Shown: positions 1 to 64,000 of the stretch, piece by piece
Layout: each line of letters starts with the position of its first letter
Position numbering within the stretch: the first letter of the stretch is position 1
Virus record (IMG/VR): IMGVR_UViG_3300032225_002203
DNA length: 64,000 nucleotides
Direction: 5' to 3' (one strand)
DNA from: an uncultured virus (IMG/VR IMGVR_UViG_3300032225_002203)
Lineage: Duplodnaviria > Heunggongvirae > Uroviricota > Caudoviricetes
Position numbers and translations under genes: made by a program
The notes under the pieces: model-generated
What the model was told of the DNA's origin: nothing
What the model saw: only the letters and a program-made list of their open reading frames with translations
Databases searched by the model: none

Positions 1-674
1 GAGTTAGAATTAATTCTAAATCCAGATGATGTTATATTAGATATACTCCAATTTCTTACTACTGAACTATTTACTAAAACTGTATAATTATCAATAAATG
101 AACCTATAAATGGAACATCGTAGTATAATGGAACACCTGTCATTAATAATGATGAAAATGTACCGGTCTGATACATTAAAGTGTCTGCTGTAAAAATTGG
201 AGATGTACCTGAGGTTCCTGAACTACCACTTGATCCAGATGAGCCACTTGATCCAGATGTACCACTTGATCCAGATGTACCACTTGATCCAGATGTACCA
301 CTTGATCCAGATGAACCATAAAAAGTACCATCAACACCTGAAGTACCGGCAGATCCTGAGGTACCGGAAGAAGCTACACTATCAATATAATTCTTAATTT
401 GAATGTCAATAAGTGTAGGCGTTTTAGTTAAAAGTGTATCAATTTGTGATTGAAATAAACTTAAAGCGACTTTAGCTTCATTTTGAGATGAAAAAGAAAT
501 CGATATTGTTTTACCACTTTTGAAGTTTACCTCTACAATATTATTAGAAACTCTTGTAGTTCCTATAGAAAATGGATTTATTGTGTAGACAACAATACCT
601 TTATTATCAAATACTTGAATATTGGTATCTGATGCTGTTACTGGTCTCAAAAACGTATTATAACTAAATATCAT
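1..674 (-). CDS. Partial virion/fibre protein with collagen-like G-S-S/G-T-S repeats (runs off left edge; not in ORF track)
   Basis: ATG at 674, read by hand as MIFSYNTFLRPVTASDTNIQ...GSSGSSGTSGSSGTSGSSGTSGSSGSSGSSGSSGTSGTSP...; open to position 1. Confidence 0.8.
   Translation of the reverse strand, partial: MIFSYNTFLRPVTASDTNIQVFDNKGIVVYTINPFSIGTTRVSNNIVEVNFKSGKTISISFSSQNEAKVALSLFQSQIDTLLTKTPTLIDIQIKNYIDSVASSGTSGSAGTSGVDGTFYGSSGSSGTSGSSGTSGSSGTSGSSGSSGSSGSSGTSGTSPIFTADTLMYQTGTFSSLLMTGVPLYYDVPFIGSFIDNYTVLVNSSVVRNWSISNITSSGFRINSN
226..315. repeat. 5 tandem copies of an 18-bp unit (CCACTTGATCCAGATG plus 2 variable nt) encoding the GSSGTS repeats
   Basis: Units at 226, 244, 262, 280 and 298. 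Confidence 0.9.
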
Positions 675-691
675 CTTTTATTTTTAATTTT

Positions 692-1846
692 TTAAGCTGT
701 TATATTAAGATTTACTATTACACCATCTAAATAGTTATGTGCTATATCAGAAAAGTCAAATGATAATGAATATGTACCTGGATTCAATATATTACTTACA
801 CTACCACCAGTACCACTAATTATCAAATTAGAAGGTATAATTGACATTACACCATCTCTATTATCAGCGATATAATCCACTAATAAGTTAATTAATTGTG
901 GCTTGTCTATAACTGTACCACTAGCTGTACCTGATTGATTCAATGATATAGTTGTAGAGAATGTAAACCCATCTGATGTACTATAAGGAACACTTGATGT
1001 AAGACCATTAAATGCGATATAAGCCAATGAAGCAGAAGCACCAACATGTGAATAGAAATAAAGAACTGGGTCCAAATTATCAGAAACTGGATTAAGAGTA
1101 TCTATATCAGTACCTGGATATTGTAAAACATAATTTAGTAATGAGTGAGCTTGATAAGTATCATTATCAGTTTTGAATTGTAAGAAAATAGTACCTAAAC
1201 TTGAATCATCAATAATTAAAATTTGACCACTTCTTTCAATTGAATTAATATCACTTAATCTAATATAAATTAAAGGTCTAACTGGAGAACTCTTATCGTT
1301 TATAACAATAGATTCACCAACAACATGGCTATGGATATCTGTGTACTCAAGGTTAACAAATGAAGTACTAGATTGATTTAATGTGTCAGTAAAAATAGAA
1401 TAGGAATCATCTATAATACCAACCATAATATCTATATAAACCGGATATTTTGTACTTGGATTTGTAAGATATAATTGAGGAACTCTATTTGTTGAATTAC
1501 CGGTTAAAACCATCATATCTGCAAAAGAATTAACTCTTGTCATATCATCATAATAACTCCAGTTAATATAGTTATCAGCTTCTATAACAGATTTAGAGTT
1601 ATAGAGAGCTTTCATACAAAGAAAAGTAGCATTGTCACCCAAACCTAAAAAGTTTAATAGGTAGTTTACTTGACCTGTTTTTAAGATAATTCTACTTTTT
1701 AAAATTTGTTTATAAGGAATTCTTAAATCTGATAAGATAAGTCTTTCTCTGATACCAGAACCATCAACAGCGACAAAATCACCACCATTGGTTTTAATAA
1801 ATTGACTCTTGGTACCAAATAGGTTTGCTCCACATGTAACTGCCAT
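692..1846 (-). CDS. Probable virion structural protein (384 aa)
   Basis: S/T/N/D-rich, in a run of structural-type genes, ATATATA motif upstream. Confidence 0.55.
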   Translation of the reverse strand: MAVTCGANLFGTKSQFIKTNGGDFVAVDGSGIRERLILSDLRIPYKQILKSRIILKTGQVNYLLNFLGLGDNATFLCMKALYNSKSVIEADNYINWSYYDDMTRVNSFADMMVLTGNSTNRVPQLYLTNPSTKYPVYIDIMVGIIDDSYSIFTDTLNQSSTSFVNLEYTDIHSHVVGESIVINDKSSPVRPLIYIRLSDINSIERSGQILIIDDSSLGTIFLQFKTDNDTYQAHSLLNYVLQYPGTDIDTLNPVSDNLDPVLYFYSHVGASASLAYIAFNGLTSSVPYSTSDGFTFSTTISLNQSGTASGTVIDKPQLINLLVDYIADNRDGVMSIIPSNLIISGTGGSVSNILNPGTYSLSFDFSDIAHNYLDGVIVNLNITA

Positions 1847-1893
1847 AAGTGTATCTTTTTATTTTAACATATATATTAAAATCTAAAGACACT

Positions 1894-4623
1894 TTATTTT
1901 ATATCTTGAATATCTATTTGATATTTTTCAGAAATTGAAACATCGGAAGAATTAATTCTGGTAATTTTTACTTTTTTACCTTTATTCAAACTAAAATAAG
2001 GAGTATTTGATAATAAAGTAGAAGATGTACCATGAATATAAAGAGGTAATGAAGCAGAAGAACCATAAGCAACTAAATCTGGATTACTATCAACATTCAA
2101 ACGAATATAAGAACTTGTTATACCAACAACAGAATCTACTTTATATTGACCTGAAAAGTTAAATACTGAAGCCGTACCAACAAAGAAGTTATTTAATTTG
2201 AAAGTATCACCTGCTTTAATAGAATTATTTAATATTAAAGTATTACCAGCCAAAGGAACTTCAATTACATTACCTAGCGTATATTGAATAGTTTTAGTAA
2301 AGTCAATATCAAAATTAAAATCAGACCATAAGTAAGCGGAATTTGGTAGTGAATTTACGGTATTGTAATAAACAGGTAAATCTATATTACCAATTAAAAG
2401 AGCTTCTGTAGTCGTAGTCGTAGTCGTTGATGTAGTTGAAGGTACAGTTGTATTGATATAAATATCTAACTTTTTATTTTGAGAGGCTAATTGAGTACCA
2501 GAAATCATAATATCAACACTTTGTTTATAAGATAAGTCAGTATCTAAAACAATTGTTAGTCTATCATTATTTGGCATTGTCAAAGCAACTTGGTCATTAT
2601 TAATAACATTTAATAAAAAGTTTTTATTTTGAGGAACTGTTAAGTTCAAAGGAATCACACCACTTGTATTATACAAATCGGTTGTGTTAATATTATTAAT
2701 ACTGGTATATGATGTTTCTTTGTTATATAAAGATATAGAAACTGGAGTACCAGGATTTGTAATAACATTAATACTATCACTACTAACTAATTGATTTGTT
2801 GAATACAATCTTAAAAGATTTTCAAGATTTGATATCTTAGTATTTATAGTAGAAATATCTGTTTGTGTATAAAGTAATTGTTGTAGAGTATTTAATTGGT
2901 CCTTTAAATTACCTTGCTCAGATAAAATATTCATAAAGCTATCATTTGTAGAAGATAATCTCGACATAGCTTGATTAAACAAGTTCATACTAAATAAAGA
3001 GTTAATAGCCTCAGGGTTGTATGCTTGTTGAGGATTTTCATTTACTATGTTAAAGTTTAGATTTAAACTATAAGCATAGGAAGTACCATCTTGTTGACCA
3101 TTAGAAACCATCTTTTTATAAATCGGAAATCTAATACCAATCTCAGCATCTATTGGGTTATTATCTGGATTATCTAAGAAAGAGATACCATATAAATTTG
3201 TCTTAGTAGTAACAACACCTGTTAAATCAGTTTTTTGTACTGTATAATACCATAAAATAGCATTGTATTCAAAATCAGATGGTGGTTGATTATTTACCTC
3301 TAAAGCATTAAACTGATCAAAGTTAGTTAGTGTTTTATTATAAATATTCATTTTAACATAGTGACTTGTATTGAAATCAAGACCAACACCATCAATAGTA
3401 GAACCATTAACAACCGGATTATTAATATCACCAGAAACTCCAAAATAAGCACCACTTCTTCTTAAAGAGTCACCAGTAGCTGTTTCATATGTAAAGTCAG
3501 GAGTATCAAACTGTGCAAAATAAGAACCAGGATAATTTTGAGGAGTATTAACTAAAGGAGAAGTAAATAACTCAGCACCTAAAATCTCAGGCTGATATTG
3601 ACTTGGTAAAATTGGAAATGTTAAATTTGGTTTATAATTAACATCATAGTTAGTTCTAAATAAAATATCAGGAGTAGCACCAACGTGGTCAGGGATTTGA
3701 GCCTGAACTTCAGTATAGTTTCTATTTGCTTCTTGAACGTTAGAGATACCAGTAATTTCACCAATATACTGAACAAATCTATCATATACTAATTGAACTT
3801 GACCAGACGTTTCATATTCTGTACCTAATGTAGAATCAATATCAAATACAATTCTTTGACCTTGTGTAGCACCAGCAGGTGTAATATAAAGAACATTAGT
3901 ATTAACACCTGTATCATATTGAGAATTTAAAAGTTGAGTATTAAAACCACTGTTATTATAAATAGTTGAATTAGCAACATTAAAAATATTAACTTTATCA
4001 CCAACTCTAAAGTTAGTAGTACCATTAAATTCAATTTCTAATTTTTGATTATATCCATTTACGCCAGTTTGGTAAAATGAAATAGCATCCCAAGTAATAA
4101 CTTGTCTTTCTCTCCATAAATATTCAGGAAAATAAGCATCATCATTAATATTATTTCTTTGAAACTCTGTTAAATTACTAAAATATTCATCTTCTGGAAT
4201 AGCCGGTTCAAAATCAACAAGTTTTAATTTTTTAGCCCATTTGAAGAAAACTTTTTCACTTGGAGTCTCTAAAGCATTTGTATCGTAATAATATTTAGTA
4301 TTGTTTAATCTACTTTCTCTAATAACAACTTCTTGATTGGCTACATAGTTTCTTAATGATTCAATTATTTGTTCGTTAAACGTAGGAGGTGGTGTAGCAT
4401 TAACACTTTTTTGGAATGAATTATCAAAGTCTAATACTATTTTATTTGACATTGTACCAGCAACTAAATTTTGCTTAGGGAAATTTAATAATACAAACTT
4501 AGAGAAATACATCTTGTAGTTTGAGTTCTGGTAAGCCGCTGATATATCCTCAGCCGCACCTGGGAAAGCATAAAATGAAGTTCCGTTCGATTTTAAAAAC
4601 TTATAAAGAGGTGTAGATGCCAT
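1894..4623 (-). CDS. Large probable virion structural protein (909 aa) with central coiled coil
   Basis: N/T/S-rich; heptads in QGNLKDQLNTLQQLL...INTKISNLENLL; poly-Thr linker. Confidence 0.6.
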   Translation of the reverse strand: MASTPLYKFLKSNGTSFYAFPGAAEDISAAYQNSNYKMYFSKFVLLNFPKQNLVAGTMSNKIVLDFDNSFQKSVNATPPPTFNEQIIESLRNYVANQEVVIRESRLNNTKYYYDTNALETPSEKVFFKWAKKLKLVDFEPAIPEDEYFSNLTEFQRNNINDDAYFPEYLWRERQVITWDAISFYQTGVNGYNQKLEIEFNGTTNFRVGDKVNIFNVANSTIYNNSGFNTQLLNSQYDTGVNTNVLYITPAGATQGQRIVFDIDSTLGTEYETSGQVQLVYDRFVQYIGEITGISNVQEANRNYTEVQAQIPDHVGATPDILFRTNYDVNYKPNLTFPILPSQYQPEILGAELFTSPLVNTPQNYPGSYFAQFDTPDFTYETATGDSLRRSGAYFGVSGDINNPVVNGSTIDGVGLDFNTSHYVKMNIYNKTLTNFDQFNALEVNNQPPSDFEYNAILWYYTVQKTDLTGVVTTKTNLYGISFLDNPDNNPIDAEIGIRFPIYKKMVSNGQQDGTSYAYSLNLNFNIVNENPQQAYNPEAINSLFSMNLFNQAMSRLSSTNDSFMNILSEQGNLKDQLNTLQQLLYTQTDISTINTKISNLENLLRLYSTNQLVSSDSINVITNPGTPVSISLYNKETSYTSINNINTTDLYNTSGVIPLNLTVPQNKNFLLNVINNDQVALTMPNNDRLTIVLDTDLSYKQSVDIMISGTQLASQNKKLDIYINTTVPSTTSTTTTTTTEALLIGNIDLPVYYNTVNSLPNSAYLWSDFNFDIDFTKTIQYTLGNVIEVPLAGNTLILNNSIKAGDTFKLNNFFVGTASVFNFSGQYKVDSVVGITSSYIRLNVDSNPDLVAYGSSASLPLYIHGTSSTLLSNTPYFSLNKGKKVKITRINSSDVSISEKYQIDIQDIK

Positions 4624-4716
4624 TTAATTGTCAATTTATTTTATAATCTATATATAATTTTTCATATCTTCTGTTTCTAAAAAGGAAACATTGGATATTT
4701 AATAAATATAATAATC

Positions 4717-5160
4717 ATGATAGGTAATATATATTATTTAATCGGTATTTTAGTATTACTTTCTTTATTATCAGTTATTCTTAAATTTAAGAAAATTTAT
4801 TTAGTAAGTGAATGGAAAGAAAAATATGAAAAAATTACTGGTAAGAAGCCATTAAAAAGAGAATATAGAAATAAAAGTGAGTATTCTCTACAAGAATCGG
4901 TAGGTATACTTGGTCTTTTTGAGTTATTCTGGATGATATTTGGATTCTTCACTGGAAACTGGTATTTATTTGGTATAACATTAGCTTTATCATATTTACT
5001 TAATCTTATATTAAAACCATTCAGGTTTTCAATACTTCACAAATTAACCTCTTTTGCTTTTTTATTAGGTAGATTATGTTTATATTTGTATTTGATAGTA
5101 AATCATTTTTACTTACACCAAGACATTTATAGTATCGTTAAACATTATATCAAATGGTAG
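4717..5160 (+). CDS. Hypothetical membrane protein
   Basis: About four hydrophobic segments. Confidence 0.65.
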   Translation: MIGNIYYLIGILVLLSLLSVILKFKKIYLVSEWKEKYEKITGKKPLKREYRNKSEYSLQESVGILGLFELFWMIFGFFTGNWYLFGITLALSYLLNLILKPFRFSILHKLTSFAFLLGRLCLYLYLIVNHFYLHQDIYSIVKHYIKW

Positions 5161-5603
5161 TTATCTACGGTGAATCTAACTCAGGTAAATCAACAAAAGT
5201 AATTAAACTTTTAAATCCATCTAAAAAGTCTTTGTACTTTGCTTTAGATTTTGATAAAAATATCAAAAAATTAGAGATATCAAATAAAAATCTACAAGTA
5301 ACTGCTTATCCAAAAGGTTCATCTTTAATTGATTTAGAGTTTGAAATATTAAACCATGGAGGTCTTTATGGTAATAAACTATCTTATGTTATTATTGATC
5401 CAATAAATTTTTTAATTGATAATAAAAAGAAAGGTTTAGTTGAGTTATTAATAAATTTAATAAAACTTGAAAAAGAATATAATAAGTTTGAGTTAATTGT
5501 AGTAGTTAATACACTTCATCACTTTGAAATGAGTGAGAAAATTAAAAGATTATCAGGAATTAAGTTTGTAGAATCAAAAAAGAGAAAATTTATAACTCTT
5601 TAA
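5154..5603 (+). CDS. Small P-loop NTPase (RecA-like fold, short)
   Basis: Walker A GESNSGKS; Walker B-like YVIIDP. Confidence 0.6.
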   Translation: MVVIYGESNSGKSTKVIKLLNPSKKSLYFALDFDKNIKKLEISNKNLQVTAYPKGSSLIDLEFEILNHGGLYGNKLSYVIIDPINFLIDNKKKGLVELLINLIKLEKEYNKFELIVVVNTLHHFEMSEKIKRLSGIKFVESKKRKFITL

Positions 5604-5979
5604 CAATTTCAGAAACTGCTTTTTCAGTACCATTTATTATATAATCATATAAACCAAGAGTGTTTGACTCACTTGGAACTTGATTAAAATATTTAATATT
5701 GTTCAATAGTTCATCAATATCATTTCTAAATTTTAAATAAAACTCATAGATATCTGAGTCATTTATAAAACCCTCTATTTTAACATCTTCAGGTGATTTA
5801 ATAAACTTATCTACAAATGATTTAAACTCACCACCACTTTTCTCGATAGTTTTTTCAATCATTGATTTAACCTCATCTTTAAGCTCAGTGTATTTACCAC
5901 TATCTTGAGATTTTTCAGCAGGTTGTGCTTTTGTTGTCTCATCAGCTTCTTTTATAAATTGTAGATATTTCTTAATCAT
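5590..5979 (-). CDS. Hypothetical protein with capsid-targeting-like N-terminus (start revised to 5979)
   Basis: MIKKYLQFIKE begins 4 nt after ATATATA (5984-5990). Confidence 0.7.
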   Translation of the reverse strand: MIKKYLQFIKEADETTKAQPAEKSQDSGKYTELKDEVKSMIEKTIEKSGGEFKSFVDKFIKSPEDVKIEGFINDSDIYEFYLKFRNDIDELLNNIKYFNQVPSESNTLGLYDYIINGTEKAVSEIVKEL

Positions 5980-6008
5980 ATTGTATATATTAAAATTTAA
6001 TTTATAAA

Positions 6009-9000
6009 TTATGTCCAAATAGCATTGAACACACCATTATACCAAATACCACCTTCCCAAAGACCACTATCATAAATACCATTTGTCCAAATACCACCTT
6101 TCCAGTTTAAGTTACTAAACTTAGAAACAACTTTTAATCCGGTATCTATTGGAGAAGATACAGATGAAACTAAAGAACTTAAACTTTGATTAATATAAAC
6201 TGTGGTTCTTAAATTTGTAGTATCTTGAGAAGCATATAATACTAAGTAAGAACCCGGAGACGAATCAGAACCTAATGGTGAATAAGCATTATTATTCAAA
6301 TTGTCAATAATAAAGATATTATCACCAGCATTAAAATAGAATACACCATTTAGCGTAATAGTATTATTAACAGTGTCTATTTCAATAACTTCAATATCCT
6401 CTAATATACCACCATACCAAGTACCTGTTTTGAAGTCCATATTATAAGCAATACCACCATACCACTCACCAGAGAACCATTGTCCTGTTTTCCAGATAGA
6501 GTACTTATTAACATCAGAAGCTATTAGATGACCATTATCATCAGTATTTATATCAGAGTAGAATGATCCACTAATCCACTTACCTGCTTGCCAATTAGCA
6601 GTTCTGCTATTATAAGCTTTAGTACCGAATCTTGATAAACCTTTTCTTTGCTCCCAGGTGCCATTATACCACATACCATTCTCAAAATCACCACCATACC
6701 ACTTACCATCTAACCAATAAGCTGGCTCATTAGTACAACTAAACACTCCACCATTCCAAGTTCCAAGAATCCATATACCACCCTCAAAATGACCATTATT
6801 CCAAATACCGTCATTCCAAATACCTTTATGCCACATACCGGAATTCCAAGTACCTGCGTACCATCTACCGTTATTCCAAATACCAGCATTCCAGGTACCA
6901 TCAAACCATCTACCATCATACCAGAAAGATTGTTCAAGGTCAACAGTTTTAGTATCAACATCAACTGTTAAAATCTTATCATTAATTGTATTAGCATTCC
7001 AAGTACCACCATACCAATCACCTGCCATCCAAACACCAGATTGCCAAGTACCACCAAACCATCTACCATATAACCAAGTACCTTTATACCAAACTAAACC
7101 ACCCTTGTTATCTAAACCAATAACAGCACCTGATAACTCAGCTTCAAGTAACCAAGAATATAATAAGTTAACAGTATCTATATTCAAGCCATCTAACAAT
7201 CTAAATCTATATTTCTCAAAGTCAACGTTAATTAAACTATAAATACTATTTGATAATTTTAGATTCTCAATAGATAATTCTAAAGACATTTTACCTTTAC
7301 CATCAACTCCTAATTCAATTAAATCAACCGGTTGATAGTTTAAGAATGGATCTTGCTTAGTATATTTAACATATCCTATATCAGAGCCAGCTGTAGGCAC
7401 ATTAGCATAATCAATATCAGTTAAAAATTCATATTCATTTATTTTTATAACGACATGGTATCCCGCATATTGAGGATTTAAATCTTGTGAAGAACCCGCA
7501 CCGCCTGTAAATTCTAAAACAACACCTTCACCATCTACTAAATCATGTCTTTCTGAACAAGAAATATAAAGTTTATCTGTATAATAAACTGATGAAAATG
7601 TACCTGATAACATTGAAGTATTTAAAATTGGCACATTATACTCTTTAGCCAATTTTGTTATATTCATAGCCAATTCATTTTTATAATCAATATAAATAAT
7701 AGCTGATAATTGTTGAATTGTATCAGAGTCAGATAATAAAACTTTAGCATAAGAGTCAGTAGGAATCTTAAAGTTTAATTCATTTTGATAATTATCATAC
7801 TTAAACAAATCTTGGTCTTTCCAAGAATTTGATCTCATTTTCGATCTTTGAATATTATTTAATTCTTGTAAATCATCACTAATTTGAGACAAAGTTCTTC
7901 TTGAGATAATATCTAAAGTACCACCATTTGATATAGTTGTATCACCTAAAGCAAAGTTTAATCTTTTATGAAATTCAATAACATAAGCATTTTGCAAAGA
8001 ATCATAATATTTATTCATCACAAGTAGCTTTTCAGTTGTATAGATAGCAGAGCCGTGAATAACGACATCAACAAAAGTATTAATAAGTATAGTATCATAT
8101 TCAAATTTTAGTCCAGCACCAAATAATATTCTATTTCCTTGTGAATTTAAGTCATAAGAGGCTGTCATACCATTATAATCTATATAAGCGGTAGAATATG
8201 TCAAACTATCTAAAGGTATTCCTTTATAAACAGGCATTGATAAATATTCTTTAGTTGCATAAAACTTAGGACTAACATCATTTGGATTATTTAATCCAGT
8301 TAGATAATCCATTAAATTATATGTAGGTGAATATCCAAATTTTAAAAATCCTGATGTATAAATCATATCATAGTTGGTTGTAACATAAGAACTTGTTGTT
8401 GTTAAATTATATGTTACTTGCCAGTTAGAATTAGCATTTGGAATTGAACCATATCCAGACTTAACTCTAAGATTAATTGTATCACCACCTGTAATAGAAG
8501 AAGTTGAAGATATATAAGCCACATATGATGTAGTAATACCTTTTAATAAGTTTGTCAAAGTACTTGTAACCGAAGGGCCTATCTGGACTTCTGTAGGATT
8601 AGAAAAAGACGCTGAATTCTTAAACGTATATGTTGTTGTGATCGAATTAATAGTAACAACAGCTGTGTTATTATCAACTGGAATTACACTCATAGAGCCT
8701 GATAATATAGAGCTAACCTCATTTGTAGTTATAGTTTTAAAGAAAATTAAACTCCAATTTGAATTATTATTAGGTATATCACCATAACCATTAGTTACTG
8801 TTAAAATTAATGTATTACCTGAAACAATCTCAGCATATATAAGATATGTTGAATATGCAGTAGATGCCTCTATTTTAGTTTTAAGATTATTTAAACATCC
8901 AAGAATAGTACTATCAATTAAAACATCATTTGACAATGTAGGACTTGTTTTGAATGTGAATGTTGTAGAAGTGCCATTTAATTTAAGTAAAACCGTGTCA

Positions 9001-12000
9001 CCATTATTTGGTAAAAAAGTTAAAATACCAGAAACAGTAGCAGAAGTTTCAACAAAGTCATGACTTTCAACAATATCACCATTTTTAACAGAAAAAGAAA
9101 TATAAGGAATAGACATAAAACTTGCTAATTTAAAAGCATGAGCCGGCAAAATAGTAAGTGTTGATATTCTACCTGTAAGGTTATTAACTACTCTAATAGT
9201 TTTATTAACACCATCATTAGATGAGATATAAAGATTATTAACCACATCAAAAGTAATACCATTAGTAGTGCCTAATGAAGCAGAAGTTGCTAAACCACCA
9301 TCACCTGTATAACCATTAGTACCATTACCAGCAACTGTATCTATATTACCAGTTATTACATCAACTTTTCTAATCACATAATTACCAGAGTCAGCTATAT
9401 AAAGATTACCAAAATTATCAGTTGTAACCGAATAAGGATATCTTAATTTAGCTGCAGTAGCATTACCACCATCACCTGTATAACCAGGAGCTAAAGTCAT
9501 GTCACCAGCAACTGTTCTTATTAAACCAGTAGTAATATCAATTTGTCTAACAAGGTGATTATTATAATCAGCAATATATAAACAAGCGCCGCCAAAAGGA
9601 CCACCACCAAGACCAATAATACTATAACATATACCAGTAATTCCATTAAATTGAACTGATGGATCAAATATTGGAGCATTTTCACTAGCTGAATTATAAC
9701 CTGGAGAACCTGGAGCAGAACCAGCATATACATCTATCTTACCAGTAGTAGAATTTATTTTACGAATAACATGATTAGTTGAACCAGTAGCACCAACTAT
9801 ATAAATATCACCGTTCATATCAACAGCAACATCAATAGGATTTTCTAAACCAGCAGTTAAGGCAGCAGTACCATCACCACTATAAACACCTGGTGTTAAT
9901 GAACTACCAGCAATTGTGCTTATAATACCAGTATTACCATCTACTTTTCTAATTCTACTATTCGCATTATCAACAATATAAAGGTTTTTTAACATGTCAT
10001 AACTTATACCAATCGGATCATTTATTTTAGCTAATATAGCAGGACCACCATCGCCAGTAAATCCACCTAATCCATTACCCGCAACAGGGCTAATAGTATT
10101 ACTAGCTGAAACACCACCAATAAAACTATAGGTTGTTCCATTAGTTAAAACTGAATATGAGACACCTCCAGAAAATTGATAAGTTACTGTATAAGGTAAC
10201 ACCTGGGTATTAGCACCAACATTTACAGAGGTCTGTAAATTATAGTAAGATGTTAAATTATTAAATCTAGCACTTATTTGAAATACAGTTGATGTACCAC
10301 TTGTAACATTACCATATGAATCAATATAATCTAATCTATAAGCATTTGAAATAGGATGATTATTAAATCTATTTTTTAAATCATCAACACTTGTGTATCT
10401 ATTTAAGTTGGTAATTGTGACATAATCAGATATTGATTGAATATTGTTAATAATATTTTGATTAAAATCTGTTTCCATATAAAGATACTTATAAGAACCA
10501 AATGTTACTATTTTATTAACTAAAAGGTCAGTATCAACTACACTACTTTCAAATTTTAAAATATCACCAATATTTACTGGATAAGAAGTTAAAACTCTAT
10601 AAACCATTAAATAATCATATAAATAAATATCAAAAGCAACACTTGGTGAGGCTATAGTAGTTCCTTGATTAAAATATCTACTATGAGTAGCATATAAAAT
10701 AGAAGGTGATAAATAAGCCATCTGTGATGCAGAACCAGTTATCTGTTGACTTGAATGTGTGAATGACGAAGGGTTAACATAATACGAAAAAGTAGTAGAA
10801 ATTAAAACAGTCTTAGTTTCATCTAAAGGAGTATTGGTATAATATTCAAATGTCTTTTGAGTATCTTTCCAATATGTAAGCCAGTTTGTTTCTGAGTAAG
10901 TACCACTATTTGTTGAAGTTTGATTATGTTGAATTGGTTTAAATCCAATTTTAGCATTTGTACTACTTAAAGTAAAATTACTAAATGTAATTGAATTAGG
11001 CAATCTATAATCACCAGCATCTGTAAAGAAGTTTAACTTAGAAGCGATATCATAGTCAACAACCAACATTTTAGACTTTAACTTCTCTTCAAATGTAGAA
11101 TCTAAAGAACTAAAACTTAAAGTTGAATAAGTAGAAGAGCCCAATAAAGAGGTATTACCACAAATTAACATTTCAGTTCCATTATAATCATATAATTGAT
11201 TTGGATAACCTATATATTCAAGTGTAGCACTTGTACCTGCGGCTGTATTTGAGTAGGAACTACCTGTACCTAATGTACTAAAACTACTTATATTAAATGA
11301 AAATATACCATCGTGTCCACTAATTGGATCAGTTCCGGTAAAGTAAAAAATGTTTGTACCTTGTTTTCTTTTAATGTTTCTAATATCTTTATAATCTTGA
11401 CCAAAATCAAAATAAATAAAATCTGATCCTACTTGAGAAAAAGAATTATTAATATCATAAGCAACTAATTTATTATTGTTAGTAACTAAAAAAAGTAATT
11501 CTTTATTAGTAGGTATTGATTGAGTATAATAACTATAACTAACTCCCCAAGTTGAGATATTAGTCTTGTACATATCATTAATATTTTCAACTAATAAATA
11601 TTCATCAACACTATCTTCAATTTGAGAAACTCTTCTTTTATAAGCAGTCCAACCAGAAATACTATTAACAAATTCAATTAAAACACCAACATTACCAGCC
11701 ACATAAAAGCTTGAATTTGTTGAATATATAACTTTATTATAGTTATATTCACTAAATCCATCAACTTCTATTCTTTCCCAAGTCGATCCAGCATTTTTTG
11801 TATAAAGGATTGTATTTAATTCACCAACAACAACACCAACTAAATCGTTATAAAAAGAAACAGATGTTAAGTTACTTTTTATCAACTTTGGTAAGTTAGT
11901 AGGCACTTCTTCAAGTAAAATTCTATCAATATTAAAGTCATGTTTTCTAACTCTTAAAAGTGTATTTTCATCACCACAAATCCAATAGTATTGTGAGGTT

Positions 12001-13031
12001 TGTGAAATACTTCTTAAATTAACTTTATACTTATTTTTAATAATATTTGATTTACTTTCTTGTGTATTTAAAATAATACCAAATTCACCAATAGCAATAG
12101 TTCTTTCAGGAATACTATAAGTAAATCCTTGATAAACATAACTTTGAACATCATGCTTAATAATATCATAGTAGTTAATTTCAAATAAATTATTATAATC
12201 AACACGGTTTCTTAAAATCCAGTTATGTCTTTCAATAAATTCAATGGGTTGTGCTAAAAGTGTCGTTGGATAATAACCATTTAATAGTCTTGATAGGTGA
12301 TATTGTTTATTAGCATTAACACTACCTTTTTTAACAGATACACTATATCTGACACATTGTTCATAAATATCTAAATCGGCTTCTCTTACTAAAGTACCAT
12401 TAGTATATCTATAAATGCCATTTTCTTCACTGCTATATTGATATTCAATAGTAGCACCTAAATCTTGAACAATTGTATAATTACTAGTAAAATAAGTATT
12501 AGGATCGGCAGAGCTTAATAAAACAACATTTATCTTTTGATCTTTAACCAAAACTCTATGTCCTTCAACTAAAAGAACATTATCAATCACATATGTTTTA
12601 TTAACTACGGTTAAATCAATCTGTTCAGTTGTAGCAGCATCTACATAGTAAAAATTTTTAGAAGCATCTTTTATTAATCTATTAGGAGTAAATAAATTCT
12701 TTAATGTCAAACCATATTCAGTTAAATACTTTGAATAATCATTATAAGTACCTTTATCAATTGGAGTAGCATGTTGAGGTGGTAAAGCAGTGCTACTATA
12801 AAGAGAACCAATAGTAGTATCGGCACTAATATACCAATCTCTGGATTGATAATTACCTAAAATATCATAAATATTAGTAAGATTATTTACAGGTAAATAT
12901 GTGGCACCACTCAATATTCTTGAATAATATCTTGTTGCTTTTAATTCTTGTTTTAAATAGTCAAAATCATTCTTCGATATAGAATCATCGTTGGCGAACC
13001 ATTTGTTATAATCACTGTTGTATTTCCACAT
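6009..13031 (-). CDS. Giant multidomain virion/tail-fibre protein (2340 aa): propeller-like repeats, NHL repeats, C-terminal W-x-x-G pentapeptide repeats
   Basis: Fibre-type motif ATTEQIDL...GHRVLVKDQ; VVVGELNTILYTKNAGSTW; repeated AG..G(Y/F)TGDGG.A; WYKGTWLYGRWFGGTWQSGVW. Confidence 0.75.
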   Translation of the reverse strand: MWKYNSDYNKWFANDDSISKNDFDYLKQELKATRYYSRILSGATYLPVNNLTNIYDILGNYQSRDWYISADTTIGSLYSSTALPPQHATPIDKGTYNDYSKYLTEYGLTLKNLFTPNRLIKDASKNFYYVDAATTEQIDLTVVNKTYVIDNVLLVEGHRVLVKDQKINVVLLSSADPNTYFTSNYTIVQDLGATIEYQYSSEENGIYRYTNGTLVREADLDIYEQCVRYSVSVKKGSVNANKQYHLSRLLNGYYPTTLLAQPIEFIERHNWILRNRVDYNNLFEINYYDIIKHDVQSYVYQGFTYSIPERTIAIGEFGIILNTQESKSNIIKNKYKVNLRSISQTSQYYWICGDENTLLRVRKHDFNIDRILLEEVPTNLPKLIKSNLTSVSFYNDLVGVVVGELNTILYTKNAGSTWERIEVDGFSEYNYNKVIYSTNSSFYVAGNVGVLIEFVNSISGWTAYKRRVSQIEDSVDEYLLVENINDMYKTNISTWGVSYSYYTQSIPTNKELLFLVTNNNKLVAYDINNSFSQVGSDFIYFDFGQDYKDIRNIKRKQGTNIFYFTGTDPISGHDGIFSFNISSFSTLGTGSSYSNTAAGTSATLEYIGYPNQLYDYNGTEMLICGNTSLLGSSTYSTLSFSSLDSTFEEKLKSKMLVVDYDIASKLNFFTDAGDYRLPNSITFSNFTLSSTNAKIGFKPIQHNQTSTNSGTYSETNWLTYWKDTQKTFEYYTNTPLDETKTVLISTTFSYYVNPSSFTHSSQQITGSASQMAYLSPSILYATHSRYFNQGTTIASPSVAFDIYLYDYLMVYRVLTSYPVNIGDILKFESSVVDTDLLVNKIVTFGSYKYLYMETDFNQNIINNIQSISDYVTITNLNRYTSVDDLKNRFNNHPISNAYRLDYIDSYGNVTSGTSTVFQISARFNNLTSYYNLQTSVNVGANTQVLPYTVTYQFSGGVSYSVLTNGTTYSFIGGVSASNTISPVAGNGLGGFTGDGGPAILAKINDPIGISYDMLKNLYIVDNANSRIRKVDGNTGIISTIAGSSLTPGVYSGDGTAALTAGLENPIDVAVDMNGDIYIVGATGSTNHVIRKINSTTGKIDVYAGSAPGSPGYNSASENAPIFDPSVQFNGITGICYSIIGLGGGPFGGACLYIADYNNHLVRQIDITTGLIRTVAGDMTLAPGYTGDGGNATAAKLRYPYSVTTDNFGNLYIADSGNYVIRKVDVITGNIDTVAGNGTNGYTGDGGLATSASLGTTNGITFDVVNNLYISSNDGVNKTIRVVNNLTGRISTLTILPAHAFKLASFMSIPYISFSVKNGDIVESHDFVETSATVSGILTFLPNNGDTVLLKLNGTSTTFTFKTSPTLSNDVLIDSTILGCLNNLKTKIEASTAYSTYLIYAEIVSGNTLILTVTNGYGDIPNNNSNWSLIFFKTITTNEVSSILSGSMSVIPVDNNTAVVTINSITTTYTFKNSASFSNPTEVQIGPSVTSTLTNLLKGITTSYVAYISSTSSITGGDTINLRVKSGYGSIPNANSNWQVTYNLTTTSSYVTTNYDMIYTSGFLKFGYSPTYNLMDYLTGLNNPNDVSPKFYATKEYLSMPVYKGIPLDSLTYSTAYIDYNGMTASYDLNSQGNRILFGAGLKFEYDTILINTFVDVVIHGSAIYTTEKLLVMNKYYDSLQNAYVIEFHKRLNFALGDTTISNGGTLDIISRRTLSQISDDLQELNNIQRSKMRSNSWKDQDLFKYDNYQNELNFKIPTDSYAKVLLSDSDTIQQLSAIIYIDYKNELAMNITKLAKEYNVPILNTSMLSGTFSSVYYTDKLYISCSERHDLVDGEGVVLEFTGGAGSSQDLNPQYAGYHVVIKINEYEFLTDIDYANVPTAGSDIGYVKYTKQDPFLNYQPVDLIELGVDGKGKMSLELSIENLKLSNSIYSLINVDFEKYRFRLLDGLNIDTVNLLYSWLLEAELSGAVIGLDNKGGLVWYKGTWLYGRWFGGTWQSGVWMAGDWYGGTWNANTINDKILTVDVDTKTVDLEQSFWYDGRWFDGTWNAGIWNNGRWYAGTWNSGMWHKGIWNDGIWNNGHFEGGIWILGTWNGGVFSCTNEPAYWLDGKWYGGDFENGMWYNGTWEQRKGLSRFGTKAYNSRTANWQAGKWISGSFYSDINTDDNGHLIASDVNKYSIWKTGQWFSGEWYGGIAYNMDFKTGTWYGGILEDIEVIEIDTVNNTITLNGVFYFNAGDNIFIIDNLNNNAYSPLGSDSSPGSYLVLYASQDTTNLRTTVYINQSLSSLVSSVSSPIDTGLKVVSKFSNLNWKGGIWTNGIYDSGLWEGGIWYNGVFNAIWT

Positions 13032-13032
13032 A

Positions 13033-13248
13033 TTATTTTTTTACTTTTAATTCCCAGATTACTGTTTTACTACTCATTAGAGTGCTGCTACTTATAATTT
13101 TAACTTTAGATTTTTTTAAAATCTTTTTTACTTTCTCTATGAATTCTTCATAAGTGTATATATCAACTATATAGTCAGATATATCAATCTTATAGGTTTC
13201 CTTCTCTGAGAAAATCAAATCATATATTAAGTCATCCTCTTTTTTCAC
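13033..13248 (-). CDS. Hypothetical protein (71 aa, GTG start)
   Basis: Abuts the giant gene; ATATATA motif upstream. Confidence 0.6.
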   Translation of the reverse strand: MKKEDDLIYDLIFSEKETYKIDISDYIVDIYTYEEFIEKVKKILKKSKVKIISSSTLMSSKTVIWELKVKK

Positions 13249-13353
13249 TTCCTTTGAGAGTAATGTTTGACTTATATATTAAAATTTAGTAGCTCTTATA
13301 AATGGAAAAGGGTCGGTTAAAATATCAATATATAAAAGAAAATAATCTTCTAA

Positions 13354-14109
13354 ATGAGTAGACAAAAAAGCGAAGTAAAAAGTCAAATTCAAGAGGGAAT
13401 ACAAGAATTTGAATACAAAAAAAATCTTAGAAAGAAGAATTCTTTAACTAAGGAAGAATTTCAAAAGTCAAATGTTCATCTTAGTGAAAAACAACAAAGT
13501 CTGTATAAAGGTATCAGAAATAGTACTTTAACGGTTGTTCACGGACCGGCAGGTACATCTAAAACTTATACTACTTGTTATGCCGCTTTAGCACTTTTAG
13601 CTGATAAAAAAATTGAAAAGATTATTATCACTAAACCTATTCAAGAATCTGGTGAAAATTTAGGTTTCCTACCAGGAAGTATGGAAGATAAATTACATCC
13701 TTATAAGCAATCTTACTACACAACTTTCTGTAAAATTTTAGGTAGAGCAACAGTTGATATGTTATTTGCTACAGAGGAAATAGTATTTGAACCATTGGCT
13801 TATATGAGAGGTTCTACTTATGATAATTGTATAATGTTATTAGATGAGTGTCAAAACGCTTCTATTAAACAATTAATGTTATGGGTTACTCGTTTAGGTA
13901 AAGACTCTAAAGCTGTTATGATGGGCGACACATCACAATATGATGTTAGAAAAAAAGATTCAGGTTATAATGACTTCATTGGCATGGTAGCCGGAATGGA
14001 AGAACTTTGTATGTTTGAGTTTAACAATATAGACATTGTTAGAAATAAATTCTTAATACAAATTGCTGATAGATATGATAAGTATCGTTCAGAACAAAAA
14101 GAATATTAA
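13354..14109 (+). CDS. phoH: PhoH-like ATPase
   Basis: GPAGTSKT, LGFLPG, PLAYMRG, LLDECQN, TRLG, GDTSQYD, DIVRN motifs. Confidence 0.95.
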   Translation: MSRQKSEVKSQIQEGIQEFEYKKNLRKKNSLTKEEFQKSNVHLSEKQQSLYKGIRNSTLTVVHGPAGTSKTYTTCYAALALLADKKIEKIIITKPIQESGENLGFLPGSMEDKLHPYKQSYYTTFCKILGRATVDMLFATEEIVFEPLAYMRGSTYDNCIMLLDECQNASIKQLMLWVTRLGKDSKAVMMGDTSQYDVRKKDSGYNDFIGMVAGMEELCMFEFNNIDIVRNKFLIQIADRYDKYRSEQKEY

Positions 14110-14110
14110 T

Positions 14111-14140
14111 AAAAAACCCACCAATTAGGTGGGTTTTTTT
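14111..14140. terminator. Bidirectional intrinsic terminator
   Basis: AAAAAACCCACC-AATTA-GGTGGGTTTTTTTT between convergent genes. Confidence 0.85.
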
Positions 14141-14142
14141 AT

Positions 14143-15096
14143 TTAATTATCTTCATCAAAGCTTAAAAATTCTTCATCCGTTTCAGGTTCTCTTTCAACA
14201 GCGCCATTACTTTGTACTAAAGTAAAATCGTAGTTATATGATTGTGAGTTAGAAAATCTACCTTTTTCTTCATTAAAATTCTTAAATGTGTCTAAATAAG
14301 GATAATAAGACATACTATAATTATCCAATAAAACATATAAACTTTTTTTAACTGGCTCACCAATACCTTCATCAAATAACATTTCAGTTTTAGCACTTTG
14401 GTCCCACTTACAAATATATTCATTTTCTTTAGCCCAATCTTTAAAGAAGTTAATGTCATGGTCATAAACATAATAAATTCTATCCATGAACTTATATGAT
14501 TTCTCAGGATCTTTATGATCTTTAACATCTTCCCAAAGTAAAGCTCTTGCTCTTACTTTATCATCATCTGAGAAGAATACTAACATTTTAACTTTTTCTG
14601 GATTAACAGCGTAAAGTTTCATAAACTTATTTCTTTCTCTTTGTCTCATACAAGAATTCCAAAGAGATCCTGATCTGTTTCCATTAAAACAATGATAGTT
14701 ATCTTCTAAATAGTATTTTGGAATATCATCACCTTCAACAATCTTTAGCTTAGAAATATCTCTTGAAAAATAAGACTTATAAAGATTTACAAATCTTTCA
14801 ATCAAAGTGTCATTTATTTGCCAGTTCTTAATTGAAAATTCAGTTAGAAACTTTCTAATGAATCTACCAATTTTAATTTTAACACGACCGTTGTTCCAAT
14901 TATCCTCGACTTTTTCGTATTTAGATTTAGGTAAGAATGAAACAACATCAATTTCATTATCAACTCTTTTAACATAGTTACCTTCTTCAACAATGTGTGA
15001 GTGGTCTCCTTGTAAAAGTAAAGCAGCAATAATTGAATCTCTTTGAGCAAATTGAAGAAACTCAAACATTTCGTTATCAAAAATAAGTAATGACAT
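14143..15096 (-). CDS. Conserved phage protein with SCM / RALLW / DRIY / YPYLDTF motifs
   Basis: GSLWNSCMR, ARALLWE, FMDRIYY, YPYLDTF; function unknown. Confidence 0.6.
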   Translation of the reverse strand: MSLLIFDNEMFEFLQFAQRDSIIAALLLQGDHSHIVEEGNYVKRVDNEIDVVSFLPKSKYEKVEDNWNNGRVKIKIGRFIRKFLTEFSIKNWQINDTLIERFVNLYKSYFSRDISKLKIVEGDDIPKYYLEDNYHCFNGNRSGSLWNSCMRQRERNKFMKLYAVNPEKVKMLVFFSDDDKVRARALLWEDVKDHKDPEKSYKFMDRIYYVYDHDINFFKDWAKENEYICKWDQSAKTEMLFDEGIGEPVKKSLYVLLDNYSMSYYPYLDTFKNFNEEKGRFSNSQSYNYDFTLVQSNGAVEREPETDEEFLSFDEDN

Positions 15097-15111
15097 TTTT
15101 ATATATAGTTT

Positions 15112-15324
15112 ATGAAGTTTTTATTAGAATTTAAATTGTTTTTGAAAGAAGGTGACACTGTTCTTGTAGAATATTGGTACAATGATATGGTTACTCCTGT
15201 TAAGATTATTGAGAAAATATCTAAAGTTTCTTATAAAGTTAGTCATAATGTTCCTAATTCTAAAATTCCTAATGCCCCTGATGAAATTATTAAATCTTCT
15301 GATATTATTGATATTAGTCGATAA
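15112..15324 (+). CDS. Small beta-rich (SH3/Tudor-like) protein with capsid-targeting-like N-terminus
   Basis: MKFLLEFKLFLKEGDTVLVEYW; ATATATA 4 nt upstream. Confidence 0.55.
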   Translation: MKFLLEFKLFLKEGDTVLVEYWYNDMVTPVKIIEKISKVSYKVSHNVPNSKIPNAPDEIIKSSDIIDISR

Positions 15325-16546
15325 TGTTTCCTAAAAGATATTGATAAAACATTCTATCATTATCATTTTCCATATCAAGATATTGTTCCTTAACAACTGA
15401 TAACTCTTCTCTTGTCAAATCATCTTTAACAATTTTATCAATCAAATTATCATAATAGTTTTGACCACTATTTGGTGTAAATGTAGAGCTTTGTTTATAA
15501 TGAACTTTACTTCTACTATCATTGATAAGTTCTAAACCAGAACCGTTGTCCATATAAGATTTGCCTTTCTTATTACTTCTACGACTTTTCTTAAATTTAC
15601 CATACTCAATTTCCCAGTCTAAATCATCAACACCATGATCAATAGGTGCATCATCTTGTGGACTTTGGTCATACCAATCATCGTGATATCCATAATCTCT
15701 TCTTCTCCAATCGTTAGATTTTGGAGTATAAGTAGTTGATTTGTAACCACTACCATAACTACCATATGAACCATATGACTTGTATTCTTTTTTAGTCATA
15801 TCTCTTTCAGTTGGAAGACTTTCCCAGTCAACTAATAAACAAGCCATTGCTAAATCTTCAAGGTGTCTAATATCTTGGGTTTCATTAACAGTATGTTCTT
15901 TATAATAACCAACAGAAATATTTGTACACTCTGGAATAATATCAGTAAATTCAGCAGAGTCTGTGTAAACACCACCTTCATCTTTCTTATATTTCATACC
16001 AGATAGGTTCAACTGTCTTGCTAAGGCATCAGCAAAAGCATCAGAACAACATCTTGTAGAAGATTGATAAGTAATAACTGAATCAGTACCACGTCTATCA
16101 AAAGAAAGAATTCTATCATATTTACCTTTGAAGTCTTTAATAGACATAGATGAAGCCAATCCTGAACCAATACAACCAACTTCTTCACCAATAAAAAAGT
16201 AGTAAAGACCTGGAATCTTATTTTTAATTAAGTGTAGCATAACTGTAACACCTGCTTTATCATCAGCACCTAAAGTAGTTTTACCATCTGTGCCAATAAT
16301 ATCTCCGTCTAAAGTATGTACAACTGAGGTTGCTTCTTTAGAAACAGTATCTAAGTGAGAAGCAAATATTGTGCGAGATTCGCCTATTTTATAAAAGTAG
16401 TTACCGTGTGTATCTTTTTGCAAATCTGATGGAAAGATACCTTGTTCTATCATATCTGATACTAATTCATCTTCAGTACCATATGGATATGTACGGCTCG
16501 TCAACCTAATAAATGTTTCAAAAATCATATTATCTTTCTTGTTCAT
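15314..16546 (-). CDS. M28/M20-family zinc peptidase (start revised to 16546; 16528 also possible)
   Basis: SHLDTV, LGADDKAG, GEEVG, FDRRG, NISVGY..EHT metal-ligand motifs; Bacteroidota-type promoter at 16573-16604. Confidence 0.8.
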   Translation of the reverse strand: MNKKDNMIFETFIRLTSRTYPYGTEDELVSDMIEQGIFPSDLQKDTHGNYFYKIGESRTIFASHLDTVSKEATSVVHTLDGDIIGTDGKTTLGADDKAGVTVMLHLIKNKIPGLYYFFIGEEVGCIGSGLASSMSIKDFKGKYDRILSFDRRGTDSVITYQSSTRCCSDAFADALARQLNLSGMKYKKDEGGVYTDSAEFTDIIPECTNISVGYYKEHTVNETQDIRHLEDLAMACLLVDWESLPTERDMTKKEYKSYGSYGSYGSGYKSTTYTPKSNDWRRRDYGYHDDWYDQSPQDDAPIDHGVDDLDWEIEYGKFKKSRRSNKKGKSYMDNGSGLELINDSRSKVHYKQSSTFTPNSGQNYYDNLIDKIVKDDLTREELSVVKEQYLDMENDNDRMFYQYLLGNIID

Positions 16547-16572
16547 GTCGAGCTTGGATTTATTTATGTTTA

Positions 16573-16604
16573 CAAATATACAATATATTTCCACAAAAAA
16601 CAAG
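16573..16604 (-). promoter_or_regulatory. Bacteroidota sigmaA-type promoter
   Basis: Minus strand CTTG-N20-TATATTTG. Confidence 0.65.
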
Positions 16605-16631
16605 TGATAATGGATTTTTAATATATAAATT

Positions 16632-17165
16632 ATGGCATATACAATAGATAAAACACTTTTATGGTCAAATGTAATAACTTTCACATCTGACTCAGGAACT
16701 AAATATTCTGTTAAATTATCAGAATTAAGTAATGGTTCTGGAATATGGACTTTGGATTTTAATTTAATAAGTGGAATGCCAAATAAATCAGAGGTTTTTT
16801 CAACTATGTCTACTTTGTATGAAATTTTAACAGAACCTAATGGTTTATTAGAAAAAAATAATGCTACCAGTGTAGTAGTTTATATTGCTGGTACTAGCAG
16901 AGAAGAAATAGACTTAAAAACTAAAATTTTTACAAGATGGATTAAAAATCCTTGGGAATATAAAATAGATTATAAACCAGAAATAACTATTTTAGGAAAA
17001 AGAGATGCAATATATCCTGATACAAATTTTATACTCATGACAAAAACTGGTAGATTGGAAGAAGTATCTATTACAAGTAATATTAAATACTGCTTCAATT
17101 GTGGATCAGAGAATAAAGATTATAAATTTTGTCCAACTTGCGGAACAAATTTACAACAAGCATAA
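16632..17165 (+). CDS. Hypothetical protein with C-terminal zinc ribbon
   Basis: CFNCG...CPTCG. Confidence 0.7.
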   Translation: MAYTIDKTLLWSNVITFTSDSGTKYSVKLSELSNGSGIWTLDFNLISGMPNKSEVFSTMSTLYEILTEPNGLLEKNNATSVVVYIAGTSREEIDLKTKIFTRWIKNPWEYKIDYKPEITILGKRDAIYPDTNFILMTKTGRLEEVSITSNIKYCFNCGSENKDYKFCPTCGTNLQQA

Positions 17166-17182
17166 ACTTTTTCAATATATAA

Positions 17183-17257
17183 CTTAGCTGTTCGCTACAC
17201 TTATGTCGGGTATCATCAGGATGCCTTTGAGATTTAGAAATGAATCAAAGATATAGG
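17183..17257 (+). promoter_or_regulatory. Structured 5' leader (three-way junction) of the 17279 gene
   Basis: CTTATGTC(17200-07)/GATATAGG(17250-57) encloses GGTATC/GATGCC and TTTGA/TCAAA hairpins. Confidence 0.55.
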
Positions 17258-17278
17258 ATAAAATAAAAATGAATAACT

Positions 17279-18226
17279 ATGGCAAAACAAATTGCTCAAA
17301 CAAGCACGAAACCAAATGCTTGGATCGTATCTTCCAACGACAGAGGAAGAAAATCAATTAAAAATGGGAAAGTCTTCTTAACAGATGGAGACGAATTCGA
17401 AATCGAATTATTTAACCCACTAACCGTTTCAGTTCTCGCTGATATTAAATTAAACGGTCAATCAATCTCAAAAACAGGATTAGTAGTAAAACCAGGACAA
17501 AGGGTTTATTTAGACTGCTTTATTGATGATAGAAAAAAATTCAAATTTTCAACTTACGAAATTGAAAACTCTGGAGAAGCATTAGACGCAACTCAGAACA
17601 ATGGTCTTTTGGAAGTTTTCTTCTACAAAGAAGATGTTATCACTTTAGATAACTGGCAAAGAAAGTTTGATAGAGTCATTGTTGAAAAGTGGTATCCGGT
17701 TTATTATCCTACCTATCCATCTTATCCTTACTACAGACCTAGTGTTTGGTTTGGAACAACAAATCCTTATAACACCGTCATAACAACTAATGGTTCAGGT
17801 ATTATAGGAACAACAACTACATCAAATGCTTATTACTCAAGTAATAATATTGTAAATTGTAGTTATACATCTGGTGTTGATTTATCCAATCTTAATATTG
17901 GTGGTTCAAATAATATGACTCCTATCAACTCAATTGAAACAGGTAGAGTTGAAAAGGGTGAAGTTTCAAAACAAAAATTCACTGAGATAGAAATGGATTT
18001 TGAAAAGAATTATATCTCTTCAACTATTATCCAAATCTTACCAGAAAGTAGAAAGCCGGTTGAAACAAAGGATATCTTCAATAAGAAAACAGGAGAAATA
18101 AATGTGAAAAAAGAATCTAATGAAGTAATTGAACTAATCAAAAAATTAGCCGATTTACATTCAGCCGGAATCTTAACAGATGAAGAGTTCTCTGAAAAGA
18201 AATCAGAATTACTAAGTAAAATATAA
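17279..18226 (+). CDS. Hypothetical protein: beta-rich N-terminal domain, low-complexity middle, C-terminal SHOCT domain
   Basis: LIKKLADLHSAGILTDEEFSEKKSELL fits the SHOCT pattern. Confidence 0.7.
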   Translation: MAKQIAQTSTKPNAWIVSSNDRGRKSIKNGKVFLTDGDEFEIELFNPLTVSVLADIKLNGQSISKTGLVVKPGQRVYLDCFIDDRKKFKFSTYEIENSGEALDATQNNGLLEVFFYKEDVITLDNWQRKFDRVIVEKWYPVYYPTYPSYPYYRPSVWFGTTNPYNTVITTNGSGIIGTTTTSNAYYSSNNIVNCSYTSGVDLSNLNIGGSNNMTPINSIETGRVEKGEVSKQKFTEIEMDFEKNYISSTIIQILPESRKPVETKDIFNKKTGEINVKKESNEVIELIKKLADLHSAGILTDEEFSEKKSELLSKI

Positions 18227-18248
18227 AATAAATAAGTGAACAGCTAAG

Positions 18249-18278
18249 AAAGAGAGACAAAATAGTCTCTCTTTTTTT
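18249..18278 (+). terminator. Intrinsic terminator
   Basis: AAAGAGAGAC-AAAATA-GTCTCTCTTTTTTT. Confidence 0.85.
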
Positions 18279-18289
18279 ATATATAGACT

Positions 18290-19636
18290 ATGATTAAAAA
18301 GTATCTACAATTTATTTCAGAATCTATTAAAGAACAAATAGAAGAGAAAACTCTTTGGAAACTAACCGAAGATGATATCACTGATTATATGTTAGAAATA
18401 ACAGATGCTGGTTATATAGTTAGTGTTTATTTTGGATTTTGTGAAAAGATAACAGAACATCGTTATAACAAACCATCAATCGAAAAAGATGTTTATACTG
18501 ATAAAGTAAAAGCTGGTGATAAAGTTAGACCGGCTTATTGGATTCAAATAATAAAAGGTCAAAGACTTAAAAATGATGATGTTACTTCTACATTTCAATT
18601 TGCTTGCTCAATTATAGAAGAAGAAGCAAATGCTGAAATATCAATACACGACGCAGATGGTAATATCGGTGATATAGATGGTATAGAAATTAAAGGAGGT
18701 TTATTTTTTACAGATAACTGGAATTCAAGTGAACCTGAGTCATTAGAAGCTAATGATTATATTGCTATTTTTGCCAAATCAAAAGAAACTGTTGAATTCA
18801 CTGAAGAAGATCTTGTAAAATATTATGACTGGTCGGATGCTATTATTAAAGATGATAAAGTTTATGTTGAAGTTAACTTAGAAGATATGTCTGATATTAT
18901 GTTATCAAGAAAGTCTGACTATAAAGATATTTTAGTAAACGGAGAAGAAAATATGTATGATAATTATTATGGTTCTGATTATCAACCAGATATTCCATCA
19001 ATGATTCAATATACCTTAACCAAAGAGAACAATAGTCTTTTAATAAAAGCTATGATTAAAGAAGTCGGTGGATTAGAAAGTATGATTAATCATATCGGTG
19101 ATGAATGTTCTGATGAAGCATATGAAAGTGTTAAAGGAAAATCAGAAGAAGAAGTTATTGAGTTTCTATTAAAAGAAAGATTCTATGAAACTCTAAAACA
19201 ATTATGTAAAAATTCTGAAATATGTCAAGAAATTAGACAAACTATTGGAGATTGGGAAATGAATGCCCACGTTGATTCAAACTATCAGTCAATTCTTGAT
19301 GAATTTGATGAAGTAGTTGAGAGTGAATTCACATATACAAAGGAAAGAAGAGAAGTTACTAAACACTATACATCAAAAGACGCTGAAGGAAATCAAACCA
19401 GAAGAGAGTATCAAGAACTTGATACATTTTATACTATTCCTTATAGCAATGATTGGATAGATAGTGAAGATGCTGATAGATTAAAAGGTAATAGTTTATT
19501 TGATATATTCAAAGACTGGTGTGGTGAACAATATTTTACTTATGAGATGAAGCCAAATTTCTCTGACTATGGTGATGTAGATTCAAAAGCACTTAACCAG
19601 GAAATAAAAGGAGATTTAGAAAGATATCTTAAATAG
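18290..19636 (+). CDS. Acidic hypothetical protein with capsid-targeting-like N-terminus
   Basis: MIKKYLQFISES; ATATATA at 18279-18285. Confidence 0.75.
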   Translation: MIKKYLQFISESIKEQIEEKTLWKLTEDDITDYMLEITDAGYIVSVYFGFCEKITEHRYNKPSIEKDVYTDKVKAGDKVRPAYWIQIIKGQRLKNDDVTSTFQFACSIIEEEANAEISIHDADGNIGDIDGIEIKGGLFFTDNWNSSEPESLEANDYIAIFAKSKETVEFTEEDLVKYYDWSDAIIKDDKVYVEVNLEDMSDIMLSRKSDYKDILVNGEENMYDNYYGSDYQPDIPSMIQYTLTKENNSLLIKAMIKEVGGLESMINHIGDECSDEAYESVKGKSEEEVIEFLLKERFYETLKQLCKNSEICQEIRQTIGDWEMNAHVDSNYQSILDEFDEVVESEFTYTKERREVTKHYTSKDAEGNQTRREYQELDTFYTIPYSNDWIDSEDADRLKGNSLFDIFKDWCGEQYFTYEMKPNFSDYGDVDSKALNQEIKGDLERYLK

Positions 19637-19637
19637 A

Positions 19638-19832
19638 TTAATTTGTAACTAAAATCAAATTATCTTTAATTACAAATCTAAAATCACCATCTTCTAAAAC
19701 CATAATAACATCTTTATGATTACTACTTCTTATAGAAATTGGTAATGAATTTTGATTGTTATAAACAAACCTACGGACTTTTTCTTTTAATTCTGAGTTA
19801 CTTATATCATTTGATAGATTAAGTTCTTTCAT
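19638..19832 (-). CDS. Hypothetical protein (64 aa)
   Basis: Fills the gap downstream of the Nudix gene. Confidence 0.5.
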   Translation of the reverse strand: MKELNLSNDISNSELKEKVRRFVYNNQNSLPISIRSSNHKDVIMVLEDGDFRFVIKDNLILVTN

Positions 19833-19837
19833 ATTGA

Positions 19838-20401
19838 TTATGGTTTAAGGTAGTCTTTAACTTTCATTAACATATAATCTGTAATCAAATCAGAAGGATT
19901 AAGTGAGTTAATATATTTAATATCTACTTTTACAGACTTACTCATTTCTTCTTCTTTAGATCCGTCTCCTTTAGCAACTACTTCGTGATAATCTCTTTCA
20001 TTCAAAGGAATTAAGAAAGGATGATATCTATTAGATATTGCTTTACTAATGTAAAGAGGTTTCATATCCTCAAATTGAAAGTCATCTCTAATAACAATAC
20101 CTGCTTCTTCTTCAAGTTCTCTTCTTAAAGCAGATTCAACAGTTTCACCGTTTTCAATACCACCACATACTAAAGTAACGTGATATTCTTGACCATCAAC
20201 ATATTTGAACGTAGGAATATATTCATATCTTAAAACAATTTGATTCGTCTCAATCAAGAAAGGAATACAAACTACACAGTCTCTTTCTTTAAGAATAGAC
20301 CAATCTTCGAATTGAACTACTTGAAAATGATTATCTTGATAAAGAACTTTATCTTTATCTTCAAATTCGTTTTTTGGTTTTAATTTTGAGAACTTTTCCA
20401 T
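19838..20401 (-). CDS. Nudix hydrolase (ADP-ribose pyrophosphatase-like)
   Basis: Nudix box GGIENGETVESALRRELEEEAG. Confidence 0.9.
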   Translation of the reverse strand: MEKFSKLKPKNEFEDKDKVLYQDNHFQVVQFEDWSILKERDCVVCIPFLIETNQIVLRYEYIPTFKYVDGQEYHVTLVCGGIENGETVESALRRELEEEAGIVIRDDFQFEDMKPLYISKAISNRYHPFLIPLNERDYHEVVAKGDGSKEEEMSKSVKVDIKYINSLNPSDLITDYMLMKVKDYLKP

Positions 20402-20427
20402 CAATAGATTAATATTTGTAGTATATA

Positions 20428-20634
20428 TTATTTTCCAAATTTAGCAATATTTTTATATCGTTTTTTAATATCTTCTATTTGGCCCATAGCTTCTTTGAAT
20501 TTATCTTTAATTTCATCATTAACACTGAAGTCTAATATTATACCACAACCTGGACAAACAGAAACAGGATTTACAATTATAAAGTGTAAATCAATACCAA
20601 GAGGAGTTCTACAAGCTGGACAAGGTAAAGCCAT
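20428..20634 (-). CDS. Small zinc-ribbon protein with C-terminal helix
   Basis: CPAC...CPGC. Confidence 0.7.
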   Translation of the reverse strand: MALPCPACRTPLGIDLHFIIVNPVSVCPGCGIILDFSVNDEIKDKFKEAMGQIEDIKKRYKNIAKFGK

Positions 20635-20666
20635 TATTATTTAAATATTTTACTTATATAGTAATT

Positions 20667-21158
20667 TTATGTAGTTCCTGGATCTTCCAGTCTTTGAATA
20701 TAAGCATCGACTAATCGAGATATCATTTCAGGTTTAGTATCTGATTTGAATTTAACTTTAATCTTAGCCATACCAGAACCATCTTCATTTCTACCAGAAT
20801 CAACCTCAATGGATCTAATATTATGTGATGAATCTTGGCTAACTTTACCATCCTTCTTATTCTTAAAGATACCTAATAAACTTCTTTTTAAGTCAGAGGC
20901 TTGAGGTTCGCCAATAACTAATCTTGCTTCAAATTCAACATCTAATTCATCTAAACCAATAGATGAGTGGTCAGCTAAAATATAAAGAGGTACTTCCATC
21001 TCTTTATCACCAACTTTGAATTTTTGAACCTTAGGTGTGCCGTCAGCATTAAAATAATTGATAAGATTACTTATGTGTTGTTTTTCGGTAATACTTTGCG
21101 CAACCATACCTGCTTCAAGTAAGCCACTTACTAACTCTTCAATGTTTAATCTTGCCAT
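20667..21158 (-). CDS. DUF2589-like protein (second of a pair)
   Basis: EELVSGLLEAG...VPLYILADHSSIGLDELDVEFE...PEMISRL parallels the adjacent gene. Confidence 0.7.
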   Translation of the reverse strand: MARLNIEELVSGLLEAGMVAQSITEKQHISNLINYFNADGTPKVQKFKVGDKEMEVPLYILADHSSIGLDELDVEFEARLVIGEPQASDLKRSLLGIFKNKKDGKVSQDSSHNIRSIEVDSGRNEDGSGMAKIKVKFKSDTKPEMISRLVDAYIQRLEDPGTT

Positions 21159-21212
21159 TATTTAAATTGCGTTTAGTCTTATAATAAAAAAAATACTTAA
21201 AGTTTAATAATA

Positions 21213-21243
21213 AAAAAAGAGACTAATTTCTTAGTCTCTTTCT
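21213..21243 (-). terminator. Intrinsic terminator between the two DUF2589 genes
   Basis: AAAGAGACTAA-TTTC-TTAGTCTCTTT, U-tail on minus strand. Confidence 0.7.
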
Positions 21244-21262
21244 TAAAATTTTATTTTACCAA

Positions 21263-21865
21263 TTACTTATTTTGTGGATCAGTAGTAAGTGGAATTAAAG
21301 ATGGTTCTAACATTTGTGTTAAATAATCTGATAATTTCATCATGCCTTCAGTTGGTGGTAATTGCTCAGCATGAACTTTTACGTTATACTTAGCTGAGTT
21401 ATCAGTGCTACGAGTATTTTCTTTATGAGTAGCAACTTTACCAGCCATAGAAACTGAATATTTCATACCCCAGAATCCACCAGAAGCAGAAGCTTGGAAA
21501 GAAGTTTCTGTATCAACACTTGATTTGTCAACTTCTGAAGTTTTAATTTCCATTGTAAACTCAATATCAGCAGATGTGATAGCAAGTGATGGAATTGGAA
21601 CTAATGGTAACATAGGAACTTTTGAGTAAAGCTTTTGTAAAGTTTGCTCGCCAGTTGCTCCGTCTGTTACAACTCTATTCATTTCAACATCTAAAGATCT
21701 AGCAGTAGTGTTACCGTCTTTATCTTTAGTAAACGCTACTTCAGAGATATATCTCCAAGTTACGTCATTTAATTGTGCTTGACCTTTAGCCATACCAACC
21801 AAAGGAGACACGATTAAGTCTTCAATTGGTAAGCCAGAGAATTGTGATGCGATGTTATTAGCCAT
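21263..21865 (-). CDS. DUF2589 family protein
   Basis: FSGLPIEDLIVSPL..AKGQAQL; VPMLPLVPIPSLAI; RSTDNSAKYNVKVHAEQLPPTEGM. Confidence 0.8.
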   Translation of the reverse strand: MANNIASQFSGLPIEDLIVSPLVGMAKGQAQLNDVTWRYISEVAFTKDKDGNTTARSLDVEMNRVVTDGATGEQTLQKLYSKVPMLPLVPIPSLAITSADIEFTMEIKTSEVDKSSVDTETSFQASASGGFWGMKYSVSMAGKVATHKENTRSTDNSAKYNVKVHAEQLPPTEGMMKLSDYLTQMLEPSLIPLTTDPQNK

Positions 21866-21985
21866 ATTTAAATAGTTATTTTTTATTATATATCGGTCTT
21901 AAAAAATGAAAAAATCCACTTAATTTATTGAAAATAAGTGGATTTCTTTACCCAGTAAGGTTTTTGATATAATGTTATGAATAAA

Positions 21986-22621
21986 TTAATATTTATAATT
22001 TTTTGTGGCTTTACGACATTTTAATTGACTTTTAGTATTATTATTTTCTGAGGTACCAAGTTCAAGACGAGCATTCTTACGTTTCATTACCAATCCCTCA
22101 ATCATATCAATTGGTGTTAATTTATCAAATATTTTTTTGAAATCTATTAAATAAGATTTTACTCGATAAACATTTTCTGTTACTTTGAAAAGATATTCTT
22201 TTTCAGATTCTACTTGACTATAGATAGAATCAAGTAATCTAATTCTTTCTTCGAATGTTTTACCCACAAGATATTCGCTATTATATCCAAGAATATCAAA
22301 AATTACAAACTTGTGGTTGAATACTTGATTATTTTCATCTGACTTGGATTTATTCATATACTCACCATTCAAAATCATCCAACCCTCACCACGATAAATA
22401 TCTTTAATTTCATTATCAGATAAGTTAAAGTTGGTAAGTCTCTGATTATGTCGGTTCATTACAATTGTCTTAATACCATTTGTAAAGATAACACAGTTTG
22501 AACCATTAAGTTTTGGCTGAGCAATCAAAGACCCGTTATCCCAAAATTCTAATTCCGTATCAGGAATAGCGTTTTTGGGTCTTGGGGGAAAAATATATCG
22601 ATAATTGAGGTACTTTGCCAT
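21986..22621 (-). CDS. ATP-dependent ligase-like nucleotidyltransferase (adenylation domain only)
   Basis: Motif I QPKLNG, III LNGE, IIIa FVIFDI, IV EGLVMK, V LKCR; no room for an OB domain. Confidence 0.8.
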   Translation of the reverse strand: MAKYLNYRYIFPPRPKNAIPDTELEFWDNGSLIAQPKLNGSNCVIFTNGIKTIVMNRHNQRLTNFNLSDNEIKDIYRGEGWMILNGEYMNKSKSDENNQVFNHKFVIFDILGYNSEYLVGKTFEERIRLLDSIYSQVESEKEYLFKVTENVYRVKSYLIDFKKIFDKLTPIDMIEGLVMKRKNARLELGTSENNNTKSQLKCRKATKNYKY

Positions 22622-22625
22622 AAAA

Positions 22626-22657
22626 CAAAGATAAGAAAAACTATTTAACTTGCCAAG
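22626..22657 (-). promoter_or_regulatory. Bacteroidota sigmaA-type promoter
   Basis: CTTG-N20-TATCTTTG, 4 nt before ATG. Confidence 0.65.
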
Positions 22658-23276
22658 GAGCCTGACTAAAAATTTGTGTTAAATCCTCATTGTGTTTTCT
22701 ACCAGTTGCTCTACCAACTTTAGGATTAGCAAATATTCCTAATTTATAATCCATAATTTCTAAAGGATTATGAATTTTAATTTTTTTAATATTAGAATGA
22801 AATGTTGTACTAATATCAATATTGAACTCAAGAAAAGGAACATTTTTATCTTCAAAGAAATCAACATTATATTCTACTTCTTTTGAAAAAATTCCTTTTT
22901 TATATTTAAATGGTTTATAACCTAAACGATTAGGTGTTGTAAACTCATCATCACCCAAGTGGTGTAAATGCAGATGGTTTGGTTTCTCATGATAACCATC
23001 AATAATATACTTATTATATCGATTTTTATCTTTGATAAGAATATCAATATCATTACTTTTTCTACTAATTAAGCCAAATAGTTTAAGTGCTAATGAACCA
23101 GTAATGATATCATTTGGAAAAGTATCAGTTATAAAACTTAATAACTCTTTATTTTCATCAATTGCGGAATCTAAAATTTTAAACTCAATTTCGTTATTAA
23201 TTGATTTTAATTTAAAATTTCTAAACTCCATCCTTAAATCATCTAAAGATAGAGTACTGGATACAAATTTTGCCAT
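22641..23276 (-). CDS. Nucleotidyltransferase-fold protein
   Basis: ITGSLAL...NDIDI (GS plus DxD) motif. Confidence 0.7.
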   Translation of the reverse strand: MAKFVSSTLSLDDLRMEFRNFKLKSINNEIEFKILDSAIDENKELLSFITDTFPNDIITGSLALKLFGLISRKSNDIDILIKDKNRYNKYIIDGYHEKPNHLHLHHLGDDEFTTPNRLGYKPFKYKKGIFSKEVEYNVDFFEDKNVPFLEFNIDISTTFHSNIKKIKIHNPLEIMDYKLGIFANPKVGRATGRKHNEDLTQIFSQAPWQVK

Positions 23277-23296
23277 TATATTTTTTTAATTTTTAG

Positions 23297-23368
23297 AGGT
23301 CGGGGATGGATTCTAACCACCGTAAAAGGCTTTGCAGGCCTCCACCTAAAACACTCGGTCACCCGACC
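23297..23368 (-). tRNA. tRNA-Cys(GCA), CCA not encoded
   Basis: Acceptor GGTCGGG/CCCGACC, discriminator U, anticodon arm GAGGC-CTGCAAA-GCCTT, T arm GGTGG-TTAGAAT-CCATC. Confidence 0.9.
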
Positions 23369-23374
23369 TTATTA

Positions 23375-23515
23375 TTATGAATTTAACTCAGCGTTGAGTT
23401 CATCCATTAAAAGTTGATATTTATAATCTTCAACCATCTGAAAAAAATCACCTACACCATTAACATCTAAATTCTGATTGTCAAGAACGTCTGAAACTAC
23501 TATTGTGATATCCAT
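23375..23515 (-). CDS. Small acidic hypothetical protein (46 aa; not in ORF track)
   Basis: MDITIVVSDVLDNQNLDVNGVGDFFQMVEDYKYQLLMDELNAELNS, downstream of promoter 23536-23566. Confidence 0.55.
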   Translation of the reverse strand: MDITIVVSDVLDNQNLDVNGVGDFFQMVEDYKYQLLMDELNAELNS

Positions 23516-23535
23516 ATCTTTTTTATTTTGTTATA

Positions 23536-23566
23536 CAAAGATAAGGATTATTTTTTAATATTCAAA
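23536..23566 (-). promoter_or_regulatory. Bacteroidota sigmaA-type promoter
   Basis: TTTG-N19-TATCTTTG, full consensus match. Confidence 0.75.
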
Positions 23567-23922
23567 ATATCTCCTAAAGTTGGACGGTAATGTTCAATTG
23601 ATTCTATGCCTAAAATATGGTTGATTCTTTTTTGTCTAAGCATTTCTTTAGAATAGATAGAAGTCATATCAATCAATTTACCTGGAGAATAAGTATGTTG
23701 AGTTACTCTTATACCTCTTTTACTTATATGCGTTACTGTTTTAGGTTGAAGTTCATCAGGTAAATATTCATAATTAGGCACACAGGCATAACAATCACAG
23801 TAGTGATCATGGTAATCCCAATCTTCATCATCATACCAATACCAATAGTAGTTATGATCATCAAGTTCTGCCTTAGTGATTATCTTATCAAGTATTTCTA
23901 TTTTATTCTTCCTTAGAGCCAT
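23548..23922 (-). CDS. Hypothetical protein with aromatic/Cys-His patch
   Basis: HDHYCDCYAC; RQKRINHIL tag. Confidence 0.65.
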   Translation of the reverse strand: MALRKNKIEILDKIITKAELDDHNYYWYWYDDEDWDYHDHYCDCYACVPNYEYLPDELQPKTVTHISKRGIRVTQHTYSPGKLIDMTSIYSKEMLRQKRINHILGIESIEHYRPTLGDILNIKK

Positions 23923-24337
23923 TTACAAGTTCATTTATTCGCCAATCTCTAATGTTAATTTTAAAATCATCAAAAGAGTTTGATTTAGACATAATGTCTA
24001 TTCTTGTATTTATTTCTTTTATTAAACCACTTATTTCCATATCTCTTTGTCTACACTGACCATCATAAACACATTCAACTTTATTTTCATCAGATGATAG
24101 AACCCAAACCGTAATGTTTTTATAGACATCAAACATTTTTTTTGTTCTATATAAATACTCTTCCGCGGCTTGGCTTGTTAAATTTTTAGTATTAACATAA
24201 ACAGTAAAAATAGGATGGTCTAAATTTATTTCAATTTTTTCTTCTGACTGATAAGACATAGTAATAGGAATATTACTGTTAAGAGCAGATGATAAAGGAC
24301 TACTACTATTTGGATTATTAAAAAACGGTAAAGGCAT
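23903..24337 (-). CDS. Hypothetical protein
   Basis: ORF in operon; RDWRINELV tag. Confidence 0.65.
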   Translation of the reverse strand: MPLPFFNNPNSSSPLSSALNSNIPITMSYQSEEKIEINLDHPIFTVYVNTKNLTSQAAEEYLYRTKKMFDVYKNITVWVLSSDENKVECVYDGQCRQRDMEISGLIKEINTRIDIMSKSNSFDDFKINIRDWRINELVNGSKEE

Positions 24338-24381
24338 AAATAAGTTTTATTTTTTATTTATACCAAAAAGATAAGATTTGT

Positions 24382-24864
24382 TTATATCTTATCTAGCATA
24401 GGAACACTTCTGTGAAATAATCTTAACTTGGCTTCTTCTTTAGAAACAAAACCAGCCCAATCTATTTCACCAAAGGGAAGTTTATCACTTGGAATAACTT
24501 CTGAATCTAATCCGATTTCAGAAATATCACTAATATATAAAGTGAATAAATATATTCTTTTATAAACAACACCTTTCTTTTTGTAGTTCATGTAATCAAG
24601 AACTAATGGTTCTTTTGAAATTTTACTTTCATCAATTTTAACAGAGGTTTCTTCAAAAAGTTCTCTTAAAGCCGCTTGTTTAATAGTTTCACCTTCATCA
24701 ATACCACCTTTTGGAAAAGAATAAGAACCAAACCATTCATCATTATTTGATGGATGGCAAATTAATATCTTTTCATTATTTAAAATAATGATAACACCAG
24801 CTGACTTTTTCATCTTACTTTCAAAAGGTTCAAATTCAAAAAAATTATTAATCTTATTTATCAT
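24382..24864 (-). CDS. Nudix hydrolase
   Basis: FPKGGIDEGETIKQAALRELFEETS. Confidence 0.9.
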   Translation of the reverse strand: MINKINNFFEFEPFESKMKKSAGVIIILNNEKILICHPSNNDEWFGSYSFPKGGIDEGETIKQAALRELFEETSVKIDESKISKEPLVLDYMNYKKKGVVYKRIYLFTLYISDISEIGLDSEVIPSDKLPFGEIDWAGFVSKEEAKLRLFHRSVPMLDKI

Positions 24865-25325
24865 TAGTCTATATGTCTGACATCTTTGTGTGATGCCTTA
24901 GGTTTTTGGTTGTGTGACCACAATCTTGCGAATGGTGTTTGAAAGAAATCGTTATAGATTAGAGTATCATCAATATGTAATGATATGTTATGTTTCTTAC
25001 AATAATCAGCTTTAACATGATCCCAAAGACCATCTTCAAACTTTTTTTGAATTGTACCATCTGGAAACTGAATCTCACCGGTTATACCAGCACCAGTCTC
25101 AATTAAGTGATCATATACTGAAAACTTGTGTGTCCATTTAACACCAAATTCATTTAGTTGTTTTTCAAAATCTTCATTCCAATGACCACCTGTTATTAAG
25201 TGAACTTCTCCACCATTTTTAACAAATGAATCTGTTAAGAATGAAAAAAATTCAGGCATAGCATCTACAACTCCGTGTATATCTAAACCCAACTTAAAAT
25301 TATTACTTGTCTCCTCACTAACCAT
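24864..25325 (-). CDS. HAD-superfamily-like protein
   Basis: LGLDIHGVVD, LITG, K, HIDD motifs. Confidence 0.7.
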   Translation of the reverse strand: MVSEETSNNFKLGLDIHGVVDAMPEFFSFLTDSFVKNGGEVHLITGGHWNEDFEKQLNEFGVKWTHKFSVYDHLIETGAGITGEIQFPDGTIQKKFEDGLWDHVKADYCKKHNISLHIDDTLIYNDFFQTPFARLWSHNQKPKASHKDVRHID

Positions 25326-25368
25326 TTCACTAAACTTAATTATTAATTATATATTACAAATATAAAAA

Positions 25369-25740
25369 TTATTTTAATATATCACTAATTTTTTTGTCTC
25401 TCATATATTTAATAATAATATTAGGTGGATTCTTAAAAGAACCTTTAATAAAACTCATAAAGATTTGCATTTGAAAATCATCTGGATTACTAAATGTTTT
25501 TAAACTAAAATTACCAAAGTTCTTACCAGAAGTCATGTGAGTACTCATTTGAGACAAACTAAGATGAGCTAAGCCATGCTCATTATCTAAATGTATATTC
25601 AATTGGTCAGCAAAAGCCATAGCATTTTGATTAGGATTACCAATTACATCAGTAGCCATACTAAATACGTCTGGCTTAGATGTCCAAGTTTGAATAAATC
25701 CTAACTCGTTAATAAACAATATAAATTCTTCTTTTGTCAT
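25369..25740 (-). CDS. Hypothetical protein
   Basis: ORF in operon; ends RDKKISDILK. Confidence 0.65.
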   Translation of the reverse strand: MTKEEFILFINELGFIQTWTSKPDVFSMATDVIGNPNQNAMAFADQLNIHLDNEHGLAHLSLSQMSTHMTSGKNFGNFSLKTFSNPDDFQMQIFMSFIKGSFKNPPNIIIKYMRDKKISDILK

Positions 25741-26141
25741 TAGTAAACCAAATCTCTCCAGTATGGATCTTCTACAGGTACAACTAAACAGTTGTGATTT
25801 CTTTCTTTACAAACTTGATTAATCAATTGAACTTCATAATCATCATTTTCAAAATGTCTATCAACACCTAAATTAATAATATAAGAAAATTTCATTTCAC
25901 GATTAGTAAAATAAATCTTCTCAATGCCTAACTTTTTAGCCAATTCTTGAACTTCTAAATGTTCATTCTTAATACCTTTATCGGCATTTTCTGGGCCAAA
26001 TCTTTTAGTAATAATCATTACTTCATGTCCTTGACTAAGATATTTCTTAGCAAGTCCTTGAACTTCATCTTTTTGAGAATTTGATGGATGTCCACCAAAC
26101 TCGTCTACTAAAGTTCCATCAAAGTCAAAACTTATTCTCAT
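25740..26141 (-). CDS. HAD-superfamily phosphatase-like protein
   Basis: ISFDFDGTL, IITKR, K, HFENDDYE. Confidence 0.8.
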   Translation of the reverse strand: MRISFDFDGTLVDEFGGHPSNSQKDEVQGLAKKYLSQGHEVMIITKRFGPENADKGIKNEHLEVQELAKKLGIEKIYFTNREMKFSYIINLGVDRHFENDDYEVQLINQVCKERNHNCLVVPVEDPYWRDLVY

Positions 26142-26605
26142 ATACTTATTTCTAAAATCTTAAAACTAAATGTACCGGCCGGTGTTTTTACTTCACATAC
26201 CTCATTTAGTGTTTTTCCAAGTAAACCAGCACCGATTGGACTACTTGTTGATATTTTACTTACTTTGATATCAATTTCATTCTCTGGAACAATTTTAAAT
26301 ATCATTTCTTTATTATTAGTTGTGTTCAAAACTTTAACTGTTGTAAAAATAGCAACTTTGTCAGTTTTAATATCAGCCACATCAACAATAGTAGAATTTG
26401 CTAAAAAGGACTGAAGTTTTCCAATTTTCTTTTGAACCTTTTCAAACTCTTCTTTAGCAATTAAATATTGTGTATTTTCTTCTAATGTACCACTCTCACG
26501 AGCTTCTGATAACTCATTTATCACTCGATTTTTTTCAACTGTCAATAAGAAATTCAATTCCTCTTGAAGCTTTATTTTTCCTTCTTTTGTTAGGATAGTT
26601 TTCAT
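26138..26605 (-). CDS. greA: Transcription elongation factor GreA-like
   Basis: LTKEG..KLQEEL, ARESGTLEENTQY, ISTSSPIGAGLLGK, VKTPAG. Confidence 0.9.
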   Translation of the reverse strand: MKTILTKEGKIKLQEELNFLLTVEKNRVINELSEARESGTLEENTQYLIAKEEFEKVQKKIGKLQSFLANSTIVDVADIKTDKVAIFTTVKVLNTTNNKEMIFKIVPENEIDIKVSKISTSSPIGAGLLGKTLNEVCEVKTPAGTFSFKILEISI

Positions 26606-26614
26606 TTTAGGTTT

Positions 26615-27238
26615 TTATTTTTTATTAAATGTTTTTTCATAAACGTCTTTAATGGCTTGTTTGCCATTAGGTTGAATTTCCCTTGTTCCAATACCAGCAA
26701 AGTTATGAACATCAATAGTAGGAACTTCTTTCATTTCAACAAATTGAAGTGTTGAATAAGACCATCTAAACCACTTATCTCGGATTTGGTCAAAAACAAA
26801 AACTTCTCTTTTATTATTAATACCCATCATGACAGCATAGCCAGTACCACCATCAACGATATCATATTTGCCTTTATTGTAGTAGTTTTTTGTATTTTTA
26901 TCACCAGGTTTTATAATTGTACCAATGGCAAAAATCTGTTCAGAGTATTTAACTTGAGCCCAATTACGAGCTAAAAGATTCATATACTTATGAATACCAT
27001 AACGATTCAAATACTTATTGGCTTTATTAACTTCTATAATACCATCTTTATAATCTTCATCTGATATCTCAACTTTATTAACTGATGTATGTTTAGGAGT
27101 TTTATAAGAATAAGCTCTGGTGATTACACCAAATGGAATACCATCGATTTCCCAATCAGTATCAGCGCCAGCCGCACCACCAGAATGGCAAACTACTTTT
27201 GTTAAGTCAATAGGTTTTTTATCAAATATATCTATCAT
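26615..27238 (-). CDS. SLOG/DprA-like Rossmann-fold phage protein
   Basis: HSGGAAGAD, LLARN, GGTGYAV, FAGIGTR. Confidence 0.6.
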   Translation of the reverse strand: MIDIFDKKPIDLTKVVCHSGGAAGADTDWEIDGIPFGVITRAYSYKTPKHTSVNKVEISDEDYKDGIIEVNKANKYLNRYGIHKYMNLLARNWAQVKYSEQIFAIGTIIKPGDKNTKNYYNKGKYDIVDGGTGYAVMMGINNKREVFVFDQIRDKWFRWSYSTLQFVEMKEVPTIDVHNFAGIGTREIQPNGKQAIKDVYEKTFNKK

Positions 27239-27504
27239 TATTCTAGTATTTTTTTTAATATAATCTCTCTATTCAAAGAGGTGTCTTCTTCAAAAAATAA
27301 GTTAATAGTTGTTCTACCATCAAATGTAGTGAAGATATTAAGTTTGTATTTAATATCCATATAAAAATTATCTAAATGATTTACTATTAATAATCTAGCA
27401 CCATCTATTGATGTTATTTTTTCCCCTATTTTGATTAAAAAAGACTCCATTAATTTTTTATCTTTTCCGTAGTAAATGTTAACAGGTATCAGAGTTTCAG
27501 ACAT
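27238..27504 (-). CDS. Hypothetical protein
   Basis: ORF in operon; ends REIILKKILE. Confidence 0.6.
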   Translation of the reverse strand: MSETLIPVNIYYGKDKKLMESFLIKIGEKITSIDGARLLIVNHLDNFYMDIKYKLNIFTTFDGRTTINLFFEEDTSLNREIILKKILE

Positions 27505-27508
27505 AGAC

Positions 27509-28378
27509 TTATAAACTTACTTTTAATCCTTCAATATTCCAGATAGCAATATTACCATCCATTTTAAAATATAAGTCTCTTATATCAATGGGCTCACTCA
27601 ACACATACTTCTTTAGATATAAGAAAAACGGATTACCATTACATCCTACCATTTCTTTATGTAACTCTTTACCAATCTCAGATAAATATGTATTGATTCG
27701 GAAATCTTCTATTCTTTTTACTGTGAAAAGTTTAGTTTTAAATAAGTTTCTATCAACAGAAGTTAGTATTTCTTCAATTTGGTCAAAGGTTTCAAAAGCA
27801 TAAATAACTTCATCATTTTTAACACAAGCAATGTCTAAACCAAGATGTTTGTATCTATTTAACAATCTTTCAATAATAACTCTTTGAGCCTTACCTTGTC
27901 TTTTTGGATTTATATTACCAAAGATAAATTGTCTCAGTTGTTTTGAGTGATTGAATATTTCTGGTACATCAAACTTAGCAATAAAGTCGTCATAAGAATC
28001 ACCAAGTTCAGGAGCAAATTCAGGATCATAATTTTTAAGAACTACCCAATTGGCTTTCTTAATATCAATAGAAATATATTTCTTATCTTCTGAATACTCA
28101 AAGTTCTTAGTCGTTGGTAAATCAGGTAATAAATTATCATCTTGAAGTTCATTGTAAGCTCTTGTACTCTTCAAGTAATCAATAATTTCAGTTGCTTTCT
28201 TAAACCTAAATTCATAAAGTTCGCCGTACTTTTCTTCGGCTTCTTCATAAAGTTTAATTAAGTCTTTAATATTTTTCCATCTTTCTAATTTTGAAAGTTG
28301 ATCAATATAATAATCAAAATGTGCATAATCGGGCACATTAATATCCATCAATTTACAAAATCCTTTTACGTCTTTCAT
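27509..28378 (-). CDS. Hypothetical protein, possible polymerase-palm-like fold
   Basis: YISIDIKKAN and VKNDEVI resemble palm motifs A and C; weak. Confidence 0.45.
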   Translation of the reverse strand: MKDVKGFCKLMDINVPDYAHFDYYIDQLSKLERWKNIKDLIKLYEEAEEKYGELYEFRFKKATEIIDYLKSTRAYNELQDDNLLPDLPTTKNFEYSEDKKYISIDIKKANWVVLKNYDPEFAPELGDSYDDFIAKFDVPEIFNHSKQLRQFIFGNINPKRQGKAQRVIIERLLNRYKHLGLDIACVKNDEVIYAFETFDQIEEILTSVDRNLFKTKLFTVKRIEDFRINTYLSEIGKELHKEMVGCNGNPFFLYLKKYVLSEPIDIRDLYFKMDGNIAIWNIEGLKVSL

Positions 28379-28379
28379 A

Positions 28380-28718
28380 TTAATTTAGTACTTGTTTTAT
28401 TTTTTCGTCTCTGCGATAAGCTTTATAATCTTCTTCTTCGGTAATAAAATATTCTGACATTTCTTTTTCAGTAAAGTAATACCATTTAATCTTTTCATTG
28501 TGTGGTAGATTCCACCAATCTTTTCTACCAGAATGATATCCATACTGGTCATCTTCAACACAAAAGCCATAACCTGTTTTACCATTAACTTCTGGGTCAG
28601 CATTATATTCTAATGGACCACATCCTTTAATAGCATAATGAGAACCGTTTTTAAGTGTTTTGTATTCTTTAACACAAACCAGTCTATCACCCATTTCAAA
28701 TCTAACAAATTTATCCAT
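28380..28718 (-). CDS. Hypothetical protein
   Basis: ORF in operon; ends RRDEKIKQVLN. Confidence 0.65.
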   Translation of the reverse strand: MDKFVRFEMGDRLVCVKEYKTLKNGSHYAIKGCGPLEYNADPEVNGKTGYGFCVEDDQYGYHSGRKDWWNLPHNEKIKWYYFTEKEMSEYFITEEEDYKAYRRDEKIKQVLN

Positions 28719-28932
28719 TGAATATTCGTTTAATTTTTTCCTTTCTCATTTTTATAATGCGAACCTTACCTCTCAACTTAAAAACTTCAGAGTAAACATC
28801 TGTTACTAGTCTTGAGTTTTGACCATAATTAGAGTTAACAATCATCTTGTAATAAGCTAATTTAGTTTCTAATTCTTTCATCTTTTCTAATTCTTTCATC
28901 TTAATCTTCTCCATGATGGTCAATTTTTTCAA
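28711..28932 (-). CDS. Hypothetical basic protein (start uncertain)
   Basis: Ends RKEKIKRIFNG. Confidence 0.55.
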   Translation of the reverse strand: MKKLTIMEKIKMKELEKMKELETKLAYYKMIVNSNYGQNSRLVTDVYSEVFKLRGKVRIIKMRKEKIKRIFNG

Positions 28933-29506
28933 TAGTTCTCTTTGACATTATGTTAGTAATATCACCAATATTAAATGGACGATACTCACCAAATTTCTTA
29001 AAAGCAACATCAACTCCAACATCCATTGATTTTCCATAGTCAGGAATTGAACCGTGTGAGTGACCATAAAGATGTATAACACCTTTATGACTACCTAACC
29101 AAACACGATGAGAATAGTGAGAGAGAAACAACTCAGTTTTACCCAACTTCAAATGTAAAACATCTTGAACAGATGAGAAAATTTGAATCGGATTAAATGA
29201 TGTGTCGTGATATTTTATTTCTTTATCTACTATATGTTGATCATGATTTCCTAAAATCAAATGTACATTTTTACAAACAATGTAGTTTCTAAATTGAAGT
29301 ATATTATGAACTCCGCCAAAACTCCAATCACCTAAGTGATAAAGAATATCATCTTCTTTTACATATTTGTTAATACCATCAACAAGTGCCATATTCATTT
29401 CATGTACAGAGTTAAAATCTCTATATCCTGACGACCAGTTAGATATTTTTGGACCTGCTATATTTGTATGTCCAAAGTGTGTGTCTGATGTAAACCATAT
29501 ATTCAT
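28901..29506 (-). CDS. Calcineurin-like metallophosphoesterase
   Basis: SDTHFGH, HLGD, LGNHD, SHY, GHSH, DVGVD. Confidence 0.9.
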   Translation of the reverse strand: MNIWFTSDTHFGHTNIAGPKISNWSSGYRDFNSVHEMNMALVDGINKYVKEDDILYHLGDWSFGGVHNILQFRNYIVCKNVHLILGNHDQHIVDKEIKYHDTSFNPIQIFSSVQDVLHLKLGKTELFLSHYSHRVWLGSHKGVIHLYGHSHGSIPDYGKSMDVGVDVAFKKFGEYRPFNIGDITNIMSKRTIEKIDHHGED

Positions 29507-29603
29507 GATACAAATATATGAAATATTTTTTTAAAAATCATTATTTATTTCAAATAAACTTACATGTTACTAATATATAAAACATAAAAATAAATTATCC
29601 TAA

Positions 29604-30476
29604 ATGTCAAATCTATCTAAAACCGTTGGCCAAACACCTTTAATTAAAATCTCAGAAAGAATCTTCGCAAAGTTTGAAGGTCAAAATCCAAGTGGTTCAA
29701 TAAAAGATAGAATGGCTTCCTACATAATTAATGATGCTGAAAAAAACGGTCTTATTAAAAAAGGTGATACTATTATTGAAGCAACATCTGGTAACTCTGG
29801 AATTGCTTTTGCTTTCTTATCAGCAGAAAGAGGTTATAAATGTATTATCATTATGCCTGCTAATATGAGTGAAGAGCGTAAACAAATGTTAAGACTTTAT
29901 GGTGCTGAACTTATTGAAGTACCAGATGGTAAATTTGATGACGCAATTGCTTTAAGAGATAAAATGGCTCAAGAAAATGGTTACTTTAATCCTAATCAGT
30001 TTCACAATCCTCTAAATATACAAGCTCACTACGAGGGAACTGGTGTTGAGATTCTACACCAACATACAGATAAAATTGCGGCTTTTTTAGATGGAACAGG
30101 AACTGGTGGTACTCTTATGGGCACTTCTCGTCTTTTAAAGATGTATCATCCTTTTATGAAAGTTGTAGCAGTTGAACCAGCAGAATCACCAGTTATGTCA
30201 GGTGGTGAACCAGGACTTCACGGTATTCAAGGAATTGGTGATGGTTCTAAATTTATGGTTAACTTAAAAGAAGTAGATGATATTATCATTATATCAACTG
30301 AAGAAGCTAAAGAAAGAGCAAGGAGACTTGCTAAAGAACAAGGTTTGTTTGTTGGTATTAGTTCAGGTGCTAATATTTTAGCATCAGAAAGATTGTTAGA
30401 AAAATATCCAGAAATGGATGGAAATATCATAACTATATTATGTGATAGAGGAGAAAGATATCTTTCTTGTTTCTAA
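29604..30476 (+). CDS. cysK: Cysteine synthase (O-acetylserine sulfhydrylase, PLP-dependent; CysK/CysM family)
   Basis: VGQTPL, NPSGSIKDR, EATSGNSG, GTGTGGT, HGIQGIG, GISSGAN, DRGERYLS. Confidence 0.92.
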   Translation: MSNLSKTVGQTPLIKISERIFAKFEGQNPSGSIKDRMASYIINDAEKNGLIKKGDTIIEATSGNSGIAFAFLSAERGYKCIIIMPANMSEERKQMLRLYGAELIEVPDGKFDDAIALRDKMAQENGYFNPNQFHNPLNIQAHYEGTGVEILHQHTDKIAAFLDGTGTGGTLMGTSRLLKMYHPFMKVVAVEPAESPVMSGGEPGLHGIQGIGDGSKFMVNLKEVDDIIIISTEEAKERARRLAKEQGLFVGISSGANILASERLLEKYPEMDGNIITILCDRGERYLSCF

Positions 30477-30493
30477 AAATAATATATAGTTTA

Positions 30494-31330
30494 ATGAAAC
30501 ACTTAAAAAGATATGATGAAGGGATTAACTCATCTACTGATTTATTAGAAGAAGGTCTTTTTGACTTCCTTTCTAAGAAATTAACTGAAGATGATAAAAT
30601 TGCCTTAGAGTATATAGCTCGTTTAAAAAAAGTAAAAGGTATTTCACCTTATAAGATAGAAAAATCTACTACAAGAAATGATGACGGATATGCTATATAT
30701 GGAAATAATAGTCACCAAATAGATAAATTTAAAGTTGATTTTGATGACACTCCTATAAGAATATGGTGTGTTACTAAACCAAATGGATTTGACACCAGAT
30801 CACAGGATTTTTTACTAAGTAAAAACCTATGTAAGTATAACAGTAGAGAGTTTTATAAATTAGAAGTAATTTGTGAAGGTGATCCTGAAAATTGTAAAGC
30901 TAGTGCCAAAATAATTAAAGAATTATCTGATTTAGTTAAATCAGTATATGAAAATGATAAAGAAGCTAAAAGAATTGAAAATATTAAAATTAATATGAAT
31001 AAAGCGGCTGATTTAATAAGTGATGAACCAATTAAAGAATCTATATACGAAAGAGAAGTAGTATTCACTAATAAAAGAAATCCAAGATTAGTAATTACAA
31101 TTAAGAAGAATCCTGATGGTAGAATAACTGAAATTGAAAATGAAACTGGAATGAGATTTCCTTTCTCAGTAGGTCAATTACTACAAAGAAATGTAGAAGT
31201 TTGGGCTTGTAATAATAACTTCTTAATGGATGGTAAAGATACTTGTCCGGATAAAAAGATATTTGGTGTTAAAACTAAAGATGTGCCACAAGGACATGAA
31301 TGGAGACATATATTTCCTCATAAATTTTAA
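30494..31330 (+). CDS. Hypothetical protein with capsid-targeting-like N-terminus (start revised)
   Basis: MKHLKRYDE, 5 nt after ATATATA (30482-30488). Confidence 0.7.
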   Translation: MKHLKRYDEGINSSTDLLEEGLFDFLSKKLTEDDKIALEYIARLKKVKGISPYKIEKSTTRNDDGYAIYGNNSHQIDKFKVDFDDTPIRIWCVTKPNGFDTRSQDFLLSKNLCKYNSREFYKLEVICEGDPENCKASAKIIKELSDLVKSVYENDKEAKRIENIKINMNKAADLISDEPIKESIYEREVVFTNKRNPRLVITIKKNPDGRITEIENETGMRFPFSVGQLLQRNVEVWACNNNFLMDGKDTCPDKKIFGVKTKDVPQGHEWRHIFPHKF

Positions 31331-31340
31331 TATATAACTA

Positions 31341-32039
31341 ATGAGATATTTACAAACATATGAACAACACAATGAAGGTATTAAATCCGCCGTACTTGGT
31401 GCTGGTCTTGCTGCTTCATTATTTGCTGGCTCACCAAATGTAAATGCTCAAGATATAATTAAACCAGCACTTACAAATCCTATGTCTAAGGATGGTGTAA
31501 CAGCGGCTGAAGAACAAACATCAGAATTATCTAATATTAGAAAATCCGAATTAAATCCAAAAGATGATAAATTAAATAGTATTTTATCAGAAATACAAAG
31601 TAAAGTACATTCAGGTACTCAAGAAGAATATCAAGAATTATTTAACAAGTTATCAGCTCACGTTGAATCTAAATATGGTTATAAAATTGAACCAAAAAAC
31701 TTAGAGGAATTATCAGAAGCTGGCATATCAGAACAAACTAAAGGTATGTCAATATTTGAAATAATGGGTTGGTTAGGATCAATTTGTTTAGCAATCTGTG
31801 GTATTCCACAAGCTTGGCAAAGTCATAAAGATAAACACTCTCACGGAATTTCTTGGGGATTTGTTCTTCTTTGGGCATTTGGTGAAATATTCGCATTAGC
31901 ATATGTTTATGATAAATTAGATTTACCATTATTATTAAATTACGCTACTAATATCTTAATATTAGCAGTTATATTATATTATAAAATAAAACCTCAAAAC
32001 ACAGTAGATTATGATAAAGAAGTACGCAGATTTCATTAA
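31341..32039 (+). CDS. PQ-loop/SemiSWEET-domain membrane protein with N-terminal extension
   Basis: GWLGSICLAICGIPQAWQSHKDKHSHGISW followed by two more TM helices. Confidence 0.8.
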   Translation: MRYLQTYEQHNEGIKSAVLGAGLAASLFAGSPNVNAQDIIKPALTNPMSKDGVTAAEEQTSELSNIRKSELNPKDDKLNSILSEIQSKVHSGTQEEYQELFNKLSAHVESKYGYKIEPKNLEELSEAGISEQTKGMSIFEIMGWLGSICLAICGIPQAWQSHKDKHSHGISWGFVLLWAFGEIFALAYVYDKLDLPLLLNYATNILILAVILYYKIKPQNTVDYDKEVRRFH

Positions 32040-32235
32040 GGAATCACACTCAAAATCAGTAAAACTTACTCCAGAAGAAGTGAGTTTATTTACAAGCGAA
32101 CCGCTTTTACAAAAGTTGATTGCTGATAAGAAAGTTAGCCTTTATGATAATGAGGTTAAATTTGATGAAACTGATCATCAAACTAAAGAAGTATTGGATC
32201 AATACTTAGAATTACCAGGAAAAATAAAAGAATAA
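32011..32235 (+). CDS. Small protein with capsid-targeting-like N-terminus
   Basis: MIKKYADFIKES. Confidence 0.7.
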   Translation: MIKKYADFIKESHSKSVKLTPEEVSLFTSEPLLQKLIADKKVSLYDNEVKFDETDHQTKEVLDQYLELPGKIKE

Positions 32236-32237
32236 TA

Positions 32238-32861
32238 ATGAAAAGAATTAAAAAATATAAGCTATTTTTAGAAAGTCTTAATGATGACAGTGAGTTCAAA
32301 CAAAATGTTGATGTACTAAAAAAAGCATTATATGCTATGTTTAATCCGGTATTTAATATGGAAAAAATAGTAAGACTATCAGGTAATATTGAAGAATTAG
32401 AATATGGTACAGATGAATTAATTAAAATTCTATTTAATATGTTTTTAGATTCTGTAAATAGAAATGAGGATTTAGATGAGGATTTTAGAGATATGATTCT
32501 TAGTGAATATGATAAAGCTTTAAAATCAGCAAGACCTATTTTCATTAAAAAATCATTCAAGGATGGTGTTGATAAATCAATTAACTTCTTAATTGAATTT
32601 TTAGATGCTATGAAAAAAGCTCAAGAATCGGAAGGTGAAGAATGGAGACAATCTAAAGAGGTTAGTTATGAAGATATGTCTAAATCCGAAATTAATGATT
32701 TAATTGACCAAGCTTTAGATGTTAGAGATTTTGCTAAAGTTAAATTCCTATCACAATATCTTAAAGAATCATTTGAAATAACTGATGATATGAAAGCCGG
32801 TATTCAGAATTTCTGTGATACTTTAGTTAGATTTATTATTCAGAATTATTACGCTTTTTAA
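32238..32861 (+). CDS. Helical protein with IDEAL-like motif and capsid-targeting-like N-terminus
   Basis: MKRIKKYKLFLES; EINDLIDQALDVRDF. Confidence 0.7.
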   Translation: MKRIKKYKLFLESLNDDSEFKQNVDVLKKALYAMFNPVFNMEKIVRLSGNIEELEYGTDELIKILFNMFLDSVNRNEDLDEDFRDMILSEYDKALKSARPIFIKKSFKDGVDKSINFLIEFLDAMKKAQESEGEEWRQSKEVSYEDMSKSEINDLIDQALDVRDFAKVKFLSQYLKESFEITDDMKAGIQNFCDTLVRFIIQNYYAF

Positions 32862-33902
32862 GTTTTCCCAAAGTATTCTATAGATATCATCAAATTGATT
32901 ATAATTAATTCTAATTAAATCAATATAGTTATCTTCACAGTAGTCTTCTTTTATTTTATCATTTATTTTAAGAGATTCATATGCCTTAATACCACCAAAA
33001 TAGTCTATAGGTGAATAATGTTGTTTTCCATCAAATTCTATACAAGTTCTAATAGACGGTATATAAAAATCAAATGGTAATTCAAATACATTTTTACAAT
33101 CTTGAAACTTCTTTTGTCTCACATAAGAAATTTTATATTTATCTAAAAATTTAGCTATTTCTCTTTCACCTCTTGACTCATTACAATTGGAACATCCATT
33201 TCCTTGTAAGTGTGATAAAGGTCTTTGTTCAAAGTCACCATGTATAGGACAAGTTATTATTACTTTAATCTGATTTTTAATATATTCTGTTTTATCATAT
33301 GAATACTTAAAATCATGAATACTATTAGCTTCCTTTATAAATTGATTAGTTGTTTTTCTAACTGAAAGTTTTATATTTTCTGGAGCAGATATTAAATGAC
33401 CAGCAGGTATTTGTTCAAAAATCTCACCTGTTTTATTATAAATTATTTTAACTTTAGATTTACAATGTTTATATTCAACTAATGAATAATCATATTTATC
33501 TTTCCCCCATTTATCTTGAGATCTTTTTATAAAATATTCTTTATTCATATTTAATTCAGGCGCAGATCTTAAATGTGTTGATGCGATTTGCTCAAAAACA
33601 ACACCATCATATATTACTTTAATTGACTTCAAGGCTCCTTTGTAATCAGTAAGTGAGTAATCATATTTATCACCCCAAACTTCTTTAGCTTCTTTAATAA
33701 ATTCTTCTGTTGTCTTTGTAGGTGTATTTTTTTCAGGACATCTACCTAAAAGTATATGCTTGACTACTTTTTGAGTATATAATTCACCGTTATATTCAAT
33801 ATCTATATTATCAGAAGATAATACTTTTTCTTTAAGATTTGGATATTGATACTTATACCCGTGTTTATCTCTTGCTCTTTCTAAAAATTCCTGCTTTGTC
33901 AT
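32823..33902 (-). CDS. Free-standing endonuclease: DUF723-like repeats plus C-terminal PD-(D/E)xK/Vsr-like nuclease domain
   Basis: Repeated (H/W)GxKYDYS units; CPIHG..F...HLQGNGCSNC; FDFYIP...IEFDGKQHY. Confidence 0.8.
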   Translation of the reverse strand: MTKQEFLERARDKHGYKYQYPNLKEKVLSSDNIDIEYNGELYTQKVVKHILLGRCPEKNTPTKTTEEFIKEAKEVWGDKYDYSLTDYKGALKSIKVIYDGVVFEQIASTHLRSAPELNMNKEYFIKRSQDKWGKDKYDYSLVEYKHCKSKVKIIYNKTGEIFEQIPAGHLISAPENIKLSVRKTTNQFIKEANSIHDFKYSYDKTEYIKNQIKVIITCPIHGDFEQRPLSHLQGNGCSNCNESRGEREIAKFLDKYKISYVRQKKFQDCKNVFELPFDFYIPSIRTCIEFDGKQHYSPIDYFGGIKAYESLKINDKIKEDYCEDNYIDLIRINYNQFDDIYRILWENLKSVIILNNKSN

Positions 33903-34020
33903 AACATATATATTAAATTTATATTCTCCCCTTTATTTTTTTATTTAGGAATTTTTTATAAAAAGTCAAAAGGGGGAAATAATATTTTTATATATAAATT
34001 ATAAAAATAAAATTATTAAA

Positions 34021-35250
34021 ATGGCAAAGCAACAAGCAAAAGAAACAAAAAAGTTTGAGTTTTCTAAGATTGGTTCGATTCTGGACAACATAGCAAAATC
34101 AGTTCCAATTCAAGTAGAAAAAGAAATTAAAGAAAAAAAGTTTATATCAACAGGTGTTTATATAGTGGATGCGGCAATGTCGGGTAGATTATTAAATGGT
34201 GGTGTAGCAACAAATAGAATTAGTGTATTTGCTGGTGAATCTGGAGCAGGTAAATCATTCTTAGCATACTCTTGTGCTAAGAACGCTCAAAAAGCTGGAT
34301 ATTCAGTTATTTATATTGATACTGAACAAGCTGTAGATTTAGAAGATCTTCCAAAATTTGGAGTAAGTAATGATTTAGAAAAATTTAGATTAGTTAGATC
34401 AAATAAAGTTGAAGATATAAACATCACTTTAACTCAATTAGTAGATGAATTAAAAGAACAAAAATTAGCAGGATATGAGTTACCTAAATTAATGATTGTG
34501 TTAGACTCATTAGGTCAAATGGCTTCTAATAAAGAAAAGGCAGACTTATTAAAAGGTGATATCAAACAAGATATGACTAAAGCTAAAGCAATTGGTTCAA
34601 TGTTTAGATCGATTAATAATGATCTTGGATATTTAGATATACCAATGATTGTTTGTAACCACACATATCTAACAATGGATTTATTTCCACAAGCAGTCAT
34701 GAAGGGTGGTTTAGCACTATTATACTCAGCATCAGTAATTGGATTTATGACTAAATCTAAATTAAAAACTGGTGAAGAAGATGATATGGACTTAGGTGGT
34801 TCAGGTATAACAGTTCTTTTCAAAACTCAAAAGAATCGTTTAGCAAAACCTAAGAAAATCAGATTTGATATCTCATTTGCCAATGGTATGAATCCTTACA
34901 CTGGATTAGATGCTTTCTGTCGTCCAGAATTCTTTGAACAAATTGGAATAGCTCAAGGTAAAATGGAAGTTGATAAAAAAACAGGTGAAATGACATTCAC
35001 ACCAGGTGGTAATAGATGGTATGTTTCACACTTAAATAAGTCAGTTACAACAAAACAATTATTTACTCCTGAAATATTCACACAAGAAGTGTTGGAAAAA
35101 ATGGCACCAATTGTAAATGATTACTTTAGATTCAAATCATTAGATGAAATTGAACAAGTTGAAAAACAATTCAATGAAGTAATTGGAGAAGATGAAGATG
35201 ATACAAACGGATTTACAGATGCGTCTGACGCAGATGATATCTTTGGATAA
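34021..35250 (+). CDS. uvsX: UvsX/RecA-like recombinase
   Basis: GESGAGKS, YIDTE, VLDSLG, DMTKAK, NHTY, KNR. Confidence 0.9.
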   Translation: MAKQQAKETKKFEFSKIGSILDNIAKSVPIQVEKEIKEKKFISTGVYIVDAAMSGRLLNGGVATNRISVFAGESGAGKSFLAYSCAKNAQKAGYSVIYIDTEQAVDLEDLPKFGVSNDLEKFRLVRSNKVEDINITLTQLVDELKEQKLAGYELPKLMIVLDSLGQMASNKEKADLLKGDIKQDMTKAKAIGSMFRSINNDLGYLDIPMIVCNHTYLTMDLFPQAVMKGGLALLYSASVIGFMTKSKLKTGEEDDMDLGGSGITVLFKTQKNRLAKPKKIRFDISFANGMNPYTGLDAFCRPEFFEQIGIAQGKMEVDKKTGEMTFTPGGNRWYVSHLNKSVTTKQLFTPEIFTQEVLEKMAPIVNDYFRFKSLDEIEQVEKQFNEVIGEDEDDTNGFTDASDADDIFG

Positions 35251-35303
35251 GAAAAAATAAATCCCTTTATTACTAAGGGATTACAAAAATAAAATAAAAT
35301 AAA

Positions 35304-35474
35304 ATGAAACAAGAAATTTTCGAACAATTAACGAAACTTTGGGCTGAATTTGAAGCTAATCACAATGCTACAAGTAAAGTATCAGACTCAAGAGCAAGAA
35401 AAGCTTTAGGTGAAATTAAGAAATTAGTTACAGCTTATAGAGCGGCTTCTACTGAAGAAGGTAAAGCAAAGTAA
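35304..35474 (+). CDS. Histone H1-like (Hc1-type) small basic protein (56 aa; not in ORF track)
   Basis: MKQEIFEQLTKLWAEFEANHNATSKVSDSRARKALGEIKKLVTAYRAASTEEGKAK; RARK...K...R pattern of Bacteroidota Hc1-like proteins. Confidence 0.75.
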   Translation: MKQEIFEQLTKLWAEFEANHNATSKVSDSRARKALGEIKKLVTAYRAASTEEGKAK

Positions 35475-35486
35475 TAAAAAATAACA

Positions 35487-35753
35487 ATCCATTCCAATGA
35501 AACATATGATTAACTCTCTTTTATTAGAAAGAAATGTAGAAAATAAAAACTTTTCTGACGATATCCTATATAAAGTTGGAATGGATAATGTTAGAAATAA
35601 CATTGAATTTTATTCAGATAAAACATTTACTTGTGAATCTGTGATAAAAGAGTTATTTATTCGAGGTATAATTAATTATATCGAGAGAAATAAGTTTCCT
35701 TGTTTAGAAAAATAAGGTGGTGGAATCTGAACGGTTTCGAATCCGGTCGGCCC
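35487..35753 (+). ncRNA. Candidate structured ncRNA (chain of hairpins; overlaps a 72-aa ORF of doubtful status)
   Basis: ATCCATTCCAAT/GTTGGAATGGAT 12-bp stem, AATGTTA-GAAA-TAACATT, TTTTAT..CAGAT/ATCTG..ATAAAA, CCTTGTTT/AAATAAGG, terminal CGG-TTTCGAAT-CCG. Confidence 0.5.
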
Positions 35754-35759
35754 TTTATT

Positions 35760-35791
35760 AAAAAACCTCTGAAGAAATTCAGAGGTTTTTT
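35760..35791. terminator. Bidirectional terminator
   Basis: AAAAAACCTCTGAA-GAAA-TTCAGAGGTTTTTT. Confidence 0.85.
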
Positions 35792-36830
35792 ATTTTATAG
35801 CACATATAAATTCTTCAAACTTATAATTAGGAAAATCATCTACATATTTGATGATTACATTGATATCAAATCCAATTTGTTTTTTAACAACTTCAATTAA
35901 ATCTAATTCTCTTTCATTTAGTGGTTCACAGATAATACTTAATTCTAATTCATCTATTTTAGTTTGAACCATCTGAAACCTTTTTATACCAAAAGATTCA
36001 TACTGTAAAGATCCTACTAAGGGCCATTTTTTATCACCATTAGGTAGAACCATCATATTTCTTACACGACCGTGTATCTTCTTAATAGTTTGTAATCTTC
36101 TACCACAATTACATCTACCCATTTCAACATGGTCTCCGTGTTTATATCTTCTTATGTATTTGTTACTATTTGTAGTTATTATAATAGCGCCTTCATTATC
36201 AGTCTCAACAATTTGATTCTCCATAACGTGATAAACACTTGGATTATCAGGACAAGTTAGGGCGATTATACCACACTCTTCAGAAGAATAAGCTTTACCA
36301 CCAACTTCACCAGTTCCTTTCCAATCTATAAAGTTTGAAATCTTACTGGTATCAATTTGTTTAAAAACTGAAGGTAAACAATGAATATAATGAGGATTCT
36401 TTTCTTCTAACCACTTTTGTAGTTCAGATATAGGTTTCAAATCAGTAGCAAACCTACGACCTTGGATAGGCTCAATTGACTTAGGCAATCCCCAATCATC
36501 AACATCAAATGTTTTATTACCGGCTTTTATAATAGCCATATCTTTTGTAACATCCCATTTTAACCATCTAAACTCTCTTATAGAAAGAGCCACATACCAA
36601 ACATAGTCTTTGTATGTTTTACCCACTGAAACAGGCTCACCTGTCGAACCAGAGGTTCTAGAGATATCCATATCACCACTCATATCTATTTTTCTTATAT
36701 CATCTCTGGTCATTACTTTAAGACCTGAAATTGATAAGAAGTTTGGAACAAAATTCCACTGAGACTTTTCAAGATAATCTAATAAGTCTTTAATATCTTT
36801 ATTAACTTTATCTTGTGTTAGAACTGCCAT
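35790..36830 (-). CDS. Phenylacetate-CoA ligase/CapK-like adenylate-forming enzyme (compact)
   Basis: RTSGSTGEP, YSSEECG, RYKHGD, CNCGR, GRVRNM. Confidence 0.85.
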   Translation of the reverse strand: MAVLTQDKVNKDIKDLLDYLEKSQWNFVPNFLSISGLKVMTRDDIRKIDMSGDMDISRTSGSTGEPVSVGKTYKDYVWYVALSIREFRWLKWDVTKDMAIIKAGNKTFDVDDWGLPKSIEPIQGRRFATDLKPISELQKWLEEKNPHYIHCLPSVFKQIDTSKISNFIDWKGTGEVGGKAYSSEECGIIALTCPDNPSVYHVMENQIVETDNEGAIIITTNSNKYIRRYKHGDHVEMGRCNCGRRLQTIKKIHGRVRNMMVLPNGDKKWPLVGSLQYESFGIKRFQMVQTKIDELELSIICEPLNERELDLIEVVKKQIGFDINVIIKYVDDFPNYKFEEFICAIK

Positions 36831-37264
36831 ATGTAAAATGAATAATCTTCAAATACTATAGTTTTTGTAGGTAGTATTTTGAAATCTTCTGGTTGTGGAA
36901 AGTAAGCCGCTATTCTCATAATAGGTAACCTTCTTGTAAATGTTCTAGCAATAAATACTTTACAATGTTTAGAAGCCATTTCTAATAAACCATCTGTTAA
37001 CTCTTTACTGAAGTTCATACCGCCATCACATAATATATTTTCATAAAAGTTTCTATTATCTAACCAATTACCTACAATTGTGTTAGGACCTAAATACCAA
37101 GGATCTAAATCAAGTTGAACATCAGAGTGTTCTAATAGTTTTTTGGTACAACCAAGTAAAAGAGTTTTACCTTCTACTTTATTATCAACAAAGATTTTAA
37201 CATCTTCATTATCTGGTCCAAGTGGTCGAGGAAAGTCTTGAGACCAATAGTCTTTACTTAGCAT
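36818..37264 (-). CDS. Hypothetical protein, possibly degenerate SAM-methyltransferase fold
   Basis: TLLLGCT, GNW, ILCDGG spaced like class I MTase motifs; weak. Confidence 0.45.
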   Translation of the reverse strand: MLSKDYWSQDFPRPLGPDNEDVKIFVDNKVEGKTLLLGCTKKLLEHSDVQLDLDPWYLGPNTIVGNWLDNRNFYENILCDGGMNFSKELTDGLLEMASKHCKVFIARTFTRRLPIMRIAAYFPQPEDFKILPTKTIVFEDYSFYIWQF

Positions 37265-37925
37265 TTAATAGATCAATTCCATTTTTTATATGAGTTCTAA
37301 ATAACTCATTAGAATAAGTTTCGATGTTATGACCAAGTGAAGTAACCCAAACGTGACCACCATCATAATTTTGATACCAAGTTGATGGATAAATTGGAAA
37401 CCACTTACCAGCATGTTTAACTATTTCTTCTATTTCAGAATCATCTAAAACAGTTAAATCGTGATAGGCTAATACCTCGACATTATCAAAGTAATCTTCA
37501 CCAAAATAACACTCATCTTCAACTAACCACTCTTGTGGTATATTAGGCATTAAATTAGGTCTTTGAATAAGATTTTTTGTTGTTTGTATCTCAGCATGCC
37601 AAAGAAAAGAACAGCCTTTTAATTTTTTAAACCATTCCCAGTTTCTTTCAGTTCCTACAAAAGAATGAATACCTAATACTTTACCACCAGATTGAAACCA
37701 AGACTTAAATCTTTGTCTTTGTTCATCATTATCAAAGGCATCATTATTTGTATTAGGAAAAATAATTAAATTGAAATTAGATATATCAGAATTGAATATA
37801 TCCGTGTTGTTATTCACAATAACGTTAGAATCTTTTAGTAAGTCCAACAACATATCAACAGAATGTTGAATATTGTCGTGAACATAACCGTCTCCACATT
37901 TGGTATGTATAAGCACATTTCTCAT
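37254..37925 (-). CDS. ThuA-like (class I GATase-like fold) protein
   Basis: GYVHDNI, GGKVLGIHS, DECY, GGHVWVTSLGH. Confidence 0.8.
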   Translation of the reverse strand: MRNVLIHTKCGDGYVHDNIQHSVDMLLDLLKDSNVIVNNNTDIFNSDISNFNLIIFPNTNNDAFDNDEQRQRFKSWFQSGGKVLGIHSFVGTERNWEWFKKLKGCSFLWHAEIQTTKNLIQRPNLMPNIPQEWLVEDECYFGEDYFDNVEVLAYHDLTVLDDSEIEEIVKHAGKWFPIYPSTWYQNYDGGHVWVTSLGHNIETYSNELFRTHIKNGIDLLNAK

Positions 37926-37955
37926 TTTACTTTTATCAAATAAAACAAGAAATGT

Positions 37956-38420
37956 TTATTTTTTTACTGAGATAAGTCTATGTCTGTATATCATCACTAA
38001 CCAGTAACAGACTAAATATAAATTATAAATAGGAGTAAACCACTTAATATCAAATACCATTTTTAGGACAAAATCACATAAAAGAAAAAATACTAAAGAA
38101 AAAAGTAAGTACCTAGCAAACTTATCATATCTCTCAGAAAGTAAGAAAAGTTTAAATTTATTTATTTTAGATAACTTACTATGATTGACTATTTCATCTA
38201 ATTTTTCATCCCGTTGACACGCCTTACAAATACGATAGTTTGTTTTATTATTAAGTATATTGTTTAGAAGATCACTCTTATCAATATCCATTTTACCTTT
38301 ACAACAATAACACATTTCACCATTTCTCAAATCCATAGAAACATATTTGGTTTTTTTAACCATAATCATATAATAGATTATAAAAATAAATGGTATTAAA
38401 GCATATAAAACTGACATCAT
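37956..38420 (-). CDS. Membrane protein with zinc-finger-like segment
   Basis: TM helix, CYCC...CKAC, two C-terminal TM helices. Confidence 0.65.
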   Translation of the reverse strand: MMSVLYALIPFIFIIYYMIMVKKTKYVSMDLRNGEMCYCCKGKMDIDKSDLLNNILNNKTNYRICKACQRDEKLDEIVNHSKLSKINKFKLFLLSERYDKFARYLLFSLVFFLLCDFVLKMVFDIKWFTPIYNLYLVCYWLVMIYRHRLISVKK

Positions 38421-38421
38421 A

Positions 38422-38874
38422 TTATCCTAAAATTAATTGTAAGAATTTATCTCTCTTTTCCATCTTAGAGAGTTTTTTAATACACTCTGGTCCAAGACCA
38501 TTCTCAATAGAAGAAGGAACTGTTAATCTTTTACCACACTTACCGCAACATCCTTCGTGCCAAACTTCAACAAAATCTGGTAAAGTTCCTAATACAAGTT
38601 TAGCCAAAACAAAGTCAAACACTTTTACAGACTGAGCATCAGCAGACATATTAGATTTTCTACCGTGTCTAAACTTACCTTCAATACAAGTACCAATGTA
38701 AGCAAAATTCTCAGGGCCATTTAGAACACTAACAAAAAACATATTAGAGTCTTTGGCTTGTTTTACTTTATATGTAAAACGATTGCCTGTTTTAGTATTC
38801 AAAAATGTAACAATTGATTTACCAGCAAAGATAAATTTAAGAGCATCTGAGTTTTTAAGTTTTCTTCCTTCCAT
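38422..38874 (-). CDS. DUF6011-like zinc-binding protein
   Basis: CGKCGKRLTVPSSIENGLGPEC. Confidence 0.8.
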   Translation of the reverse strand: MEGRKLKNSDALKFIFAGKSIVTFLNTKTGNRFTYKVKQAKDSNMFFVSVLNGPENFAYIGTCIEGKFRHGRKSNMSADAQSVKVFDFVLAKLVLGTLPDFVEVWHEGCCGKCGKRLTVPSSIENGLGPECIKKLSKMEKRDKFLQLILG

Positions 38875-38891
38875 TGTAGTGATTATTTATA

Positions 38892-38922
38892 CAAATATAA
38901 GAAATATCTGTTAAATGTCAAA
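38892..38922 (-). promoter_or_regulatory. Bacteroidota sigmaA-type promoter
   Basis: TTTG-N19-TATATTTG. Confidence 0.75.
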
Positions 38923-38937
38923 ATCAATATATAGTTT

Positions 38938-39018
38938 ATGAGAAAAAAGATTTTAATAATATCATTACTAATTATAGACATTTGTTGCATTTATTTAGTA
39001 TGTAAAAATATATGGTAG
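38938..39018 (+). CDS. Candidate 26-aa single-pass membrane peptide (not in ORF track)
   Basis: MRKKILIISLLIIDICCIYLVCKNIW; ATG 4 nt after ATATATA (38927-38933). Confidence 0.5.
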   Translation: MRKKILIISLLIIDICCIYLVCKNIW

Positions 39019-39043
39019 ACATGAGTTGTTACTATATAGATTT

Positions 39044-39769
39044 ATGTATAATATTGTAGCAATCGACCCCTCATTAATATCTACAGCACTTGTTGTCACT
39101 TCTGGTGATACTTTCAAGATGTTTAACTATTGTAGAGAATCATCAGCATTTGGTAAAACAGGAATCAAAAAATGGTTCAAAATGGCTGAACAATATGTAA
39201 CTTATAAGTTTATTGAATACAGAGAATTTGAAGATTACTCTGAAGGAGAACTTACAAAGTTAAAAGACTATGATAAAATCACTGATGGTATCATTAAAGA
39301 TATTTTAGATAATATTGATACTACTAAACCAACTAAGATTGGAATTGAAGGTTATTCATTTTCATCAACAGCTGGTGATATTATTGACTTAGTTACATTC
39401 TCAACTCTTTTAAGAAAGAAACTATTTGATAAGATATCAGAAGATATCACAGTTCTTTCACCATCAACACTTAAATTAGAATCTTGTAAATTAACTTATC
39501 CACCTATTATTAAAGAGATTGGTGGTAAGAAGCCAAGACAGGAGTTTATCTGGAGAAATGCAATGGGTATATCTGGCGGAAAGTTCCAAAAAACTGAGAT
39601 GTTCAAAGCTATCACTGAGAATAATGAATTAAATGATTTTTGGGCAAAACATTGTAAGTTATCACAGACAGATGTTTTATCTATCTCGGTTATACCAAAA
39701 CCTTATGAAGATGTTAATGATGCTTATTTAATCTATAAAGTATTAGAAAAACAAAACCCACTTAATTAA
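39044..39769 (+). CDS. RuvC-like Holliday junction resolvase (start revised)
   Basis: VAIDPS, IGIEGYSF, SPSTLK, EDVNDAY. Confidence 0.8.
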   Translation: MYNIVAIDPSLISTALVVTSGDTFKMFNYCRESSAFGKTGIKKWFKMAEQYVTYKFIEYREFEDYSEGELTKLKDYDKITDGIIKDILDNIDTTKPTKIGIEGYSFSSTAGDIIDLVTFSTLLRKKLFDKISEDITVLSPSTLKLESCKLTYPPIIKEIGGKKPRQEFIWRNAMGISGGKFQKTEMFKAITENNELNDFWAKHCKLSQTDVLSISVIPKPYEDVNDAYLIYKVLEKQNPLN

Positions 39770-39780
39770 GTGGGTTTTTT
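39753..39780. terminator. Bidirectional terminator
   Basis: AAAACCCACTTAATTAAGTGGGTTTTTT. Confidence 0.8.
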
Positions 39781-39781
39781 G

Positions 39782-41737
39782 TTATACGTCTCCGTATTCT
39801 TTAATCTTATCTTCAAGATAAGCAATTGTGATTGCTTTCTTATCATCTGGAATTTTTCTACTATGTTTCAACCAACTTAAAGCCGCTTTGAATCCAGTTT
39901 TAACACCTTTCTCAAGCATATAATCGATGAAGTTTAATCTACCATATTCAGCCGCCCATTTGATAGCCATATTTCTACCACCTTCATCAGCCAATTTAGC
40001 ACCATATTTAACAAGTAATTGAAATACATCATAGTAACCCTCACCAATATCGTCTTTAGTTTTCCAACCACCTTTACAACATCTTCTAATAGGAAGAGAG
40101 TTATCAAAGTTTGGATCTAATCCTTGCTTCAAACAGTATTCAACTGCTTCAAGGTCATTACAGATATTGTTAAATACTTCACCTGTTAATTCAGAACCAT
40201 TAGATACTAATAGTTTAATCATATCTAAGTCTTGAGCTTTATTAATAATAGCATCTGCCTTACTTCTCAAGTTTGGAGAACCACCCAACTCTAAAATAAC
40301 TTGAGCTTTTTCGTGATTATTTTCTTCAACAGCATGTAAAAGAGCTACACAATTATCTTTATTGATATTAGCACCATCTTCTTTAACATATTGTTTAATT
40401 AGATCAATTGTAAGACCCTTCTTAATTATTTCTCTTTCAGCAACTTTAGCTTTTTCTCTTCTTTTGATTTCTTCATCAGTCATAGGTTTAAGTTGAGCAA
40501 AAATATCATCTTTGATATCATACTCACCTTCCCACTTTTTAAGAATACCTTTGATTGATCCAGATATACCAGCATCATCTTTAGCGTGACAAGCTCTAAT
40601 TTTTTGACCTGGTTCAATAGTGATACCTATTGTTGAATAATTATCGTATTGAGGAATATTAAAGTTATAAATATAATATTGTTTGTTATTATGTAAAGCC
40701 ACATAGTTTTCCCACTGAGAAGTGTAATCTTTGATACAGTGTCTTGTGTGACCATTTAAGAATTGATTAGCTTGGAAAGATTTAACTTCAATAATTAAGA
40801 TACCATTTTCTTCATAAACTGTATCAGCTCCTAAGAAACCATATCTTTCATTACAAGTATTAATCTTATCATAGAAAGCAAGAATCGTTTCATTCTCAGA
40901 TGACTTCAAATAGTTTTGAGCCGCTTTAATAAACTCTCTAATGTTAGTATATCTACTAAGTGGTCCAAAATATCTTTTATCACCTTTCTTATAAGCTTTA
41001 CCGTGAATAACTTGATCAGTTTCAATAGTTCTAACTTCGCCAAAGAAAGACTTCCATAGTTTTTCTTTTTTAACTTCATCAGTACCACCTAATTGGTCAA
41101 ATCCTCTACAAACTTCAGCAAATTGTCCTTTAATAACTTCAGGTGAATCGTTATAATCTTTCTTTAATACAGGAGTTAATTTATCAATTACTTTTTTAAT
41201 CTTTCTGTAATCTTCTAATGAATCTAATCCATCAATAAGAATCTCAGCATTATTTGGAATATTTACATCAATAAAGTTTTGGTCAAACTTTTTAGGCAAT
41301 TTATCTAATAAACCTTTATATTCAATTAGTTTATTTAATAAACTTCCCTCATTTGTGAACAACTCTTCTAAGGAAACCATTTCAACAAAATAGAAATAAG
41401 TAAAAGGATAAGTCCAACCAATATATTGTTGTCCAAGTAACTCTCTAACTTTTAAGAAGTCTGAATTTCTTTCAATAGTTCTAACTTCATCATCTTTTAG
41501 TCTAAGTTCTCTTAACTTCAATCTGATTTCAGCTTGTTGTTCTGGTGTAAAATCACCTAAAACTAAACTTCTTTTTTCTTTATGATCTAACTGAGCTTTT
41601 AATTCACCTTCAACAAATCCTAAATTAGTAGCGGCTTGAGTCAATAAATATGTATCTTTTAAGAACTTTTTAGCTCTATCTAAATTTTCATTTAAAGGTG
41701 TTTCATTTAAAAATTGGTTATACTTAAATAATTTCAT
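39782..41737 (-). CDS. Ankyrin-repeat protein with capsid-targeting-like N-terminus (start revised)
   Basis: MKLFKYNQFLNE; ALLHAVEENNHEKAQVILELGG; AIKWAAEYGRLNFIDYMLEKG. Confidence 0.8.
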   Translation of the reverse strand: MKLFKYNQFLNETPLNENLDRAKKFLKDTYLLTQAATNLGFVEGELKAQLDHKEKRSLVLGDFTPEQQAEIRLKLRELRLKDDEVRTIERNSDFLKVRELLGQQYIGWTYPFTYFYFVEMVSLEELFTNEGSLLNKLIEYKGLLDKLPKKFDQNFIDVNIPNNAEILIDGLDSLEDYRKIKKVIDKLTPVLKKDYNDSPEVIKGQFAEVCRGFDQLGGTDEVKKEKLWKSFFGEVRTIETDQVIHGKAYKKGDKRYFGPLSRYTNIREFIKAAQNYLKSSENETILAFYDKINTCNERYGFLGADTVYEENGILIIEVKSFQANQFLNGHTRHCIKDYTSQWENYVALHNNKQYYIYNFNIPQYDNYSTIGITIEPGQKIRACHAKDDAGISGSIKGILKKWEGEYDIKDDIFAQLKPMTDEEIKRREKAKVAEREIIKKGLTIDLIKQYVKEDGANINKDNCVALLHAVEENNHEKAQVILELGGSPNLRSKADAIINKAQDLDMIKLLVSNGSELTGEVFNNICNDLEAVEYCLKQGLDPNFDNSLPIRRCCKGGWKTKDDIGEGYYDVFQLLVKYGAKLADEGGRNMAIKWAAEYGRLNFIDYMLEKGVKTGFKAALSWLKHSRKIPDDKKAITIAYLEDKIKEYGDV

Positions 41738-41744
41738 TTTTTTA

Positions 41745-43268
41745 TTATTTTCTTCTTGTATGAAAGTTATGACCTTCATTAATTCTTTCTAATTCTTTTA
41801 GATAAATTTCTTTACCCTCTTTCATATATTGAGCTAACATTTCAACTCTTTTAAAATCACCAGCATCTAAAGCATCATCAATAAGATCTGTAAGTTCTCT
41901 TTGAGTTAATTCAGAGTAATCTATTTCAGCTTCTGGTTGAGAAACTTCTGGTTCTTTTCCAGGCATCATAGTATTATCGTCTTCTTCATTATCAAAGTTA
42001 TATGTAGGTTCTTCTACATCTATAACTTGACCTAATTCATAGTTATTTAATTCTTTATTAATTTCAGAAATCATCTCGTCAATTTTTCTACGAGCATCTG
42101 GAGTTTTATTTAGAATACCTCTAAATAATTTTAAGAAGTCAGCATCTGAAATATAATTTGAATCCATTAATTTACCAAAGATAAATGCTCTCATATTTGG
42201 ATGTTCAGCTTCGGGATTTGCATTAATAAAATCTCTAAAATCTGCTGCAATTTCTGGACCTGTTCTAAAATCTTCAGCTTCATCTTCAAATGAACTAACA
42301 TTTAATTTAACTGTTTGAGCCATTTTAATTTCTTCTTCAGATGAATCTTCAGGTGGAAATTGAATTGAAGCAATCAATTCATAAATACCTTTAACAGTTT
42401 CATGAATTAACATAGGAAAGTCAATACCACGAGCTCTAATTCTTGGAGTAGCTCCCTGAACTTCTTCACCAAATTCTTCTTTATCTTCCTCATCCGGTTC
42501 ATCACCTTTAGCTAAATCATCAAGAATTCTTTTAGCAAAATCTTCATCACTTTCTTTTTCTTTCTCTTCAGCTTCTTCTTTTTGTTTTGGTTTCCAATCA
42601 ACAGAAACGGCACCCGCCATACCTTGTGGAGCTCTTTCCATCATATCAGCTTTAACTTCAATAGGAATAATCCAATCCATTTTATCAGCCAAATTACTCA
42701 TCTCTTTCCACATATTTAGAATTTGATCAGCTTGTGGTCCAAAAATGTCAACTAAACCATCTTTAACCTCTTGCATAGCAATAATATTTTTGGTGTTTTT
42801 AGCTTCACCTTGAATAATATTATTACCTAATTTAGCCTTATGTATTTTATTAATTGTAGCAGGATCTTGAATTTGTCTAAACTTTGGAGCTTCTTCATTA
42901 TCATCATCTTGTTCTTCTTCACAATCTTGCATAAATTGAGCAATTTCAGAACCAGATCTTAATAATTTAATATCAAGTTCAACCCCATCAAGAATCTCAC
43001 CATAATTTTGTGTAATAATTTCTTTAGCTAAATTTTCTAAATCTTCTTCACGACCACGAGTCATTTGTTGAGATTGACCAACTAATTGCATTAATCTACC
43101 ACCAAATTGCATTGGAGTTTCACGACCAGATAAGCCTAAACGAGCCTTAGCTCTTGCTTCAGTATCTTTAAGATAGTCTTTATCACCAGGTTGTTTATCA
43201 CCTTCGTTTGGAACACCAGGGTTGCCTTTTATAGTTACTTCTTCTAAGAATTTTTTAAAATCTTTCAT
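41745..43268 (-). CDS. Acidic phage protein with C-terminal IDEAL-like motif
   Basis: MKDFKKFLEE; FPMLIHETVKG; LIDDALDAGDF. Confidence 0.75.
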   Translation of the reverse strand: MKDFKKFLEEVTIKGNPGVPNEGDKQPGDKDYLKDTEARAKARLGLSGRETPMQFGGRLMQLVGQSQQMTRGREEDLENLAKEIITQNYGEILDGVELDIKLLRSGSEIAQFMQDCEEEQDDDNEEAPKFRQIQDPATINKIHKAKLGNNIIQGEAKNTKNIIAMQEVKDGLVDIFGPQADQILNMWKEMSNLADKMDWIIPIEVKADMMERAPQGMAGAVSVDWKPKQKEEAEEKEKESDEDFAKRILDDLAKGDEPDEEDKEEFGEEVQGATPRIRARGIDFPMLIHETVKGIYELIASIQFPPEDSSEEEIKMAQTVKLNVSSFEDEAEDFRTGPEIAADFRDFINANPEAEHPNMRAFIFGKLMDSNYISDADFLKLFRGILNKTPDARRKIDEMISEINKELNNYELGQVIDVEEPTYNFDNEEDDNTMMPGKEPEVSQPEAEIDYSELTQRELTDLIDDALDAGDFKRVEMLAQYMKEGKEIYLKELERINEGHNFHTRRK

Positions 43269-43269
43269 A

Positions 43270-43518
43270 TTAATAATTTTGATTTGTTAAGTTAGCAAAC
43301 TTTTGAATTACTTCTTCCATTGTAGCTTCTTTTAATTTCTTTTCAGCTTTAGGAGCTGGTTCAACAGCTGGTTTATCTCTTCTAATTGGACTTGGTTTAC
43401 CAGGCTTAGTAGTAGGACTTGTTTTTGGCGGAGCAGTAACTGGAGCAGGATTTGTAGATGGAGCAGGAGCACCAACACCACCGTAAACAAATTCCTCAAA
43501 CTTTTTAATTAATTTCAT
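43270..43518 (-). CDS. Small Pro-rich protein with capsid-targeting-like N-terminus (start revised)
   Basis: MKLIKKFEEF; APAPSTNPAPVTAPP. Confidence 0.7.
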   Translation of the reverse strand: MKLIKKFEEFVYGGVGAPAPSTNPAPVTAPPKTSPTTKPGKPSPIRRDKPAVEPAPKAEKKLKEATMEEVIQKFANLTNQNY

Positions 43519-43577
43519 ATATAAACAATTATATTTGTAGTATATATTATTTTTTCCACTCAAGAAATTAACTTTTT

Positions 43578-44063
43578 ATGAAAATAAAACCAATTAGAAC
43601 CATATACGATTATAATCAGGCTAAGAAGTATTTGGAATCAATCTTTCACAGTGAACTAACTGAGGAAGAATCAAACAATGTAGCCGTTTTAGAAATTCTT
43701 ATGGAAGAATTTGAAAGAAAAGGAAAACCAGTTGAAGAAGATATCATCACAGAACCTTTGATTGACTATGTTTTTGACTTAGTATCTAATGCTTCTCAAT
43801 ATGAAGAAGAAGGTATTTTAGAAAGAGGATTAAAGCTAGGTGAAGAATATGGTGAATTATCAGCAGAAATTCTTAAATTAAAAGGATATAAAAGAACAAC
43901 AGAAGATGAAGCTAGAATTCATTATAATATCTTATTAGAATCAACTGATTGTTTAATAATGATATTTGATATAATGACACAGATGGGTTTTACAAAAGAA
44001 CAAATTTGTAATATGTCTGAAAATCAAGTAAATAAATGGTTAAAAAATATAAAAATTAAGTAA
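43578..44063 (+). CDS. MazG-like NTP pyrophosphohydrolase with HigA-like N-terminal domain
   Basis: KLGEEYGEL...ESTD acidic MazG pattern; N-terminal IKPIRT..DY..A...LE.I...L.ILMEEFE. Confidence 0.7.
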   Translation: MKIKPIRTIYDYNQAKKYLESIFHSELTEEESNNVAVLEILMEEFERKGKPVEEDIITEPLIDYVFDLVSNASQYEEEGILERGLKLGEEYGELSAEILKLKGYKRTTEDEARIHYNILLESTDCLIMIFDIMTQMGFTKEQICNMSENQVNKWLKNIKIK

Positions 44064-44064
44064 C

Positions 44065-44502
44065 ATGAAAAAAGCATATGTAATTTTAAGAAAAGGATTT
44101 GAGTATGATGATAGCATCTACAGTGAAACTGAAGGTGGTAGTCCAAATTTAATAGTTTTTTCAAAAGAAGAAGCTCAGAAAAAAGTTTATGAATTAAATA
44201 TTAAAGAGTTTAAGGAGTGTTCTATATCAGAATATTCATATGACATGGAAGATATTCTAACAGTAGAGATTGATGAGTATAATAAATTCAATGAGTCTCT
44301 TAATCAGAAATATGGTAAAGCAGAATCTAAAAATAAATGGGATTCTACAGAGAATAAGCTACACACAATGGCTAATGAAGAAGAGTGTAAGAAGTATGAC
44401 AAAATGGTAAGTATGTCATTCTATGAATTTGTAGAAACCGACATTGATACCGAATCTTTTAGAAACAAACAATTAGAATCTATATTAGATAGTAAAAACT
44501 AA
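44065..44502 (+). CDS. Hypothetical protein
   Basis: Ends RNKQLESILDSKN. Confidence 0.65.
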   Translation: MKKAYVILRKGFEYDDSIYSETEGGSPNLIVFSKEEAQKKVYELNIKEFKECSISEYSYDMEDILTVEIDEYNKFNESLNQKYGKAESKNKWDSTENKLHTMANEEECKKYDKMVSMSFYEFVETDIDTESFRNKQLESILDSKN

Positions 44503-44549
44503 TAATAAAAATTCAATAAATCCCCATAGGTTTTTTAATATATAGACTT

Positions 44550-45656
44550 ATGGGGATTTTTAATTTTAAACAATTCGTTATAAACGAATCACATGGCTTA
44601 TCTAAGTCAAGTATTATGTTTGCGGATGTCTTACAAAAAAAGACATATTATAAATTCACAGACTTTTTAGAATCATCTGAAAATATATTAGACGAGAAAG
44701 TAGAAATTAAATACAGAGACTTAGCTCGATTTATAGATAAAAGTTTATATGCTGATTTTCCTGTTGTTGGATTTGAACTAATATTAGAGTTCAAAAAAAT
44801 GACTACATCAAGATTTACAGGGATGTATAATTATCCTAACCATGTTGCCATTGGTGGATATGCTTCTGGATTTGGAAATAAAAACTGGAAAAACTATTCT
44901 AAAATAGTTAAACCAGCTAGAAAAATTGCTGATGTTGGTCTAATAATTCAATTAAGTGTTGGTGTTGATATTGATAAAGTAAATTTTGATATTAATAATC
45001 CAGAAAACAAACAAGAATTAATAGACGGCATTAACTCAACATTATACCATGAGTTAAATCACTGTTATGAACATTATAAAAGAACTATGAGAGCTTCTAA
45101 AAGAGGTGAGTATAGAAAGCCTATTTATGATAGATCTTTTAATACAGCTTTAACATATGCTGAGAAAAACAAATGGAAGTTTCCTAAAGAAATTTGGTAT
45201 AAATGGACTTCTGAATTTTTAACATATATCTACTTCAGTGAAAGACAAGAAATGAATGCTAATATTCAAGAAATCAATTACTTTATTGATAAGTATCCAA
45301 ATAAAGATTTAAAAGAGTTTAAGATATACAGAATAGCAAATGAAATGAAATATTTTAATGCTAATGAATTTTACAACTCACTTATCAATACAATATCATC
45401 TCATTATAATTTAAGAGACATGGGTAATGCTCTTTTGGTTGGAGCTAAAGATGAACACGAAATTGCTGATAAACTTAAAGATATGTGGGTTTCTGTATAT
45501 GAAAGTGAGTTAAAAGGACAAAAAGGTAAATCAGTTATACCAATAAACACTTTTAAGAAAATGAGTTGTAAGCAATTTATTGAATACTGGGGTAGACAGT
45601 TTAATGAAAATGGAAAATATCTTATGAATAAGATAGGAAAAATAACGACTAAATAA
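44550..45656 (+). CDS. Putative zincin metallopeptidase with capsid-targeting-like N-terminus
   Basis: HELNH plus downstream EMNA; MGIFNFKQFVINES. Confidence 0.65.
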   Translation: MGIFNFKQFVINESHGLSKSSIMFADVLQKKTYYKFTDFLESSENILDEKVEIKYRDLARFIDKSLYADFPVVGFELILEFKKMTTSRFTGMYNYPNHVAIGGYASGFGNKNWKNYSKIVKPARKIADVGLIIQLSVGVDIDKVNFDINNPENKQELIDGINSTLYHELNHCYEHYKRTMRASKRGEYRKPIYDRSFNTALTYAEKNKWKFPKEIWYKWTSEFLTYIYFSERQEMNANIQEINYFIDKYPNKDLKEFKIYRIANEMKYFNANEFYNSLINTISSHYNLRDMGNALLVGAKDEHEIADKLKDMWVSVYESELKGQKGKSVIPINTFKKMSCKQFIEYWGRQFNENGKYLMNKIGKITTK

Positions 45657-46058
45657 ATGAAAAAATTTACTAAAGTTTTAGAAGAAGTAGAAAATGAAAG
45701 ATTCTATAAAGTAGATGCTCAAGTTGAGTTAATCATACCAGCTGAAAATGAAGGAGAAGCTGGATATTTAGCAGATTCTATTTTAGCCTCTATTGAATAT
45801 GGATCAGAATATGTTATTGATAATATAGATCAAACTGAAAAAAAAATAGAAGAGTCTATTATATTTGAATCAAAGTCAAAAATAAAAACTGAACTAAAAG
45901 ATAACAATGACTATCAAATGGTTTCAGGTATTATTGACATCTTAAAGAAAGTAAAAGATAAAGAAAATAGAATGGAGATTGCCAACGATATGGTTACTCA
46001 ATTCAAAAAAGAAAAAATCAAATTTGATTATGATAATTTCTTAGATACATTAAAGTAA
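45657..46058 (+). CDS. Hypothetical protein with capsid-targeting-like N-terminus
   Basis: MKKFTKVLEE. Confidence 0.65.
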   Translation: MKKFTKVLEEVENERFYKVDAQVELIIPAENEGEAGYLADSILASIEYGSEYVIDNIDQTEKKIEESIIFESKSKIKTELKDNNDYQMVSGIIDILKKVKDKENRMEIANDMVTQFKKEKIKFDYDNFLDTLK

Positions 46059-46100
46059 TCTTGGAAATTAATATATAAACTATAAAATTAAATAAATAAT

Positions 46101-46679
46101 ATGAAAAAGTTTTCAGATTTTAAACCAGTTAAAAAGAAGATATTCGAAGCCGAATCAAATCTTCCTGGTAATTACGAAGATATGTCTAAAGAAGAATTGA
46201 TTAAATTAATGTCTGGTCAATCTAAGGCTGGAGAGGCTGAAGATAATAAAGATGAGGCTGAAGAAGAAAAATCAGAAGAAACTGCCGAAAATAGCGGCTC
46301 TAGTGATGTATCAAAATTTCTTTCTAGATTATTAGAAAGTAGAGAAATGGCTCAAGTTTATCACTGGACTGTTAAAGGAGATATGGGTTCTCATGCTGCT
46401 CACTTAGCTTTAGAAGCTTATTATACAGAAGTTATTGAAAACATTGATGAGATTGTTGAGGTTTATCAAGGACAATATGGTCTTATTGAGGAATACAATG
46501 TAATTGATACAACAGATACTAAATCTAAAGATAAATTAGAATATTTCAAAGAAATTGTTGAATGGGTAAGAGAAGAAAGAAAGTGTTTTGATGAAAAAGA
46601 CACACACATACACAATATAATAGACGAGGTAGTAGCCTTGTTATATAGAACTATCTACAAATTAACCTACAATAAGTAA
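46101..46679 (+). CDS. Ferritin/Dps-like four-helix protein (DUF5856-like) with acidic N-terminal extension
   Basis: YHWTV...HAAHLALEAYY...IDEIVEVYQG...NIIDE..Y+TIYKL. Confidence 0.75.
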   Translation: MKKFSDFKPVKKKIFEAESNLPGNYEDMSKEELIKLMSGQSKAGEAEDNKDEAEEEKSEETAENSGSSDVSKFLSRLLESREMAQVYHWTVKGDMGSHAAHLALEAYYTEVIENIDEIVEVYQGQYGLIEEYNVIDTTDTKSKDKLEYFKEIVEWVREERKCFDEKDTHIHNIIDEVVALLYRTIYKLTYNK

Positions 46680-46684
46680 AATTA

Positions 46685-46712
46685 AAAACCCACTTAATAA
46701 GTGGGTTTTTTT
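46685..46712. terminator. Bidirectional terminator
   Basis: AAAAACCCACTTAATAAGTGGGTTTTTT. Confidence 0.8.
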
Positions 46713-46957
46713 ATTTCTATAGTTCCGTAATATTTACTATTTATATTCTTTGTTGAGTATCTACTCATAATTGATTTACTTGGTGAGAATTCATCCTTAA
46801 TATCTAAACCTAAATCAAATATCTTATTAATCTTTCTTTTCCTACTTACATTTTTAGAACCATATTCAACTACAGTCTGAGCCGTAGTCATTGGTATATA
46901 AGGAGCATAAACATAACCTGGTTCTATTAAATTATCAGACTTTTTACCTATTAACAT
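46694..46957 (-). CDS. Mini-protein resembling the C-terminus of a T4-like major capsid protein (gp23)
   Basis: GYVYAPYIPM...FSPSKSIMSRYS.K.I..KYYGTI. Confidence 0.65.
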   Translation of the reverse strand: MLIGKKSDNLIEPGYVYAPYIPMTTAQTVVEYGSKNVSRKRKINKIFDLGLDIKDEFSPSKSIMSRYSTKNINSKYYGTIEIKKPTY

Positions 46958-47099
46958 TAAACAATCTTTTGATTTTATCTTTTCTACTTTTAGTTTTAAG
47001 AATAGATTTTAGAACTTTAGAAGACCAATAATCACCATGGATACTAGTACCTGGACCACCATATATCGTATTCCACTCATTATTTGCGATGAACGTCAT
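46944..47099 (-). CDS. Small hypothetical protein (51 aa; not in ORF track)
   Basis: MTFIANNEWNTIYGGPGTSIHGDYWSSKVLKSILKTKSRKDKIKRLFNVNR. Confidence 0.6.
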   Translation of the reverse strand: MTFIANNEWNTIYGGPGTSIHGDYWSSKVLKSILKTKSRKDKIKRLFNVNR

Positions 47100-47205
47100 A
47101 TAACCTTTTAATTTTATCTTTTCTTATTTGAACTCGATTGAATCTATGTAAAGCACTTTGAATAGATTCTCTTTTACACTCAGGTATATTTTTCCAAACT
47201 GCCAT
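47080..47205 (-). CDS. Small hypothetical protein (41 aa; not in ORF track)
   Basis: MAVWKNIPECKRESIQSALHRFNRVQIRKDKIKRLYDVHRK. Confidence 0.6.
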   Translation of the reverse strand: MAVWKNIPECKRESIQSALHRFNRVQIRKDKIKRLYDVHRK

Positions 47206-47226
47206 AATGTTATACAGTAAATTTAA

Positions 47227-47544
47227 TTACTTGTTTTCAGTGTACATATATTTTCTACCACCATCATTATAATCCATTAGATTATTGATTACAGTATCAA
47301 TCTTATCATTACAATCATCAACATCTTTCTTAATTACCTGAAGAGCCGCAATAGAGTCATCTATTTGGTCATTACCTTTTTTAGAATCGCTTTTATAGTT
47401 ATTAAGTTCATTTAGAAGAGATTCAACATATTTAGATTTATCTAACATAGTAGCAGCAAAATCTTTTAATTGTTCATTGATTTCACTAACTCTTTCAGAT
47501 GAGATATCTACTTGTTCGTCTTCATTGAATCTTTTAATTTTCAT
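47227..47544 (-). CDS. Coiled-coil protein with capsid-targeting-like N-terminus
   Basis: MKIKRFNE; heptad pattern. Confidence 0.7.
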   Translation of the reverse strand: MKIKRFNEDEQVDISSERVSEINEQLKDFAATMLDKSKYVESLLNELNNYKSDSKKGNDQIDDSIAALQVIKKDVDDCNDKIDTVINNLMDYNDGGRKYMYTENK

Positions 47545-47562
47545 AATAATGGTTTGATAATT

Positions 47563-47578
47563 TTAATATATATATTAA
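47563..47578. promoter_or_regulatory. Palindromic, probably bidirectional ATATATA promoter
   Basis: TTAATATATATATTAA between divergent genes. Confidence 0.6.
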
Positions 47579-47582
47579 TATT

Positions 47583-48272
47583 ATGAAACGTAAGAATAAA
47601 CTTATTTTAGAATTTACTGAATTTAACATGCAAAGAATGAATCCAGACTCTGCTGCTGGTGTAATTGGTGGTCAAGTTAATGACCCTTCTTTATCATTAA
47701 ATGCGTTTGATAGATATGCTGATGGTATTAGACAAGCTATGGCAAGAGTTAATGATATTCTTTATAATCTTGCTGGTACAAATGCTTATAGAAATCTAAG
47801 AGGTAAATTAGCATTAGAGAATCAAGATATTCAAAAGATGAAAATTCTTAGAATTGTTAAATCAAATAGTATTTTCTATGATGTTTATATAACTTTTGTA
47901 ATTGATGATGAGGAATACTGGGGTGTAATTGAAAATATTATGGGTACAAATCCAGAATTCACATCTGAAGTATTTAAGGATTATGACTTATATCAAAGTA
48001 AAGAATGGATTATTAAAATAAAAGGTCTTGTTATTAAAACTATTAAAACTTGGTTAAAACCTGAACCAGGTATGTATAAACTACTTAATGAAGAATTATA
48101 CTGTTATTCAACAGAGACTGGTAAACAGTTAAGAATGGAAAAAGGTATTGAAGTTGAGTTAATTAGAGCTCACGACAGTAAAATAATTGTTAAATATGAA
48201 ACAGATTATTACAATCTTGTTGGTGACAATTATATCTACTTCAATTGGTGGTTTGAAAAAATTGAAGAGTAA
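47583..48272 (+). CDS. Hypothetical protein
   Basis: Long ORF; MKRKNKLILEFTEF. Confidence 0.7.
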   Translation: MKRKNKLILEFTEFNMQRMNPDSAAGVIGGQVNDPSLSLNAFDRYADGIRQAMARVNDILYNLAGTNAYRNLRGKLALENQDIQKMKILRIVKSNSIFYDVYITFVIDDEEYWGVIENIMGTNPEFTSEVFKDYDLYQSKEWIIKIKGLVIKTIKTWLKPEPGMYKLLNEELYCYSTETGKQLRMEKGIEVELIRAHDSKIIVKYETDYYNLVGDNYIYFNWWFEKIEE

Positions 48273-48274
48273 TC

Positions 48275-49468
48275 TTAAAGTCCAAACTTCAAAGAAGTTG
48301 CGTAAATTGTAGGTCCAGATCCGGTATTCCAAGCTAATGTATTGCCTTTATAAAGACTTATAGTAGATGATGAACCAGCAGGTAAAATATAATTATATCC
48401 TAAACCAGTAGGTCTAATATCACTATCATTTCCATGAAAAATAGTATATATTTGTTGACTAGCTATATAAATTTCTATTTCGAAGAAACCAGAAGTAGAA
48501 TAATAATAATTACTATTACTACTACTATACACATATATAACTCTATCATAAGTAGCAGAACCAATAGTTATTTGTGTTGTTCGAGCTAAATTACCAGTAC
48601 CAACTACAAATGAACCCATACTAGTAAAAGAAGTATTCACATGTCTAATACCATCAGTATTAAAAGATACCTTTTCAGAACCAGCAACAGTTATACCAAG
48701 TCCATTAGTACTATACTTATAAATACCAGTGTTTGTAGTGCCTATAATACCAATACCTGGTGCAGAAGAAGAACCTGAGTTAATCAATAATTGACCAGTA
48801 GATGGTTTAAATCTTAAAGTTGTATTTGCCTTAACTATATTATTAATAGGACTAATATTAATTGTATCAATAAATGTCAAATATCTTTCAGTGGATGAGG
48901 TATCTGTACCGGTAATAGAAACCTGCGCAGCAACAGAAGCGGTACCAACAGTGAATTGATTAGGATTAACATAAACCGGTGAACTAGCACCACCGGTTAG
49001 AATATAACCAGTAGATCCATTAGTCAATCGATTAAGTAACAGAGTACCAGTTGTAATTTGAGTAGCATTTATATTTGTTATTCCATAAGCTGGTCCATAA
49101 AGACCACCACTAGCTACAATCGCCCCATTCGGACTAATACGAACCATCCCATCACCATATCCAATATCAGATGTTCTTATTTCTTCGCTTCCGGAATCTT
49201 GATATAAATAGCTATTTGAAATTATATTACTTGAAGTATATAAGGGAATATAATCAGTTGTTCCAGAACCAGCAATTCCTGAAGCATTTTCGGAAATCCA
49301 AGAAGATCCATTCCAAACATAAGGTGTATTATTTGATATATCAAAAACTCTCAAACCATGATATTTATAAGATATGGCATTTCTAGCAGCAGAGCCAGAA
49401 GCAACAATTCTATTATCTATTGGTGATGAGGTATTTACTTGAAAACCATCTATAATTTGTATTGACAT
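48275..49468 (-). CDS. Probable tail-fibre-type virion protein
   Basis: PIDNR...YHGLRVF...YVWNGSSW; G/S/T-rich; GSSSAPGI...NTGIY. Confidence 0.7.
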   Translation of the reverse strand: MSIQIIDGFQVNTSSPIDNRIVASGSAARNAISYKYHGLRVFDISNNTPYVWNGSSWISENASGIAGSGTTDYIPLYTSSNIISNSYLYQDSGSEEIRTSDIGYGDGMVRISPNGAIVASGGLYGPAYGITNINATQITTGTLLLNRLTNGSTGYILTGGASSPVYVNPNQFTVGTASVAAQVSITGTDTSSTERYLTFIDTINISPINNIVKANTTLRFKPSTGQLLINSGSSSAPGIGIIGTTNTGIYKYSTNGLGITVAGSEKVSFNTDGIRHVNTSFTSMGSFVVGTGNLARTTQITIGSATYDRVIYVYSSSNSNYYYSTSGFFEIEIYIASQQIYTIFHGNDSDIRPTGLGYNYILPAGSSSTISLYKGNTLAWNTGSGPTIYATSLKFGL

Positions 49469-49486
49469 ATTGTATATATAAATTTT

Positions 49487-51001
49487 TTAATATTTGAATT
49501 GGTAAATTACGGATGGAGGTCCAATTAAAGGAGTGCCATTCCATTGATAAACTCTAAATTGTTTTGAAGCCCAAAGACCCGTGGGTGATGATAAAGTCAA
49601 TAAACTTGATGAAAAAGAAGTTGAAATTATATTATTACCGTGATCATCATAAATACTACTTAAAACAGGATAATTACTATCATAGATAAAATAAAAACTA
49701 CCACTACCATAAAGATCAACTGATTTATCACTTTTTGGCTCAATAACTTTAGTTAAAGAAGCTAAACCAGTTGTTGTCATTGTTGATAATGAGCTAAATC
49801 CATAGAAGTAAGGATAAACTCCTTTAAGTGTAGCAGTAGATGAGTTTGATTGTGTTCCATCAGAAACTGTAATTGTAAATGATGAGGTTGCTGAAATTAT
49901 TGGAGTAATAACAACACCACTAGCACTTCCAGAAACAACTACTTGACCAGGTGAAGTTATAGCCGGATAAATACTTGGTATCATATATGATAAAGAAGTT
50001 GCTAATGTAGGTAAACTTCTTTTATTAATAGTATAAGATAACTTAATTAAAGGAGAAGAGCCTATCTCAACATAACCTGATGAATAAGGAGGTAGAATTG
50101 ATATTGTACATAAAGGTGGTAAATAAGGATAAGCAATTCTTCTTAACATCTCAACAATTGAAACTGAACTAAAAGTTTCACCAAACTTAATATCACCTAT
50201 TTCTATAGGACATGGTGTTGATTCTGTAAACTCAAATGGATGTCCATTTACATTTACAGGAGTACCATAAATATTTATAGCACTTCCAGTAACACCAATA
50301 TAACTACTTGCATTAAAAGTAATATCAGTCCAGCCTAAATTACCGTTATTCCAAGCCAAAACTCTACCATCACTAGCACTTAAACCAGATTGCTGAAGAG
50401 TTGGAAATACTATATTATTAACAGAAACCGTACCATAATTACTACTTAAATTAATTGTAGTTGCAGTACCACCAACTAAAGTTGGATTTACTATATCTAA
50501 AGATAAAGATGAATAGGTACCAACTGTAACTACTTGAGACTGTATATAAGGTGAATTAGTAAATAAAGAAGAATTTGTACCAGCTAAAATTCCAATTCTT
50601 GTCTTACTATTAGAAACTGTATCTTTTTTTGTATTATATAAAAATATATCAGCATCAGAGTTCAACAAAGTTGATGTCATAACATCATGAGTTGAATTAG
50701 TACCAGTATAATATCTTTTACCTATATAGATTTTACTTTTAACATCTTTATGTAAATAGTCAGTGTTGGCATTATCAATACCAATATAACTTATTACAGA
50801 TTGAGAAGCGATTGTTTGTTTAAATGCAGAACTTGACCAAGATGTTAAAATAACATCTCTTATATCTTTTGGATTTATTTCTTTATTAGTATTATTATGC
50901 AAGACATCCAAAACCGATGTAAAATCAACAGCTGTAGCGCCTATTATATCATAATTTGCTGCTTCTTTAGAGGTTCCTGTATAAATACTAAATGTCATCA
51001 T
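49487..51001 (-). CDS. Virion structural protein (paralogue of the next gene)
   Basis: LHNNTNKEINPKDIRD; S/T-rich; Ig-like C-terminus. Confidence 0.65.
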   Translation of the reverse strand: MMTFSIYTGTSKEAANYDIIGATAVDFTSVLDVLHNNTNKEINPKDIRDVILTSWSSSAFKQTIASQSVISYIGIDNANTDYLHKDVKSKIYIGKRYYTGTNSTHDVMTSTLLNSDADIFLYNTKKDTVSNSKTRIGILAGTNSSLFTNSPYIQSQVVTVGTYSSLSLDIVNPTLVGGTATTINLSSNYGTVSVNNIVFPTLQQSGLSASDGRVLAWNNGNLGWTDITFNASSYIGVTGSAINIYGTPVNVNGHPFEFTESTPCPIEIGDIKFGETFSSVSIVEMLRRIAYPYLPPLCTISILPPYSSGYVEIGSSPLIKLSYTINKRSLPTLATSLSYMIPSIYPAITSPGQVVVSGSASGVVITPIISATSSFTITVSDGTQSNSSTATLKGVYPYFYGFSSLSTMTTTGLASLTKVIEPKSDKSVDLYGSGSFYFIYDSNYPVLSSIYDDHGNNIISTSFSSSLLTLSSPTGLWASKQFRVYQWNGTPLIGPPSVIYQFKY

Positions 51002-51004
51002 ATC

Positions 51005-52567
51005 TTAAAATATAAATTCAAAATTTCCACTACTTGTATAACTACAAGTTCCTAATGTTTTGTAAATTCTCCACTGCCCACTTGATGATATATTATTAGC
51101 ACCAGTAGGTGATATACCCGGTATACCAGAATATGTAAATGCTGAGTAAGTAAAGTTTGCTGAATCATGTATAATGAAACCATTTGGATCTTTAATTTTT
51201 GACAAAATTGGATAAGTAAATGGAACTACAAAATATACATAACCACCACCATTATAAGGTACTGATATTGATTGAGATGAACCTAAATAAGGAATAACCA
51301 ATCTGTTTGCTGAGTTCATATAAGTTCCTAATTGTGAAGCTCTTGTAGGGGCAGAACCAAATATATCAATATTAGTTAAACTAAACCCATAAAAAAACGG
51401 ATCCACAAATCTAACAGATGCGGTGGCACTATGAGAAAAAGTTAAAAGATAAACATTATCACGAGCACTTAAAACATAACTTTGAGTACCGGCATTAGGT
51501 GCATAAATACTAGAGCTAAAAGTAGCAATCAATTGACTACCAACTGAACCACTAAAAGATAAACCTGAGTAAGTAGTACCACTTATATTATAACTACTAA
51601 TTATATTAGAATATCTTGTTATTGAATAACTAAATAAGGCAGAATATGTAACACCAGCGGCAAAGTAATTTACACCACTAGTTGTAACATTTAGTGATAA
51701 GGCTGGTGGAACATAAGGATATAGTATCTTTCTAATAACTTCTGACAAAGGCCAGTTTTGACCATTGTAAGAGCCAGCAGAAAAAGAACTACCTTGAGTA
51801 ACACCACCAGTTGTTTGAGGAACAATTGAACTATCAACAAACTCTAAGGAGTGACCATTAACATTACTTGGACTACCATAAATATTTGTAGGTAAACCAA
51901 TTGTACCAATATTAGCAATACTAACTGTTGGCTCTGCCCATTTAAGAACACCATTTGGATAAGCACCAGAATACTTTAATATTCTACCATTTGAAGCTGA
52001 AGCCGATGTTTCAGCAACAGTTGGAAAAGTAATGCCATTAATAGCAACTCTACCAGTACTACTAACAACATTAATAGCACCTGAAAATAAAGAAGGGTTA
52101 ACTAAATTTAAATCAAGAGCAGTATTTGAATTTATACTATTTGACTGAATATAAGGAGCATTTATATGTAAAGAAGAACTTGTACCAGCTAAAATAACAA
52201 TTTTTGTACTTTGAGTACCAGAGTCAGATTTAGTATTATAAAGATAAATATCATTATTAGTATTGGTTAATAATGAATTATTCATTATATCAGAACCAGC
52301 ATAACTTCTTTTACCAATAAAAATCTTTTCTTTAATATCTCTACTAGAAGGATTACCAGAGTCTATACCAAGATATTCTATATTTGCTTGACCAATTGTC
52401 TGCTTAAAAGCCGATGTAGCCCAAGCTGATAGAAAAGCATCTCTAACATCTTTAGGTGATATTAGTTTTTGAGTATTATCAGGTAAATCTAATAGTACAC
52501 TATTAATATTTTGCTTTCTTAAAGCTTCTGTTGGAGTTCCAACATTTATACTATATGTAGCCGGCAT
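51005..52567 (-). CDS. Virion structural protein (paralogue of the previous gene)
   Basis: LPDNTQKLISPKDVRD; colinear similarity throughout. Confidence 0.65.
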   Translation of the reverse strand: MPATYSINVGTPTEALRKQNINSVLLDLPDNTQKLISPKDVRDAFLSAWATSAFKQTIGQANIEYLGIDSGNPSSRDIKEKIFIGKRSYAGSDIMNNSLLTNTNNDIYLYNTKSDSGTQSTKIVILAGTSSSLHINAPYIQSNSINSNTALDLNLVNPSLFSGAINVVSSTGRVAINGITFPTVAETSASASNGRILKYSGAYPNGVLKWAEPTVSIANIGTIGLPTNIYGSPSNVNGHSLEFVDSSIVPQTTGGVTQGSSFSAGSYNGQNWPLSEVIRKILYPYVPPALSLNVTTSGVNYFAAGVTYSALFSYSITRYSNIISSYNISGTTYSGLSFSGSVGSQLIATFSSSIYAPNAGTQSYVLSARDNVYLLTFSHSATASVRFVDPFFYGFSLTNIDIFGSAPTRASQLGTYMNSANRLVIPYLGSSQSISVPYNGGGYVYFVVPFTYPILSKIKDPNGFIIHDSANFTYSAFTYSGIPGISPTGANNISSSGQWRIYKTLGTCSYTSSGNFEFIF

Positions 52568-52614
52568 TTAGTCTTATTCTTTTTTTGTATATATTAAAAA
52601 GGCAAGACCAACTA

Positions 52615-53010
52615 TTAGCTAAATAAAAATTCTAATCTTATTAAATCTTTGACTCTCGCAGTTTTTAAATTTAAATCTTCAAAATTAATTTTTTCATAAC
52701 CAATTTCATTTTCAATTTCCATCAAATTAGCCATATCAGCTGAAAAGGCATCTATATCTTTGATGTTAACACCACCTGGATTACCATTATCATCTTTAAC
52801 AACAAGAACATTACCCTCTTCATCCTTTTCAGCGTGTTTGTTTATAACTCGTTGTTCCATTTTATTTTTATCATCAACAATAGATGTGATTTCTTTAATA
52901 ATTCTCATTAACTTAAAAGCAACAGAAGCATTAATATCAACATCAACCAATTTATTTAGAGCGGCTAATGTTTCTTCATTTAGATCTGAGTTTCTTACTA
53001 CAATAGACAT
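52615..53010 (-). CDS. Hypothetical helical protein (DUF1617-like, found near fibre genes)
   Basis: AFKLMR.IK.I...K.AEKDEEG pattern; weak. Confidence 0.5.
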   Translation of the reverse strand: MSIVVRNSDLNEETLAALNKLVDVDINASVAFKLMRIIKEITSIVDDKNKMEQRVINKHAEKDEEGNVLVVKDDNGNPGGVNIKDIDAFSADMANLMEIENEIGYEKINFEDLNLKTARVKDLIRLEFLFS

Positions 53011-53022
53011 AATTTTTATATT

Positions 53023-53739
53023 TTATTTTATTGGTTCTACTAAACCATCAATTCTTGATTTTATTATCTCAAAATATTTTTCATCTCTCTCCATCACTAT
53101 GTATTTTCTATCAGTTAATATACAAGCGTGTGCTGTTGTTCCTGTACCCGCAAAATTATCAAGAACAATATCACCAGGATTTGAATGTTTATTTACAATA
53201 TCTGTAATTAATTGTAATGGCTTTTGTGTTGGATGTTCATATCTTTCTTTACCGTGACAAATAGGATATCTATAAACACCATTATCATAAACAGAATGAA
53301 AAGTAGGTTTTTTCCCTTTTACAAAAGTGAAAAAGTATTCAATAGCATTTGATAAATAATTTAATTTAGAATTTATAGGAACCGGATTTGATTTTTGCCA
53401 TTGACAAACTCTTGGTTGTTTGAACTTATATTTATCAGCCATAGTTTTAATCTCAGTTGATTTCCAAATATCATAGAAAATAATTAAAGTTCCACCGTCT
53501 CTTAAAACACGATTGTACTCTTTGAAAAGAAAATCCCAATCTAATTCACCTTTATCCCACTCTCCAAAATCAATTGATACTTTACCATACTTAGTTATTA
53601 ACTCTTTTGAAGCATCATCTGAGTAACTTTTAAAGTTTGAATCTCTTGAAATTAAGTACGGTGGATCAACCAAAATTAAATCCACAGACTTACTTTCAAT
53701 ATTTTTTATTAATTCAAAACAATCACCTTGTAAAATCAT
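53023..53739 (-). CDS. DNA methyltransferase (N6-A/N4-C, beta class)
   Basis: DPPY precedes HPTQKP and DNFAGTGTT. Confidence 0.92.
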   Translation of the reverse strand: MILQGDCFELIKNIESKSVDLILVDPPYLISRDSNFKSYSDDASKELITKYGKVSIDFGEWDKGELDWDFLFKEYNRVLRDGGTLIIFYDIWKSTEIKTMADKYKFKQPRVCQWQKSNPVPINSKLNYLSNAIEYFFTFVKGKKPTFHSVYDNGVYRYPICHGKERYEHPTQKPLQLITDIVNKHSNPGDIVLDNFAGTGTTAHACILTDRKYIVMERDEKYFEIIKSRIDGLVEPIK

Positions 53740-53804
53740 CAAAGTATATATTCGACAACATGACCTTCATAAAAATAATATATAATAAAAAATAACCGGT
53801 AAAT

Positions 53805-54575
53805 ATGAACTTAGTAAATCTATTAAAAGGGTTATTAAACCTTCAAAGAAAAGTAGATGTTAAATCTCTTCCATCACAAGGTTTATTCTACAAAGATGAT
53901 TTTGAAATCATTATTAAAAAAGCTGATGTTGGTGACATCATTGAATACGAACACGATTATATTAAAGATGACTTAGGTTTAGTAATAACTAAACTTAAAA
54001 AAGTTGTAGAAAAAAATGCCATTTTCTCAACTGGCTATTCATTTAATAATTTAAAAAGCATTGACATAGTATTTTTGTTTTTAGAAATTGTAAGATTTAC
54101 AAAAGGTAAAGCAGTAAGTCTAACTTATTTTGATGATGAAAAAGGACAAGAAATAGATATAGAGTTTTCTTCAAGTTATTTTAATTACTTTAGACTTTCA
54201 GAAGAAGTAATGGAACACTATAACAAAGATTCTAAAGAATTCATTATAGAAGATTTTAAATTTACATTACCGTCAATAGGTGTTGAAAATTGTTTAACAA
54301 ACTATCTTATAAGTAAATCAGATGATTTAGATGCTAATGAGTATAATAATTATAATTATGATTTTATTTACTTTTTAGGTAATAAAAAGTCTATAACATT
54401 TAATGAAATAGATAATTTAATTCAAATATTTAATTATGATATAGAAGAATCAGATTCTAAAAAGATTAGAAAAGTAATTAAAATGTTTCAACCAATTCAA
54501 AGATACTCTCTTAAAAGAGGTAATAAGGTAATTGAAATTAACTCAAAGATAGACCTTGAAAAAATCTGGAAGTAA
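53805..54575 (+). CDS. T4 gp26-like baseplate hub protein
   Basis: LPSQGLFY N-terminal motif; D..FLFLEI.. Confidence 0.55.
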   Translation: MNLVNLLKGLLNLQRKVDVKSLPSQGLFYKDDFEIIIKKADVGDIIEYEHDYIKDDLGLVITKLKKVVEKNAIFSTGYSFNNLKSIDIVFLFLEIVRFTKGKAVSLTYFDDEKGQEIDIEFSSSYFNYFRLSEEVMEHYNKDSKEFIIEDFKFTLPSIGVENCLTNYLISKSDDLDANEYNNYNYDFIYFLGNKKSITFNEIDNLIQIFNYDIEESDSKKIRKVIKMFQPIQRYSLKRGNKVIEINSKIDLEKIWK

Positions 54576-54590
54576 TTTAATATATACTAT

Positions 54591-55313
54591 ATGAAACTTA
54601 AAAAGTATAACGATTTTATTAAAGAGTCTTTTAGTACATCTCAACAATATGCGGACTTCCTAACATCTAAAGCTATATCAACTGATATATTCAATGATAG
54701 TTTATTTGATGTTAAACAATTTGCTAGAGTTAGTAACTATAGATATTTAGTTGATACAAAAGGTCATGCTGTTAATACTGAAGTTGATGATAATGAAAAA
54801 TATAGATTACTTTATACTTGTCAAATTCAATACAGTTTAGTCCCAGGTAAAAATGATTTTAATAAAGTTCTTGATAATCTAAATACTATTAAGATATCTG
54901 TAGATGAAATGATAGATAGAGTTGAAGCGGAAGAATTAAAACTTGAAAAAAATGAGTATTGGTTAGATAAAACAACAGGACACGAAAGAGTTATTCACAC
55001 TTTTTCCATATCATTTATAAGTAATGAGATAAGTACAAAAGAACTAAAAAAATCTTATACAGACTATATTAACTATATAGATAAAGATTATTTAGTTGGA
55101 TTAAAAAAAATTAGAGACATCTACAGAGAAGAAGGTATAGACTTTGATAGATATATGGACACAACCGATGATGATGAATATACTTTAGTAGGTGTTTTTA
55201 TAGGAGAAGATTTATATGGTGTAGCCTCATATAATACAAAAACTAAACAATTCACTATTGATGAGGACGAAATAGTTGCCTCGGTAAACGCTTATAGAGA
55301 AGACAATCAATAA
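54591..55313 (+). CDS. Hypothetical protein with capsid-targeting-like N-terminus
   Basis: MKLKKYNDFIKES; ATATATA at 54580-54586. Confidence 0.7.
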   Translation: MKLKKYNDFIKESFSTSQQYADFLTSKAISTDIFNDSLFDVKQFARVSNYRYLVDTKGHAVNTEVDDNEKYRLLYTCQIQYSLVPGKNDFNKVLDNLNTIKISVDEMIDRVEAEELKLEKNEYWLDKTTGHERVIHTFSISFISNEISTKELKKSYTDYINYIDKDYLVGLKKIRDIYREEGIDFDRYMDTTDDDEYTLVGVFIGEDLYGVASYNTKTKQFTIDEDEIVASVNAYREDNQ

Positions 55314-55342
55314 AAAAAACCCACTCAACTGAGTAGGTTTTT
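55312..55342. terminator. Bidirectional terminator
   Basis: AAAACCCACTCA-AC-TGAGTAGGTTTTT. Confidence 0.75.
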
Positions 55343-55349
55343 AGTTTAA

Positions 55350-56801
55350 TTAAAGCTTAATAGCCTTAATCTCATTGTAAAGAGCTTTCTTGTCTAACTC
55401 CATCATCTTCATGATGTCAAAGACTTTATCTGAAAATCCAGCCAAAGCAAAGACGTTTTGTTCAGGGAACTGCAAAGTACTCATCCCAGCAAGATCCCAA
55501 GAGTAAACGTATGGATTAGCTCCAAACTTACTCTTATACTTAGAGAACTCAGCAGATGGAGTTGTATAACCCATCCAACCTTGCATATCTGACAAGATAA
55601 TAACTCTGTCATACTTCTTGTTAGCTCTATCAAAGATAGCCTTGAAATTGGTACCTCCACCTGAGAATCTGAAACTATTTCTAATAGTCATTACAGAATC
55701 CATTGGATTGTAAGACATATACTTAGCATCAGTAGAGAAAGTCATAACATCACAGTTATTAACTTTAGCCAAAATAGCACCAAATAATGAAGCAATCTCA
55801 GATGGCTTACCGCTCATAGAACCAGAAACATCCATAACAACAAGTGTCTCACCGTCAAATACTGGTACGTTAGCAACAGAGATATCAAGTGCTTGACCAA
55901 TTGCCATAAGAACGTCTCTTACTTCTTTAGAAGAACCAATCTTACTGATTTCTTCATAAGCAGTTGAGAAACGGAATGGAAGAACTCTTGAGTTCTTAAT
56001 CAATCTTTCATCAACTAACATTTCACAAGCTGAACTGACAGCAGTTGGAGATTGAGTGATGATGTTTCTCAAGTTTCTAAGAAGTGCGAAGTAACCAATC
56101 TTCTTAGTAGAAATCAATTCTGACCAAGCATCGGCTTTCAATTTAGTCAAGTCTTCTTCAGACTCGGCTACTTGACCAGCTTGCGATAACATAGACTCCC
56201 AAGTTTGAGTGTTTTTCAACTCACCTTTAACAAGTGACTCAAGGGCCGCCTTGTTTCTAACAGTTGGAATTGGGTGAACAATGTTAACTAAGTCAACAAG
56301 TTTTACTTCTTTGTTATCACCTTTGTACTTAGCCAATTGGTAACCATCAAACTTATCGAAAGCTTTAGCGAATCCTTTCTTCAAAGCATTTGGAAACTTA
56401 GGACTATCTTTAGATGTCTTGTAAGCCAAGTAGTAAGACATGATTTCAGTCATATCATCAACACGAACAACTACTTTGTCGTAGAAGTTTTTACCCCACT
56501 CGGCGCCCGATAGTTGTGAAGTTAGTTCACCAGCAAGGGCATGAGTAATACTTCTCATACCGAAACGGTCACGAGCAAAGATAGCCGCCTTAGCAACAAA
56601 CTCTTTATCTTTCACTTTACTAGAAAGTCTTCTCAATTCGTCTAATGACGTTTGAGCATTTCTATAAAACTGATCATTAACAAATGATGTTAATAAAAGA
56701 GATACTAGAGCTAGTTCATCAGATTGTGAATAAGCTTGTCCACCTGCTAGGTTTTCAGTTAAAGTCTTTGCCTTTGGCATTGTTGTGTTAAATTTTGACA
56801 T
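55350..56801 (-). CDS. Ro60/TROVE-domain RNA-binding protein (TROVE plus vWA)
   Basis: NLAGGQAY, AR..FGMRS, FDGYQLAKY, TWES.LS, GYFALLRNLRNI, LPFRF; MIDAS DVSGSM, GGGT, ILSDMQ. Confidence 0.93.
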   Translation of the reverse strand: MSKFNTTMPKAKTLTENLAGGQAYSQSDELALVSLLLTSFVNDQFYRNAQTSLDELRRLSSKVKDKEFVAKAAIFARDRFGMRSITHALAGELTSQLSGAEWGKNFYDKVVVRVDDMTEIMSYYLAYKTSKDSPKFPNALKKGFAKAFDKFDGYQLAKYKGDNKEVKLVDLVNIVHPIPTVRNKAALESLVKGELKNTQTWESMLSQAGQVAESEEDLTKLKADAWSELISTKKIGYFALLRNLRNIITQSPTAVSSACEMLVDERLIKNSRVLPFRFSTAYEEISKIGSSKEVRDVLMAIGQALDISVANVPVFDGETLVVMDVSGSMSGKPSEIASLFGAILAKVNNCDVMTFSTDAKYMSYNPMDSVMTIRNSFRFSGGGTNFKAIFDRANKKYDRVIILSDMQGWMGYTTPSAEFSKYKSKFGANPYVYSWDLAGMSTLQFPEQNVFALAGFSDKVFDIMKMMELDKKALYNEIKAIKL

Positions 56802-56834
56802 AATTTATATTTTAATTTTAATTTATTTTTAAAT

Positions 56835-56873
56835 AAAAAAGACCAGATAACATTTCTGTTTATCTGGTCTTTT
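56835..56873 (-). terminator. Strong intrinsic terminator between the ncRNAs and the TROVE gene
   Basis: 14-bp stem AAAAGACCAGATAA/TTATCTGGTCTTTT, U-tail on minus strand. Confidence 0.85.
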
Positions 56874-56881
56874 ATAATTTG

Positions 56882-57164
56882 CGCAAACAAGTAAATTTAG
56901 CCTAAGCGTTACAAAGAATTCTCCCGAAACTTTGCCTATAGTTGTAGTGACCATATCACTCAGTTCTTTATTTAAAGGAAGTTTCTGAATTCCTTGACTA
57001 ACCTCTTAAAAAGAGTTTCAGGAGTCACCTGGACTTTTTCACTTTAATTTAGCAATGTCCTTTCGGCTTCATCTAAATTCAGTAGCTTTGCTGTCGCTAA
57101 GCACTTTCTGTCATAGTTTATATTTGAATATATCGAAGTATCTCAAACTATCGCTATGTCTGCG
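56882..57164 (-). ncRNA. Large Y-RNA-like ncRNA (~283 nt)
   Basis: 5'/3' ends pair: CGCAGACA/TGTTTGCG and TAGTTTGAG/CTTAGGCTA around a TAGCGA/AATTTACT internal loop; multiple internal hairpins; adjacent to TROVE. Confidence 0.75.
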
Positions 57165-57179
57165 TTTTAATTATATTGA

Positions 57180-57242
57180 CCAGAGTAAGTTATTAAAGAG
57201 TGTTTTTTTCTGAACCGAAGTAACTCTCTAATTCACTACTGG
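57180..57242 (-). ncRNA. Minimal Y-RNA-like ncRNA (~63 nt)
   Basis: CCAG/CTGG and ATTAGAGAG/CTCTTTAAT around a TAGTGA/AACTTACT loop; same TACTTCG motif as the larger RNA. Confidence 0.75.
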
Positions 57243-57378
57243 AGTATTTTAATTGTCTTTCTTTTATATCAGAAAATCAAAAAGTTTTAATTTTCTTCAA
57301 AAAAGTTTTTTAATTTGTTTAGTATATATCAACCTCTAAAATTTCGTTTTTTTCAAAGGTGGATTGTTTATAGTTCTA

Positions 57379-57410
57379 CAAAGATACTAATTATATTAGT
57401 ACTTTCCGAA
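57379..57410 (-). promoter_or_regulatory. Bacteroidota sigmaA-type promoter upstream of the ncRNA-TROVE unit
   Basis: TTCG-N20-TATCTTTG; an ATATATA motif also at 57323-57329. Confidence 0.6.
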
Positions 57411-58040
57411 ATGTTTTGAAACTTCCTCAATTAATTTTTCTAATTCTTCTTCTGACATTTTATCAGTAACCTTTAAACTATCAATATCTATTAGGTCTCC
57501 AGGTAATTCTTGTTGAACTGGTGTTAAGATATAATCAGCAAATTCTAACTTCTCATCATCAGTAAAGCATTTAACCATTGATAGATACGACCAATCTAAT
57601 TTGTCTTTCCATTGTCTAATAAAATCAATTGATAAATCATTGGCACTAATAATAGACCAGAGATTTTTATCTTCAATAACTTTAGTATGATTATCAAATG
57701 AATCTGATTGAGTAGAGATATAAAGTATCATTCTATCCCAATTTATATTTTCTTTATACTCAGTAATAAATTTATCAGATAAATTAGAATAGGTAGTCAT
57801 ACTCAATTCATAAATATCATTGATATCTAAATATTCAATTTCTATAGCTTTAGTAATAAATTCTTCTGAAAAGTTTAATCCTTGAATAAGAATTTCTTTA
57901 TCTAAAATATCAGTACACTCTAAAATAGTATCTTCTGTTAATTCATAGTTTATAGCAATATCATAAGTATTATAACCACTTGATAAAAGCTCAAGTATCC
58001 AACCTCTATCTAATTTTTCTTCTATTTCAATTTTATTCAT
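57396..58040 (-). CDS. Tryptophan-repeat family protein
   Basis: Repeats LSDKFITEYKENINWDRM / LSIDFIRQWKDKLDWSYLS. Confidence 0.7.
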   Translation of the reverse strand: MNKIEIEEKLDRGWILELLSSGYNTYDIAINYELTEDTILECTDILDKEILIQGLNFSEEFITKAIEIEYLDINDIYELSMTTYSNLSDKFITEYKENINWDRMILYISTQSDSFDNHTKVIEDKNLWSIISANDLSIDFIRQWKDKLDWSYLSMVKCFTDDEKLEFADYILTPVQQELPGDLIDIDSLKVTDKMSEEELEKLIEEVSKHFGKY

Positions 58041-58069
58041 AAAAATAATTTCTTTTTATTTATATAATA

Positions 58070-58099
58070 AAAAAAGAGATTGTTCTCACAATCTCTTTT
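58070..58099 (-). terminator. Terminator after nrdA
   Basis: AAAAGAGATTGT-TCTC-ACAATCTCTTTT. Confidence 0.75.
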
Positions 58100-58118
58100 A
58101 ATACTAAATTAAATTGGT

Positions 58119-60668
58119 TTATGAGCCACATGCCATGCATTCCCCAGGATCTGAATCTAAACTACATGAGATTTCAGCCATTTGTTCTTCAACAGATTTC
58201 TTTTGTTCTTCTTGAACTGTAAACTTAACAGCATCAGATGCTGCTTTATTTCTCAAGTAGTAGATACCAGTTTTAAGATTTGATTTCCTATCACGATAGC
58301 ATCTTGGTTTACCTTCTGAATCATAAATGATTTCAATATTTTCACCTTGAGGAACATTAGGAGTACCATCAGCGTTCATAATGAAGTTTCTTCTTCCCCA
58401 ACCATAAAAATGCATGGCTGTCAACTTCGCAAAGTTTGGAGAGTCCATAAAGATATTCATTGATTGTGTTTGGTCAATAAAGGCACCTCTATCAGCCGCC
58501 ATATCAATAACATCTCTTTGTTTAATTTCATAAACTGTTTTAAACACTTCTTTCAAGTTAGTTGGTACTTCAGGAATATTCTGAACAGAGCCATTCTCAT
58601 TAATAATCTTCTTTCTTAAAGTATCACCCCATAAGTTTAACTTAACTAATTCTTTAACTAAGTATTTGTTTACTAAGATAAAAGTACCAGATAAAACTGA
58701 ACGAGTGTACATATTTGAAGTTTGAGCTTCACAAGATGCCTCATTACCTAAGATAGATGCTGTAGAAGCAGTAGGCATGATACAAGTTGTTAAAGAGTTT
58801 CTAACACCATACTTTTTAATATCTTCTCTTAATTTATCCCAATCCCATCTCTTAGTTGGAGTAACACCCCATAAGTCGAATTGTAATTTACCTTGAGAGA
58901 TAGGCGAGCCTTCATAAGTAGCATAAGCGCCCTCAGTTTTAGCTAAATCACAAGAAGCTTTAATCGAAGCATAGTAAATAGTTTCAAAAATTTCTTTGTT
59001 TATTGATTTAGCTTCTTCTGATTCATATGGCAAACCTAGCATAAAAAATACATCGGCTAAACCTTGAACACCTAATCCAATTGGTCTGTGTAATAAGTTA
59101 GAGAACTTAGCAGCAGGTGATGGGTAGAAATTAACATCAATTACATTGTTCAAGTTAATTGTAGCCGCATAAGCCACTTCATATAACTTATTGAAATTGT
59201 AAGTTTTGTTTTTGTTGATAAACTTAGGAAGTGCGATTGAAGCCAAGTTACAAACAGCCGTTTCATTTACGGATTCTTCACCATAAAACTCACTTAATCC
59301 TAGCTTAGTAAGTAACTCTTTGTTTTTCAAAATCTCACCTTGAGTTTTTGTGATACCAGTTGCTTCAACAATTTCAGCACATAAGTTAGAACTTCTAACT
59401 ACACCAATGTTAGCTTGGTTTGATTTCTCATTGATAGAATCTTTATAAAGAATATAAGGAGTTCCTGTTTCAATTTGAGATTCTAGAATTTTATTCCAAA
59501 CTTCTCTTGCTTTAAGAGTTCTTTTACCTTTTCCTAAATTTTCATATTTAGTATAAAGGTCTCTGAACTCTTGACCATAAGTTTCTGTTAAACCAGAACA
59601 CTCGTGAGGACACATCAAAGTCCAATCTTCATCAAGTTCAACTCTTTCCATGAACAAGTCATTCATCCACATAGCCAAGAATAAATCTCTAGCTCTTACT
59701 TCATCTTTACCTTGATTCTTACGAAGGTCTAAGAATTCCATAATATCTGAGTGCCAAGGCTCCATATAAATAGCAATTGAACCTTTACGTTTACCACCAC
59801 CTTGGTCAACGGCTCTTGCTGTTTCATTAAAGATTTTCAAGAAAGGAATAATACCATTTGAAGTGCCGTTAGTACCAGCAATATAAGTTCCTTTAGATCT
59901 AACTTTAGTGAAAGAAATACCAATACCACCAGCATTCTTAGAGATTTGGGCAGATTCTTTCAAAGTATTAAATATACCTTCAATAGAATCAGATTCTAAA
60001 TCTAATAAGAAACAAGATGATAATTGAGGACGAGTTGTACCAGAGTTAAATAAAGTTGGAGTTGCGTGAGTATAATATCCTTCTGAAAGAGTATTATAAG
60101 TTTCAATAACTTTTTCTAAGTTCTCACCCCACACTTGAAGTGCTGTTCTCATATACATATATTGAGGGCGTTCAGCAACTTTACCATCTAATTTCAAAAG
60201 ATAGGATTTTTCTAATGTTTTAAATCCGAAGTAGTCAAAGTTATGATCTCTTGAGTGAACAATTGCAGAATCAATATCATCAGCGTGTTTTTTAACAATA
60301 TTGTAAAATGATTCAGAAACAATTGGTGAATGTTTACCTGTTTTTGGATCAATATACTTAAACAAATCCGTAACAGTTTCTGAAAAACTTTTCTTAGTTT
60401 CTTTGTGTAAGTTTGTAATTGCTAATCTTGCCGCCAATATAGAATAATCTGGATGCTTGGTTGCCAATGATGCGGCTGTTTCCATCGCCAATTGGTCTAA
60501 AACATAAGTTCTAATATCTGGCATAATACCTTCAATTACTTTTTGAGCTACCTCAAAAGGGATAATTAACTTATCTAAACCATATGTTTGTTGTGTGATT
60601 CTATCTAGAATTTTATCTAACATTACCGGTTCTTTCTTCCCATTTCTTTTTACTACTTTTATATTCAT
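58119..60668 (-). CDS. nrdA: Ribonucleoside-diphosphate reductase alpha subunit (class Ia) with ATP cone
   Basis: VVKRNG, ATPTLFNSG, LSSCF, SNLCAEI, VCNLAS, PTASTA, YYLR, C-terminal CMACGS. Confidence 0.97.
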   Translation of the reverse strand: MNIKVVKRNGKKEPVMLDKILDRITQQTYGLDKLIIPFEVAQKVIEGIMPDIRTYVLDQLAMETAASLATKHPDYSILAARLAITNLHKETKKSFSETVTDLFKYIDPKTGKHSPIVSESFYNIVKKHADDIDSAIVHSRDHNFDYFGFKTLEKSYLLKLDGKVAERPQYMYMRTALQVWGENLEKVIETYNTLSEGYYTHATPTLFNSGTTRPQLSSCFLLDLESDSIEGIFNTLKESAQISKNAGGIGISFTKVRSKGTYIAGTNGTSNGIIPFLKIFNETARAVDQGGGKRKGSIAIYMEPWHSDIMEFLDLRKNQGKDEVRARDLFLAMWMNDLFMERVELDEDWTLMCPHECSGLTETYGQEFRDLYTKYENLGKGKRTLKAREVWNKILESQIETGTPYILYKDSINEKSNQANIGVVRSSNLCAEIVEATGITKTQGEILKNKELLTKLGLSEFYGEESVNETAVCNLASIALPKFINKNKTYNFNKLYEVAYAATINLNNVIDVNFYPSPAAKFSNLLHRPIGLGVQGLADVFFMLGLPYESEEAKSINKEIFETIYYASIKASCDLAKTEGAYATYEGSPISQGKLQFDLWGVTPTKRWDWDKLREDIKKYGVRNSLTTCIMPTASTASILGNEASCEAQTSNMYTRSVLSGTFILVNKYLVKELVKLNLWGDTLRKKIINENGSVQNIPEVPTNLKEVFKTVYEIKQRDVIDMAADRGAFIDQTQSMNIFMDSPNFAKLTAMHFYGWGRRNFIMNADGTPNVPQGENIEIIYDSEGKPRCYRDRKSNLKTGIYYLRNKAASDAVKFTVQEEQKKSVEEQMAEISCSLDSDPGECMACGS

Positions 60669-60768
60669 ATTTTATTTAATTTTTTTTGTCTTTTATATAT
60701 TGGTTCATTTTTTTATTAATAATTCTAAAATTTTATTTTTTTGAGGTTTTTTATAATGCTCAGAAAAA

Positions 60769-61737
60769 TTATAGAAAATCAATATTATTAAGTTTATTCA
60801 AATTATATTTGAATTTAGTGTTGTTAAGAATTTTACTAATCATATCAAGGTTTATATCATAAATTCTTTCATATGAATTTACTTTAAACTTAGAATTTTC
60901 ATAATCAACTTCAACAACATCACCAGTGATAGTTATTGCATGTTCTGTAAATTCATCAACCCATTGAAATTCAATTTCAGTACCTTCATAGATATTTCTA
61001 TTAGTAATTTCTTTGGAGTTGGTATTTTTACCAATATGATCTTGCAATTCAAATATTATTAGATTTCTCCATTTTTTATCCAAAAGTTTAAACATATTGA
61101 ATAAATTATCAGAAAAATAAACTGCCAGTTCATTAAACAACTCAACATTAGTAAAACTTTCACTTTGAAGACTATCCTTCAAGATATTATAATATTGATT
61201 AAAGTCTGTTCTAGAAGGTTTTCTACGATTGTTTAAAAAATTAATTGAAGTATTAGCTTCAAGAACTTCGTAAACTCTTTCCTTAACTAGTTTAGCTCTA
61301 ATATATTTTTCATTATCAATAGATTCAAAATAGTAGTTAGATGATCTATCTACTTCAATTGTATCTTTATGATACATATCAAAAGAACCACTACCATCTT
61401 CTTCATCTAAAGGATCTTCTTTTTTTCCTTTAAAGATGGAATCATATTTTAAAGAGTGTTTACCTTCTAACTTGTGCTTAGAAAGAACAACATCTTCAGA
61501 TTCTGTGGTATCTGTTTTTACTTCTGTATCGGGTTCAATTATGTCAAGGTCATCTTCATAAATTTCAATAACGATATCTATATCATCGTCATCGTCATCA
61601 AGGTCTAAACCACCTTCACTATCATCATCACTATCATCGGAGTCATTTGGGTCTTCTACAATTTCTTCAGTTGATTCAATCTCATCATCATTTTCTAGAT
61701 CATCAAATTCCTCATCATCTCTAACTTTTTTAGCCAT
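60769..61737 (-). CDS. Hypothetical protein with long acidic N-terminus
   Basis: D/E-rich first ~80 aa; lies between helicase and nrdA. Confidence 0.7.
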   Translation of the reverse strand: MAKKVRDDEEFDDLENDDEIESTEEIVEDPNDSDDSDDDSEGGLDLDDDDDDIDIVIEIYEDDLDIIEPDTEVKTDTTESEDVVLSKHKLEGKHSLKYDSIFKGKKEDPLDEEDGSGSFDMYHKDTIEVDRSSNYYFESIDNEKYIRAKLVKERVYEVLEANTSINFLNNRRKPSRTDFNQYYNILKDSLQSESFTNVELFNELAVYFSDNLFNMFKLLDKKWRNLIIFELQDHIGKNTNSKEITNRNIYEGTEIEFQWVDEFTEHAITITGDVVEVDYENSKFKVNSYERIYDINLDMISKILNNTKFKYNLNKLNNIDFL

Positions 61738-61765
61738 AGAGTTTTTTGTTATTTTTTTTAACCAA

Positions 61766-63100
61766 TTATTGGTCTATAAATTGGTCATTTTCAAGAGTTA
61801 GATAAATAGGATTCAAACTCAATTTAATTTGTGATTTTAAAAAGTCACCATCTCGTTGTTTTAGTAATTTGAATCTGTAAATATTTTGTCTCTTCATTTC
61901 TTCTGTTCTTATTATAGCAAAAAATGTATCAGCAGTTTCAGCTATTGCCTTAGATTCTGGAACACTTTCTAATGTAATATCAGCTGAGTTCCAAGCATCC
62001 TTAGCTACTTGAACACCGGTAATGACCGGAACTTTATATTTAGCACCTAAAGCTCTTAGAGCCTCTGCTAAAAATTTACCCTTTGTGTAAAGGTTATCAG
62101 CGGCAGCAACTTTACCAGCTGTAACAAGAGTGATATAATCAACAATAACTAAATCAATTTTAACATCCTTTTTTTCTTTTAATTTTTGAATGTAATTATC
62201 AAAATCATTTACTGTTGCTGTACCAGCCGCCCAAAACTTAGTGTAGATTTTACCAACTTTTCTTTCGAATAAATCAGCACCACTACCATCTGGCTTACTA
62301 AGGTTTTGAATTTTCTTCTTAATCATTTCGGTGTCTTTTGACATCACATCATAATCATTAATTGGAATTCTTAAACGCATAGCACCAATTCTTTTCATAA
62401 CTTTTCTTTCACTCATTTCAAGTGTTATATAAAGAACGTTGTTACCCATATCTGATGCCTTAAAAGCAAAATTTTGCATCCAGAGAGACTTACCGTTATT
62501 AGTCTCAGCCATAACAACATTTAATGTAGAAATATCCCAACCACCACCTAACATATGGTCAATAGATTCAAATCCACATTTTACTTTAAATTTAGAGGAG
62601 TCTTGAACGTGATTTTCAGGGTCATCAAAATCAGAACCCATATCATCATCTTGTACGAAATTGGTAGATGACATCTCATCAACAATACTTCTAATTCTAT
62701 CAGCGGCCTCAACAGCCTTTTCAAAGTCTGAAATAGAATCAAGATTTCTTGTTTCATCAATAATATCAACCGTACCTGTTTTCAAACGATTGGATAATAT
62801 CCAAGCATTGAACTTAGGCTCAATAAAATTCTTCTCATCATACTCTTTAAGATCAACTTGTAGAATAGATTTAAGAATATCCTTAGTAATTATACCTTCT
62901 TTATCTTCTAAAGAAACCATATCTAGTATCTGACGAGGAGTAGGAGTTTGAGTATCGTTACCTTTAATCATATACTCACGAATAACACCATATACAAATT
63001 GGATTTCGGAGTTTCTGAAAAAATAAGTTTTTACGATATCAAAGTACTTCTTGTTCTTGAGTATAAAATTAAAGAATACTTTTTCCAGTTGTGGAGTCAT
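61766..63100 (-). CDS. Replicative helicase (T4 gp41/DnaB-like)
   Basis: AETNNGKS, YITLEMSE, IVDYI, ESKAIAETAD, KQRDG. Confidence 0.9.
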   Translation of the reverse strand: MTPQLEKVFFNFILKNKKYFDIVKTYFFRNSEIQFVYGVIREYMIKGNDTQTPTPRQILDMVSLEDKEGIITKDILKSILQVDLKEYDEKNFIEPKFNAWILSNRLKTGTVDIIDETRNLDSISDFEKAVEAADRIRSIVDEMSSTNFVQDDDMGSDFDDPENHVQDSSKFKVKCGFESIDHMLGGGWDISTLNVVMAETNNGKSLWMQNFAFKASDMGNNVLYITLEMSERKVMKRIGAMRLRIPINDYDVMSKDTEMIKKKIQNLSKPDGSGADLFERKVGKIYTKFWAAGTATVNDFDNYIQKLKEKKDVKIDLVIVDYITLVTAGKVAAADNLYTKGKFLAEALRALGAKYKVPVITGVQVAKDAWNSADITLESVPESKAIAETADTFFAIIRTEEMKRQNIYRFKLLKQRDGDFLKSQIKLSLNPIYLTLENDQFIDQ

Positions 63101-63158
63101 TTAACCATTTTCATTTTTATATTATATCAAATGAAAGAACTAAGTTTAGGTTTTAAAC

Positions 63159-63947
63159 TTATTGTTCCTTGATTAAATCTCCCGGTTGATTCTTCTCTGA
63201 ATCACCAAATGTGGCAAATTTTTGAATAACAGGAGTTTCTATATCATCTAAAACCTCCTTAGTGTTAATAGGAAACCTATTTTTAATTCTGTTGATAATT
63301 TCAACAATACCATGTTTAGCAACAATAGTACCAACACCAACAGCTAATCCTAAAAAGTTTTGAGGAAGAGTTTCTAAATTTAAATCATACTTATCAATTA
63401 AATACATAACACCATTTAATATTGGTATTAAAAGTGATGTGTAAGCGAACATGTCCATAACACCACCAATGATAGCACCAACATGTTTACCTATAATATA
63501 AAATATATTTTTAATTGATTTTAGTGAGCTAATTAACTTTTTAACTATGCCATTTCCAATACCTTTCATCTTTAACTCTTCTAACATAGATTTAGAATCT
63601 TTTGTAAGTGATTCTTCTTCTTCAATTGTCTTAGATTTCTTTTCCTCTAAATAAGTTATTGTAAGAGCACAGATTGTCAAAAGAACTATTGACTCTTCGG
63701 ATAAATTGAAAGAGTCAATACCCATATTCTTCATTAAATTCTCTACAATTGGATAACAAGCACCAATACCAGCACCAAATGTCATTACTAAGCTAACATT
63801 AAGTCTTAAATCTGAAAGTACTTTTTTTGCAACTTTTTGAAAAGAGATACCACCATCAGATTCTTTAACTATTTGGTCAAATGAGTTTAAGAAATCTTGA
63901 GTCATATCATGCTGTAAGTTATAGTCGATATATCTTTGAATCTTCAT
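63159..63947 (-). CDS. Hypothetical protein with several hydrophobic helices
   Basis: VMTFGAGIGACY, IIGGVMDMFAYTSLLIPIL, FLGLAVGVGTIVA; ATATATA upstream. Confidence 0.7.
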   Translation of the reverse strand: MKIQRYIDYNLQHDMTQDFLNSFDQIVKESDGGISFQKVAKKVLSDLRLNVSLVMTFGAGIGACYPIVENLMKNMGIDSFNLSEESIVLLTICALTITYLEEKKSKTIEEEESLTKDSKSMLEELKMKGIGNGIVKKLISSLKSIKNIFYIIGKHVGAIIGGVMDMFAYTSLLIPILNGVMYLIDKYDLNLETLPQNFLGLAVGVGTIVAKHGIVEIINRIKNRFPINTKEVLDDIETPVIQKFATFGDSEKNQPGDLIKEQ

Positions 63948-64000
63948 ATTAAAGTATATATTATTTATTTACTGTCATTTTTTTAAAAGTCTAAAAATAT

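What the first reader, a model, noticed from the sequence alone, without database searches (positions are those of the whole stretch)
46694..46957. 87-aa protein made of only the gp23-type capsid C-terminus with the R..KI..I tag inserted
Seen: GYVYAPYIPM followed by FSPSKSIMSRYSTKNINSKYYGTI. Known: T4-like major capsid proteins end in a G(Y/F)xY(A/C)PY(I/V)P...FxPxxGxxTRY pattern. Between these two blocks lies an insert containing RKRKINKIF. Inference: a capsid-fragment mimic, either a decoy for capsid-sensing defence systems or an assembly modulator, rather than a decayed gene, because the ORF is intact and coupled to two tag-bearing mini-genes.
Basis: partly seen in the sequence, partly recalled or inferred. 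Interest (0 to 1): 0.7.

Follow-up and report, generated by a model that had tools for sequence, protein, structure and literature searches.

The report
Tagged capsid-fragment mini-protein of megaphages
A giant freshwater phage keeps a small, conserved gene that copies only the end of a T4-type capsid protein, more like other phages' capsids than its own, with a short helical label spliced in; it is one of a set of labelled fragments of core phage proteins, probably baits in a conflict with host immunity or rival phages, but this is untested.

Summary
ORF 46694-46957(-) is two gp23 C-terminal blocks around a 22-residue insert bearing the R-x-x-K-I-x-x-I helix. It is a maintained gene: 362 homologue clusters, omega 0.29. 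It evolves five times faster than its neighbours and is exchanged laterally. It resembles a foreign gp23 type far more than its own clade's capsid (local alignment score 152 vs 66), though it is mosaic. It is not alone: relatives carry tagged pieces of at least four other capsid segments, and of prohead protease, terminase, sheath and helicase, some self-like, some foreign. The tag is protein-level and ends 8-13% of ORFs. An unrelated 519-kb phage has the same kind of fragments with a different tag (R-x-V-L-x-E-K), so the design is convergent. The gene lies in a run headed by the late-gene motif. Best reading (0.4): a late-expressed bait that blunts host capsid sensors, with the tag as a docking handle; rivals are poisoning of competitor capsids or a tag-only function. 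Ten literature searches found no description; this scan has noted the family and both tags before on other DNA.

The parts
46694..46957 (-). 87-aa tagged capsid-fragment gene (P0001)
46865..46957 (-). Block 1, residues 1-31: gp23-like strand and the G-Y-x-Y-A-P-Y-I-P motif (about T4 gp23 436-459 by profile alignment)
   Evidence: E=2.7e-8
46796..46864 (-). Insert, residues 32-54, at the turn between the two blocks
   Evidence: 22-residue gap in the pairwise alignments
46817..46843 (-). R-x-x-K-I-x-x-I-F tag, residues 39-47; the only confidently folded element (helix 35-47); lowest pN/pS of the gene (0.19)
46703..46795 (-). Block 2, residues 55-85: F-x-P-x-K...S-R-Y strand and last capsid strand
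   Evidence: E=1.8e-7
46684..46710 (.). Bidirectional intrinsic-terminator-like hairpin overlapping the last codons
   Evidence: 12 pairs, both strands; compensatory pairs
46944..47099 (-). 51-aa mini-ORF ending in the tag; its tag codons contain the ATG of the capsid-fragment gene; no family
47080..47205 (-). 41-aa mini-ORF ending in the tag; no family
47227..47544 (-). 105-aa conserved gene with a head-protein-like MK..F.E leader; first gene of the run
   Evidence: (present in 48 of 64 loci)
47565..47576 (.). ATATATA late-gene motif (palindromic) heading the run; the same motif lies before capsid and sheath genes of relatives

Best explanation
SHOWN: the gene encodes the C-terminal strands of a gp23-type capsid protein with the clade's genome-wide helical tag inserted at the turn between them. 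It is kept by selection, swapped between related phages, and is one of a dispersed set of tagged fragments of core phage proteins. INFERRED: it is transcribed late with head genes, in a Bacteroidota host, and acts as a bait. The capsid piece engages a host factor that reads conserved gp23 features (a capsid-sensing defence protein or its chaperone) without completing the activating complex. The tag docks the complex on a common partner that sequesters it or routes it for disposal. The reader of the tag is unknown; a Clp protease is only a guess.
For: The recognisable fragments come from capsid (5 segments), prohead protease, terminase, sheath and helicase. Capsid, prohead protease and terminase are reported triggers of bacterial immunity: Avs8 (passages); Thoeris, CapRel and CBASS (editorial passages); Avs (passage). 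Competitive blocking of such a sensor has a precedent in DSAD1 (abstract). The set mixes self-like pieces (protease C motif, helicase, sheath, two ~250-aa capsid paralogues) with foreign-like pieces (short capsid segments, protease N motif, terminase Walker A). That fits a cross-reactive third-party reader better than a self-only or rival-only target. Conflict-type evolution: omega 0.29 vs 0.057 and 0.054 for two neighbours, a gene tree incongruent with theirs, and freely recombining block alleles. The late motif heads this run, whereas only 35 of 166 tagged genes have it. The design recurs in G007 with another tag.
Against: No partner was identified. The protein alone is predicted unstructured apart from the tag (pTM 0.30), while Avs8 is reported to recognise the whole HK97 fold. 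A decoy would be expected to resemble the phage's own capsid, and this one does not. Most tagged proteins are not recognisable mimics: none of 83 tagged G001 proteins of 70 aa or more matched a head, tail or replication PHROG at E<=0.01, and only 8 of 35 basic-tag minis matched head or packaging families at E<=0.02. Fragments are recognisable only when they hold conserved motifs, so the overlap with known triggers may be ascertainment bias. Three of 64 loci have lost or replaced a capsid block but kept the tag. An earlier unchecked note (e1-8008988) judged the bait-library idea unsupported.
Confidence: 0.4

Rival explanations
1. Weapon against co-infecting T4-like phages: the fragment inserts into a folding or assembling foreign gp23 as a dominant-negative piece, and the inserted helix blocks capsomer contacts or delivers the subunit for disposal. 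The phage's own capsid has diverged at these motifs and is immune.
For: 121 of 121 close homologues and 47 of 51 distant tagged representatives are closer to the foreign type; its nearest named members are Flavobacterium phage immuto and Microcystis phage Mel-JY01. The own capsids lack G-Y-x-Y-x-P-Y (0 of 63, vs 68 of 68 foreign). The spine and A-domain fragments also prefer the foreign profile. Fragments of essential proteins can inhibit their parents (abstract start), and phages do block rival virion assembly (Tai, abstract).
Against: In G007 two of three tagged fragments rank its own capsid 3rd and 7th of 211, which would be self-poisoning. Several fragments in this clade are self-like. A late, lytic-phase gene is poorly timed for exclusion (inference).
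Confidence: 0.22
2. The function lies in the tag. The mini-proteins titrate or tune the tag's reader, and the capsid piece is a captured passenger that supplies a translatable carrier. The genes arise by recombination at tag-coding DNA.
For: The tag is the most constrained part (pN/pS 0.19 vs 0.51-0.53 for the blocks). It survives in all three block-loss variants. It occurs inside, after, or after circularly permuted blocks. Two pure-tag minis sit upstream.
Against: Across 60 aligned members, many under 50% identical to the query, the near-invariant residues outside the tag (G14, P19, Y20, S65, R66, Y67) match gp23-type motif residues. The same capsid regions were captured and kept in a lineage with another tag.
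Confidence: 0.18
3. Modulator of the phage's own head assembly (size, timing or chaperoning of the capsid protein).
For: Late-motif run, shared with spine fragments in G001, G002 and G004. The family profile still matches the own capsid (96.4%), and S-R-Y is own-like (119 of 121). In T4 the P-loops anchor capsomers at quasi-threefold axes (passage).
Against: Only 17 identities to the own-type capsid vs 29 of 60 to the foreign type. Fast evolution and lateral exchange are unlike an assembly factor. It is unlinked to the head gene cluster. It does not explain the helicase or terminase pieces.
Confidence: 0.12
4. The constraint is on the nucleic acid (an RNA or DNA element), or the gene is a recent selfish or neutral relic.
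For: Synonymous divergence is about half the genome median in all 10 comparisons with the window gene, after correcting for codon bias (rank 6 of 76, 2 of 68, 1 of 70 in the three large genomes). Second codon positions vary more than first.
Against: omega is clearly below 1. Indels inside the ORF are in frame in 11 of 11 aligned loci. There is no covarying structure outside the terminator, folding z=-1.6, and no Rfam hit at gathering score. Tag DNA matches near gene ends are in frame 85 of 85 times with background codon use. Tree incongruence explains the low pS by lateral exchange.
Confidence: 0.08

Closest known systems
gp23-type major capsid protein (Pfam PF07068, PHROG 138; T4 gp23, PDB 6uzc/5vf3)
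   Same: The last ~60 residues, motif for motif; closest to the immuto / Mel-JY01 / G007 type.
   Different: 87 aa instead of 460-600; a 22-residue tagged insert; below the Pfam cut-off; a separate full capsid gene of another type exists in relatives.
DSAD1, phage inhibitor of DSR2 (PMC11087589, abstract seen)
   Same: A small phage protein that competes with a structural trigger for a host sensor: the proposed mode of action.
   Different: As I recall, DSAD1 is not a sequence fragment of its trigger, and it has no shared tag. No sensor is known here.
Tai tail-assembly inhibitors (PMC11364771, abstract seen)
   Same: Mobile-element proteins that block a rival's virion assembly: the rival hypothesis.
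   Different: Encoded by prophages and satellites, act on tails, have no tag, and are experimentally proven.
T4 capsid-targeting sequence (CTS) of internal proteins (PMC9958956, passage seen)
   Same: A short portable peptide shared by unrelated proteins.
   Different: The CTS is N-terminal. A CTS-like leader exists separately in these genomes and excludes the tag.
T4 gp24 vertex protein and other capsid paralogues
   Same: A second gene derived from the capsid gene.
   Different: gp24 keeps the whole fold and is a virion part; this is a three-strand piece.

Membership tests
gp23 major capsid protein | C-terminal motif homology | tested here: met
gp23 major capsid protein | Full HK97 fold, Pfam score above cut-off | tested here: not met
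   87 aa; 20.1 vs 24.4 bits; model has one helix, pTM 0.30
gp23 major capsid protein | Located in the head gene cluster after the prohead protease | tested here: not met
   36-96 kb from the capsid gene start in G001, G002, G004 and the L002 contig; neighbours
decayed gene or contig-edge piece | Frameshifts, omega near 1, no conservation | tested here: not met
anti-defence decoy (DSAD1-like) | Binds a host sensor and blocks activation | not testable with these tools
anti-defence decoy (DSAD1-like) | Expressed together with the trigger | tested here: inconclusive
   Late motif heads the run; RNA libraries hold only contigs of relatives
assembly inhibitor of rival phages (Tai-like) | Resembles non-self rather than self structural protein | tested here: inconclusive
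   Met in this clade, not met in G007
assembly inhibitor of rival phages (Tai-like) | Blocks virion assembly of another phage | not testable with these tools
   Needs an experiment
CTS-bearing internal head proteins | N-terminal CTS-like leader | tested here: not met
   Absent from P0001; leader and C-terminal tag co-occur in 1 of 164 tagged proteins
Clp degron or adaptor | Tag co-occurs with a phage Clp protease | tested here: inconclusive
   ClpC-like ATPase in G001, G002, G003, G007 but also in tag-poor G006; ClpP in G001, G006, G007, not G002; no Lon in 5 of 5

The most novel reading that the evidence does not exclude
Unrelated gp23-type megaphages have independently built libraries of modular bait proteins: short copies of the most conserved segments of core phage proteins, self and foreign, each fused to a lineage-specific docking peptide. 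The docking peptide hands whatever the bait binds (host pattern-recognition receptors or rival capsid subunits) to one common effector. This would be a natural adaptor system for targeted neutralisation, with at least two and perhaps six different tags. The capsid pieces may also assemble in trans into a split P-domain mimic.
Probability: 0.25. Interest if true: 0.92.

Novelty: categorically new. Interest (0 to 1): 0.72.

Why it matters
If these are baits, each fragment marks an epitope that bacterial immunity or a rival phage reads. That gives a ready, short, cheap-to-synthesise panel for finding capsid, protease and terminase sensors in Bacteroidota, where few are known. Whatever the bait does, about a tenth of the unknown genes of these megaphages share one handle, and a second lineage converged on the same architecture with another handle. 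One pull-down with the tag could therefore assign a common pathway to roughly a hundred hypothetical proteins per genome. Practically, such genes are mis-annotated as Gp23 and inflate capsid counts in metagenomes.

Tried and rejected
Own capsid gene in G000: absent from this 33%-complete contig, so 'own type' rests on syntenic relatives. AlphaFold of the fragment with 60 sequences was uninformative beyond the tag helix, so no fold search was run. A PDB sequence search with the family profile found nothing. Longer fused forms: 1 of 16 candidates, a methyltransferase fusion. Cellular genomes: a single hit, 32% identical and with the unspliced capsid spacing, on a 4-kb MAG contig. RNA-element, promoter or recombination-site readings of the tag were rejected. 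Head-packaging signal was rejected as unlikely. Clp as reader: no clean co-occurrence. The PolB-like reading of the tagged mini at 28711-28914 and an SSB-like reading of a G001 mini rest on recalled motifs and were NOT confirmed. Metatranscriptomes: five runs with small word shares; contigs of relatives cover the gene in 3 of 4 runs laid but cannot show transcription. The foreign capsid profile included sequences picked by likeness to the query; and repeat the test on the 68 picked with a full-length capsid instead (itself one of the query's hits), with the same result. ORFs crossing the 20-kb borders of fetched pieces were not counted. Literature: 10 searches found no description of the family or tags; subscription papers and bioRxiv supplements were not searchable.

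Full report
Observation. The ORF is as described. The window is the first 64 kb of a 78-kb virus record estimated 33% complete. Syntenic relatives lie on contigs of up to 476 kb. The ClpC-like gene of one relative (G001) has its best cellular matches almost all in Bacteroidota, at about 65-75% identity, which suggests the host. The clade's capsid is 69% identical to those of two 635-642-kb uncultured phages and about 29% to Lak phages.

Homology. The protein aligns with the C-terminal end of gp23-type capsids in two blocks, residues 1-31 and 55-85, separated by an insert. Against a foreign-type capsid 29 of 60 aligned residues are identical, around one 22-residue gap (counted). By the profile alignment to T4 gp23 the blocks correspond to about residues 436-478 and beyond, and the insert sits at the turn near 460-467. 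I take that turn to be the P-loop (recalled, not tested); a review states that three P-loops anchor capsomers at quasi-threefold axes (PMC9958956, passages). AlphaFold gives only a confident helix at 35-47, which is the tag.

A maintained but fast gene. There are 362 clusters at 90% identity and 128 representatives at 50%, the latter including full capsids and contig-edge pieces. Of 64 loci, 54 pass a strict intactness pattern. Of the other 10, three are cut or start differently at contig ends, four are whole but divergent, and three have lost or replaced one capsid block while keeping the tag. On 30 loci omega is 0.29, against 0.057 and 0.054 for two neighbours, and omega=1 is rejected. Synonymous divergence is nevertheless about half the genome median. 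The gene tree disagrees with both neighbours (RF 46 and 42, against 26 between them; AU tests reject, though the neighbours also reject each other more mildly), and block alleles combine freely. No RNA structure other than the terminator was found. I read this as lateral exchange within the clade; a nucleotide-level constraint is not fully excluded.

Whose capsid? Relatives have one full capsid gene elsewhere. The fragment scores at most 66 against 63 such capsids, and 152 (median 134) against 68 foreign-type capsids. All 121 close homologues and 47 of 51 distant tagged representatives prefer the foreign type. The family is mosaic, however: S-R-Y is own-like, and 26 of 51 distant members have an own-like first block.

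A set, not a singleton. G001, G002 and G004 each carry further small ORFs matching other capsid segments: N-terminal arm, strand plus spine helix, spine helix, and A-domain helix (the last two not found in the partial G004). G001 and G004 also carry two ~250-aa degenerate own-type paralogues. The short ones all bear the tag or a close variant. Other tagged minis match the sheath N-terminus (E 2.6e-6), prohead protease (own-type C motif E 1e-4; foreign-type N motif E 4.5e-4), terminase Walker A (foreign, E 0.006) and helicase Walker B (E 0.011), in a local set of 1105 proteins. Most tagged proteins match nothing known.

The tag. It lies in the last 22 residues of 94 of 708 ORFs in G001, 43 of 522 in G002, 20 of 229 in G004 and 9 of 101 in G000, against 0.4-0.8% of internal windows. 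It is protein-level: codon use equals background and off-frame copies are absent near gene ends. It excludes the head-protein-like leader. Tagged genes mostly lack the ATATATA motif that precedes 52 of 56 leader genes with free upstream DNA and the capsid and sheath genes, but this gene's run has it. With capsid pieces the tag appears inside the hairpin, after it, or after circularly permuted blocks, so it behaves as a movable module.

Convergence. G007, a complete 518,809-bp phage sharing only 51 of 708 G001 ORFs, lacks this tag (7 of 899, background level). It carries R-x-V-[LI]-x-E-K in 150 of 899 ORFs by a loose pattern (109 small ORFs vs 1.4 expected), again protein-level. It has tagged pieces of the same capsid regions, here near its own type, and of the sheath. 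G006 has untagged capsid pieces; G008, G009 and G010 show none. The representative set hints at four or five further tags (2-7 members each for four of them, one singleton), which I did not check in genomes.

Mechanism. Late placement, conflict-type evolution, the mix of self and foreign pieces, and the overlap with known immune triggers favour a bait against host sensing, with the tag as handle (0.40). Competitor poisoning (0.22), a tag-only role (0.18), own assembly (0.12) and a nucleic-acid or relic reading (0.08) remain. None of the binding steps is shown.

Comparison and novelty. It is not a member of gp23, gp24, CTS cargo or any tested anti-defence family. It may work like DSAD1 or Tai. 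Ten searches found no description. I saw passages of PMC7824862, PMC12619734, PMC8297831, PMC13728456, PMC9958956 and two preprints, abstracts of PMC11364771 and PMC11087589, and listings only for the rest; no supplements were read. Earlier notes of this scan describe the same family and both tags on other genomes; they are unchecked and not independent support. Verdict: a real, selected, undescribed architecture with an open mechanism; interest 0.72.

Noticed in passing
window 28711-28914 (-): 67-aa tagged mini-ORF, conserved in G001, G002 and G004, with an N-S-x-Y-G motif recalling family B polymerase motif B; no search confirmed it.
   Followed up: yes
G000 67418-68944 (outside the window); G001, G002, G003, G004: The phage's own family B polymerase appears split: a ~508-aa ORF matches only profile positions 18-155, and no motif-B partner was found by pattern.
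   Followed up: partly
G001 284643-286775; G007 173917-175938; G006 near 86029: Phage-encoded ClpC-like ATPases of 673-710 aa; the G001 sequence begins at the linker, so it seems to lack the N-domain. ClpP is present in G001, G006 and G007.
   Followed up: partly
G004 17343-17633; G007 76630 and 80439; G001 464349: Tagged proteins resembling the ClpC UVR motif (recalled motif, untested) and an acyl carrier protein (PHROG E=1.3e-6): mimicry may extend to host proteins.
   Followed up: partly
G001 166192, G002 190956, G004 20453: Double chimera: sheath N-terminal motif, tag, then a terminase-like I-T-S-T-P-x-G motif, directly behind the tagged capsid N-arm fragment.
   Followed up: partly
G006 16446-17321: A deaminase-like ORF (recalled motif) fused to a capsid A-domain piece (E=2e-15), with no tag.
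   Followed up: no
window 46101-46679 (+): DUF5856 / starvation-inducible (Dps-like) protein converging on the shared terminator.
   Followed up: no
window 55350-56801 (-): TROVE/Ro60-like protein, unusually conserved (89-99% in relatives).
   Followed up: no
window 29604-31330 (+): PALP (cysteine-synthase-like) gene and neighbour with low synonymous divergence to G002, a possible recent transfer.
   Followed up: no
window 23903-24337 (-) and G007 290801-291124: Apparently homologous small proteins that carry the local tag in each lineage (seen by eye): a possible case of re-tagging after transfer.
   Followed up: no
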